DNA of 64,000 bases from contig DF237050.1 of NCBI GenBank assembly GCA_000708835.1, positions 139,296 through 203,295 on the forward strand, written 5' to 3'. The notes beneath the pieces were generated by a model. It did no database searches. It was not told the origin of the DNA and saw only the letters and a list, made by a program, of their open reading frames with translations. Both the position numbers and the translations under genes were made by a program. Shown here one piece after another: positions 1-64,000 of the stretch; within the stretch, counting starts at the first letter, position 1; each line of letters starts with the position of its first letter. Source of the DNA: Klebsormidium nitens. Lineage: Eukaryota; Plantae; Klebsormidiophyceae.

Positions 1-113
1 AAAAGGCCACTTGATCGGCGGCCAAATCCGAGGATGCAATGCTGACGTGACTGGGCTGGGTAGTTCTATTAGCTCCAACCAGCGGCAGCCTTTCGCAAAC
101 GCGGCCCACTCAC

Positions 114-3100
114 CTCGGGGTTAACCCAGTCCTTGGTTACCGGCGAGATGCCTCCCCAGTCGTTGATCCCCGCGCCAATCAGCGCCTGCCATTCCAGGGC
201 CGCCGTGCTCTGCTCGGGCCCTGCGGGGGTCAGGTTCGGGGGGGCCTGGATGCTCATGGCCGGTCCGAAAGCCAGACGCGCCATCGCCACCGTCCAAAGC
301 AGCTCCTCAATCGACGGCTCGGGCGCGTCCGACATTGCCGTCCCTTCCTTTCGTCTGCGGGGTGAAAGCAAAGATGCTCTTCGATCAAAATTGCTTGGAT
401 ATGATACGTATAGCATAAACCTAAAGAGTCCCTGGCCGAAGCTCGGCAGAAGCTTCGAGTATGGTGAGCATGATTCACGGTCGGCTCCAAAGAAAGCAAA
501 CGTTTTCTTCTCTTCCTATCGCTTTGCAGGTTCGAAAAAAAATGATCAATCAATCAAGGGCAACAGCGTCAGCCGTCAGGCCTCCAAGTCCTGATTTTTT
601 GAAGAGGCCCGTTTCCAGGGACCCCTTTTCGGAAGCGTGGATTAGGAGTGGACATCCTAATCTGCAACCTTGAACATCGTGTCATCGTACGGATGGTCAA
701 ATGAAAGTAGGAAAGCCAGCTGCAAGAAGCAAGATCAAGTGGGATTAAGCAGTACAAGACAAAAGTTGAAAAGTCCCCAAAGCAACCGTCTACCACGTGG
801 AATGAGATGCATTAGCGCGCACCTGAAGTTTTGGATGATGAGCTCCTGCACGTGTCCGTACTTCTCGTGCAGCTGCCGGATCGCGAGCAGCGCCTCCAAC
901 CGCTCCTCGCGCGTCTCCCCGATGCCAATCAGCAGGCCCGTCGTGAACGGCACACGCTCCTCGCCTGCACCACGGGTTGACGTCACAGACGACTTCAGCT
1001 CCGGAACGAAGACGTCAGCGTCCTTCTACCCGTTTCGCCCGCCTCCCGCATGCCGCATCCACTTTCGAGGTAAATTGTCGAGGAAACAACTGAAATGCAA
1101 TTCGACTGCGCTTGCAACAAAGCCAGCTGAAGTTGAAAGGGGAAGAGCGAAACGAGCCTGCACGACCGTAAGCATATTCACTGTGTCGAGACGAGCGTGG
1201 ATCGCTCCCGACTGCGCACACATGCTTCAACGCAACATACGAGATCCCCACCTGCAGCGGCGATGGTGGCCAGCCTTGCAGCCGGCCGCTTATCGGGGCA
1301 GCCAAAGTGCGGCCCTCCCGGCTCAAAGAGCCGCTCTGAAAGCGATTCCAGCATCAGGCCTTGGCTGGCGGACACCTTCTTGAGGGCTGCCACGTGGCGC
1401 CTCCCCATGACGCCAGCATTGATATGAGGGAGAAGACCCGTCTCACGGAGGACCAGTGCGGCTGCAGCTTGGACGTAAGCTAGGGTGGAGTCGAAGCCGA
1501 GGCTGGCGAGCTGCAAGAAAGAAAGATCATTTTCTATTGTCTCGCGAACAACTTCGAACGCTGCCTTTCGTGAACCCAACCGAGGGGTTCGCAGCAGGAT
1601 TGAGTCTTGATTGACGACCGATGACTAGCAAAGGGCGAGATCGAGCAGAGTGCAAGTTTAGGGCGAAGTTGGAATCCAGCTGATGCATGAGAGGCTATGT
1701 GGACAGGTGCCTGAGTGTAACGCAGACCCATCTCGACGAACAGCCGCTCTTGCATCGGTTTTTTGGGGTTAAAAGCTGGTACCTCGTCTTTCGCCTCGGT
1801 GTAAAGCAGCTCCGGCTTGTCCCCCAGTGTGAACAGGGCCTCGGTGCACCCGGCCTCCTTTCCTGCCTGTGCAACCGCCAGTACCTCGTCCAGGGTCATG
1901 TACGCACGCTCGCCCGCCTGAACAGGGGGCCAAACGATTGATCCTCATACCAATATAAGCTCCGAAATCAGTGCGTGCGTGAATTTTTTCCCTACCGTTC
2001 TGACACTAAGGAGAACAAAGTCATAAGAATCGCTGCCTCTCACCTTTAAGCAACTTGTCCCAGTGGTTCAAAATCGTGACGATGAAGAACGATGTCGAGT
2101 AGAAAATGACAAAAGAAGCAGCGCACTTTGACCAGAAGTTTACCCCCGAGTGAAATAATCACGTGGACGACACCGCTTCTGTAGCCTGCAACTTCGACTC
2201 CCCTTCTTGCTGAGCTTGGGCAAAGCGTAGTCGTCAAAAAAGGGGGACAACAGTTGAGGGGAAAGAAACTACGCATGTGAATTGCCACAGGACGACTCCT
2301 TGCAAAAAGAGACTCATATCAGAGAAAGCACACCCAGAAGTGATCAGTGCCGCACCTTTGGGCCCATGGCAAACGTACAGTACCCGCAGGCATCACGGCA
2401 GAGCCTAGTCAGCGGGATGAACACCTTTGGAGAAAAGGTGACGACTTGCGAGTCTTCCCGTTGGTTCCTGACCCTGGCAGCGGCAGAAACCAAGTTCTGC
2501 AATGGCAACTGGGCCAGCCTTTGCAGATCCTGCAAGGTCAGAGGGTTTGAGTTCAGTTGTTCAGCGGGAAAAGAATGAAAGGAATCGCAAGGGGAAGGGC
2601 CTGCTGTGAGTTTGACGTTGCTTCTCCCCTTTATTTTTTACCTACAATCACAACTGGAAAAGATAATCGAGTATGAACTAATTACAGATTGCAATTGCGC
2701 ACGTCAAGCAATGCTTTCTTCATTTGTAACAAGCGTAAGCAGTGACTTCTGCCAGCAGTTCCCTCATACCGCATCATGGTTGCTCAACATGGGCTTTTCA
2801 GCTGGAGCTTATATTTGTAATCATTGGGAACTGCAATGGTCCAGGATCAATACCATCCTATGCAATGGCACGCTCTTCAAAATGTACGTGGTCGGGCTCC
2901 GCTCACTCCTCAAAGCAGAGTCCACTTTACCAGGGCGAACGTAATTAGGCTCGAATGAATCAAAGCTCGAAGTGAAAAACATGCCCTGTAAACTCGACTG
3001 GGGCGCAGGCCCAATTGAGAAACAGACTGGAATGATGAAGATGAAAGACAAATTGGAACGACTTCTGGCTTCCTTAGCAATCTGAGTAGCTTAGCCTCAT

Positions 3101-3953
3101 TGAAACGAAAGGCCAGACGTTGGATATGGAGCTCGCTCAGTCCAAGGGAGTCGAGAAGAAAGTAGCAAAAGCTGTAAGGAGGATAAACAAGAAGTCAGAG
3201 AGAAAGTTAGAATGGTATCCAGATGTTTGTTGTAACCTGGTTTAACCCAAGAACAAAGTTTTTGGCTATATTCAGATCTCGTTGAGCTTATCATCATTCC
3301 CTTCTGCAGACATGTGCGGAAGGAATGGTTTGTCACCAGAACATTAATTCACAGCATGTCTGCCCCTTTGGGACGGTTCAAAGTGCCACAGCTCGCACCT
3401 GTCACTGTTTGCACCCCCATGGAACATTAAACACCAGTCCTTTTTGGGCCAGGACACTTTCCATTCAAAGCCATTGTCAACGACGTATGCAGGCTCAGAA
3501 GCCTCAAAGGAGCGCCTCAGTAGTCGGAACCAAACAAGGGCCAGATCTTCACAGCAGCTTCAGAGGGGTCAACTAAAAAACGCCTCGCACCTCCCTGCTC
3601 GGAGATTGATAGCCCCCTTGTTCCAAAGCTCCATCATGAGTCCGACCACCCAGCGCCGATAGCTCCGCGGCTTGGGCCACTCCTCGCACTGGCCGATGGC
3701 AGGCTGGAAATTTGCTGAGTCGTCCAGACCAGGACAAGCTTTGCATGTCATGTGCCAGCTCCGCCCTCAGCTGTCTTCCCAGGAACAGAGAGGGTTGGGG
3801 GCCAAAGCTGCTGCAGCTAGGACGAAAAGGTCGCCTGGAAAGTTTAGCTAGGTTGGCATCAAATGTCGGCTTTGGGGGGCTAATGAGTGGGCGTGGTGCA
3901 ACAAGGCAACCAAACGATGGAGCGCATACACAGCTGCAGGCACCGATTGCCAT
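114..3953 (-). CDS. cofG: FO (7,8-didemethyl-8-hydroxy-5-deazariboflavin) synthase, CofG/FbiC-like radical SAM protein; multi-exon, 3' part runs off the left edge
   Basis: Exon 2356-2529 encodes [24 protein letters not shown] with the CxxxCxxC motif. Further exons give [32 protein letters not shown] (~1783-1917), [34 protein letters not shown] (~1270-1520), [31 protein letters not shown] (~830-960) and [27 protein letters not shown] (114-350). The putative first exon (ATG at 3953, donor near 3590) is phase-compatible with exon 2356-2529, but that link is inferred. Confidence 0.9.
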
Positions 3954-4859
3954 GGCTGACCGTCCGGTAGATGCCTCTGCCAATCAGATTACTCAATCGA
4001 GGTCCTTCTCTTACGAACTTAGCACACGGCGCCTCAGCAATCAACAGTGTGGCGGTTGCAGCCGCCCCGAAGGCAGGCTATCCGTCCGGCTTGTTCTGCC
4101 AGGTGCTTGCCTGATGGCAACAGCATCTGTGTCTTTCTAGCATTCGTTGACCTTTGAGAAGTTTCAAGGAAAAATTTGGATCATTCTACAATCTGGGGGG
4201 CCAAAGGTTTCAAGTTGCAACTTGCGCACTTCTTGCGTTCGGAAGAGCTCAATGATGTGTACATGGCTCTTCTCCAGCACCTATGCTGATTGAACCTGCG
4301 TCCTCATCCGCGAGCTTTTCGAGGCCGCCCCTGGCCCTGGCCCCTCTTCAACTTGTCGGCGTTGATGCAATGCTGCACCGCGTTCAAGTTTTGATTCCGA
4401 GTCTCAAAAGCGAGTGTGAAATGCTTTCCGGCCTTCCGTCCGATCCGAGGAGGTCCGCCGGACTGCTCCGTTCATAGTGCCAGATAACTTGGAAGCTCTA
4501 GAGACTAGAGCAAGCCAGCTGAAAATGGCTTGTCCTGAGCTACCTACTGTACATGTAGACGCAACTGAATGAGCTGAAGACGATCTGTTCGTATGCTACA
4601 GCTTGCATCGCATGAAGGGCGTCTTCTTCGGCGCTTTTTCCCTTGGCCTGAACGGTTCTTCTTGTTTGGTGGCAATGAAAGCAAGCATCCATTGCGGCGG
4701 CCCTCTTCAAGTTTTTGAATCTTGAGCAAGCCGATTTTGGATCCAGCCAGTTTGCGAGTGGCAAATCCTGGTTGCAGTCGGAACAGTTGAATATAGAGCT
4801 TCGAGTGGTGGGCTCATACTGTTTGTCACCGGAATCTCCTTGGAGGAGTTTTCGCCAAT

Positions 4860-7800
4860 ATGCCGGGGACAAAGAAAACGGACCCCCCAGCTGGGGGAGC
4901 TGAGGACATGGAGGGCATCATGGAGGCAGTGGCCCAGTATCGCCAAGCGAAGCTGCGGGGGCAGGTGGAGGCGGACCCCCAGATTGATGTGAGCTGGGAC
5001 CAGGTTTCGTGCTGAGTCCATCGCATGCTGTCAGGCAGATGCGCTTTGCTGACCACTTGTAGGAGGGTGGACTTGGTGGTTTAAAAAGGGAAGAGCAGCG
5101 GGGTGTATGCACTGATTTTTGCAGTGAATAGCTGTTATTTCCTCAATTGTTCCAAAAGCTCAAGATTAAGTTTCCAGGAGGGAAAGGTAACAAGTAATCC
5201 CAAATTTGAATGGTAGTTGGGCGGGGTACATCTGATCTGCTGGGATTATACCTGTAGGTTGCCAATCAGCCCAAAACCTCCGCTTTTGCCCCTGCATTGT
5301 AGGTCACTTATGGCAGCATGCTCATTACTGAGACGGCACGTTGAGAACTTTTCAGAAGTTTCTAGTGGCAAGTTGGAAAACTTCAATGGTGCCAAATTTC
5401 ATCATCAATGACGGACGTCTTCGATGCTTACTGAACAGAATATTTACAAGAGGTCCCATACTCTCTGCTTCGTTGACAAGGGAGCTTTGTGATGTCAGTC
5501 TCGTATTGATCAACAACGTCATTCTGGACAAACACTTCACTTCTCACCTGCAGGCAATCTGGGAGCTGATGCAGAAGGCCCAGGCAGAGGGCGTTCTGGG
5601 ACAGGACTTCAAGCTGCCGAGCAGCGCCAGGGAGCCTGCCCCTCAGGCGGAGGCAGAAGAGATTACGCCGGAGCCAGGATTTGTGGTCAAGACTGCAGAC
5701 GAGGAGAGGGGCGCCAAGGTCTTCATCAACGTCTGTGGCTCAGACAAGGTGAGGTTGCAATCTCTGGGGCAGTGCTTAGATCAAGCTTCAAGGCAGTCAT
5801 CAGAAGACACCTCTGAAAATTGTTCCTTTGAGATGCAGAATCAAAGTTAAGACTTCGTCGGAACACAAAACAAGCACCTCATGTGACACCGGTGTATCAG
5901 GTGCTTTTCAACTTAGAACTTCGCGTCTGTCAAAGTGTGAAAGCATCGATCAGTTCCTTGCAACATGAGAGGGCCGCCTTCTTTCACACGCTTCTTACAT
6001 CCGTCGAAATCGGCTACCATGCTTGTTTCATCTCAGACCATGGCCTTCCGGGTTGCAGGTAGCCGCGCCTGGTGATTGGAAAAATGGTGTCCCCAAGGAA
6101 GTCGAAGAAGCGATGGGGGAGCTTGATGGGGATCCAAACATGCCAACGTCCACGAGCATTGACGAGACGCTGCGCTTCCCACTCAGCCTCTCCGATCCAT
6201 TCACATCAACCGACAAGGGTGAGCCTTCATTCACACACGATTTCAACTTCATCCTTTCCACCGAATCATCCCTCTCCAAGAGAGCATTTGGCCCAGATTT
6301 TGGGTTGCCATGGCAAACAAGGACCACATGCCGACTGTAAGGTCTCTTCACCGATCAACAGCCGGAGTCTTAGTATCAGGGCATGTCTTATGACGCCCAC
6401 TTGTCGCGTTGTAACGTGTCATTTTTAATGACCGTTTCACTCCTTTCTCGTCGGGCCAATATCAGAAAATCAGTATGCCTCCGTGTAGCGTTTCGTGGCG
6501 TCTAAGTGTGACTTGAAATATAGACGTGCTCAAGGCGTAAGATCGGGAAACTTCCGGTGAACCAGTTTGAGGGGGCTTGTAAATTATGCATTTTACTATA
6601 TTGCCTGGCCGAACCTAGTCATTATTTAGACTCTCAATCGGCAACACGAGAATTCCCATTTGGAAAGGGTCCCACTGACGGGTTCTGCTTAATCTAGCCC
6701 TTGCTTGTAGCACAATCTCGTCAGCATGTTGAGCTGTTCTGCCGACTCATTTTCGAGCATGCAATGCATAGTCGCCCAAAGGAGACTCTCACCTTGCTCT
6801 CAAAGTTTTTTGAGCCTACTCCAAACATCAGTGCTCGGCGCTTCCGCAGGCGGCGCTGAGTGCACCGTATACGACATCGTTCTCAACTCCGAGGTGGTGA
6901 AGAACGCCAAGTTGCCGGGCCCTCTTGCGCGCCGCTTGAAAACGTTTCTGGTGGAGCTGTGCATGGGCTGGGTGGCGCACAAGCACGGCGTGCGGCTGGA
7001 CCCCAAGTACAAGCTGCCCCGCTCTAGTTACAAGGGCGACGGGCGGGCCAAGCACCGGATACGCGCTGAGACCAAGCCGCTTATCCAGGAAGTGGCGGGT
7101 AAGGCGGGGAGTCTTCCGTTATATTTTAGAATCGTAAGGCAGTGAACCATGAAGGGCTCATTTGCTCTATGTGGGAGCTCGTAAAGGAACGGGTACCTTG
7201 AGGACGGGCGGCATCTCTCCTTACAGTTGCGCCGCCTAGGATGAGTAATGCTCAGAGAGGAAAAGCACCTGTCTCCATTTTGACTGACGTGGACTTTGCA
7301 GGCGTCTCTCTGTTTGCCTTTGACTTGAGACTCTGATCGTGTCTCCTGACGAGCGTGCCGATTTTCTGTGCGCAGGCTCCGACGACGATCGGCCTAGCTT
7401 TGGTTTGGGGTTCGACCAGAAGGCGCGGGCCAAACCCGTAGCACCCCGCACAGACGCAGCCTCCGAACCCTCGAGACCCGGCTCAACGGCTCAGGCGGAA
7501 GCATCGCTACCAACTCCAGACTTCTCTGTCGAGTATGAAGGCCGACCCGTCGAAGCGACAACAGTGACGGTCAACTTGCCCGCTATTGTGAGTGGGCCTG
7601 GGGACGGGCTCTACTTTTTCGCTAAGTTCTTGAATTGGTCATCGATTTCAAAATCGGTCATTGCTCGCACATCGACCTCAGAATGGGGACCGACTCGACA
7701 TCTTATTCCAGCCTGATGGCTTCCTTCAAGTAGCTCTCGATTACCAAGATTACTTGGCTGTGCGCTCTTGTTAAACAATGGTACCCATGGGATGGCGACT

Positions 7801-9028
7801 CTACAAAACTTCTTCGAGAGTACTTGGAACCGCCACATTTTGCGCGGTTTCGAACAACCGCTTCTTACCTCTTACGCTTTCAATCGTTCATGAAAAGTTT
7901 TCTCTGGATTCTCATCTTTCTGGCTGAACGTGTGCAGAGTACAGCAGATGGCTTGAGGGTGGAGCTTGCCGCTGGCGAGCTTCGAGTACATGTGCCGTCC
8001 ATATACGCTCCTGCCACAGTAAGTTCAACGACAGCTGAGCAGAAGTTGGAAAGAGGATGTCACCACTTTAGCTCCTCAGTGGACGACGTGGTAAGAGTTC
8101 ATAAATTGTGGCACAATTTGTGGCAGAACGGCAGACGATCTCGAGGGCACGCCAAGTTTTGCCCGTGACTCTTCGGCTTGTTTTCTGCAATGTTCTCCGG
8201 CACTTTGACAGGCCAAAAGCAGTCCTTCATCGGGAACTTACTACGCACGATGATGGATTTGGTTATCTGCGTTGGGGTGACAATTCCAATATACCAGCAC
8301 CGAGTGTCGCTTGTACCTCGTGAAATGAAACCTGGCTATGTCGATTCAGAGGAGTTAGGATGAATCCGGTTTAAGTTGTGTTCAATTGCGTTTGCTGAAG
8401 ATTTCTTACTTCTTTGCAGATCCCCCTCCACTTTCCGACGGATCCAAAGCGCGTCGAGGTCACCTTTGACGAATCCAAGCGGCAACTGCGGATACGGCTG
8501 CCTTTTGGGCCGTACCGAGACTTGTTCAAGGTAAGACCGCCATGCTCGTCCCCTCAGAGACGGCTGAATTCTGGATTCGTGTCGTGATTTGTGGTGCCTC
8601 ATCTCGTCGATGCTGCGAATGCTCCTTATCTTCGCAAGGACGAGATTTCGTCTGGGTACGGTCGACATTATACTGCGATTTAGACGTGTCCGCATATTGT
8701 AGTCGACAGAACTTGGTCCGTCTACAAGTTCCACAGCACTTTACCGTGCTGCTACAAGACAGAAACGCATGCTTTACAAAGTCACCCCTTAGGACTGGGC
8801 CGATCCAGCTGCTGGTTTGTTTGAATGTTTGGCAGCGCTGAGCAACCTTTTTGCACGATAAGGCCACATTCAGCAAGAGGCCGTTGTGTTCGCACAGGAT
8901 TATGTATGCTGCTGATTACTAATTCTCTTGCCTCTCGTCATCTGCAGGAGCTCAAAAGGGCGGCGCCTCATTCCTTAGCCTCCTTGGATTTCCGGACCAA
9001 GAAGTCCGTGTTAGATATCGACATTTAA
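4860..9028 (+). CDS. PIH1-domain protein (DNAAF2/MOT48/PIH1D-like HSP90 co-chaperone, likely dynein pre-assembly factor), about 8 exons
   Basis: Exon 1 is 4860-4988 (MPGTKKTDPP..DPQID, then GT donor). Exon 5554-5749 gives EITPEPGFVVKTADEERGAKVFINVCGSDK, the PIH1 N-terminal signature. Later exons give RFPLSLSDPFTSTDK, CTVYDIVLNSEV..FLVELCMGWVAHKHGVRLDPKYKLPRSSYKG, CS-like IPLHFPTDPKRVEVTFDESKRQLRIRLP (~8420-8531) and the last exon ELKRAAPHSLASLDFRTKKSVLDIDI* (8949-9028). Confidence 0.85.
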
Positions 9029-10120
9029 TATCACCGCCTAAACATACGCAATTCAGGCCAGCTCATTGTGCCAACGTCATCGGAAATTATACGTACGGTC
9101 TTTGAAGTTCAGGTGAAGGCTCCTGGTGAATTGAATTCATGGACTGGTGTGTGTTTGCATGCAAGTCGTACTCTTCTCCCAGCAATCGATCGAAGCATGT
9201 GGCAGTCGGAACCATCACCGCAATAATAATATATGGCAATGGATGATTTTCGAGGTTATATGCATATAACTTGGTATCTGCTGCATATGCGCTTTCCGGT
9301 CACCGCAGCTGGGATGACCCTCGAATTGACCATGGCAATGTTACATGATAGGTACATGCGCGCCTGTGCGGAGCGCTTTGTCATGAGTTAACAAGCTCGC
9401 AGTGACTCCAGCCTATAGAGTGAACACTGGTAATACGACATGGGCTGAGCGCATATACGCAGTTGAACTGCTATGCTTGACCAACCGCAGAACATGATTG
9501 CAATTAATCAATCTGCATGCATGCAGGCCGGGCCCATGCTTTGCATGAAAATTGTGCATATTCTGATCGATACCTAGATAATTCGCTGCAGTGGCGCAGC
9601 GTGGCTAGCTGTCGAAACCTTCTAGCTAGAATATGCATCATACTGTAGCTATACGAGCCTCACATGGCATGGATGTATGTCACCAATTGCGCAACTCAAT
9701 TGTTGATCGGGCCGCGGGCTAGCACCGCAAATACAGAACATCTTAAGTGTTGGAGTTGGCCCAGGGATTAAGTTACACGGAAGCCAGCCAGACAATACTT
9801 GTACCCATGCAAAGACATGTAGGTAGCTTTACATCGATCAACCCGCCAAATCAACCATTGAAGTGTTTGACTACGACTTGATTAAGCGACTTGCATTGCA
9901 ACTTTCTCGGAAAGTGCTCGTGGCAATGGGCCAATTGTCGAAACACCAAAAGAACCTTCAACCCACACCTTCCATACCAGTTTAAAAATATAAGGCTGCT
10001 ATGCGATGCACTTAGGAGCTAGGCTAATCTTGTGACCACTTTCAATCTAACTTTGACCTTCTGATAGGATTTGATAAAAGCAATTCGCGCGCGCATTGGA
10101 ACGTTAAGATACAGATCTCA

Positions 10121-12017
10121 TCAGGAGATATCACGATCAGCCTGTTGAATGGCTGGAGTCGGCTCAAGCCGCTTCTCAGACGCCCTTTCAGACGCCCTTT
10201 CCGCTAAGAGCATTCCCTCATACCGTCTCAGTTGTTCGATGAACCCGGGATTGGGACTCATGATGGGCCGTTTCTCTCGAAGTCTTGCCAGTGCTTCGTC
10301 CATAGAAATGGAGTGCTGCTTCATGAGGACAGCTGTGGCAACACTGATACTGCGGACAGAAGCACTTTAGAGTCAAACTTCTGCATTTGGAACCTTCCTG
10401 ACGAAGTTTTGTTAGGTCTGGAAACAAGCAGCTTTCTCAAGGCCAGATGAAATCCATTCTCCACATCGATGATCCGCCAGAACATTGGCAAAACACATGC
10501 CGTCATCATTGTTGATGTCAGCTTTTCAAGATAAACATCCATCTCCAAATGCGAGTTTACAGCAGACGTCAGGATGAAGGAGGAATCCACCTTCTGCAGA
10601 GGCGAATATGGATCCGGTTGAGTCTTGACTAAGATTGGGCATACACCGTTGCTTGTTTGATCACACGTTGATCAGCAACGGTCCTAAACGGAAGTTTGGC
10701 CAATCAGTGTTTTCTGATCATAGCAAACAACAGAGTTTGGCAATGCAGATTCATTGAACGAAAAAGTATTGAATTCGGCTCGTCTTGAGTGGGATGCAAA
10801 CAGAAAGAACCCGCTCAGAGAGGAAACTGGATTGACTGGTTGAGTGCAAGGGACAGCTTACCTCCTGGATCTACCAGCAAAACAGTGGACTAACACCCTG
10901 CCCCCCTCTTCTCGGGCTTTGGTTACAAACTCTATGGCTGGGTCCAGGTGAACCAGGAGGCTCGCTTGGGTGGTGTCCATGACTGCACAAAGAGAGTGTT
11001 CTTTCCCCCCATCAGGAAAAAGAGCGCAAGCAATGTTGTCAAATTGCTGCTCCAAAAGACCTTTTTATTTAGCCCTTCTTTCGGCTTCTCAAAACACTCT
11101 GGGCACCATACCTTCAAACCTGACAGCTGATACAAAGACGGAAACTTGATGGTGATGGAAGTTATGTTTTAAAGCGGAAGGGGTTTGCCTTACTTCGAAT
11201 TTGGTGGTGCGTGTACTCCGTTGGGAAAGGGCTCTCCCACTGGGCCATCACGCAGACGATGTGGGTAATCCCCAGCCTATCCAGCGCCTCCTTGTTGCAA
11301 GCTGCTCCCACGGACCCAACATAGAGGCCCTGTACAAAGCAAAACTTAAAGGGTGACCTGGATTGATATAGCAGGGAAGGCATGGAGAGGGAGCCACTCT
11401 TTATCTATAGATACTGCCTGTTTCGACCTCACTGCAGATTTCTTGAGATCTTTATTGTCTTGGGTCAGAACGTGAGTCTTTCTTTCAGGTTGACGCAACG
11501 CAGTGACACTTCAAGTAGTCTAGTGCTCAGAAAGCTGTTAACTAGGATAGACACCTGCACCTGCCCTGACTTGGGAAGGAACGTCGTCAGTTGCGCAGAC
11601 GGTGTAAGTGATTTCATGCAGGCGGTGGCACACGCTTGGTCTACATTTCAAGGGATCAGAAGACAGTCACAAGTCACGATCAGGCAGAATACAATTCTGT
11701 CAGGCATATAGCTGATTCTGCAACTTCAATCTTGTACAATTTCAACTCATATAGCTGATGGTTTCATACCGTACAATCCTGAATGTACCTAACGCTGTAC
11801 ATTATTTAAGTCCGATTGTTTGCCCGTTCACCTCTTCGATCAAAATTGGCTCGCTGTCCAGCTTCATGGCCGCTACAGTGGCGACAGCCGAGCTCAGCTT
11901 CTCGGCGCGCTGCTCATCTTTGCTGTCATTTTGACGGGCAGGCTGGGGTGCCAGAGTTGGCAGAGAGTCTGCGCTGAAGGCGGTGTCCGTTCTCTCCACA
12001 TAAGTAGACAGTACCAT
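10121..12017 (-). CDS. Dual-specificity protein phosphatase (DsPTP1-like), 4 exons
   Basis: GLYVGSVGAACNKEALDRLGITHIVCV; catalytic loop GGRVLVHCFAGRSRS (HCxxGxSR); C-terminal EALARLREKRPIMSPNPGFIEQL. Splice phases are consistent. Confidence 0.92.
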
Positions 12018-12516
12018 CTTCTGACATCAGCAGCAGTTGGAGGTGCTACGCTACCAAAGTACCTAGCTGTTCTCTGAGCTTCCCTTGCGCAATGCCAATG
12101 CTGCCTGTCGCCCTGCAAGTTGGACACCAGAAATGCCATTCCTAGCGTCCCCTCGGGCTCTGGCATTTAAATTAGGTTTAAGATGTGGGCCCAAGGTCAG
12201 ACTGGGTCAGACCAGTCTTTTGATGAAAACGCCAGAGTGTCACCAGCCTCGATGAGCTTGCAGGGGCAGCACAACGCCGTTCGATGCCTGAAGCCGTCTC
12301 CTTGAACGGCTCACCTTTTGGCAGTCTATTGGCTTGACGGTGTTCATATCGAGATCATTTCTAACACTGCCCCGAGGTTCAGCAAACTGAGGATAACCTA
12401 GTCCGACCCTAATAATAGTCGTCTACCCCCAATGGCAATGGGCCCAAATGTGAAATTTGCAATTTGCAAGAACTTGAAGTTGAAGGGGCGCAGCTCGTCT
12501 AAGGCAGCTCACATCC

Positions 12517-15500
12517 ATGGACAGTTCGTCCTCAGATAGTGAACTTGAGGGGTTTACTGTTGCTCTGATCAAAGGTCTGATGATAGAACGAGCGGCTGAG
12601 CTGAGAGGTGCAGCATCAGATGCACAAGCAATGGAGGGGGTGAACGAAATCAACGCAGCTGAAAATGTGACAGAGGACGAGGAAGATTTCGAGGATTCTG
12701 AGGGTGAAGACGAGTATGAAGAAGATCAGGAAGATGAAGAGGAGTGGGTCGAAGTTGAATCAGGATCAGAGTAAGGAATGCAATGAACATTTAACAATTT
12801 GCAGTAACATTGACACCACCCAATTGTATACATACTGATATAAAGGCTGCTTGTAATTTCTGCCTTGCATACTTTCTCTGATGGACTTTCTAGCTCATGT
12901 GACAATGCTGCCCAATGACTTCGCAAACTTCTCAATCTAGTTTGAGACCACACCACCAGTTGCATCATGAAGGTTGCTGTAGTTTCACCCCCTTTGAAAT
13001 TTGTCTTTTGCTGGTGGTATGTTGGGATTGCTCGATGAGGCCCCTCCTTGCTCTCGGAGCAGTTTCTGGGGATAAGATGCGGTCTCCTGCATTACAGATG
13101 GTGTGTATTTAGATCTGGCCTTCAGTGGCTCACTCCTGTTTATGGAGCCTTTGTTGGAGAGAAAAGACAAGTGATGGGCTTTTTTTTGACAAAAGCCCAT
13201 CACTCCCCAGTACAGGTTGCCAAAAGCATAAAAGGACCTCAAATCTGGTTCAAAAAGTAGACACCAGAGATCAAATTGTAGAATACCAGTCAGAGTGGAA
13301 GTGGTACATAAGTTCTCGTCAAAACAATCCTGGCAGGGTGAATTTTCAAGCAGAGGTGCAGACCATGAAGTGTCTGACCTCCAGCAATAGATTGGTCCAG
13401 ATTCAAAGTGACGCAGGATATGAACTTCGAATCACAAGCAGAAAAGGGCTCCGGAAACGCTTTGAAATGTTTCTGGTACTTTGTTGGACAAACAGGCATG
13501 GCAATTGTAGGACAACACGTGCATAACAGTTGGACCAAAATCCCTGATTCCCAGAATTTGCTGCCCTCAGGGGACCCTGCACAGAGGAGGAGTACCGGGA
13601 GGAGCTTCTCTTTGCGCTTACAAATGCTGAGAGGTCCGGCAGCTTCTGTGCTGAAGGAACACTGAAGATGTTCAACCCTCCAGGGCTTGAGGTTGCCAGG
13701 CTGGGCCCCATTGGCCTCCCCCTCACTGCCACACAAGCCAAGGAGCTAGCCAAAGTTTGTTCTCAGGCCCCGTTCGGACGCAGGTGAGTAAGACCCTGAT
13801 CTGTGTCCTGCAGATCAGAATTGAGTGATATTTCCTTCAGGCATTAGATTGCTTGAACGAATCGTCCATGATTGGACAAAGGTGTCTTACCTGGCAGTCG
13901 GAAGTCATTAGGTATTCCGATTTTGAACTGCCAATCAGGCAAGAATGGATGGAGTGATCTCGAGACGAAGCATCAGAAGTACAAATCACTCTCAACATTA
14001 CGAATTGCAGCGCTTCTCAGAAGATGTGTTCTTCTGACATAGCCCACAGATCCAACGGATAGAACAGAATTTTGAATGTCATGTGGTTGCTCTTGAATTG
14101 CCCTTTTTACTCGTTCCAGGGGACTACATTGGAAACACCATGACTGGTTGACAAATGCAGTGACAATGAGGAACTGACCCAAAACGTGCTGAGGCAGATA
14201 TACAACTGATGCAGCCAGCCTTGAAGCAGGGAGCAATGGATGTGTGTGACAGAACAGACCCACTTTCCTTTTCTCTCTGCAACTGTTGAGCACAAAAGAC
14301 GGAACCTTTACAACTCTAGGAAGATCGTTTTGCGAAGATCTCAACCTCGAAGTCTTGGGCCGTTTAACCTTGGCGTTCCTTGCAAATTTCCTTCGTGTCT
14401 CTCTTTGAGGGCTGGTGCGTTTATTCTGTTGCAGGGAGGCGACCGTGTATGACACGTCCGTCCGCCGGTGCCTGCAGCTGTCTCCCGACCAGTTCCGTCT
14501 GCAGGGACCAGACTGGGCGGCCCAGCTTCAGCGCCTGGTCAACACCGAAATCAAGCGTGGCCTGGGGGTTCCGGAGAATCTGAAAGTCGTGCCCCAACTC
14601 TACAAGCTTCTTCTGTACGAGCCGGGGAGCTTCTTCACGCAGCATCGGGACTCGGAGAAGGAGGACGGCATGTTCGGGACTCTATCCGTGGTATTGCCGT
14701 CCGCGCACAAAGGAGGTGAGTCGCTAAAAACCGGAATACTGGGATCAAGTTGGTTATCGGGATTTCAATCCAGTCTGTAACAAGCCGAAAGTGCACTGTT
14801 CTAGATTTAGAGCGACATCAAGCTGAGAGTCCGCTTGGAATCTTGACACCGTTGGTGCAACCACTGCATCCTTTCTGGGCCTGGTCGACTCGAGACAACA
14901 TCAATGTAATTTCCGCACCTGTAGAGACTTGCGTTTGCACTTGTGAGGTCCTTGGGCGCAACTGTAAACGGTAAACTTTCAAGAGAAATTGACATGCTGA
15001 CAGCAAGAAGAATGCGTACCACCGTAATGCAGAGTACGTTGCCACGAAAAATATTTTAAGGAGATTTGCGGCACCTTGATTCGTCTCCCATCGGGAACCA
15101 GCCTTAACCCCGCCGAAAATACAATACGATCTGGATTGAATGGCTCCCTCTCGCGTTAATGAACGCCAACGGAACCCAATGGTTTGCATGGACTTGACAA
15201 AGTCGTGATCTTTCAACTCCTTCTCATTGCCTAGGCGAGTTGATAGTGCGCCACGCGGGCCGCGAGGACGTCCTCGACTTTGCGTCGCGGTGCATGTACC
15301 ACGTCCACTGGGCCGCATTCTACGCCGACCGCGAGCACGAGATCCTGCCCGTCAAGTCCGGCCACCGCCTGGTGCTGGTCTACAACCTGGTCGCGCAGGG
15401 GCCCGTGGGAGAACTAGAGCCGGCGGACAACCGGCAGGCGGTGAAGGACGCGCTGGCGGCGCTGCGTGCGTGGAGTGCTGATGAGGACGGACCGTTTAAG

Positions 15501-18500
15501 CTGGTGATTCCGCTGGAGCACCAGTACAGCAGCAGGAGCCTCTCGTTCAACGGACTCAAGGGGCCGGACATTGCGACGGTGGACATCCTATGCCAGGCCG
15601 CCAAGGTGAGGACAATGTAAAATTACTCACAGATATTGCTTTGTTGACATGTTGCTGCGCTCAGAATCTTGGAGTGGTCCAAAGAGAGTTCCGGGCTGCA
15701 GAGGCGGCGGTAATAGCAAGAAAAGAAGTACCAGAGCCGATCATACTGATAAAAGTCTCGTAGTCACCATTCGCTGCTTTCCTCACTGGATTGGAGAAAG
15801 CCAACCCGGCTGTCGATGTCTGCTCAGTTCCTGAAAGGGTTTCAGGGTCGCTGTTTTTGGTTGTTAGGTTTTAACTGTTTGCTTTCGATCTCGCTTCATC
15901 TGGTATGTTTGCAGAGTTGGACGCAGCAGAGGACTTTATAAAGAGCAAGGTGATTGAAATCAATCTATCGGTCGGGCACGGCTGAGCGACTCAAGAAGCT
16001 CTCTTCAGCGGGGTTTTCCACGAGCCGAAGCTTAGTATTGTTGGTGCGACTCGTCGCATCATGAAAGCTTGCGGCTGGCCCAGTTTTTTGGGTATGTAAG
16101 TGGAAAATGATTTGAAAGGGGTTCTCAAACCGAGCCTTGCAGATTGCGGACCGGCCGCCGTTCCACTTCTTCCTGGGCATGCTCAAGATGTCGGAGTCTG
16201 GCCCGGAGGACTACGACGACGACGACTGGGACACCACGCTGGAGCTGACGGACATCATCGCGCCGTCCGGGGAAACCGTGCGCTACTCCAAGCTCGAGTG
16301 CGACGAGGACGGTAAGGGGCACAACGTCCGACGAACGTTGCGGCCCGGGTGCCAGGATCCTAAAATGGCCAAAACTAACTTCAGAAGTTTCTGACAAGAA
16401 TCCTGTCATGCACACAGCCAATTTGTGAAGATGCATTCAGGAGCACGTAGGTATGAGGCGGAAAGCGGCCTTTGAAGCACTCTCACCTGCGGCCCCACCT
16501 ATCAGTCAATTGCTGGTTTAGAGGGAGTTAAGAATGTCAATCGACAAGGCGGAGATGCCTCTCGAATTAAGAGAGGCTTCAGCTTTGCAAGAGAGGGTGT
16601 CGATAGGAGCGCTGTTTTTGATTGATGCAATCCTGCATTGCGGATTGGGGCAGGGAGCTTTGCACTCGTCGATTGAGTCGACCGTTGCTGCTGAGGACTC
16701 CTCAAGCACGCCGTCCCGTGCGTCAACGTTCAAAAGGATGAGTTATAGCACGTCTGCTTGTGGCAGGAGGGTGTTAGTAATTAGACGTTTCTAAACATGA
16801 TTTAGAACTGCGAGATCCCATTTCTGACCCGCCTAGGCGACAAAGAGCAGTTGCCCCTTTTGCCGAAGTCTGGAGGTCCTGGCCGATCCTATGTAACGTG
16901 GGTTTTCTGATGAAGCATTTGCCAAATTTCCTAAGCTTATGGCCATACACCGTCAACACCGTGGCTGCAGAGCTGCTGCCGGAGGGCGCTCTGGACGACC
17001 ATGACTGGGACCACGAGCGGAGTAACGACACCGGGAACGAGGGCGTCACCGTTGAGCGCTGGTACCGCCACGCGGCGCTCATCGTGTGGCCGCACTCCAA
17101 GCACTGGGAGGTGGCGTGCACCAGCAATATCGGGAAAGCAATCAAGGTAACGACATGCGGTAGTCGTCGGTAGACGCTCCCGGCCTAGGTTTCCACTTTG
17201 TTTGTCTCTGGTCTGCACGCTTTTGCGGAGGGTGAACAACGTGACAAATCGCCGGAACCTCATCAAAGACGCTCCGTGTGGAGCGATTTGCTATGGAAGT
17301 TTGCATTTCGATGCCCTTGCGCTAGAAGTGCAATACTGCTGGCTGCCAATTGTGACAATTGCGCTCTCTCAACCAGTCGGTCTGCGGAAATATCAGCCTT
17401 TTCGAGAGCCTGCGCAGCTTGAGGCGCAGTAGACGCTGCACCACAAAACACAATCGGCAGCGGTCTTCTGCCCAGATTGGTCCTGGCCCATAATGGCTTG
17501 AACGTTTTTTTTCTACGATTCGCAGGAAGCGTCCGAGCTGGCGGCAACCGCCAAGCAGGTACGGGAGACCCTGGAGGCGACGCTGGGCGACAACGGGCGG
17601 CTGTCGCGCGGCGAGGCCGGGCTGGTAACGGAGCTCGTGTTCGAGCACGGCCAGGTGCACGTGCTCGCGGAGCTGCGGCGCGCGCTGCAAACAATCTGCA
17701 AGTACGGGGGCAAGCTGACCCCAGCGCAGGCGCAGACGCTGACGAAGCTGCTGCTCAAGCACGGCGACGTGGACATGGCCAGGGTGAGGGGTGCGGCCGC
17801 AAACATAGCAAGGAACCACGTTTGTCCTCTGGTCGTGTGTTGGCGGCTTGTAGATTTGTCCGTAATTGGTTCTTGTCCGTCGTTAACGAGATTTCAAGCG
17901 CCAGTGTCCGATAAAGGTGATCGTAAGAGCTCTTCGTCCCTGCGTGTGTAAATCAGGGCGGTCGTTTAGCGAGTCTCGACAGAACATTGTCCTGGCTGCA
18001 GGACTCAATTATCGACGAAACGAGTCCCTAATTGCGCGTTTGTACCTCTGAATATAGGCGAGACACTCCATAGTCAGCCAAAGCAAACCGTTTGGTTCTG
18101 TGTGCCGCAGACCCTGGTCATTCACTGCCCGTCCCCGGCGGACGGCCTCGTGGTGCCGGCTCTGGCGTCCCGCTTCAGCTGGGCGGTCCTGCAGCCCGAC
18201 ATCCTGGCTCTGCTCACCCGCAAGTGCGACACCGCCAGCCTGACCGACTGCCTCAAGCTGCTGCTGCGCATCGCGCCCAAGCCACCCGAAAGCGACGCAC
18301 CACCCCCCCAGGCTGGAGCCTCCGGTGAGGCGTCGGGGTATGAGCCGTCAGCGTCGGAAGGAGAGTCTACTGTCGAAGCAGGGGGCGTGAAAACGGAAGA
18401 GAGGAGAGAGCGGGCGGTCGAGGGCCGGGGCTCGAGACCAGCAGCGATCGTGCAGTTCGGTTTGGGGGTTGGCACGTCTGGCCGGGCCCTATTAGAACCT

Positions 18501-20256
18501 GCAGCCGGGGCAAGAGATGGAGTCAGCCAAGTGCTGGGGGGGACGGCGCAGGTCGAGGGCAACGGAAGGAGCGCGTCCACGGCGGAACCAAGTGGGAATG
18601 TGACCGGAACGGCCGAGCCGGCGGAATTCGTGCCGCCCCGGAAGCCGACCAAGGATGAGCAGGCTCGAGAGGAGTTGTGCCGGAGCGCGATAGCGATCGT
18701 GGTGGACAAAGTTGTCACCAAAGCGTCCGGCACCAACAACTTTTATCCAGGCTACTTCCCCAACTGCAGTCTCAACAGCCAAAGTATGCCCCCTTTTGTG
18801 CGCCTGATCGAACGTTTTGGCACGGAGCCGTTTGCCCCCGCGACGGACGCCCTCGTACGGAACAAGGTCGAGTCTTCGCTGCAGACGGCGGCCGAGCTGC
18901 TGTGGGACTTCGTCCGGGTGGGCCATGCAAAACGGCCAAAGGGATCCCCCCCGGATCTGTCTCCCCCGGCCCTGGCTTTCTGCCGTCAATTCGCCGCGGA
19001 ATTGGCGAGCAAGCTCATCAAAGAAGCGGACCCACCGCCGGAGAATCGGCTGTACCAAGTGGCGTATGTCACCCCTCCTCGTAGCTCGGAGTTTGTCGCA
19101 CTTTTCCTGAAGACGCTCCACTCTCTCCAAGTCGATCAGGAGGTTATGGATCCGGTCGTTGCTCACCTGCTTGCGACTCCCAATGCGCACCCCATCGACC
19201 GTTGTCTCCTTCACGCCCTCAAAGAGCTCGTTGCGTGGTTTGGGGAAGGGCCAATGAACGTTCAGTGGTTTGCGGAGCTGCTGGGGGGGTGTCTGGGAAC
19301 GCTGGAGAGCGCCTGTGCTGAGCCGCCCCCCGAGCCGAGAAACTGGGCACTGCCAGCGACGTGGGGCTGCGTGTGCGAGTGTTGTCCTACACTGCTCGAC
19401 TTCTGCCACGACCCAGAACGGACAAAATGGACGTATCCGAAGACCAGTGATCATACCCGGAACCACCTGAGGCAGATCATTGAAAGGTGAGCCGAGTCTT
19501 CGTACTGTGTGCCCTTTTAAGCTAACTGCTCGGTTCTTCAAAGAGTCTTTGGGGAAGCGCTTGGAGCAATTTTCATCCAAAAGAACAGCCCTCTTTCCGC
19601 TAAAGCATCAGCGACGTCCTTCGTCATCTTCCGTTGCTCGACATCCTCATACCCCTGTACAAAGCTTGAATCCTAAGCGGTAAGCTTTTCTCAGCGTTTC
19701 CCATCAGCATCTCCACATTTCAACCCTACCAAGGTGGTAGCTTGTCGTAGCAGGCCTTGGTCGAACTTCTTTAGCGAGTACCGAGGCTCAATCTGAAGCG
19801 CTATTTGACCTGCGCGAGCGCGGCCACTGAAACTCGTTTTGCGGTTGTCATTTGTGATAGATTGTCAGGATCTACGACGGAAGTCCCCAATTCTAATGTG
19901 CATGACTAAGATATGCCCTTAAACATTGCGCAGATGCCAGAAGAATTTGAGACTTTGTGAAGACAGTGACGTTTTTCTACAATCAAGGTTCAGGTTGATT
20001 GATTGAGCGCTCCCCCTGCAGGAATGGCTTGCCCGTGAAGGCAGTGGCTAAGGAGCCGGTTTCGGAGATGTCGCCCCTTCTTCTCATCAAGGAGGGATCT
20101 GAAGGAAAGAGCCACGAGGCAGAGCTGGCGGTGCTGGCCACGAGAATAGAGAAATACGAAAAGGACAAGAATGTCCTCGCTGAATTGTCAGCCCTTCGGT
20201 TACAAGTCCAAGGTGAAGCAAAGTCCAAAGACGATCAGACTATACACCGTGCCTAG
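12517..20256 (+). CDS. Large 2-oxoglutarate/Fe(II)-dependent oxygenase-family protein with acidic N-terminus and long helical C-terminal region; multi-exon
   Basis: Exons encode PGLEVARLGPIGLPLTATQAKELAKVCSQAPFG (~13650-13783), YKLLLYEPGSFFTQHRDSEKEDGMFGTLSVVLPSAHKGG (HxD motif), WAAFYADREHEILPVKSGHRLVLVYNL (distal His and Arg), LEHQYS, TGNEGVTVERWYRHAALIVWP and WALPATWGCVCECC..FCHDPER. The last exon is ~20020-20256. Assignment of the acidic first exon (12517-12770) is inferred. Confidence 0.85.
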
Positions 20257-20468
20257 CTTGAAATCAAAAGCTTGTGGCTACTAATCAGACAATACTGACA
20301 TTGAGAGTCCCGCTGGATACAACCAGGGCGCGGTGACTTGAAAGGGATGCACAGACTGCACAGACAAACCTCAACGGTCCGCACATCAGCTAGGTTATGT
20401 AGCTTGACTGAGGCAATGCATAAGACGCGCAATGAACACTCCCGTTTCTCGCGGCAGCAAATCTGCTC

Positions 20469-20548
20469 TTTCGGATTGAATCCGGTGGTGCACCCCCCCG
20501 GGCCCTGTTTCGGATTGAATCCGATTGTGCACCCCCTCGCGGGCCTTG
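20469..20548. repeat. Two imperfect ~39-bp tandem copies containing the hairpin CGGATT-G-AATCCG
   Basis: TTTCGGATTGAATCCG..GTGCACCCCC..GGGCC at 20469 and 20508. Confidence 0.85.
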
Positions 20549-20915
20549 ATTCAGTCAAGTATACACACCAACTGTTCCATAAACATGGCTTCGATGAGAC
20601 TGTTTCGCACGTATGCAGCTGAAGCTTTGATTCGCAAGTTAGGGCTGCTTCCGACCGTCCCAGCTCAGTCAGAGCACGGTCCTGATATCGAAAGTCTGTC
20701 ATTCTGTCTGAAGAAACGTATATGCACCGGCACACCCGGGCAACCCGGCGTGGAAATTTGTTGACAAAGTGCATTCGAGTATTGCGCATATGTGTGGCAT
20801 TTCAACCTATACGTTGCTGGGGCCGAAATCGTACATGCATGATCGGTGCAGCGGGCCACGATCGATTCCGATCGACGTAGTGAACAATAACAGCCAGTGA
20901 ACAGTAACGGAGACG

Positions 20916-20976
20916 GGTAGGGTTAGTTAGGGGGTTAGGGTGCGGAGCGGGTGTTTCTTTAGGTTAGGGTTTTTAG
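20916..20976 (+). repeat. Short degenerate telomere-like (TTAGGG-type) tract
   Basis: GGGTAGGGTTAGTTAGGGGGTTAGGGT followed by TTTAGGTTAGGGTTTTTAG. Confidence 0.55.
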
Positions 20977-21594
20977 TAAACCCAAAATGCTTACTGTTCA
21001 CTATATTGAGAAATACCCACGATCGAGGTCCTGACGCCAGCTCTAGCGGCAGATATTGCATCTAAAACTAAATGCACATGGTCGGGACTTGTTTGTCGTC
21101 GGGCCATGGTTGCATGCCCACATGATCAACAGTTACTATTGAGGATTGTGGATCGTTTGCGGGCCGGCCGGATTCGGATTGAAAAATAAGGAGACCCGGC
21201 CGCCGCGCGTACATCAACTAGGCATGCATAGCGCCTATAAACGTAGCGCTTTGACGACATATCCCGGCAACGCTTATGCATGAGGTAATTCCGACGCACT
21301 AATCAACCCTGCTGAGGCGGCTTCAACAATTGCGGACGAGTGAACGAACCGCCAGAGTCACTAAGATATGCCCGTGCAAAGCGATATGGATCCGTCGAAA
21401 CGGGTTTACGGTGTGCGATCAAGTGCGGGGCTCCGCGAAGCAGAATTTGATAGGATGTTTTGGACCAGTCGGTGTACGTTAGCACAGACTAGCAGGCGCC
21501 TTTGTGGATTGCTCAGTTCCGTCTCTTTGAGCCCGTCGGCGCGGGGCAAGGGGAACCAACCAACAAGGGAACTTGGTTGAGTTGGAGAATCCAT

Positions 21595-24295
21595 TCAGAA
21601 AGTGAGGCGCTCTGTCGTCGTGGACACGACCTTGAGCTTGTCCGTAAGGGCATTGGGGTCTGCAAAGTTGTGCGTTTCGGACCCTAGGCCCCTCTGTGCT
21701 AGCGCCTCAAACGACTCCTCCCGCTGCGTGTACTCCCGGATGACTGACACTGGGCATATGCTCTTCTCGCCCTCTTTCGGTTGGAAGGGGCAGTATATGC
21801 GAGCGTCTCGTAACCGGAACCGTGCTCCGTCAACTCTCATCTGCGGCCAGAACGGTTTGCATTTGGGCTGCAGGTTGCAAGGGACTAGGAGCAAACCTCT
21901 TCCTTGGACCGAAGGGAGCTCGAAGGAACTCGCGAAATCGGAGGACGGGCTTCCAAAAATGGCCAGCAATGTTGATGGAGACTCTAAGACGTTGAGAGTG
22001 ACAAGGCTTTGTATGATCCAAAAGCAGAACGAGCCTGAGCCTTTTTAACAGATTCGAAGCAAGATAGTGTGCTTTCATATGAATCCCATAAGCTTTGGAG
22101 ATACGGTGCTGTCAGTCGAACTTATCACTTGCGGAATAAGGTTTTGCAATGCCAGCAATCCCGTCGCTTCCAGAAGAACCTTGCAAGAAATTTCCTCCAC
22201 TGCAGACGCAAGAATCAATGGGAAACGGGCTTACAAAGACGAGCGACCAGTCGGCTTACCCAGAACCGCAGCAGCACGAACCAGCAGCACGGCATCACGC
22301 GCACCTTGGCCGTGAGCAGCGTCACCCCGTTGTCGGCAAGCTCGTCCTCATACAGCACAACCTGGGGGGTGACGAAGCATCAAAGGCAAATCGCCAAACC
22401 TAGGACGCATTCTCAGAATAGCTGACACCCCTTTGTTCCATGACCTGGACAGGTATGAGAAGGTCGAACTTCTTTGCTTGTGAAGGGAGGGCCATGCACA
22501 CACCCAGAACAATGTGCATAAGACGTTGACTCATGTCAACCAACCGAAGAGAGGCGGACTTAGTGCAATCCGTGCTACATGTCGTACTTGAACCCGAAGT
22601 GGGGAACAAGGAGGAGAGACGGAAGTCACGCCCACGTATTGGCCGCAGCTGACTCACCTCGTCGTAAAAGAGAATGGGGTCTCGGGCCATCAGGAGCTCA
22701 AGATCGATGCTGCCCTCAAAAGGCTCCCATCGAACGCTCAGCGCAGAAGAAGCCCCTTCGGAGGGCCTCGACCTTTCCCCGCCAGATGAACCCTCTTTGC
22801 TAACGGCAGGTCTTGCGCCTCCCTCGCTGGACGAAGCTGTGTTCCCTTCACGTGATCCGGCTTTTGTACCCCCCGCCTCTAAGCTCTGCTTGATATCCAC
22901 TGCGCCACTACTTGGACTCTCCGGAGGAAGACTTTCGGTGCCATTCCTGTCCGTTTTGCTCCTTGGATTTTGTCCAATAGGGTCAGCGGGTCTGGTGGGC
23001 CCAGGGGGGTAACGCCTCAAGCTGCCGCAGTAGGGAGTGGTGAAGGTATAGTCATATTCCAGGAAAATCTTGGCCTCAGGGTTGCTGCACAACAACAGGC
23101 TTGGAGTGAGCCCTGCGAAACAGCCATTCTTCAGGTCAAAGCACGTCCTTGCTAAAAACATGATTGAAAGTCGAGTCAGAATCTGTCTATGTGATTGGAG
23201 TGAGCTCCAGCGCAGTCAAATAAGATGAGTTCGGAAGTCATTAAGGTTATACTTAGACTTTGGGTCAATCTTCAAGAAGGGCTCAACTTTTCACTATGAC
23301 ACATGTCTGGCACTCACCAAGCAGACTCTAAAATGGTCAAGATACTTTTTCCGATCACAACACCAAGCCCCAGGTTCAATTAAAGCAATGAATGAGTGGT
23401 CGTGCTCACCTCTTCTTACTCCAGTGCTTGGCTGCGGGGATGGGCACAGGCGGCAAAGCCTCTGCGCACCACCCATGGAGAGCATCAAGCGCATTGAAGT
23501 TGAGGCAGACACCTGTTTCTTCATGAACAAGTTCCAGCCAACTTCCCCCAAAGACCATCTCGGGAAGGTGCCGGGTGCCAAGAGTCTCCTCCCATCTGGA
23601 CACAAAAGAGCAGAACGGGGACATCTGATTCTTGTACTCTCAGCTTAGGAGGAATGTAACTGAGAGATTCAAACAAAAGATTCTTCCGCTCCACATTGAC
23701 CTCCCTGGAGGCCAATTGCGATTCGCCTTCCGCTTTTCTTCGTCAAGAAGCTTGCCAGAAATCCACTTAAAAAGTCTGAGCGATGGTTTTCACTGTCCCG
23801 CTCTACCCACGGTGGCCATCAAGGTGGTGAAGACTGCAAGCTGGTGGCACCAAGCCAAGATGATAATCAAAACAGGAACTGAAAAACTGGGAATATAACC
23901 TTGCAATGATACTCTTGTTGCGGCTGGAACACAATCTGATTTGGGCTTCCATTCTGCCCCTTAGTGTGGACATTCGGTTTTCCGAACCTTCCACAGCTCC
24001 CAAGCACCCCACCTTCTCAAGCTTTTCGTGATGAAAGTCTGACTCACATCTCGATCTCTCTTGCATTGAGAATTGGTCGCTTCTGTGTCTCTATTCTCCA
24101 TCCGGCAATTCTCACGCCACAGCGGTCCTCTTCCAATTCCTCCCCCCCAGCATCAACCAGTGCTTTCAATGGCGAGGTATCTGCAGTGGCCCCGTATGAA
24201 GCCCCAGGGACTGCCGGCAACGCAGGCGCAGGCTTTGTGCTGTTCCTCTCGCTCCAAGGTGCAATTGCATCCTCGTGACGGGGCCTATGCGCCAT
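21595..24295 (-). CDS. TIP41: TIP41-like protein (TIPRL, PP2A/TOR pathway regulator); multi-exon
   Basis: GWRIETQKRPILN; HLPEMVFGGSWLELVHEETGVCLNFNALDALHGW; YDYTFTTPYCGS; IDLELLMARDPILFYDE; VVLYEDELADNGVTLLTAKVRVMP (minus strand ~22260-22365); LRVDGARFRLRDARIY. Confidence 0.93.
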
Positions 24296-25223
24296 GCTTT
24301 ATGTCTCAATGCAGCTGCCAGAAAAATCAACCTGTGAACCAACTTATTAGTACAAACACAAGAAAATTGCGACCTCTTGCCAGGAGAGGGCAAGCGCAAC
24401 AGGAAAGAAAGTGAAGGACGGAGTGGCACTGGCACTGCCAGCAGCTCCTTCCTTTCTGCCTTGAGAAGTTGGAGTCACACCTTGCTTTAATTGGCAGCCT
24501 GTTTTTGGCGGCTTGCAGGTTAGCAAGCGTAACCGACTAACGTAGGTATTATTATACGATTGTTTCTTCTCGAGCTGCTAGGTAATCGAAATTGAAAACC
24601 CTCACGGGTTAAGAAACGGGTTTGCAAAGGAAAAGGGATGCCAGTTGTCCGCGATGGAAAATTGGGGCCACAGATCAGCTCCAGATCGTTGCTAGAATCG
24701 TATCCAGGGCAGATTTCGTCTTGTCTCCTTCCTTCCCTTACAATCCTAATAGCATCTGGGTGAAGGCTAAGGCGCAGCCTGCATGCACACAGGCCAGAAA
24801 GCAAGGAGCGATTTCTGATATTGGAGACGGAATCTGGTGGCCGCAGGCAAAAAACAGAGGAAGCGAAACAAAGCACCACCGATGCAACTCAAGCAAGTGT
24901 CAGAGCACACATTCCGCCCTTTATAATGGTGCACTAGGAATGGGCGATCTGAGTTGGCGATTGCAAGCTGGGAGTGTAGGAATGGGACACAAATCGTGTT
25001 TTTCCGGCACATTCCAGCTACTGTGACACCTCAGCATTGCAGCCAGGCATTTTGGCATCTTGGCTGACCGCTGCATCACCACTCCCAGGATGCTTCTAAT
25101 GCAGAGTCTGCTATAGAACTGGTTGGGCAATGCCGTTGGCTAATTGACGCTCCACCAGCAAATGGCACGATCAACTTGAAGCAAGTTCAATTTTGGGCCG
25201 TAAGTTCTCCTTTGTTTCTAGCA

Positions 25224-28200
25224 ATGGAGTCAATTGCTCCCGCTGGTCACTTACTCGGTGGCCAAGTGTTGCGCCTGTGCAAGTTACAAGGGCTAGATCT
25301 GGAGAAAGACCGCCCTTGCCTTGTGAAGGAGGTTCCAAGCTCTTGGTTGTCTTTGCAAAAAAGCAGCAAACCGTGTAGAAAGTCTGGCGCCACTGCAGCC
25401 GCTGGCACACATGGGGCAGAAGTATGGACTATGAAGCCACTCGTGGTTGGTATTGGCATGAGCTCAAGTAGGAAGGATTTGGCGGGAAAGGGCTCACGGG
25501 CCTCTTCAATGAAAACTGATCGCATCAAATGCAGGTAAGACGCAGAATGAAAAAGAAGTTCTGATCTGCAAGTATGTGTTTCTTGATCCCGTATCACAAG
25601 ACACATACTCATAAAAGTACGTTGGCTCAGAGATAAGATAGCTAATATCACTTCGCTGCTTTTCCAAACGAGTATGTGTTTACCGTGTGTTTGGGAAGGC
25701 TGTTCTTCTTTGCCACCAGCTCGGTGGTCGTTTTGAAAGTATCCTGAACCTGCACAGATCCGCACAGACCAAATCTCTTTGATTTCCTGTGTCATAGAAC
25801 TAAGAGCATTCTCTATCCAGAGCTGCTATCCTGTAGTTCATTCTTTTCATTAGAAGAGGGGCTGTGAACGCGGTCGCTTCTGCTTCTTATTAAAAGCCTG
25901 CACAGATTCGAAATTGAGGGAGCAGTTTCAATCGAAAACAAGAAGAAAATCACGATCAGAGCACAACTGGTCACATTTCAGCCCAACATCACTGTTCAGA
26001 CGGCTGATGAAGGAAACAGGATACTTTGGCACGCCGACCTTTCCTATTGCAGCTTCTCAATTCCCACCATGTAACGGGCCCTTCAATAATCGTCCCCCCC
26101 AATAAGCGTAGTTCTGCCTCTTGTGCAGCGCATCTGCTCAGCCAACCAGAGCTGTGGGCAACGACAATGAGGAGGCATATCGTCGAACCAAAAGCCTCCT
26201 CACATCACTGTCGCAGAGCATGGCGGACCTTGAAAATGAGATGTCTGTGCAGCAGAAGGTAGGAGAGCCGATGCTGTTTGCACCATCAACTGATAGAAGG
26301 CCAGCCGACACACACTGACTCCGGCGGCTAGTGAATCGTCTTTGAGGACTCATGTTTTCTCCTTGATTGCAACCTGAGTCCCGCTGCATTCATTTGTACA
26401 TCCGACTTAACATCTGATTGTAAATCTAGACGAGATCGTTGGAAACCCACGTCATTGCAGGAACTGAGTGATACCTCCGCAAGGATCGACGAGATCATTA
26501 TGGGCGAACCAGGCGCACTGCCTGAATACAATGGGTCGTTCTTTCCCCCATCTGAGGGTGGACAGCGGGACGTCGACATGGCACTGCGCCAGGAGCTGCA
26601 GCGTGAAAGTCAAGCTGTGGCCCAGTCAGAGGCGGAGATCAAGGACCTAAGGGCAAGGCTGCAGCATGCGCAGAAGCTGAGTGCGCAGGCGGCAGACTTG
26701 CAGAAAGCGGTGGACGAGAGGGACCTGCGGCTAGCAGCGCTCGCAAAGGACCTCTTGGAGCAGAACCTGACCAACGAAGAGAAGGCCCAGAAGCAGGAGG
26801 TAAGTGGCGCTCGCTAGGATGCGTCATCAGTGTGGTTCAATTGACTTTTGAGGAGGAAGAGTGGGCATCTTGGCTTCCGAAGGGAACTTTAATCACCTCC
26901 TTCAATCAGACAAGAGACCCGTCACCTCAGGCGGTGTGCAAGAGGCTTCAGGTGGCAATGCCGGCACCGTAGCGGATGCGGCAGTAAGTCGTCAGGAGAA
27001 GGTTGAGAAGAGGCAGACTTTACTAAGAGGGCTATGTTGAGATATGCTTGTATCACCCTCTTTCTCGCTAACACGTTTTTTTCTCCGACGTGCGCAGGCG
27101 CTGCATGCCGCGGAGCTGCGCATTGCCGAGCTGACCACGGAGACGCAGCGGCTGCAGGAGGAGATTCAAACTAGGGATGGCCTCATGGCACACATGCAGA
27201 AGGAGGCGGCGATGAGTACCAAGACACTGCAAACCGCCGCCAAGGTGAGCAGTATCTTCTGCTATCCCTTATACTGCAACAGACTCCCTGCAGCGGTCAG
27301 GGACCGATTGCGGTTTTCGTACGCAATCGGTCGAAAAATTGATGTAGGTTCTTAGCTTCGCAGAAGAAGCTCTGGAACGCTTCTGCACCTTCATGTGCCA
27401 GTACTGGAGTCATTACGACTGCGTCTATGAAACGCTTTATGAGGCTGGATCATATAGGTTGGAGATGTCGGTCAAGTTGCTCTCTTAACAATTTCGTGAT
27501 GCACCACATCAACCACAAGGGCAGAACTTTCACGTTGTGTCTGCACGTCATCGTTTCGTCTCACTCACTGCCCAGGCTATTGCCAACGTGCGCGAACACA
27601 ACGTGCTGCTGGAGACCGAGTTGGAGCAGCAGCGGCAGCAACTGAAAGAGAGTCGGGACGAGCTCGGCAAAGTGCAGCGCCAAATGGCGGAAAAAGAGCA
27701 GGTGTGTGTGGCTGCCGTTTTTGAAAGCCAGTCGCCGTCTTTGGCTCATGCATCTTCGTCATGCTGTATAGGCAAGCTCGTTTGCTAGTGAGGCATTATG
27801 AAGGCGACCTTCGCCTGGATTTGTTTGCTCTGAGAGTAGGGCTTAAACTATGCTTCAAACAAGTTTGACGTAGTTCGGAGCACCAATAGGACGGCGACCA
27901 GCTAATCAAGGCGAGTGCCATCTGATCTGGTGTCTGCTTGACCTCCCCGTCACCTGCTGTTGAAGGCGTCAACGTGGCACCGCAAGTGTTAAACTACCGA
28001 ACATGCATTCGTCTCGTATCTCAAATCCTTTTCCCTGGCCTCGTGACATTCTGCATCCTGTCTTCAAACTGACTCCCGTTGCCCCCAGGCGCTGCAAACC
28101 GCGGAGCATCGCATTGGCCGGTTGGAGCAGGCCATGCACGAGCTGGACGCCAACCTGGAGCAGGAGAACCAGGACAAGCAGATTGCGCAAAAGCAAGTCG

Positions 28201-31200
28201 CGAAGTCCAAGGAGGTGAGAGCGAGGCAGAGAGCGACATAGCTTTTGACAGGGAGATCGCCAGAGATTACTTTTATACCTAGGCCTGAAGTGCCTGGGAC
28301 AGCAGGCCGTCGATCAAAGAGTCAAAGCGATTGCGCCTTCCTCATCAAACCGTCATCGTGGAGTTCGTCCTCAAACTCATTCTATCTTCTGCGCCTGTTT
28401 GCTGTACACATTCGGATCTCGCAGAGCGTGTATCTAGGCCAGTGTTTCCGTAGTTTGGAGCCGAACGGTCGGTGCGGGTGCGTGCAGGAGGTGATCCAAG
28501 CACGGATGAGGATCAACGAGTTGACGGAGAAGATGGGCGGCCTGGAGAAGCAAGTGAGCCAAAAGAACGCCTCGGTGGCGCAGCTCAAGAACCAGCAGGC
28601 CAAGACGTCGCTCGCACTGGAGCAAGCCAACCAGGTGAGCCGCCGCGGCCGAGGAAACGAGCAGTTTGTCCAAAACAAAACTCCTCTGGTTGATACAAAT
28701 AAGGTGCAAACCGCACAAAGACGTTTACTCCGCCTCCATTCGCTGTAAGATCTGGAAGGACAATGTGATGAATCTGTCGGTTTACTTTTTTGACGGACAT
28801 ATTTTGATCTGGAGTCCGGGTCAATCCTTGGATGATTGACAAACGCTTCGAGAGAAAGCCGTCAGTGCTTGCAACTTATCGAACCAACAAGTGGTGTTTC
28901 TTCCTGTGTGCTGAGCCCTCCCTCTGGCTACGTCTGCAGTCGCTCCAAGCGGCCCAGAGCCAGATCCAGTCGCTGGAACAGCAGATGGTGAGGGCGCAGG
29001 AGGCCCTCAAGGAGGAGGTGGAGGCCAGCACCAGCGCACTCAAGTCGGCCGCCTCCAGGGAACAGGCAAGTCTTGCTGCGCTTTTAGCCTTTTTGACTCG
29101 TGTCGTTCTTCCCGGCTGCAATCTGAGGTTTGGCGCAGCCACCAGAAGAGCAATGTTACTACGGAACGCATCTGTCTTGTGACCGTCAAGCGATGCATTG
29201 CGTCCATAACACGATGCTCCACATCTCCATAACTAGTAAGATCTTTCAAGCAGTAGAGCCCGCAGTAAAGCTTGTTGAAGAAGGAACGTGCTTTTCTCTC
29301 CCTGTCAGGCGCTTCGGTTGTCCGAGGGGCGTGTGCGCGAGCTGGCGACGGAGAACACGACGCTCAAGGCGCAGGTGGCGAGCAAGGAGAAGACGATGGA
29401 GGCAGTGCGCGAGGAGACGCTCAAGAACGCGGACATGCTCATGACCGCACAGAAAACACGGAAGGTCAGGCCTGATCTGCGCTCAGGAACTCGAAAGGCA
29501 GGGGACGAGCCCTTTGGACTACCAAAAGAAGAATGTGTTCAAACCTTCGATAAAGCAGAGGAAGAACCAGCGAACTGTCAGGCGATGGAAAACGCATTCT
29601 GGCCGGCAGCTTCATGCGTTTTTGGATTCTCCTGGAATTAAACGAGATGGGCTACTGGTAATAACATTTTTCAAAGATTCTCTCAACCGTTGATCAGGAT
29701 GTATCAAGCAAGAAATCCGTGAAGTCGACTGTGACGTCAGCCGCACACACACCTCGACAGAGACTCAACTACAGCACACATCGTTTCTGTGCAGAGTTTA
29801 GTCGAAGCCGAGGGGAAGCTGACGCTGCTGTCGCAGCAAGTGGCGTCGCTGGAGGACGAGATCCGGTCGCGGGACAGTCTCCTGGACGACATCAAGGCCG
29901 AAACGTTCAAAAGTGCAGAGACGCTCAAGATGGCCGCCAAAGTGAACCTGGTGGGAACCGTTACAAGTAACCTGTGCATGCTTACCCTGGCGTGCTGGTC
30001 ATGACAATAAGTGAAACACGCCCCCTCCTGCACGTAAGCATTCGGCTCTTGATTCGGACACCTGGCATCCCGCTTGTCTGGCATGGGTACTCTCGAAAGG
30101 CAGACATATTCTGGTCGCTTGTTACAAGTGTTCCGTATGGCGGTGCAGCTCCTGAACGAGACGCGGGAGCGGGAAGCCGAGTTGCAAGAAAATCTGGAGG
30201 AGAAGGATGACATCATCGGGGAGCTACAGCGGGAGCTCGCAGAGAACGCAAGAGCGGCCAGGGCGGAACAGGTGCGGCGCGTGGCGCTTCTGATGGCCCT
30301 CGGCGATCTCCCCTCTGCAATTGACATTCTTAAAAAGGCACAAAGAAATGAAAACTGTTGTGAGCGAGCATAGTTGAGGCTACTGAGTAGATTTGATCAA
30401 GCTTTCAGGTTTTTAACCGTGCAGCCCGATGAATCGACGATGTTCATCCATTTTGAGAGTAGTTCTTTGCCTTTCAATTCAGTTGTCGTCGCCAAATGCA
30501 CAAGTCTTCAAGTTTACAAAAAGGTACCCTCTGGCGTGCTATGCTCGCATTCTTTCTTACTTCTGTACCCTCCTAAAATTTAACTCTGGCAATGACTCTA
30601 TTCTCGACTCCTTTTCGCCGTCTCGAAGCCACCCTATGTTGTGGATTATACTCTTGGGAACGCCCAAAGTCAGCGAGTTACTCAGCCGCGATAACCGCAA
30701 GTCTTCTCACCGGTTTTCGGTGTCCCCTCGGCAGGCGTTGAGGGCAGCGGAGCAGCGGAGGCGGGAACTAGAGGAGGAGAACGAGGCGCTGCGGCAGGGG
30801 GTCAATGCGCGGGACCAGGCGCTGCGGAACATGGAGGAGGAGGTGGAGCGGAGCGCAGAAGTGCTGGACGCAGGGCAGCAAACCAGAGAGGTGACGGCCC
30901 ACCCGGCTTGCAGGCGCTACTCTTGTGGTTGTTTGGAAAAATGGCCTCGACCTGGAGCATACGAGTTGGTCTTCGAAGCGCTGATTGTTGGTCAAAACAC
31001 TTGGTGCAAACGCGGGACGTCGGATGCTAGAAAAACGGTTTCGAGTGACAATTACTTGAAGCACTTACATCCACCTACAATCGCTGGACCCGTATTCGGG
31101 ACCTCGGTCCAGCGAGCCAGCGGGATGGAAGACCAGGCATCTGCGACTGTTTGATTCTCATGGACGTGACTGTGCTCAGCCGTCAAGCATCGAGTCTGGT

Positions 31201-31735
31201 TGCCCTTGCAGAAGCTGCGTCGGCTGCAGGCGCGGACGGGCGATCTGGAGGCGCAGCTCAAGAGCCGGGATGCCAGCGTGGCCGCCCTCCAGAGCGAACT
31301 GACGGCGCTCAAGCTGCGCGCCAGTCACGCGGAGCAGGGCCGGCCGCAGCAGCAAGCCAACGCGGCGACCAACAACAGCCGGCCACTGGTGAGCAATTTC
31401 ACTTGCCTCGTAAATGAAAAAATAATCAAGTTTCGAAAGAGAGTCTTCAGGAGCAAGGTCGAAGTTTCGAAGCGATTGGCTTCATCGACATTGCTTCCTT
31501 AGAATCGTTCCCTTTGCAAGCAGACAGGGTTGCGTTATTGAACGCTTGCAGCTCCCACAGTCGTCGTCCAGACCCTATTTGTGGTTCTTCGACCCTTGGG
31601 AACTTCGGCATGCAACCGGCGCTGTCTCGGCCTTATATCTCTAACATGTCCAGCGGATCGCTGTTGCAGGGTGTGGCTCAAAGCATTTCGGACCTCGACC
31701 CCGCCCGTGAAGTAGAGCAACGCTGGCGACCCTAA
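25224..31735 (+). CDS. Long coiled-coil protein of unknown function, about 15 exons, many of them paralogous repeat exons
   Basis: Series of E/Q/K/L/A-rich phase-0 exons at ~26458, 27098, 27576, 28088, 28488, 28941, 29308, 29793, 30140, 30735 and 31211, bounded by CAG acceptors and GT/GC donors. The terminal exons are less certain. Confidence 0.75.
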
Positions 31736-32944
31736 GTGGTTGCGCATGCTCGGCAACCCAGATGAAAGACAGAAGCATGGCTCCTCGCGTTGAAGGTCTT
31801 GAGTCTAGATTGTTTACGCCTTGAGCCGCATCACGAGCTTGATATTTGGTTAGTGTAGCACGAGAGACGAAACGTCGGTAGGTATTGTCGGTTGAGCTAT
31901 ACTTGGATCCAAGGAGTCAAGAAGTTTTCTGGGCTGCACTGCGTGCTTCAAGGAGCAGTCGGTTCACACACAGGCCCCGCATTGATGGAGGTTGTACTGT
32001 CCCTCGCAAGAAGTACGTATACCCTTGAATACCAGGAGCTCCTTCTCCTCCCTTGCTTCATTATCTAGATCCTTAAATGTCAGGTGTTTTCTAGACTCTA
32101 GCTACTTATTGTACCTTGTAAACGATGGGACGAAGATTCTGGGCGCACGCCCTTGAGAAAGCGGATAATTGAAGCTTTACTAAGACCCTTTCCAAAGGTC
32201 ATCAAAAGAAGAAATAGACCCTTTTGGAAGGCAGTCAACAGGATTGCTTCGATCCAAGATCGAAGTTAAAGCATCATCCCATCCCGTGTTCGGCGATGGT
32301 CATGCACATGTATGTTTTCGTGCGTTTGATATTATGCATATACGTTAAGTGGCTTAGGTAAATTCAAAACCTTAAAATTTCTGCAAAGATCACTATTAAA
32401 TGCATGCAACGTCGCCGCGCAACTTCATCTTCTCATTGCATGCCCTCTCCGAGTGCATTGACCTCCGAATTCGTGTATCAGCTATCGAGTGCCGATTTTG
32501 TATGACATGGGTGCACATTTCCAGTCGCGCCCAAGGCATCACCATACCAGGTCGCGGAGGTCCATGCAATGCGGACGGAACTGCGTCTACGTGCATTTAA
32601 CATGCACTAAGAATGCGGATTGAGCTATCTTACTTATCTAGTCAACATGTATCGCAATCAGCGGCGCCGCCCAGCCGAATCGAACATGGTGTCATCAGCT
32701 CGAAGTGATCTAGCCGATTGCATCCACGATCATAAGCAATCGTTCGGTCTAACAAGGGCCTGAAAAATGTTGAAAGTTCCACTTGGCAAAAGGCCATGAC
32801 AGGCTGTACTTTCAGGTGCGCATCTGCTAGGTTGCTTGCAACATGGTACAGAAGTGGGCCACAAATGCACTGAACAACGTAGACGAGTTGACGCTTGAGA
32901 AGAAAAACGTCAAGTTTCTCCTCTTGTCTCGTCTCGTTTTCAAG

Positions 32945-35630
32945 CTAGGACCGAACATCGAGGACCCCCCGTTCTCTAAGAAGTTGCGCACCCTGACAAC
33001 TTGGCACCGTGGGAGATACGGTCACCTTAGTAAGCCAGCCAATTGAGTTCGTCGCTAGGACCATCAAAGCTGTCTCGACAGCCTCGCAGTCTCTTAATGT
33101 CAAAACACTGATACTTCTCGACTCGGCCAAGGACACGTAAACACCTTCAGTAAGCCTTTTGCACCCATCGAGGTACAGCGTCCGTAACTTTCTACACTCA
33201 AGCACCAGCTCCTCTATCAGGTCGTCAGTTACCGCATTCTCGCATCGTTGTAAGCCGAGAATCTCCAGACTCCCTAACCAGGCCAGCGGAGTTAGATTAG
33301 TGATGTTGTGGCAACTCTCCAGGATGATCTCGGTCAATCCAGGTAGCGACTTGATCAGGGCAACCAGTCCCACGTCGCCAATGGCCGTGTAGCTCAGATT
33401 GAGGGTCTCCAGCTTGGAACAAGTTGCTAACGACGCAAAGCCAATGTCGCTCAGCGAAGTACACCTAGTAAGGTTCAAGCGCCGCAGCGACGGAGCCGCT
33501 TGGGCAATGGCTTGGACTCCCTCGTCCGACACTCCCCTCACTGGCTGGCTAGATGCGAGGGAGAGCTCCGTGATTCTGCGTGTCCTTGCAGCAAGGTACG
33601 CTATGCCCTTGCTCGTGATTGCCGTCGAAGCGATCTCGAGACTTGCCAAGTTTGGGCAATTGCTTAAAGCCTCCACAGCTGAGGGATCGACTTTATTGCA
33701 CTGTACAGAGACTTTTTCCAAGTTTGGCGGGCACGCCCAACCAATCCGTTTCAGGACCTCAGCCCCTTCGCTGTCCGAAGGGGCTCCTTGCGAGTCGGAC
33801 TGGATTTTAAACACACGGAGCGTTCGGCAATGACCCGCAAGTGCTCTGAGACTGCCGACGTTACTGGAGAGCAGCTCCAGATGCGCTTCCAAGACCTCGA
33901 GCGAAAACCAGATACTCGGCAGCCCTCGTGATCGGACAAACCTGCCTAGCCGCAGCCGCTTCAATCTTGGACACCCAACGAGCTTGTTTAGCGTCTGCGT
34001 GACATCGAATCGTGTGTTCACAAGGCGAGCCCGGCCCATGTTTGTCCCCGGCTCGGGCTTGGGTGGCCTCAGGTCCAGCGTGACCTCCTCGAGTGACAAA
34101 CACTCGCCCACGCTAGCGAGACCCGGAAAAGAAAATTGGAAAGCGCCCACCAGAGAAAGTGTCCTCAAGTTCGTTGCTTTCTGCAGGGCGGACACTCCGC
34201 TGTCGCCAACCGCGCGACAGTCTTGAAGTTCGAGATGACGCAGCCTCTGCAAGGATTGTGAGATTGATCAATGATCAGGTATCATGCACAGATGTCCTGG
34301 GGAACCCGCAGATGCCTAGCAGATGCCGACCAACTGATGAGTACACGGCTTTGTTTGCATGAAATTGTGAATGTCTCTCAGACGAAGGGCAGACAAGGGG
34401 TCTTGTAATTGACGTTTTCCAAGACATTCCAGATTACAGATCTCTCGATCAAGAACCAAGTAAATTCAAATCAGAAGCGACAACGTACAGTCCGCAACGG
34501 TGATGATACCGAGGCAGATATTGAAACCATGACCATCTGGATTCCTGACCGAGCCACTAGCTGAAACCTTGCTTACCGGGCAATTTACGACCAAGTCTTC
34601 AATGTCGTTGTCCGTCAGCACTTGCCAAACGAGGCCAGACTGGTCGTCTCGGAAGCCCCGACCGTCTCTCTGAAACCAGGGGTTCGTGGGGAAGGCCTCG
34701 TAAGTTATGCAGACTTTCTCCAGCTGCTTGCAGGCCTGAAACACTGGCCCAAGATCCACAGGCTCCGCCACTATGACTTGGTGTAGCGAGAGTGTCACCA
34801 AATTTCTACACTGCGCTATAAGCCCCAGCTGACAGCTGGCGCCAGACGGAAGCGCACTCCACAGGGTCAACCTCTGCATATAAACGACAAGAACCGTCAG
34901 GAAACGCAATCTCGTTGAGTCATGGAAGACATGACGCAGACAAGGTGAATGCTTGTTGATGGGACCTGGAAGAGCTTTCCAGGCTATTGCGGCTTGGTCT
35001 GACAGCAACTGGATTGATCTTGAATGTCGGGCAGATTTTGCAATCGTGATGCAGGTGTGATGGCTGGAGGCTCTGACCTGCAAGGACTGTGGGAACTGCT
35101 GGCTTGCAAGCTTCAAGGCCTCCTCTGTGAGACTGTCTCTGCCAAGCATGATCGCCAGGGACACCACAATGCTGTCTCGCCAGCGGGGCTGCTGCGCATC
35201 TTCCACTCGCCTGGCCCCAAAAACATTAACGCTGGTGTTAGCCTCACACTTGCTTCAACGTTGCCCATCGTGACTCTCATTCATAGCAAAGTTAGGAAAC
35301 AATCGCTACACTTTCAAAGCGATCACTGGCCCCCACCACTCTCTTTTAGCAATTTACAGATACAACGAAGTTCCTGATTCAAGGATCACACAACCAGTCA
35401 GCGGGCAGTCAGCATTGTCTTGAGTGATCCTGACACACAAGATGCACAAGCTGGACGTACCTGAAAGCGAGTCGCTGTGGGACACTCTGAAATGCATGCA
35501 GCCAGCTTTTGTTAACCCTGCACGCTGCGTCCTTATCCACCGGCTCGTCCAGAAAGTGCAGGATGTGCGCCAGCAGATCTGTGCTGCCAAACACATCCCT
35601 CACACTCTCAAACCCGTCCTCAATGTCCAT
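32945..35630 (-). CDS. F-box/leucine-rich-repeat protein (FBXL-like), about 4 exons
   Basis: N-terminal F-box-like VRDVFGSTDLLAHILHFLDEPVDKDAACRVNKSW. The 435-aa terminal exon has cysteine-containing LRRs, e.g. LRRLNLTRCTSLSDIGFASLATCSKLETLNLSYTAIGDVGL and LRTLYLDGCKRLTEGV. Confidence 0.85.
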
Positions 35631-35759
35631 TATAAGTTAAATGGAAACCCACTTCGCCTGGCCCAGCTCAAAGTCTGCTTGTCATGCCCTCTAGTAGGCG
35701 GCGTCCTCGTTCCAAAAGGGGCCATGTCCCCAGCAAGCGGCAGCAATCCCGTTCCTGCT

Positions 35760-35930
35760 CCGAGCTGATTCTGAGCCAGCTAGCGCCCCGGCCCAGACTC
35801 CCCCGGCTGGGTGCGCGCGGAGACCGCGTCGGGCAGTACGCGGCCAAGCGCGGCCGCCACATTGTCGCGGCCGGGCGGCCGGCCGTGCGGATCGCGCCCG
35901 CGCGGGCCTGCTGCAATACCGCGACGGGAA
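35760..35930. promoter_or_regulatory. Very GC/CpG-rich patch in the divergent intergenic region between the F-box and YTH genes; possible core promoter
   Basis: Dense CGCG/GGCC/CCGG sequence 130-300 bp upstream of the F-box ATG at 35630. A regulatory function is inferred from position only. Confidence 0.3.
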
Positions 35931-36648
35931 TGCTTCGACCATTTTCGAAATCATCACGCCACTTTGACTAGGATGCGGGGCAGGCCCAAGGATCACTTGG
36001 TCAATGGTGGCTATCATGGTACCTGAGCCATTGATCAGGCGCAAGCGCTGGACTCGAGCCAAATGCAAGAGGGCGTCAGGAGCCGGGTCACGGGGCTGCC
36101 CCTTGCCGCAAAAAGTGGACAGCATGGAGCGGAGGCCAGCCTGCCGGCATGCAGGTTTGTACCTCATCCCCATCATCAATGCCGCTCTGAGCATGCGTGC
36201 AGCTTTGTTCTTTGATGCTTCATTGCTACGTGACAAATGCTAGTGTGTGTGAGTGGGTTTATGCAGAATGCCATTGAGGCAGCGTCACTGGGGAGTCTCT
36301 CAATGTTGTAGCACGTCGTGACGCCACCATTTTGAGGCAGTTTCTTATTCGCTCAAAGCTTGTCACTGGGTCCTGCAGCTATTGTTAGCTCTGGTTTTTC
36401 TCAATACCGCCTCAGTCAATTTTCGATCTATCTACAGGCGGATCAACTTGCACGTTTAGTTGCTTGATGGCAGGATAGAAGGTGGAGTAGGCTTCTTTGG
36501 GGCTGTAGCCCGGCAAACACTGCTCCACTTGATTGTACGAGAGTATTCAGCAGCTACACTGGTTTGGGATTAGGCAAGCTGGGGGCGCTCTTGTAAGGAC
36601 AAGGCAGCTCCGACGTGCTGCCGCAGAAGGAGCGTTGGACGGGCCGAT

Positions 36649-39600
36649 TTGATGGAAGAGGAGAAGCCGCTGGAATGGCGGAAGATAGTCGAGATTCTCA
36701 AGAGGAAGGGCAACGAATTGCTCGCTGCACAGGCGGCTCAGGCAGCTCAGCTGCCCCATGCAGCCTCCCCCCCCTCTCAGGAAGCTGCACATACCTCCAC
36801 AGAGCCACACTCTGCAGCGAACCCCTCCACAGCTTCCCTAGCCGAACCCCCCCAGCCCACCGGTGGTTCGGCAGCGCCCCCCTCCAAAAAGAAGAAGAAG
36901 AAGAAGAAGAAGCAGGCGGCAGACTCGGAAGAGAAGCACGAAGAGCCAGAGAGCAGCGAACCTGGCAAGCCAGCCGGCGGGCCCGTCACACCTCCCTTTG
37001 TCTTTACAGCGGGGGCAAATGGAGCGGACGAAGGCTGGGTGCAAATGCCTCTTGGAGGGCGTGCGGTGATTGGTACAGCTCCACCCACAACCAATGAAGA
37101 CAAGAGCGGCGGGGTGGAAAACGATGCACTCCCAGGCAATGCACGGGTCGATCCAGGAACAGCGGCTGAGGGTGAAGAAGCCACAAAAGCATCATTGCTA
37201 GAAGCGGCCACTGATAGAGTCACGCCCGGTGATGTCGAACACTCGGAAGAGGCCCCGGCTGAGCCGAAATCAAAGGTGAAGAAGAAAAAGAAGAAGGGCA
37301 AAGGGGGGAAGGGGGTTGGAACGGAGGGTTCTGCACCGGAAGCTGAGGCGGGCAGCTCTTTACAACCCCCCAGGTCAGATCCGGCGGGCAGCGCTGAGGA
37401 GAGCCCAGCACAGGACGAAGGGGCTGAGCGCAGCCATGCTTCAGCAGAGGCGGCTGGCAGTTTGAATCTTGCGGAAGATGAGCGAGGCAAACGCTCTGAA
37501 AAGGGCGCCCAGGAGTGGCCCCCTGAGCAGCCCACTGGGTGGTCTGACACCGAGGAGGTCCCCGACTTTGTGTCGGACTCTGGAGGGAGCGACGGCGAGG
37601 AAGGGGAAAGAGATAAGAGCGGGGCACCAGAACGACGGGAACAGGAGGAGATGAGCGGAGCACAGGGGAAAAGGGGGCCTGAGGACAGGAGCGATTGGGA
37701 GGAGCGGTCGGACCTGTGGGAGGGCGAGGAGGGGGAAGGGGAAACTCGGAGTGGAGACGAGCGGAAGAAAGACGGGGACGAAGAGTGGGGGGAGCTGGAA
37801 GAGGACGATGTGGAGCAGCTGCTGATGCTGGGCCAGCTTCGGGAGGTGAGAGCTGCCATTGGCTTCTTCATTGATGTTGGTCTCACCAAGCTAGGGCCAT
37901 TGAGTGAGATACGGGAGTCCGTTCGTTGAGCATGGCGTACAGTGAAATGCTTTGGTCTCATGTGTCGCATGCGACACTTGGATTCGATTTGACCAGTGCT
38001 TGAAGTAACATGCAACCTGGAATACGTGGCCAACAAGTGCGCTTGCTCTATGGGTAGAAATGATGTACTGTGAATTGTAAGTACTCTTCATGGGCTTTGA
38101 CAATGCCAGACGGGGCCACTCGGTGGCACCTCCTGGTTAAAATTGGCGAGTAACGAAGAATTGCAGACCCATTGTCTGAAGCAGCCTTCCTGGAACAAGT
38201 GCGTGCTTGATGGAAATGGAACGCGGGCTGTCCCTGTTGCACCAAGTCGGCATCATCCCTCATAGAGCAGTCGGAATACTTGTCGTGCAGTCCGCACGCT
38301 TGGCCACTTTTCTTGCTTCTACACAATTGAAAGGCCTCAGAAATTATCGTCAAGTGGTGTTGTAAATCGTTTCGAATTGTCCCTTGTCTGCTACCTCTAA
38401 ATCGTAAACCACTTCCGCAGGCTACGAAGACCTCAAAGGTCGCCCCAGCCCGAAAAAAGCGCCCGGCTCCTCCGGCCCCCCAAAAACCCACCCAGACACC
38501 GAGCAAACCTCCAGACACCCAGCAGCACAGACCCGCTGCCCCCCCGACCCCGTTCCGGCCCCGGGGATCCCCCTCCGAGCGTGTCGAGCTGCACCTGCCG
38601 GCCGGCCGGCTGATTGTGAACCGGGCGGACTTTGACGCGCGGCCCGCGACGGCGCGATTCTTTGTGATCAAGAGCAACAGCGTGGACGACGTGCACAAGA
38701 GCATCAAGTACGGCGTGTGGGCCAGCACACCCTACGGCAACAAGCGCCTGCACGCGGGGTTCAAGGAGGCGTGCGCAGCGGATTCTCCCGCTCAGGTGTT
38801 CCTGCTCTTCAGCGTGAACGCGAGCGGGAAGTTCTGCGGAGTGGCCGAAATGGTGAGGATCCCTGAGTAGCCGCTCCGATCGTCTTTGCTGAGAAACGGA
38901 GACGGCCATAATCTGCGACTTGCTGGCTCTTGGCCGCGCTTCTTCGCCCATGCTGGAAGGACGAACGTGTAGGAACGTTAGTTTCGCGAAGTCTGAAAAG
39001 CTCTGGAAATGTTAGATCTGAATTGTGCAGAGTCCTCTCCAGTGAGCTCGCAGTAGATTTTCCTCTCACTTTGTCCACGAACAAAGGTGATAGTACCTCC
39101 TTATATGTAACGCCTGCAAGCAAAAGCGTCTGGCTAACAGTGCAGGAAGCCCCAGCAAACAGCAGTATTTGCGTCTCTTCCAGATGAGCGACGTCGACTT
39201 CGACACCTCCGTGGACGTGTGGCAGGAGGACAACTTGTGGACGGGCCGCTTCAAGGTGCACTGGCACATCATCAAGGTGCGCCGCTCATCCTCCCTGCTA
39301 CAGACATGCGAAGCGACCCTCTTATCGGCCATGGTGTTGCAAAGTAATCCCCATAAGTGTGCACAAAACTCGCACAACCTGGGTCTACTCTAAAGGGTCA
39401 AAGAGCAGAGTCAGAGCACGTGCGTCCAATCTGACACCTCGCGAGGATCGAAGATTCAACTCTCGCCAAAGGTTTATTGAGTCTCTTCTCGGATGTGTCA
39501 AAGTGATCTGTCGCGTTCAATAACCCGGTGCTAAAACTGCCTCCAGCAAAGCGCCGCCAGGTCTGACCCCGCATGGTTTCAGCAGCACGTGATCTCAGTA

Positions 39601-41907
39601 GGAGTCAGTCGAACAGGGACTTTCTGCTTGAAGGACCATGGCCCTTCTTTACCTGCGTGGCTGACTCCTCGTTACTTTATCCTGTTCCAGGACGTTCCTA
39701 GCCGCGAGTTCTACCACATCCGGGTGCCCAGCAACGAGAACAAGCCGGTGACCAACAGCAGAGACACGCAGGATGTGAGTCGCAAACACCGCCTCTCACG
39801 CATTACTCCATTGCATGCGAGCTTTTACAACCCTCCTGTCTGTCGACGGATTGCCTTCATAACGCAGTAAATTCCGACGTAAAGCCGTTCTCCACTCTTG
39901 TGTCAACGTCCGTGCTGCTGCTTCCACATGATCGCATCGGCCCTGTCACTTGAATCAAGGCCTCCAGTGTCGTGTCTGAGCTGCCAGCGCCTTCGCTGTC
40001 CCGACCTCCAAACAGGCATTTAGCTTGGCTGTCTATGTTCTTTTTGATCAGCCTCCCTGACGAACGATCTTCTTCCCGCCGCCATGGCAGTCCCTATCGA
40101 GACGCCTTCCATCTGCTTCAAAACTGATGTCGGGCCAATCAGAAACTGAGACAACCTCAGCCCTTTGAAACTGATTGCTGGCCTACCAGAGCGAGGTCTG
40201 TCTCAGCACGTTTCCCGCGCAGCGCCGCGGCTGACCTGCGCGTCTCCGGTGCGCAGGTGCCGTACGCGCAGGGGCTGGAGATGCTGGCCATCTTCGCGGC
40301 GTCGCCGTCCGTGAGCAGCATCCTGGACTACTTTGCGCTGTACGACACGCAGCAACAGCTGCTGCAAGAAGACCGCGACAAGGCCAAACTGCGCCCGCCG
40401 CCGCCAGGCAAGCCCCGCACTCCACGTAGCATGTGAAAATGCATCTGATACATAAGGGTTGACAATATGCAAAGCTAACGAGACTGCCGCATACCCTGCA
40501 GTCTTGCTTGCTTGAAACAAGTGATTGCGCCCTGATGGCAAGGTCTGGTAGCCAAGAAAGTCGTTCTTTGTGACGCTCGTCAGGAGCTGCTTTCTAGTCG
40601 TGTCTAGGGCACCATGGAAGCGCACTCTATTGTTAGGACACTGTCCCTTTCCTTTCCGGGGCCTCTTCAGGATCCCACGTTTGATTTGAAAGGATGTTCA
40701 AATGCAATGATGTAAGTTTGGCAGCATTTCTCAAACCTTGCTTGCAGTCCTGGGGACGAGCTTTCAATGTTTGTGCACCCGAGGTGACACGTGGAGTGTC
40801 CGTTTGCAGTTGCGCCCCTTGATCCGTGGGACGACAGACCGCAACCCCCAGGGCCGGGGTTCAGACCGAGGGGACCCGACTTCTTGTGAGCAAAACATGC
40901 GTCGTGTGCCACCCTCTTTCCTTGTTGAGAGCTGGAAAAAGCCAAGCAAGTCGGTGGTTGACTTCTGTCGCAGACTGCTTGATGTTGTTACTTTTTCACC
41001 CTGTTTGCAACCCCGTTGAAACGCCTACGTCAACCGTGCGCTTCAGTGGCTCTGATGCTCCGGGCCAGTTGGCTGCCAGCATGGTATGCTGACCTACGTC
41101 TTCTTTGCCCCTCTCTCTTTCAGCCGGCCGCCGTTCCCTCGGCCCCCGCTGGTGCCCCACAACATCAAGACCCGGCTGTGCCAGCGCTTCAGCTCGCCGG
41201 GGGGGTGCAACTACGGCGACCGCTGCCTGTTTGCACACGGGGTGCACGAGCTGCGGCCATTCCGTCCCCCTCCACCCGCGGGCCGCCCTCCCTTCTTCCC
41301 TGACGGCCGCCCCGCCTTCTTCCCTGACGGCCGTCCCGCCTTCTTCCCGCCCCCACCTTTTGGTCCCGGCGGCCCCCATCACCGGCCGCCGTTCTGGCGA
41401 CCGGACGGAAACGGAAACGGAATGGGTCCCGGCTTCGAAGGCCCCCGGCCCTGGTTGGGTCCACCGCCTGAGTTTGCCGGCCACGGGCACGGGCATCACT
41501 ACCAGCAACAACACCCTGCGTCCCGCCTGCTAGATGCCCTGGAGAATGGGAATGAAGGGTTGCGTCACGGCGCGGCTGGGCCGGGCGGGGATGACGTCAG
41601 CGGGGATGAGAAGGACGCGCAGGACGAGTACCTGCTGCAGCTGCTGACGGAGGGCGGCGCGGACAAAGGGCAGTCGGTGCCGGAGCCGGGGCAGGCTCCC
41701 GGGCTGGGCGACGGGAGCGAGTGGGCGGGGGGCCGGGAACACGAGGACGAGGAGGTGTGCTGCATCTGCTTCGAGCGGCCGATGGACGCGGCGCTTGAGC
41801 CGTGCCGGCATGAGCTGTGCCGACAGTGCGCGGAGCTGATGCGCAGCGAGCGGAACAGCTGCCCCGTGTGCAACGCGGAAATCGAGTCAATCTTGCCGAG
41901 AACTTGA
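36649..41907 (+). CDS. YTH-domain (YTHDF/ECT-type m6A reader) protein with C-terminal CCCH zinc finger and C3HC4 RING; 7 exons
   Basis: Exons 36649-~37845, ~38420-38852, 39184-~39277, ~39691-39774, ~40258-40407, 40810-40885 and 41124-41907 splice in phase. YTH: [166 protein letters not shown]. Confidence 0.85.
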
Positions 41908-43173
41908 GTACATTTCAGTGTGAGGGGTGCGTGTCGGAAAAGCTACAGTTTTGGAAACGCGTGGCTTTTGCAGTTGCGGATTGCTTGGTCACCAACGGGA
42001 GAGCTCGGTTAATAAAGGTGTGTATCATCGACGTGTTCGTTGCATTACATGCTCCAAGCAAGAAGGTTGTGGAATTCCTAAACAGCCTTCCAACATGTAT
42101 GTTCCCAGCTATGCCTCATGCGGGCTGCGTTCTTTCCTGTTCCTTCAAATTTCGTACGAGTGCCCTAAGTCGCTGGTTCTCAAAGTTCAGTAAGTTGATA
42201 ACTGTTGAAACTCATGAAATTATCATGTTTGAAAGAGCCATGTATGCAGTCTATGCTGCGGCACGGCATGATGAGTCAAACGCACGACACATGCACGACC
42301 AGATAATGTACATCTACTGCGATACACGAATCGTGGGCGGTTCACGGTTGGGGTGCCAACCGAACTTGTATAGCCGGTCTTGCCGTCTTATTAATTCATG
42401 CACGTTTCTCCGGATCGGATTGTCAGTGCCCACATGTGGGGATATACCAAATGCGAATCCTTCGTGACGTCCGACGGTGTCGTCAAGTCTAAATTTCTGC
42501 GCATTGCCGCCTAGCGTGTGCTCTTTCGCTCTCATTCAAGTCGTCCAAATTTCCATATAGTCGTTTTTGAGAACGTCAAAATCAATCTTGTATGAGGAAT
42601 TTTGAAATAATTGTAACCTTCCACTGTTTGTGAGGAGCTAGAAAGAAAAAATCCAATATCATCGTCGCTTTGCATGTACCATGTGCAGCTATTCGCTTAC
42701 ACGACATATGTCATGGTACCCTTCGAGTCAAGATCCACATGCAACTCGCGAGCGTTTTGCTATAGCGTATATTCAGGAGCAAAGTAGCTAGCTTGTTCAG
42801 CTTTGGCGCGATTGGTCAAAGCAAGGTTCAGAGGTCCCTGGCTCGGTGCACAGCAAGACCTCGTGTAAAGGACCTCGGCCACCATAGTGACTGAAGTTCG
42901 ACTATGATAAGCTTCCCAAATCGAGGTGCACCTCAAAACAGCTTTTCTCTAAAGTTCCAAATTCGGTTTGTAACCTGCTTCTGGTTAGGTGTTGCGTTGA
43001 CTGAAGAGCTCGCGTTGCCAAAGCTTTTTGAACTGAGGTGCTTTCGGCCCGACAGACTTACAATTGCGCCGGCCGAGCTCTCGCTGTCATTGATTGACCG
43101 ATCAGGCTACGAATGTGCCTACTGTGCTTGCAAAAGCCAATGACCTCACGACTTGATGTTCAACTTGTAATAC

Positions 43174-44971
43174 TCATATACAGGCGTGCTCTTCATTATT
43201 TTGATGCAACGTCTCGCGACGATGTAAGTTCTGGCACCATTCCTTGTGCGCGCCCTTCCAGGCAGCTTTCTGGCACTCTGCAGGGACAGAAAGAGGGAAA
43301 GCGTTACACTAAGATGTTCTCAGAATGCACAGAAGGCCAGACATGAGAAAAGGGAGAACTTCGAAAAGCTACTTCTTACAGCAATGTTTAGTGGGCCGTT
43401 GAATATCTCCAAGCAACGAAGCATTCGGCTATCCATTTTGCAGTTTGTGTAATCAATGTCGTCAGTGTCCTCAGTGATGGTGTTTCCTTGCCGTTCACGT
43501 TGAGGCGGCGGATCTCTTTTCTGCTATTAACAAGCCGTCAGGCATGAATGAAAATCGAAGTATGTACAAAGATGATATTACACATGAAAGACGCGGAAAA
43601 GATGTCGATTAAGAAAGACAGGAACCCCTCAATTGAATTGAGCAAGCACTTGCCTCGGCTGCAGTAGACGCTCAGCTTGCACTGGCGGCACACCTTGAAC
43701 TCCCCTGGCTTCTTCTCCTTCTTGCTGCAGCCGGTCGCCGAGCACGACCGCTTCGCGCGCGCGTCCAGCCACCCCAGCCTGGGGGCCACCGTGGCGTCCT
43801 TCACTGGATATTTCTCCCCGTGCCTCTTGACTATCGGCAGAACCCTGTTGAAGTGCGGCTCTGACACGATCGCGGCCAGCTGCTGCGCGCGCTGCACCCG
43901 CGCGCCGTCTTTGCGCGCCTCCTTCTCGAAGTGGCGCCTTCGCTCCACGGCGTTCCGGCCCGCCGCCTTTGCACCGCTAGTGTCCTGGATCGCCACCCCC
44001 AGCGTCGTCCCCAACATTTTCAGGCTCCGGGTGGGGTTTCCGGCCGGATTCGGGCTGGCCGGAACCGCCGCCAAGATGTGGCAAAGGGGCAGCAGGTAGG
44101 TGCCCGCGGAGGGCCCGGCCAGCCGCTGCCGCCGGTCGTCTCCCTGAGTGAGGAGACACAGAAGATAGCACGCGCTCTCGATGAGCGCGCACTCTGCGGC
44201 GGAGTGGATGATGTTGCTGATCCAGTACAACACCCAGCCGTCCAGGTCGGGGTCCTCCCACAACGGGTACACGTGGCACAGCAGCAGGAAGGCGTCGTGG
44301 AGGAATTCGACGTCGGACACGTCCTGCGACGTGTGAACTAGGATGGCGTTCAGCAGCTCCGTGTGTCGCGCGCACCGCAGCCTGAGCTTGTGAGACCAGA
44401 GGGATAGGTGCGCGAGGCACGACAGGATGTTGGCGCGCGCCCATTGCTTGACTTCAAGGATCGCCTCTTCCGTCAATCTGCTCCTGCATTCCTCTGACAC
44501 GGGGCACTCCACTCCTCTGAGGTACACCTCTGTTAGGAGATCTAGCAAGTCTGGGACTGACGCTCTGATTGCTCGGAAGGTGCGCTTGTCTTCGGTGAGG
44601 CAGTACAGCACCTTGGCGCAATCCGAGGCCCAGCTGCGCACCAGGGGGTCCGCATCTTCCGCAGTGTACACCAGCCATTGGCCCGCGGCCGCAGTTCTCA
44701 GGCCCACGGCTAAAGGAGCCAGGATGCCCGCCTCCAGCAGGAAAGCTGCGCAGTTGACCGTCGTCTGGCGCGGGTCCTGAGGGGACTGCTCGAAGCGGTC
44801 CTTGTTTGCGTCGAGCGTGTCCAGTGCTCTCAGCATCGCCGTGGACTGCGCCTCTAAGCTGGTGGAGCGCAGATCCGCCGCAATCTCCTGGAGCGCCCGG
44901 GAAGACTCGGGCCTTAGGATTTCTTTTGCGGTAAGGCTGAGAGCAGGACTGTCTGGCGAGGTGGCCGCCAT
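43174..44971 (-). CDS. Helical (ARM-like) domain protein with C-terminal MYND zinc finger, 2 exons
   Basis: Exon 43654-44971 ends CSATGCSKKEKKPGEFKVCRQCKLSVYCSR. A GC-AG intron (43278-43653) joins it to exon 43174-43277, ECQKAAWKGAHKEWC..*, which completes the MYND consensus. Confidence 0.85.
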
Positions 44972-45238
44972 GAGGCACCTCCAAGTGAATCACAAGGAGT
45001 GTTCTGTCACCGCCATAGCGTCGGGGCTACATTGATGCTTCAGTACAACCTACAAGCTTGAGATCAGCACTGATAAGCGTGCATGGCCGCCTCGATCAGG
45101 CCCAGCTTCTCGTCATGCTTGTGCTGCGGCTGCGCGCTCCTTCATTCGCCATGAACTTCTGCTATGACCTTCGATTCCTCTGCCCCACGTCACGTCAATG
45201 ACTTTCTTCTAGAGGAAGAACGGAGGACTTGACTTTCT

Positions 45239-45300
45239 GCGAAGACATGTCACATCTGCGTTTCGAGGTGCGAAGACATGTCACATCTGCGTTTCGAGGT
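45239..45300. repeat. Perfect 31-bp tandem duplication
   Basis: GCGAAGACATGTCACATCTGCGTTTCGAGGT occurs twice, at 45239-45269 and 45270-45300. Confidence 0.95.
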
Positions 45301-45717
45301 GCTTGAGTTGGTCCGCTTGCAGCGCCTGGGTCTTGTCATCGTCGCTGTCAAATTGATGGACAAATGATTACGGTACTTTTTGCTGATCGAGGCTTTCGGA
45401 CTTTACCGAGACGAGATCGATGCGAAATCAAGAATACTAGCTCATTGAGACATTCTTGATACACCCCATCGATGCTGCCGCGCTCTGCCTGCCAGCTTCC
45501 AAGTCGGTCAGTTCGATGTAAACTGCCACGGAGCAATTTCCCTGCCCTCCCTCTAATTAGCGCTGCATGTCCCGGTCGCGGTACTAACGAAGATGGACAC
45601 CTGTCACCTTTGCCATCTGCGTTGCTGATGCGTGGTTCGTCGATCAGCAATTCAGGCGTTCGTATGGACATGTAATGCTGAAAGCCTTCTAAACTCTGGA
45701 GCTTCCTTTTGACTGCT

Positions 45718-45960
45718 CACAGGGCGGATTCCCGTTTCCCCGGTGGTCGGGCAAAGCCCGGGCAGTACCCCGGGGAGCGTGTTCCCCGGCCATTTGCCCG
45801 GGCTTGGGCCATGTCCGGAAAAGTTGTCAGATCTCCGGGGTTTGCCCGGCGATCGGGCAACAAGCCCGGGCAACGAACCCCGGGCAACCAGGTCGGGCAA
45901 CAGCAAACGCATGTCCGGGCAAGACGTTTCAGTCAGTCCCCGGGCAAACATCGGGGAATG
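45718..45960 (+). repeat. Left TIR plus subterminal array of CCCGG(G)CAA motifs in both orientations
   Basis: Roughly 8 copies, e.g. TTGCCCGGG at ~45794 and CCCGGGCAA at ~45865, ~45877 and ~45939. Confidence 0.9.
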
Positions 45961-47324
45961 TCCGGAGAAATGAGAACGGCAGTAATCTTGTAAGAAGCAC
46001 AGCAGCAGCACGTAATCAACGATGTAACACATTCAGGGATCATAAGTTGCGTTTGATTGTTTCTAAACCAACGAACGACGGGCTTTGGACGGACTGACAC
46101 TGCTATCATTAAGAAGTACTGGCGAGACAACGAGTTCACAGAACGGCAGTTCTACCTAGGCTTAAACCTAAACTTTGAGCTGAACTACAAAAGTGTTCCC
46201 GGTTGTCTGTAAGCCGTCCAACTCTTCTTCAGGTGGCTTCTCGACCTGCCGCGCGCGTACTACGAGACATCCGTTCAGTTGCGCGAAGTAGCATGCGTGC
46301 ATCGTTATCTGCACCAAGGGAAAACATATCGTAGTCAGAGAGTTACGTTCTGCAGACATGGCAACCTTGTACGCTGCAGCTCGGAGGGTCGCCCTTCAGA
46401 ATCTACTCGAAATCAGCAGTCTGTCGAACCAGGATTCGAAGTCGACACAAAGTGGAAATGCTGGCGCGACTTCGTTTAGGTCCGAGCGTAATCAGATGGA
46501 CACAACCTGCATGAGAAGCTTGCAAAGCGAAAATATTAATTTCATATCACAGCCTACAGCCAATTGATCTCTCGGTTCGCAAGCGCGTAGGCAATACAGC
46601 TTACCTTAGAGATGCTGCAGTTCTATTGCCAGTGCAAGATCGCTCGTGTCACTGCAGAAAAGGGGTTCGACGATTGGGAAATGCTCAAACAACTCGGAAC
46701 GACTGATTCGATTACGCAGTAGATTGCCTTCCCAGCAAATTGAGAACTGAACGAGACCAGAACTGAATGATCTTTCAGACGCCAACCTTGATTGGAGAAC
46801 GATACAAAAGAAGCTTTGACTAGCTTGAAAAACGAGAAAGGAGAAGGCAGAGGCTTCCCACCTTATTGGTTGCCAATTCGTGTTGAACTTGCGGATGTTC
46901 TGCAAAAGCAAAATATGAAGTCAAAAAACCGTGCATTCGCGTTTCGGCACACTACCGCTTCACCTCCTGCTTGAATGATGTTTGCGTGCCTCTTGTGCGC
47001 AGAAGAAGCACTCGCAGATCTGAACGCGCGTGCCCCAATCCGACTCTCCGATTTTGCCAACACGAAACCCGCTTGCTGTGCAATGATTGCAGCAACACGA
47101 AAACACAGTGCACTGCATATGATTCACGAGAGGTACACAAGTAGCACACGTAAAACACACGAGAAGCCACACGCGGTCTTCTTGGGACGCATTGCTGTTG
47201 CCGCCTCTAAGCGACAATAGCACAGGGACCTTGAAAGGTCCCCAATTTGAATGGACAACCAAATCCAGCAGGCTCTTTTGCGCCATCCCCTTAGGACAAG
47301 AAGGTGCCAACGACAGCTCACCTC

Positions 47325-50300
47325 TTAAGATACGAAGACTTCGTTGGGAGTCAACTTCACCCCGTCCTCGCGCCACTTCTTGTTCGCGATGTAAACGCGC
47401 TCGTCATCAATGGCCCCTTCACTCAGCAATTTCAGCAGGTACGGCGTGTCAAACGTCTCCAATTCCGGCGACTTCGAAATGTTTTCGAGCTTGAGGCCGT
47501 TGATCGCCTTGATGGCCTCCTTGCGAGTCACCTGCGACAAAGGTATACCGGTAAATGCCTGTACACGAGGTCCCCAAAATGAAAGGGCAGTGAACTTGAA
47601 GATCGTCAGACGGGAGCCCTAAGAGAGTATGCACCATGCGCATATCAGCTTGCTTTATGTACGGGAAACGGCGGAAACTTTGGCAGTTAAGCAAACCCTG
47701 TAACCGGTCTGGGAAGCCCGTAAGGCTGGTTATTAATAACCAGTCCCGGGCGGGTTGTATTAGCGTGTTAACCAGGCCTGGGTCTTTCCGGCGAGCAGGA
47801 TATATGAGACTTATTCCTGGCTAACTAGAGTCCGCCTGTCGGACAAGCACTTAATGGGCCTCGGCAGAACCTGGTTAGTTGAAGGAGTCTTCGCTTATGT
47901 CAGTCGTTGGTCAGGCGATTGACCAGTGACTGGCTCAGCAAGTCTATTAACATCTGGAAGTAACGGCGGCTCAAATGCCGAGCCAGTCACAGTCGGGTTA
48001 GCTCCTCGTCTACGTGCTGACCCACTGCTGGTTAGGAGTCGCACTCGTAATATGCCAATCCCAGCCCTTGTCGAGTAACTTAGGTTATAATGGTCCGCAA
48101 AAGAACTCCGATCATAGGGACGGTTTCCAACTTTCAACCGACCGAAACCGAACAGAACCGAACGGAATTTGGAGCTTTAATGACCAGAGCAAAACCTCCT
48201 TAACGAGAGCAGCATCTGTTCAACGATCAAGACCTCGATGAAACCTGGTTGCGTCGGCGCCAGGGCACTGCAGCCGGCACTAAAAAACATGACGCCTAGG
48301 TGAAGAGCTCTTCCTCAGCCTCTTCCTTACCTGATACGCAAACTTGACGCGGAGAAATTTCATGGCGATGACCTCGTACTTGGCCTGCATGTGCTTGTCG
48401 ATCTTCTCGTGCTTGTCCTCAAACGCGCCCCCGATTGGCAGGTCGGAGATGGGTTCCTCGTCCGAACCGGGGTCTGAAGACTCGATGACGTCACCATCCA
48501 GGTCCATCTCCTCTTCGCTCTCCTCCTCGTTCTCGCCCCCCTTCCGCTTCCGCTTCTTCTTTTCCGCCTTTGCTATATTATTCCTCTTTCCGCTGGCTTT
48601 TGCCGCACTCTTGCCTTTCGCCGTTTCGCACGCTGCCTCCCCTGCTTTTCCCGCCTGACCAAACTCGCACTCGCATCCCACTGCCTTGCAAAGACCCGGT
48701 TCGTGGAACTTGCGCTGCCTTACTGCGTTCCGTTTTGGCCGCGCGGAGACTTCGTCACCGGCCGTTTCGGTCCGGCCGGTCCCTGTCTCTTCCGTTGGTT
48801 CGGTTCCGTTCCGCTCCTGGTCCTTCCCCTCAATTTGCTGTGGGTCAATTGTTTGCGGAACGCTGCCCGCGCCCCGTTCTTCTTCCCCAGCTCCAGGGCC
48901 TTGAGTTGCATCCTCGCCGCTTTCCTCTTTCCGGGGCTCGATTCGCTTCTTGCCCTTCTGAAGATTTGACCCAGTGCTTTTTGCCTTCTTTGGTGGCTCC
49001 TCGCCACTGCCGGTTCCTTTTCCGTTTCCGCTTCCGCTCCCTTCCGCCCGTGCGTCTCGCTTCCGTTTTTCGTTGGTTACATTTCCCCCGGTTTGGTTAT
49101 CTCCCCGTGCTTGCTGATCGGTCTTGCCGTCCTGCTCGCCCTTCTCTTTCCCATCCACTGCTGCCCCTTGCTGTTGGACGGTGTTTTGAGGGACGCTGGA
49201 GGACGAGGGTTTGTCCTGGCCGGTCGAAGTTGCTGCCGGGAGTACTTCCCAAACCGGTTCCGGGCTGCTCGACTTGGGAGGCGTAACTATAAAAGAAGTT
49301 CCTCCGCTCCTTTCCACCTGAAACAGAACACAAAGTCAGTGAGTTCTAAGAGTGATGAAATTGCACGAAGCCTTCAGTCAGTAGAATTACTCGTGAGCAA
49401 GCAGCAGGCTCTGCCTCGATTCTACCAGATCTGCTGCATCTGCTGTGCAGAGAGGCAGACCGCGCGCGCGCGCACGCGCGCCCCACGTTGAACCTGCCTC
49501 ACATAGATTCGGTGATAAGAAGAAAAGCAATACTGAAGAGCAAGATGGATTTCAGCTCATCAAGGCAGGCTAAATCCTTGTTGTTAAACGAAGCAGAAGC
49601 TAGCAAGTTGGTTCGTATATGTCGTTGCTTTGGCCTTTGAAGACTGTGTGACCAGAGAGCTGGATCCGTGTGCATAAGCTTGCTGAATCGATGTCCAGGT
49701 TATGCAAGAACGGAGGTCAGTTGTTAGGGGACACTTTTAAGTAGACTTTCCCCGAGATGAATGACACTGACGAGAGGACAGTACACGAGTCCAGAGAGCC
49801 ACGACGTTTCGTGCACGGGTCATCGATAGCGGGCGCAATTACACCGTGCTCACGAATCTGCTTGCCAATGGCGACGTTGAGGCGCCTCGCCCAGCCTAAA
49901 GGGTCGCCGTTCAAAGTTAAGGTGGAACAAGCCGTCTCAGAAACGACTCCGGGGCCCTTCTCCGCTTGGCAGCCCCGACCAAGATGTGCTCATTCCATTG
50001 ATTCCGTTTGCGTAGTGGATGTTCGGACAGAAACGTACCTGCTTGAAGCCAGACTTCTCGGCGGCATGCGTCTCGCAAAGAAAGTCTGCCCCGTCGTAGT
50101 TCTCCACGCCGAAGCGGTCAAGCATCATCTTTTGCATGCAGAGGTTGTGCACCGGCTTCTCGCACACGTGGCACATGTGCGCAGGCCGCCCGGTGGTCAC
50201 GGTGCATGAGCTGATGACGCAACGGCTTCGAGCCGGCTGTTCTTCGGCGGCTTCACTAGTTCCCTGCAAAGGATGCGGAGGGTGAAATGAGCTCATTCAG

Positions 50301-52946
50301 GCCGAAGGACTTGCTGTTATCAGATTTGAAGCCAAGGATCGCTGAGGAGGACCACTTAGCACCTCAAATACTGAATATTATCTGCCCTGTTCATGATCCG
50401 TGTTCTCAGTGTTGGGTGGCTCAATCGCAAAAGGCGTAGCATTAGGCCAGGCAACGTTGAGACTATGCGAAGCTCAGTTTCTGCGAAGACTTGGAGTCGA
50501 GTAGGCTGAACAGGGAAAGATTAGTGATTTCTTAATTTAAACGGAGATCAAACATAGGGCGAGCCAAAATCCTATGGAAGTCCCAAGCGCACATCATTGT
50601 CAACTTCTTCTGGTTCATGCTCACCTGCAGTCCTTGACGATTTGCTTCATTACCAGGTGTGGGTACTGTTTCGCATCTCTTGTTTGGCTGGGGTCGATCC
50701 CCTCCCTTACGCCTGACCTCCTGCATGAATAAAGCTCGAGTGTGTGAGGAGCAGCCGGTGACAGTCACAAGAATGGACGGCTGTTGCGAACATGATGACC
50801 TGTAACTTCCAAATGCAGAACCGAAAAGGTTGGCCGTGCTTCCAAGCAGAACTTTAGTAGCTCGTAAGCATTAGTGCCAGCTAAAGTCTCCTATGACGTC
50901 TACCTTCGTGCGGCTCGCACCTTTCCAAAATCTCTCCTGGTTGGTGGAACATAGCTAGCAAGATCTCTCTAGGAGTGTGAAAAGGCACCTGGTTCTCTCC
51001 CTCAGCCCCGGTTGTCTCGAGCGTTGATCCTTTGGGTGCTCGATCGTTAGATGTGGACAATGCTCTTATCTCGCTTGCCTTCGGTTGGTCGCTTTCTTTT
51101 TGACTCACCTCCTGCAGTAAAGTCCTTTGGTCAGAAATTGAAATGAGTACGAGGTTCCGTGCAAGAATAATCTTCAGTGGAACTTAATGCTTGCACAGAT
51201 CAGTACCTTTGCAAATTTCAGAATGGCTCCGGTTGTGCTGCCAAAGTAGATTACAGTTGCGCGTGAACTCGGCGCCTGCTACATGTAGTGCATAGTCAGA
51301 CTGAAGTTGCTTTCACCTGTGCTTTGGCGTGCTGCGCCCCGTTCCCGCTTTCTCCTGGTGCCTGAGCCTGGCCTCCCGCATAGCTTGGACTTACGCCTTC
51401 AGCAGCTTTGCCGCCTTGTGCCTGCATAGAAGGACCTCCACTTGTTTGAGACGGCAGTTGATCCTACCAGACAAGTATGTGCAGACCAAATGAGGTTGTC
51501 TAATCGCAATCAGCATCAAACAGGCCAGACTATATTTGTGCGGCAAGCTCAGTAATATGCAATTCAGATTCCATCATGAACCATCTCGTGTCTAGAAAAG
51601 GTCGACATTGTCCGAGCACTTACCTGGATTCTGGTAGCTTTGTATTTTGTCGCCTTCTTTGATTGTTGTTCAGCGTAGCGTTCAGGATGCAGTCGGAGCT
51701 CCTTGAAATGCTCCACAATCTGTGAGAAGGATTTATTGAAGGACTCTGCGATCAAGAGACAGAGAAAAGCAATCAGTGATCTGTATTCAAGGTCGCTGGT
51801 CAGACACGGGCCCTTCTTGATCACTAAGATCCAGGTGACTACTCAGCTTTGGCTCAGGCTCAACCTCCTGCTTGACCTTTTACATAGCATTCCGAGCATT
51901 GAGCTCACAGCACAAGAAAAGCTGGAAGGACCAAGAGGTCGAGTCAGCTTGCGATCCCTTCACCGCACTGGAACCCACAGGCTGATGACGTGAATACTGA
52001 CATTACTCTTCATTCATTCCTTGATTCATTCCTTGATGCTGACTTCTAAAGCACTCAATACTTCCAACCACATTGATCAGGCATGAGTATCTTTCCCAAC
52101 ATGGCTGCATTAGAGTGCCATAGGAAAATGTCACCACAACCTCTTAGCCTTATCTCCAGAAAGAATAGTCACGCTGATTCAAATTGGAAAGCTTGGGAGC
52201 GTGCGCAAAGATTCAACTCACCGGTCGGCCACGTGTATGATTTGCCATTTTTGACCTCTAGCTCTCCACCGTCGGTGTCTTCCATAGTTTCTTTGAAGAT
52301 TGCTTCCCTCCATAGGATGTCTTCTTTTCTGGTTTTGAAATTCATCATCCTCACACGGTCGACTGTTAGCTTCTCGAAGGCCGTCTCTATCCTGTCTTTC
52401 AGATCTTTGTACCACCTTCGAAGTGTCCGCACGGCAGGCTTTCCGATTCTGCTTTCATAAGAACCACTGTGAACCATATGAGAGAATAGATGTTCAAGAT
52501 CCACAGCATCGTCGGCAGACTCAATTCGAGCACTTCCTTCTTTCTCTCTAGGGTCTTGAACTCCTTGTGGCTGAGAAAATTTAGCTCCAGGCTCTGCATT
52601 GAGCTCATCAATCCTAGAACTCTCCTCGAAGGGGTTTCTAGGACCACCAGCTGATGATTTCTCTCTGAGTGAAATCTCGACACACTCGCCAGCAGATTGT
52701 TGCCAGCCTTGCTTCAACTTCTTCAGAAGCGCTGAATGGCCAACTTTGATTTTCACACCACTCTCCATCTCGACAAAGAAGTCAATTGCTCCATCTTGAA
52801 GCGCTAGAAAGGCTTCTCCAGTCAAGCACTCGTCAATTACGTACGTGCTATATCTTGCTGTGGGCACCAAGCTGTTCAGCAATCACTTTAGCTAGTTCTT
52901 CCGCTGTAAAGCTGGTCACTTCTTCAAGGCTAAACCTGGCAGCCAT
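47325..52946 (-). CDS. Transposon-borne second gene (TnpA-like accessory protein) with SAM-like N-terminus, PHD-like finger and long charged low-complexity region; model incomplete and frameshifted in the first exon
   Basis: ATG at 52946 gives MAARFSLEEVTSFTAEELAKVIAEQLG, continued in another frame by RYSTYVIDECLTGEAFLALQDGAIDFF..KIKVGHSALLKKLK. Exon ~51625-51720 gives IVEHFKELRLHPERYAEQQ. Exon ~50040-50262 has C-x4-C-x10-C-x2-C-x4-H-x2-C-x20-C-x2-H. Exon ~48330-49317 is K/E/G-rich and splices in phase 0 to exon ~47340-47530 (VTRKEAIKAINGLKLENISK). The 3' end may extend to ~46170. Confidence 0.55.
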
Positions 52947-53816
52947 TGCAACGCGATCAAGCGGGGATCAGGCGCTCACGGTTCCTGCATTTGAGCAACC
53001 ATAAAGCTAATCTGCCAGATCTGCGACTTCAACAAGCTTTCTTGCTACTACAAAGAGAGTCTCTATTATCTACTTCTGCAGTGGATTGCAAAGTGGCGGG
53101 AAGTGTTGTCAATTTTAGCTGGCATTGCTCCCGCATTGCTGCAATTGACGTTCAACTTCACAGCTTCCAGAGTGTTCAACAGCACAAGCTGTCAGTGTCC
53201 ATACATCGACGGTTAGTTTGGAGATGCATGGTTCAATCGACGGCACCCGGTACGACTACTCCAGTGCGCGAGCTCTAGAGGGATCGCAGCTAGCCCGGAC
53301 ATTGAGCCCGCAGAACCCTAATCTGGATTCGATTTTTAACCAATTTATTTCAAATATTTGTGTAATTTGGCTTGTGCCAAAAGCGGAATGACTGGCATGA
53401 ATTTTCAATGTTTGACACTCTTCTCCAACCAGCATGTTTTCATGTTGCTGTGCCACTGAACCAACAACTATATATCCCTGCACCGATCTTCACTTCTTCA
53501 AACTGCCAATGATCAAGAGGCTCTTGGCCAGCTTTCGGAACTTACAGCGGTCACTTCGTGGATTCAAAGGAGGACCATGTCTAGGATAAGGCTTGATATT
53601 ATGTGCTGGAGAATGAAGTAGAAGTGGCTTTTTAGCCCTTGGTGCACCAAAGTAGAAACAAATCTAACAGATTGAAGGAAAAACAATGTCAATATTGGTC
53701 ACGCAAGGCTTAACTTCTTGGCAAAGAAGCTGACCCTCAGTGAATAGACACAAAAAAGATGGACAAGAGCCAGTCCAGACCTTCAGCCAGCAAGTTGAGC
53801 TGCTTCTAAGCAAAAA

Positions 53817-56800
53817 ATGATGAGACGCAGGTATGTGAAAACATCATTTGTCTGTGAGTGAGCTTTTTGGAAGATAATGTGTGCCCCATTGCTGAGCACT
53901 GGCTGAATACTTGAGCTGAATACTTGGACAACTGGACAATCTGCTGTCTTGCATAGCCTTGGCATGTCCTTTGTAGAGACATTGTGCGGAGCACCCTGCA
54001 TCAGTGCTTGTTATGGCTGCAGGTCAGTTGCATGGCATTGGCTTGACTTTTGTGTTTTCTCATGCGGTTGCCCTCACAGCCTGATTGCTTACATTTCTCC
54101 TCCAGATCAAGACAGCCTCCAGTTAACGAGGACGGCCTTGAGCTCTGCACTTGCGTATTTCAGGGCTGCGGCAAGAAAGAAAGCCGATATATCCCAAGGA
54201 CGACACGCTTGTATCACGAAGCTAGAGATAGAGAAGTACTAGAGGCAGCAGAAGTAGTCCGCATCCCTGAAGGCAATGCCGGCTCAGCTTGCGGCACTGA
54301 GAATGAGGAGCAGGATCACGGGGGTCTCGTTGAGGGCGCTGATCAAGCTCAGGCAACCGGGGGAACTGATACTGATGGAAATGCTGCCTGGCAAGGGCTT
54401 GCGAACCGGATGGAGATCGACGTTGAGGCGCCCGACTTTGATCCAACAGAAGCAGAGCCAGCGGAGGATCCGCTGCTCTTAGAAACAGGAGTAGAAATCC
54501 TAGATAGAGTGCTTGATCTGGTGAAGAAGGGCGACGCGGCAGGGTTCAGCAACAGTGATATTAATTGGATCCTGAAGTGGGGACTAGGGCAAAAAGAGTC
54601 AATCGCCGCCGCACTGGACCCTGACTGGCGCGCAAGAGCTAAAGACCTCAACATCATGGACTCGCACGACCAGGTTGGCAAACATCTATGCATGGTCTCA
54701 GCCCGTTGCTTAGGCCTGGTCCTTGCTCTTGTTGATACCACAGCGTAGACCTGCCATCATGGGTAAAAGGCGTGCAATCCTCATTGTTTGGTCAAAGCTT
54801 GAGTGCCCCTTGCTCCAATGTTTCATCTGGCGGCAGCTTGTGCTTGTCTCCAAATTCTCTAGTCAGAATCCGCAAGCAGACTTTGCATTGGTGATTGTAA
54901 GGTGACATAGATTGAATTATGATGGTTTGGCACTGAGCGCACACGTTTCCGCACAAGTTTCCGGTTAGGTTGAGATCAGCTCATGAGCAATTGACAGTAC
55001 CTGCACGTGTTTGGAACGAAGGGGAGCCAGAGTTCTTCTAGTACATGAGGTATCGCGGAGGGCTTATTTGCAACCTTAAACTGTGATCAGATTCGAACCC
55101 TCACAGACTGATGCAGTCGCTGGATATACAATCTGGAAGCCCTTGGCTTACCTCTGACCTCTATCCACCACAGGTCTTTAACTTCCTGATGCGCACGTCG
55201 CGCCTGCTCGGCGAGCCGCAGCTGTGGCGGTTCCACGAGGGTGACGCTGGAAGCTGGCACCTGTTTAGACCGAGCGCAGAAGATGGCGACCTGCCCTGTC
55301 CGCACTGTCTGGAGGGGCCCAACCGGCCAAAGTGGCGCGACTGCCCTGCGCATCAAGAGCGGTGCGAGTGTGGGTTCCTCCGGCGGGATGCGCTGGAGCT
55401 GCCCTACATCGGGCTGGAGCCGTATGTGCGAGCGAAGCTGACCACCGAGGCTGGCTGTGAGGATATGCTGGGGGCTTGGCGAGAGCGAGAGCGGTGGCTC
55501 AATCAACCTCTTGAGCGTGTGCCGGAACCCCAGCTCGAGTACTGGGACGGAAAGCGCTTCCGGGAGCGGTCCAATTTCTTCGATCCGAACGCCACGTGGC
55601 TCCTCCCCCTCGCTTGCCCAAGCTGCTGTCGCGAGCGCCCCGTCTACTGCTCAAAAAACCTGGAGCTCCCCTTCTACGTTCGGCCGACTCCAGAGATGTG
55701 GAATGCAAGCAGCGGCTGCTTTGAAACCGAGTGCCCATCCTGTCGGCAGCCCTTTAGCGCCAGAAGATGGGAACTGGAGTGTTCCGGAGACCCAAGGAAC
55801 GTGATCTTTGGGTGCCATGTGGATGGCTTTCCCTCCTCGCGGACGACCAACAAGAGCAGTTGCATCCTAGACGCCACCCCCTTGGTCGTTTCGAAGCGCC
55901 TACGCTACCGCGCCTGCGAGGGGTGGCTCTGGCCCCTTTGCTTTCCCCCGGAAGAAAAACTGAAGAGCGGCCCGGAAGCATACGACCCGTTCATGTTGCT
56001 CCTAGTCCTAGATTCTATCCGGCTCTTTACGGATGGAATTCTGGTGAAGTACGCACTCGATCCCGCCAAAGTCAGCCCGGACGTCCCCCCTCGAGACGGA
56101 CGGCCTGTTCGCGTCCGGATGGTCATGTCCTGCTTCTTCGCCGACCTTCCCGCCCTTGCTGACGTGGCAAAATTCAAGAGGGGGGGGTGGCACGTGTCGC
56201 GACGGTGTCCGCAGAGGGCAGTAAAAGTTGGGGACCAGCTAGTCTATGCGAACGGGCGGCGCCTTGTGCGCGACGGCTGCGGAAGCAAGGAGATGCAAGA
56301 CGTGGTGGCTGCAATGTTGGAGCATCTCGGGGCGAAGACGAAAGCGGAGCGGGACGAAATTGGCCGAAGAACGGGGGTCGTGGGGTTTAGTATGCTGGCC
56401 ATCTTGGGGGGGGTGTACGAAATGGACCTGGTGCTTGACCTGTGCGGTGACTGGCTGCACAAGGGCTCGGAATATCAAGTGAAGCACCACGCACGGGACA
56501 CGTTGCTCCCGGTCACCAAAAAGGTGGGTGACGTTCTGGTGCAAGTAGCACCCCCCCGCGTCAATCTCAAGGAATTCGGAAAGCGGCTGCAAGCGATCAG
56601 CCCCACGCGTAAGCTTGCGGACGGCCGGTGGGTGAAGGATCCGGAAGAGCGCTCCCTCGGATTCTGGAAAGCCGAGGAGCACGAGAAGGCGGCGCTCTAT
56701 TGCTTCGAGACTGCTTTTGCGGGAATCATAGACGAGGAGGGGTACGCCGTCACCCAGCTCGTCGCGCGCATCCAGCAAGCGGTGTTCGTCATCGGCTCCC

Positions 56801-58735
56801 GGCAAGGCTGGACCCCGCAGCTGCGAGCAGTGTTTGACCGGCTCTGCAAAGCCAAGTTCGCGCGCGCCGAGGAGTACTTCGGCCCCAAGCTCCGCCCTCT
56901 CGAGCACGACACCTGCCTCCACACCCTGTCGGACATCCTCAATCACGGTCCCCCCGACAGCCTCTGGTGCTACCTCTGCGAGAGGCACATTCGCAAGCTC
57001 ATCAACACCCCCAACAACGGGAAAGAGTATGAAAAGACGTTGTTCAAGCGGGCGCTGAGCGGGCTGGTTGTCGATTGGCTGCAGCAGCGAAGAAAGGAGG
57101 CGGCGCTGTGGCGGGCGCGGCAGTCGGCTGGGGACGAGCTGTGGGGTGAGGCGAGGGAGGGGTTAGAGGGCGGCATCGTGTTTGCCTCCTCGCAAAAACG
57201 GGCGGTCGCGTACGTGGAGGGCCTTGAAAGGTGGCTCCCGAGCAACCGGCAGCCGTCCGACGACAAGCTGCTTGGGAGCGTCCGCGCAAACGGGGTCGCC
57301 GTCGGAAGCCTACCACGAACGTGGGGGCCCCGTGCATACAAGACCCTTACAGCCCCGCAGCGGATCGGCGTGGAGGGAATTCTCGCCAGGTTGGGAGCCG
57401 GAAATGCAAGGGGCCTCCAGCTTGACTCCAAAACCGTAGTGTTTTTGAAAAGCCTGCAAAAGGGGGAGCATAATTTCGCCCCAAAAGACTTCGTGGTATT
57501 GCGGGGGGCCGCGGCGGGCGCGGAAGGGGAGGAGCAGTTTGGACGGTTGGAAAGCATCTTTTCCGCGGCAAACAGGCGCGGCGCCAGGCACCTGTTCTTG
57601 GACGTCCGGTGCTTTCCGGTCCAAACGGAAGGGGGGGAGCCTGCGGGGGGTCAGTGGCACAATTGCCTCTTGCTGGGAGCCTTGAAGCCGTTTTCTGGAG
57701 ACCGCGTGCGTCCGGCGAGCGCCCTAGTGCGTCACTTTATACCGTACGCGGAGCCGGGCGAGACCGTATTTACGAGTGCGTCGAACCACGTCATCGAGGT
57801 CTTCCCCTCCAGCTTCGGCTTTGACGCGGACGACGTTTGGGTTCCTGTTTTTCCCCGGGTTAGCGATTGTTGTCGTGTCTCTGGCTTTCTTTGTCTTCGG
57901 CTGTTCTGATTGCTATTCAAGGTGCCGAGGTTGCACTGACCACTTTCGTCTCAGTTTACGATTCAATGCAACTCTCTATTTGACTTCATAACGAATGGGA
58001 TGGGACGCTCGCTTTCCGAACGTCCGGCAGGTTCGCAGTCTGTTGGGAGGACCTTTCCTGTTGTCTGCAAGTTGCCTGTGGTGACAACTACCTTGCTGCC
58101 ACGCTTTTTGGCGCACGACACGCAACAGAGGTGCCGGCCGGATCAAGTCAGCTGTGGATCCTTTCAATGGCAAAGACCTTTTACTTAACGGACTCCTCGT
58201 AATACCTTGACAGGTCGGTGACGTCGTCCGGCTGCCGGTGGTGGAACCGCCTGACGTCATTCCGGAAGGGGTAGCTGGGAAGTGGGGCTACGGAGTGCCC
58301 TTGTCCGTGCTGAAGTCGGTGCGGCCCGGGCAGTCGGTGGCGTACGCTCTCGTCAGGCGAGTGAACGAGGAGAACAAGATGGTGGACGTGCAGTGGCTGA
58401 AGCGGACTCCTGGCGAGAGGACGCTGCCGGACGGCAGCAAAGCGGGCATCTGGGGTTTGTGGCCGGTTAGCATGCGGACAAAGAACGGCGCCCTGGTCGA
58501 GGAAGTGGAGGGGGAAGCTGAAAGCGACTCAGATGCGGAGGCGGAAAGCGATCGGGTTCAAAGCGGGCGGGCAGCAGGGTCGGAAGGGCGGTTCGCTTTA
58601 AAGCGCGCGCACTGGAACGCAATCCTCGATCGTGTTGAGGGCGTCCAGAGAGCCGAACGGGATGCAGACGGGCGTGCTTTGGCAGGGGGGCCACTTTTCA
58701 GCTTCAAAGAGCTGCCCCCAGTACGACGACGATGA
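53817..58735 (+). CDS. CACTA/EnSpm-type DDE transposase, 4 exons, about 1260 aa
   Basis: Exons 53817-53830, 54106-54673, 55174-57858 and 58214-58735 splice in phase with no internal stops. N-terminal CTCVFQGC..RTTRLYH. Core motifs EYWDGKRFR, HVDGF (D), FFADLPAL (D), CGDWLH, FWKAEE, NHGPPDSLWCYLCERHIRKL (E). C-terminal beta-rich BAH-like segments KDFVVLRG..FGRLESIF..LFLDVRCF and RVGDVVRL. The 14-nt first exon is tentative. Confidence 0.88.
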
Positions 58736-59419
58736 CCGGTGTTGGGGGAACGAGAGAAGGCCGTTGGACGGGGTTCGGTTAAGGCTCAGAAGCTAGACAG
58801 CATAGTTCTCGGGGGCCGGGCGGGTTGCGGGATACGAAAGGAGCTCTAAGGAGATTGAGCGGAATGAGGTACGCAGCGGAAGTCAAAACGAGCAGAAACC
58901 GAACGGAAGTAGAGGGTTCCAGCGGAACGGAGAGGGGCCTGCTGGCGGAACGTCTGGCCCGGCCAGAAAACGAAGCGGAAGCGAAATGCAGTCGGCAACG
59001 CGAGCGGATCCAAGCGCATTGTCTCAACAACCGGGAAGAGTGTATGGAGAGTGCGGGGATGGAGCGGAAGCGGAACCATTCTGGAAACGGATCGGAATGC
59101 AGATTGCCGTGCAACATTCAAGCGGAAGGAGAAACAAGCGCAGTCTGGATTGAAGCGGGAGAAGGTCGGCGCGTATAAACTGATAGCTACGAGTGGTTGT
59201 TCAGGCGGAGAAGCGAGCCGGTGGAACGAGATGCTGACCGCCGGTCCTCGCGATTCCCTCTTCCGAACGGCCGGAACGTCCCAGCGCCCTCGGTCGCCTT
59301 GGCCGGTGGAGCGAGCGGACGCGCGGTCAAGCGCGGACGCGTCCGCGCACTGCCTGCCGAAGCAGGTCCGGGGACCCCTGATGGCGGAGAGGACGCACTG
59401 AAGCCTTGGTAAGCACGTT

Positions 59420-59860
59420 GGCAGGAAGCTAGTGTAAATGTGTACCAGATTCTGACGTCACCTGCCTTCGCACACAGGCTGAGTGAAGACCGACGCGCGC
59501 ACAAGGTGCCGCACTTCGATCGTTGCGTCACAGGCCACAAAAGGCCATAATCACTGAATAAACCTAAAGCTGACGTGAGCAATTGCTGAATTCTGACGTC
59601 AGAGTGCACCCGCGCAGGCTGAAGAGGGGGTGGCGCGCCCCGGCGAGGTGCTCTAGGTTGATCGCTGCAGCAAGGGGTTGACAAGTACGGATGTGCGGAG
59701 TGGTCCAAAAGCCGACGTGAAAGATCCCTTTTGCTGACGTCACGCGTGTGCTCGCGCAGGCTAAACCAGGATACGGCGCGCGCGAGCTGCCGGAGATTGA
59801 CATGCCGGAGCTAGCGGCATCGCTGGGGTAACTGTTCTGGAGCGGCACTGCCTGCGGACG
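59420..59860. repeat. Degenerate 141-bp tandem repeat (3 units), each with TGACGTCA
   Basis: TGACGTCA at 59453, 59594 and 59735 (141-bp spacing), each followed by CGC(G/A)CAGGCT and G/C-GCGC. AAAGC(T/C)GACGTGA precedes units 2 and 3. Confidence 0.7.
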
Positions 59861-62800
59861 TCGTCAAGGTGAGATTGCTCGAGTGTCATCTATGACGTGA
59901 AAGCCCTCCTTTCTTCAGTTAGTATGCCATTTTCGCTCCTTCCTCGGGTCGAGTGTTCAAAGGAGTGACTTGATCGTTAGCCTTCGTCCATGTTTACCTG
60001 GGCAGTCGCGGTGTAGATGAGCTTCTTTCTTGGGGGCATCAATGCGCTCAAAAGTTACCGTTGACATCTTGATTTTCGGGGGTGATTGAGCTCGTCTTTG
60101 TAATCACGAGTGGTTTCCACCTTTGGCCGCCTCCAAGCGCGCAATCTCACATCGGCGGCTCTCAGTCTCATCTAAAGTCTCCGCTAGACACTGCCTCCGA
60201 ACCCTTATGCCGGTCGGCGGACGCGATCATCGACAGTCTGCTTCAGAGAGAAGAGGGTAATGTTTTTGAAGGCCGGTTGGTTCATTCGCCAGTAAACCTC
60301 CAAGAGCTATATCGTTCCCCTCGGTCTGTGGGAAGATCTCGGTGCTCTTGTTTTCCTAGGTTTTTCCTGTATCTTCTAGGGACTTGCTTAGGACTGACCT
60401 TCTCCGATCGCACCTCATGTAGTAGGGCTGTAAAACGTGCTGATGACGAGAAGGATCTAAGACTGAACCAACAATTATCGAAAGTTGACCTTTCTGAATT
60501 CGCCTCTTTTTTCCGCAGTACGGTCCGATCACGGACATGGTTCACAGCAGCACCGAGCAGGCTGGCACCACCTTGGACCGCACAGACTTCGCCCCGCCCA
60601 ACATACAACCGTGCCTGCCACGTCAGCAGTCTAGGAACGCCACCGGTAGGTCTCCACGGCCATTTATGAAGCTATATTTTCTTCGACTCTATTTCAGAAG
60701 ATATTGTTATCCCTTCAATGCCGAGTTTCTAGTCCGTGCGTGGCAGCCAGTGGCATGTCGAGTGTTCATACGATAAACAGCAGCGCGGCCGCGTCGGGCG
60801 CCAACGGCACACGTTCTAAACGAGGAGGTGAGGCGGCCGGAAGCGGAAAACAACCGGAGACGGAACGCCACTGGGCCCAACAGTTCCAAGACAAGTCCAA
60901 ATCTGATCGATCCAAACGGAACGTATCAGGGTTCCTCCATGGATTCAAATGGATTCGAACAATTGCAAGCTTTGACCACTCTCTTATCCAGGTTTAGACA
61001 GGTGTCAACGTCGTCCACTTTCCTTTGAAGGCGTTTGAATTGACGCAATGAGCAGGACGGAAGATGTGTGGGGTATTCATCTCGGACGCGCGCCTTCAAC
61101 TTCTTTTGCCTCCAGTGCAGCTCGCACGCCTCGGGCGGATGTTCCAGAGCAACCTCAGCCCTCAACGGTCTCGGTCGTTATTGCAATTCGCCGCCGCCAG
61201 CGCCAGCTGCGCGCTCACGTGGTTGCACCTGCGCGCCACCCAGGTGAGACTGGCGACCTCAGCAAGGCTTTCCCTTAGCGCCGCGCCTACGCACGCGCCA
61301 AAAAAGCCGGCGTACGCACTCGTTGCCGCCCGGGCGGAGCGCACGCCCGGGCATCGGAAATGCTCCCAAGTCCGTCGTGTGCTTGGTCATACTCTTGTAC
61401 GTACTGGAATGTCGTGTGCCTTTGTCTCGCTTTCCTCATTGCACTGCTTTGATTCTGCCTGTTTGAACTGTTTCTATCGACAAACAACGGACGACACCGC
61501 TTACTTTCTCTCGTCAACTTGAAGATCCGAACGCTCCGTTCCCGTTTGGTGCAGGGGCCCTTCTCCTAAGAGGTGCCTAATTCACGCGCACGCGCAACGC
61601 GGCCGCGATCGAGCCCGATAAATTCGTGTTGAAAGTGAGACGTCTGACCACTGCTAACATGTCCTTTTTGAAGACGCAAGTTATAGTATGATTGCCTATC
61701 GCCGCTTTGTGCATTTGAAAATGTGTTGTGCGGCGACGAAATTCACGTGGATCCCGGCTACGAAAGTCCTGACTTCCAGCGAACTGTGTATGGGTGGCAA
61801 TCATGGTCCCCTAAACTATGCAACGTACTGCTCGAGGGTTCACTTTGGGGACTTGCGGCAAACGTCTGGTGGAGAGCGCTCTTATCCTTTCGCAGACACA
61901 CTAGTCCTGATGTCAGTCGGGCTTTCGAGATTGTCTTTGAAGGAGTTCCAGATCAATTGGCATGTGGACACCGTACTACAGGAGAAAGGAGATTCGTTCT
62001 ATGTTCTGTCGGCCTCCTATTGAAGCAAAGCTTTCAAGCATGCAGCCAAAAAAGGAGGAGGGTTTTGTAATTTCCTCCCTTGAACTCATCAGTTTTCGTA
62101 CCCGTGTGCTTTTCCTGTGGGTTTCTTCCAGCAGACGTTCAAATTCTTTGTTGCAGTGGGCCTTCATGCTTCTCTGGCCGCACCAAGCGGCATGTGACGC
62201 TTTTTTTTGAGAAGAGAAGAAGCCGCTGCGAGCCCCACGGCGGCCATACGCAAACGGAGCCCTTTCCAGTGCTATACAGCATCTTCGCAGGTGAGGCTCC
62301 TCAGTTTATGTTGGCTGGAAGACTTTCTGAAATCACGTAGCGACAGATCGTCTTTAGAATGCTCGAAGCAGGCAAGCCCTCAGCAGCATCCTCTTACTCA
62401 CTGTCCGGAATCCATTATCCGCATTAAGTGTACCCTTCACATGTGGTTGTCATCAAGGCAGCCATCCGACAGGAACCCGACATCCAAGCTTTTTGTGATA
62501 GACGCTTTGGGTTATTGTCGTGATATCGGGACGTCCCCTTTGTCTCGAACAGGAATAAGATCTTACTTTGACGCATTGTCCGGTATCGGGACTACAAACG
62601 AAACTCAATGCAAGGACAACAGACCAGTCAAACAGCGTTCGTTGGAACGATTCTTTGTTTGCACTGTATATGCACATCATGATGATGCTTGCACAAACAT
62701 AAGTAGACCGGTTCTGTGACGCGTCGTGAAGCACAAGTGGCCAACATGTATACTGAAGTCGACAAAAAATGTGTTTTGTCTCTTGTAGAATTGGCTGAGA

Positions 62801-63084
62801 CCACGCGAGTGCGAAGTCCGAGGTCACAACGAGATCGACCCAAAGAAAGGGCTAGATCAGCCGCTCAAGGTCCCGCCAGCTTTACTTTAATGTCAAAGAC
62901 CGGGCGTCTGTTCAGCGTGTTTTTCAGGATAGATCCAAGTCTACTCAAAAACGATCAGTGAGGTAAACTGCCAATAGAACATATTTGAAGCAGACGGTAA
63001 GTGACTTGGTAACTATTGTCTATCAGACGGGAGAAGGCTTGCTCTATGTAAAGTACTGAAGCTAGAAAACTTGGCGGCTAAGTC

Positions 63085-63393
63085 AAATCTTGCCCGGGTA
63101 TTCTTTCGTTGCCCGGACTACGTTGCCCGGGCTTCTCCCCGATTTCCCCGGTCATGTGTGTTGCCCGGTCTTTGTTGCCCGGGGTCTGCCCTCGTGGTCC
63201 CCGGACATGCGAGTTGCCCGGCCTTTCGTAACCCCGAGCGGCACCTCGGGGAGTCTTTTCCCCGGCCTTATCTCCGGGCAAATTTGCCCGGGGGTGCAAA
63301 ATCCCCGGGCAATTCTTCCTCCAGCTCGTTGCCCGGCCTCAGGCCGGGGAACCCCCGGGCAATAAGCCCGGGCAAACGGGAATCCGCCCTGTG
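63085..63393 (-). repeat. Right subterminal array of TTGCCCGG(G) motifs plus right TIR
   Basis: Roughly 11 copies between 63090 and 63375 in both orientations, followed by AAACGGGAATCCGCCCTGTG. Confidence 0.9.
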
Positions 63394-64000
63394 GCTGGCT
63401 CCAAGTGGCCCCAAGTGACCTCGGAAAGAGAATCTTCAGTCAGGGTTGGACCTCTACCGAAGCTCTAGCCCTCTTCCTGATTGTAATGTTAAAGTCTGCC
63501 TGACTGACTCGGAGGCTCGTCCCTTTGGCGTTGGCGTGGTCAAGTGGGCAGAGTAACCCGTATCATTACTCACACTAGATATTGACAGATCTAGAGGCCA
63601 ACGTGAGCAGTGGAAGCTATCAATATGGAACTTCTTGTGATGAATTGATTGCGTCACGATATCATAATCTCGGCCTATCTAGGTCTTGAAGGAGCTCCTA
63701 AAGCGTGCCTGCTTTCAAAGAGTCATCGTTCGCACGAAACGCTGGCTCTTCTACCACCCCGGTGACCGTACGTGCATTCCAAACCTTTCCGTCGAATATC
63801 ATCCGTATGATACGCCCACGAAACGACCACATTGCGCTCGACTGTTCGAGCGTGGCCCATGAAGCAAGTCTTCCTATTGAACTCTCATACTTATCTTTTT
63901 GACCAAGACAGCTATCCTACTGCGTCTCTACTCGTGGTGCAAAGATCGTAACGCGTGATATAGTGAGATGCTCCGGAAGCACAGGCGTCGTGTAACGATT

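Follow-up and report, generated by a model that had tools for sequence, protein, structure and literature searches.

The locus considered here raised the question of what kind of element occupies 17,676 bp (45718-63393) at an intergenic spot of the genome of the green alga Klebsormidium nitens, and whether this copy could move on its own. The window, i.e. the whole stretch of DNA analysed, was 64 kb long. Very probably the element is a structurally complete DNA transposon of the cut-and-paste type, full-length and with two genes, from the CMC (CACTA/EnSpm-Mirage-Chapaev) neighbourhood. Its kind is already known, and what is notable is the RAG1-like predicted fold and the BAH-like domain in its transposase. 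A literature search returned no paper on Klebsormidium CACTA elements.

Ends, target site and subterminal arrays

The left terminal inverted repeat (TIR), CACAGGGCGGATTCCCGTTT, was located at 45718-45737 on the forward strand, with similarity running on to 45743, and its inverted copy was located at 63374-63393 on the reverse strand. The two TIRs were complementary at 20/20 nt, or at 25/26 when taken over 26 nt. With up to three mismatches allowed in the whole window, CACAGGGCGGATTCCCGTTT was matched at the two ends of the element only, while 0.01 matches would be expected by chance. The TIRs opened with 5'-CAC and closed with GTG-3' (CACAGGG...CCCTGTG), which is the form of EnSpm/CACTA-type ends. 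A 3-bp target-site duplication (TSD), GCT, was present on both flanks (45715-45717 and 63394-63396, identical; chance 1/64).

An 8-bp motif, CCGGGCAA, was concentrated beside the ends, with 18 of its 20 copies in the window falling in 45718-45970 or 63080-63393, where about 0.2 would be expected. The arrays spanned about 250-310 bp beside each end, were enriched about 100-fold, and held copies in both orientations, mainly reading inward from either end. The left array (45738-45970) contained seven CCGGGCA-type motifs (five inward, two outward), with a tandem of a 13-14 bp unit at 45854-45902. The right array (63080-63373) contained twelve (eight inward, four outward), with a tandem of a 53-bp unit at 63108-63226. 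Two stray motifs, at 20736 and 34576, were isolated. Thus the perfect 20-bp TIRs, the clean GCT duplication and the two-orientation subterminal arrays of the preliminary description were all recovered.

No direct repeats of at least 40 bp were found in the window, and neither further TIR copies nor a second copy of the element was found there. A virtual empty site, made by joining the flanks in silico, restored no reading frame, so the element splits no gene.

Transposase gene and its relatives

The transposase corresponded to the annotated protein KFL_001010320 (P0001, 1262 aa), which mapped onto the window without stop or frameshift. Its coding sequence of 3786 nt (1262 codons) was divided into four exons on the forward strand, and all three introns were of the GT-AG type. 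Exon 1 (53817-53830) held the ATG in 14 nt and was followed by a donor GT at 53831. Exon 2 (54106-54673) encoded the N-terminal region, in which a C-x-C-x4-C...H stretch was without family match. Exon 3 (55174-57858) encoded the predicted RAG1/Transib-like catalytic core and the BAH-like domain, and exon 4 (58214-58735) a conserved beta-rich C-terminal domain ending at the stop codon. For that last domain the fold was without assignment, since the structure model was unusable (pLDDT 54) and there were weak SH3-like Pfam hints only. The gene spanned 4.9 kb, or 28% of the element, in agreement with the uninterrupted, spliced protein of about 1260 aa and the gene of about 5 kb proposed earlier. 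Exons were searched one by one, and the full-length protein searched was the database entry P0001.

The catalytic residues, in the numbering of the exon-3 ORF (add 173 for that of KFL_001010320), were D238, D345, D447-x-x-H450, H599-x4-H604 and E624. Among the non-gap rows of the aligned relatives, D238 was kept in 43/46, D345 in 55/58, E624 in 36/38, D447 in 51/52 and H450 in 49/52, and the D-x-x-H motif of the window protein read D447-W-L-H450. At the C(2)C position the window protein read S363-R-R-C366, the first position being Cys in 48/58 relatives but Ser in the clade of the window protein. The H(4)H motif, H599-x4-H604, was present.

A profile search gave 368 relatives of the transposase at E<=1e-3. 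They were found in K. nitens, in the liverwort Riccia sorocarpa and in the fern Adiantum nelumboides. The K. nitens family comprised five annotated loci with 52-84% identity, the others being KFL_005610060, KFL_004030040, KFL_004530130 and KFL_004010040. Scans of metagenomes with profile A1 and with P0005 revealed no related locus.

The window transposase and its K. nitens paralogues (P0001-P0004) had no Pfam match even at E<=1, and Pfam searches with all larger ORFs and exons of the element gave nothing above noise. The only transposase family that Pfam found among the relatives was Transposase_21 (TNP2/CACTA), matched by 8/10 relatives at E<=0.01 and by 22/68 at E<=1e-3. One relative (P0029) reached 35.6 bits, above the gathering cut-off of 28.6, while most scored below it, and one relative also showed a weak match to Transpos_assoc, a transposase-associated domain model. 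The link of the window transposase to Transposase_21 was in this way transitive, running through its relatives. The family of the transposase extends across streptophytes, and its more typical members are matched by Transposase_21.

Partner gene and the completeness of this copy

A putative second gene was outlined on the reverse strand at 47328-52946 from the ORF map and GC3, with the first exon alone backed by a relative. Its ATG was placed at 52946-52944. In the first exon (about 52946-52313), a SAM-like N-terminus was accompanied by a helical segment of strong conservation. Further candidate exons lay downstream in the gene at 50296-49940 (Cys/His, PHD-like), at 49335-48283 (351 codons of charged, low-complexity sequence) and at 47618-47328. 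The two divergent start codons were separated by 870 bp (52947-53816, from the gene coordinates), which is presumed to be a bidirectional promoter. Pfam gave no match to the exons of the partner gene, and the protein-atlas leads, PHD-like (0.89) and SAM-like (0.81), were both below the reliable level.

The relative P0154 was 64% identical to the first exon over 190 aa. It read straight through, whereas the window sequence needed two frames, one for residues 5-30 and another for residues 31-219, with an apparent +1 frameshift at a GCCC run (52862-52865, reverse strand). The term intact, which the preliminary description had applied to the whole element, was for this reason kept for the ends and the transposase and withdrawn for the partner gene. 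Such a frameshift means that this copy may depend on other copies for the partner function.

It is a substantial possibility, though somewhat short of an even one, that the copy is structurally complete yet immobile alone, being an old single insertion whose ends were preserved by chance and whose accessory gene is broken. The apparent frameshift relative to P0154 is in line with this, as is the lack of another copy in the window. In addition, no annotated protein was at least 90% identical to P0001 (a cluster of one), the nearest annotated paralogue being 84% identical, which argues against a recent burst. On the other side, the TIRs and the TSD are perfect, the transposase runs through 1262 codons without a stop and has all catalytic residues, and CpG is not depleted (observed/expected 0.94 in the element vs 0.85 elsewhere in the window). 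The frameshift itself, located in a CCC run, may stem from an error in sequencing.

Predicted fold of the transposase

An AlphaFold model of the transposase was obtained with a pLDDT of 92.3 and a pTM of 0.91. With this model, the Foldseek match to RAG1 had an E of 1e-7 and covered about 490 columns. VIA with the model gave RAG1 at Z 14.7 (432-454 residues aligned), BbRAGL at Z 13.3, HzTransib at Z 12.5 and the P element at Z 9.5, and an independent structure search of the whole PDB left the order of the matches unchanged (RAG1, then RAGL, then Transib). Structurally, the predicted core was thus closest to RAG1, ProtoRAG RAGL and Transib (4wwx, 6dbo, 6b40, 6pqx; Z 12.5-14.7), with 390-466 residues aligned that covered RAG1 residues of about 460-1008. 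No PDB chain, those of RAG1 and Transib included, was matched by sequence in a profile search, and no solved structure of any CMC transposase was found in our PDB searches.

Behind the core, residues 725-891 of the exon-3 ORF (nt 57283-57783, forward strand) are predicted to adopt a BAH fold. In this region the pLDDT was mostly above 90, and all structure matches but one were BAH domains (about 19 entries, Z 5.8-8.6), namely those of DNMT1, ORC1, ZMET2, TNRC18, MET1, EBS, AIPP3, Rsc2, DIM2, ASH1L, PBRM1 and ASI1. Foldseek gave 6vil at E 8e-3. At the sequence level neither Pfam BAH nor a PDB match was detected in the transposase, and the sequence profile reached E 0.21 at best, against BAHCC1, so the assignment is one of predicted structure. 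Judged from sequence identity among paralogues, the BAH-like part falls little short of the catalytic core in conservation (78% vs 84-93%, and 44-47% vs 53-60%). The model therefore suggests a RAG1/RAGL/Transib-like core, then a BAH-like domain, then a conserved beta-rich tail. In a literature search on BAH-transposase fusions, neither BAH nor transposase appeared in the title or abstract of any paper returned.

Classification

Yuan and Wessler (2011) reportedly described CMC transposases as having a DDE triad in which the second D is followed by a [C/D]-x-x-H motif. In the present family the triad and the D-x-x-H motif were conserved in 93-98% of the aligned relatives. For EnSpm and the CMCT clade, the published criteria (PMC12730594) comprise CAC..GTG termini, a TSD of 3 bp and the motifs C(2)C and H(3-4)H. 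The CACTA/CMC nature proposed earlier was upheld at the DNA level by the ends, TSD and subterminal repeats, and at the protein level by the DDE residues with D-x-x-H, the transitive Transposase_21 link and the RAG1/Transib-like predicted fold.

En/Spm (CACTA; TNPD/TNP2) is resembled in the CAC...GTG termini, the 3-bp TSD, the short-motif subterminal arrays in both orientations, the size above 10 kb, the DDE transposase with D-x-x-H, the presence of a second gene, and the Transposase_21 matches of the relatives. The differences are that the termini read CACAG and not CACTA, that the transposase lies below Pfam detection, that the first Cys of C(2)C is replaced by Ser, that the core is followed by a predicted BAH-like domain and a beta-rich tail, and that the second gene is divergently transcribed and without similarity to TNPA or Transposase_24.

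Membership among Transib/RAG1-like elements was considered and rejected, since the TSD is 3 bp and theirs is 5 bp, and the fold alone is shared, with a sequence identity of about 10% and no sequence-level match by profile search. The element is also without a RAG2-like partner. Its termini, starting with CACAG, resemble the RSS heptamer. A RAG1-like fold is expected for the CMC+Transib clade (PMC12730594), and the RAG1 resemblance of the core is no evidence of Transib membership.

The CACAG termini and the absence of a direct Pfam match leave the placement in the CMC+Transib clade between EnSpm proper and, for example, Lanisha. That the element represents another lineage of the CMC+Transib (CMCT) clade, such as the EnSpm-like Lanisha of the moss Ceratodon or an unnamed streptophyte lineage, and not EnSpm/CACTA proper, is unlikely but distinctly conceivable. 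It would suit the scores of most relatives below the gathering score, the nearest non-algal relatives in a liverwort and a fern, and the finding that Lanisha, Plavaka and ESTA cannot be placed securely in or out of CMC (Kojima 2025). Against it, a 3-bp TSD with CAC..GTG ends is the EnSpm signature, Transposase_21 is the sole family among the relatives, with one above the curated threshold, and one relative shows the weak Transpos_assoc match.

Sequence outside the transposase

The cargo supposed in the preliminary description was not confirmed as such. Outside the transposase there was mainly a conserved orphan partner gene, together with a right part of 4.3 kb (58736-63079) without recognisable coding, RNA or repeat feature, and no captured host gene was found. 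Rfam and tRNA scans detected no RNA genes in the element, and no TNPA- or Transposase_24-like second protein was found in it. In word searches, the first exon of the partner gene matched one Logan fragment only and the 351-codon exon had no match; under the length limits of these searches longer annotated K. nitens proteins would escape.

It is improbable that the 13 kb outside the transposase are captured host DNA (Pack-CACTA-like cargo) and not element-encoded functions. Neither the partner gene nor the right-hand 4.3 kb has a family assignment, the weak SAM-like and PHD-like leads would suit host chromatin proteins, and transposons are documented to have captured chromatin-reader domains (bioRxiv 10.1101/2021.11.30.470311). 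However, no K. nitens host paralogue was found for the two exons searched, within the search length limits, and the partner gene and the transposase gene stand head-to-head, a layout seen in other two-gene elements. P0154, its only relative, keeps the domain pattern, at an identity close to the divergence among the transposase paralogues, which makes an accessory factor belonging to the element itself a likelier reading of the partner gene than cargo. Hardly credible is the reading that the element is no transposon but a transposase gene of the host, or a domesticated one, with inverted repeats on either side by chance. The gene is seemingly single-copy among annotated proteins and carries the annotation of an ordinary hypothetical gene, which would suit that reading. 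Against it, only 0.01 inverted repeats of 20/20 would be expected by chance, the 3-bp duplication directly flanks the ends and the motif enrichment is confined to both of them.

Proposed mechanism

For a two-gene CMC transposon, the subterminal motifs would be bound, and both ends paired, by the transposase, either by itself or together with the protein of the partner gene. The RNase-H-like DDE site would then cut at the CAC termini, probably by way of a flanking-DNA hairpin, as has been shown for RAG1 and Transib. Insertion with a 3-bp stagger would be the last step. The BAH-like domain could plausibly tether the complex to nucleosomes or to a histone mark, while the partner gene, with its SAM-like N-terminus, Cys/His exon and long charged region, would more likely provide an accessory factor. 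Motif binding, the hairpin step and what the BAH-like domain and the partner gene would do are inferred from sequence and predicted structure.

A fold of the histone- or nucleosome-reader type and an integrating enzyme in one polypeptide are also known from the chromodomain integrases of chromoviruses and from Chromo/PHD-transposase fusions (Grau-Bove et al.), whereas the fold in the present transposase is predicted to be BAH-like. By analogy, such a fold beside an integrating enzyme suggests chromatin-guided target choice. Rather unlikely, and offered tentatively, is the joint reading of a chromatin-reading CMC transposase which a histone mark or nucleosome guides in its targeting or restrains, which works with a TNPA-like partner, and whose core would be the closest structural analogue of RAG1 in the plant lineage. 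No firmer is its other part, that the SAM-like/PHD-like partner binds the CCGGGCAA arrays, oligomerises and pairs the ends, and would in this way be a functional analogue of TNPA.

Significance

For a CACTA-related family, the element provides a complete, well-delimited reference copy (ends, TSD, putative binding-site arrays and both genes) from a streptophyte alga. The family reaches liverworts and ferns yet escapes standard family scans, so the copy aids the annotation of charophyte and bryophyte repeats. A high-confidence model which superposes about 450 residues on RAG1, RAGL and Transib gives structural weight to the proposed relationship of CMC, Transib and RAG1. Should the BAH-like module in this DNA transposase be functional, it would add a new case of integration guided by chromatin. 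If the joint reading is true, it would amount to a two-protein version of the CACTA mechanism, guided by chromatin and so far undescribed, in an alga near the base of the plant lineage.

Termini and subterminal arrays

Judged by its DNA hallmarks, its intact gene and its conserved catalytic residues, the element (17,676 bp, 45718-63393) is a real, structurally complete CMC-type transposon, as the preliminary description had proposed. The left terminal inverted repeat, CACAGGGCGGATTCCCGTTT, was found by sequence search of the window at 45718-45737 on the plus strand, and its exact reverse complement at 63374-63393 on the minus strand; with up to 3 mismatches allowed, these two were the only matches in the 64 kb, with 0.01 expected by chance. 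Both ends are flanked by a GCT target-site duplication (TSD, 45715-45717 and 63394-63396). EnSpm elements are defined by CAC..GTG termini and a 3-bp TSD (Kojima 2025, PMC12730594), and both DNA-level features are present here.

The 8-bp subterminal motif CCGGGCAA has 20 copies in the window, of which 18 are confined to the 250-310 bp next to each terminus. Both orientations exist, with the inward-reading one commoner at each end (the 7-mer CCGGGCA reads inward in 5/7 cases at the left end and 8/12 at the right), and the right end also contains a 53-bp tandem unit made of subterminal motifs. The perfect 20-bp repeats, the GCT duplication and the arrays in both orientations were thus all recovered as first described. 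The only CCGGGCAA copies outside the element, at 20736 and 34576, are each single and isolated, with no terminal repeat nearby.

Transposase gene

A 932-codon ORF (55111-57909) matches the NCBI protein KFL_001010320 (P0001, 1262 aa) at 100% identity; this is an annotated protein of the streptophyte alga Klebsormidium nitens. When this protein was mapped onto the window, four plus-strand exons were obtained (53817-53830, 54106-54673, 55174-57858 and 58214-58735), separated by introns which are GT-AG in all three cases. The exons add up to 3786 nt of coding sequence, or exactly 1262 codons, without stop or frameshift, in agreement with the uninterrupted spliced protein of about 1260 aa noticed earlier. 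The gene spans 4.9 kb, 28% of the element, so the earlier estimate of a gene of about 5 kb, with most of the element as accessory sequence, was correct. In the searches, the exons were taken singly by reference, and the full-length query was the database entry P0001.

In the N-terminal region, exon 2 (54106-54673) contains a C-x-C-x4-C...H stretch reminiscent of the plant Transpos_assoc zinc module. Pfam gave no match for this exon, and the distant relative P0039 has a weak match to Transpos_assoc. Exon 4 (58214-58735) encodes a conserved, beta-rich tail of 173 residues, for which Pfam gave weak SH3-like hints (KIF2A-like_1st, E 0.009; SH3-B_UBE2O, E 0.18) and AlphaFold gave a model too poor for fold classification (pLDDT 54).

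Family placement

At E<=1, the Pfam scan returned nothing for the transposase ORF, P0001 or the K. nitens paralogues. A word search retrieved only four K. nitens matches including the protein itself (100, 84, 53 and 52% identity) and two JGI proteins, and an exhaustive profile search with the family alignment A1 retrieved 368 relatives at E<=1e-3, including 34 at E<=1e-30. The named K. nitens relatives are KFL_005610060, KFL_004030040, KFL_004530130 and KFL_004010040, and those named outside the algae come from the liverwort Riccia sorocarpa and the fern Adiantum nelumboides. Eight of ten long relatives matched Transposase_21 (TNP2/CACTA) and no other transposase family, the relative P0029 above the curated threshold (35.6 vs 28.6 bits). 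Transposase_21 was found at E<=1e-3 in 22 of the 68 aligned relatives, again as the only transposase family. The family can be tied to TNP2 because its relatives match Transposase_21 in these scans, and at the protein level the element sits in the TNP2 neighbourhood. It may nevertheless be part of a side lineage that already has a name, such as Lanisha, known from a moss (PMC8245031).

In the family consensus one can read H-x-D-G, G-D-x-P-A, G-G-x3-C-R-R-C, D-x-M-H and W-C-x3-E-R, which are CMC motifs reportedly set out by Yuan and Wessler in 2011. The candidate DDE residues are D238, D345 and E624 (D411, D518 and E797 in KFL_001010320), and both D447-x-x-H450 and H599-x4-H604 are present in the window protein. 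Each of these catalytic and motif residues is shared by 93-98% of aligned relatives, with the exception of H604 (His in 24/42). A C(2)C zinc motif is typical of the CMC/Transib/RAG1 clade, and Kojima (2025, PMC12730594) lists C(2)C and H(3-4)H motifs as criteria for CMC+Transib. The first position of C(2)C (ORF residue 363) is Cys in 48/58 relatives and Ser throughout the Klebsormidium clade, within which His361 is invariant; from the alignment, His361 might stand in for the missing first Cys.

Predicted structure of the transposase

The 932-residue exon-3 reading frame was modelled by AlphaFold2 with the 68-sequence alignment, giving a mean pLDDT of 92.3 and a pTM of 0.91. In Foldseek against the PDB, the model matched RAG1 core chains best (E 1e-7, about 490 columns), with BbRAGL, HzTransib and the P element transposase ranking below. 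VIA re-alignment gave Z 14.7 for RAG1 (432-454 residues; model 2-665 vs RAG1 460-1008), 13.3 for BbRAGL, 12.5 for HzTransib and 9.5 for the P element transposase. A Foldseek-independent search of 48,161 PDB representatives produced the same ranking, with ISCth4, Hermes, Tn5 and retroviral integrases next. The likeness to RAG1 and Transib is one of predicted fold only, with sequence identity of about 10%, and a sequence profile search against PDB chains found no RAG1 or Transib chain. No CMC transposase was among the matches of the structure searches, and we know of none with a solved structure. A RAG1-like fold is what the motif literature predicts, and the model strengthens that prediction.

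In the predicted structure, model residues 725-891 (57283-57783, plus strand; 898-1064 in KFL_001010320) make up a beta-rich domain of their own. In a wide PDB structure search all its matches but one were BAH domains, led by DNMT1 BAH1 (Z 8.6, 112 residues, 3.3 A), ORC1 (Z 8.2), ZMET2 (Z 7.8) and TNRC18 (Z 7.5), and including MET1, EBS, AIPP3, ORC1b, Rsc2, DIM2, ASH1L, PBRM1 and ASI1; the sole other match was a chromo-barrel (62 residues). BAH matches were seen also in the Foldseek and VIA comparisons. By sequence, neither the Pfam scan nor phmmer found a BAH domain, and the profile reached only E 0.21 against BAHCC1. Among paralogues, conservation of the domain comes close to that of the catalytic core, at 78% vs 84-93% for the core with KFL_005610060, and 44-47% vs 53-60% with the two distant paralogues. 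The database relative P0018 (24% identical) could be aligned through this region. On the strength of the model, residues 725-891 probably adopt a BAH fold.

Partner gene and remaining sequence

A putative partner gene lies on the minus strand, with its ATG at 52946, head-to-head with the transposase ATG and 870 bp from it. The sole relative found, the Logan fragment P0154, shares 64% identity with its first exon over 190 residues, in near-identical blocks with a variable linker between them. The N-terminal segment of P0154 is one continuous frame, whereas the window sequence requires two. The frame changes at 52862-52865 (minus strand), where a GCCC run places four bases instead of one codon; as read from the sequence, this is either a real +1 frameshift, by which the SAM-like N-terminus would be cut short, or a homopolymer error introduced in assembly. 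Later candidate exons, all on the minus strand and with raised GC3, are a Cys/His exon (50296-49940), a charged exon of 351 codons (49335-48283) and a C-terminal exon (47618-47328). The Pfam scan assigned no family to them, and a word search with the 351-codon exon found no homologue within the searched length range. The protein atlas offered PHD-like (0.89) and SAM-like (0.81) assignments for this gene, which are treated as leads only.

The 4.3 kb that follow the transposase stop and run up to the right subterminal array (58736-63079) contained no family-supported ORF, Rfam, tRNA or repeat feature. GC is high, about 0.6, over 58.7-60 kb. The En/Spm tnpA gene has alternative-splice exons, and by analogy this region could hold untranslated or alternative-splice exons. 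No captured host gene was found in the element; therefore, the "cargo" first reported is read as the partner gene plus unassigned sequence.

Insertion site, age and copies

When the flanks were joined in silico by script, no reading frame was restored, so the element does not split a gene. The nearest host gene is a minus-strand ORF of 477 codons with a MYND-like Cys-rich C-terminus (43538-44971). With the element inserted about 750 bp upstream of the start of this ORF, an effect on its promoter is possible. In the left flank, at 45238-45302 and about 420 bp outside the element, 31 bp are perfectly duplicated in tandem (2.1 copies).

In GC content the element matches the rest of the window, and its CpG is undepleted (observed/expected 0.94, vs 0.85 outside the element). 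Perfect ends and TSD and an intact transposase ORF speak for youth; against a recent burst, P0001 is the sole member of its 90% cluster and its closest annotated paralogue is 84% identical. Two metagenome scans gave no related locus.

Proposed mechanism

Either the transposase N-terminus or the partner protein would recognise and bind the CCGGGCAA arrays sequence-specifically, and the two ends would then be brought into synapsis. DDE cleavage at the CAC termini would leave a hairpin on the flank, a chemistry shown for RAG1 and Transib, and insertion would follow with a 3-bp stagger. The element is known in kind, and its distinctive parts are the BAH-like tail predicted for its transposase and the orphan partner gene; the BAH-like domain may tether the complex to chromatin.
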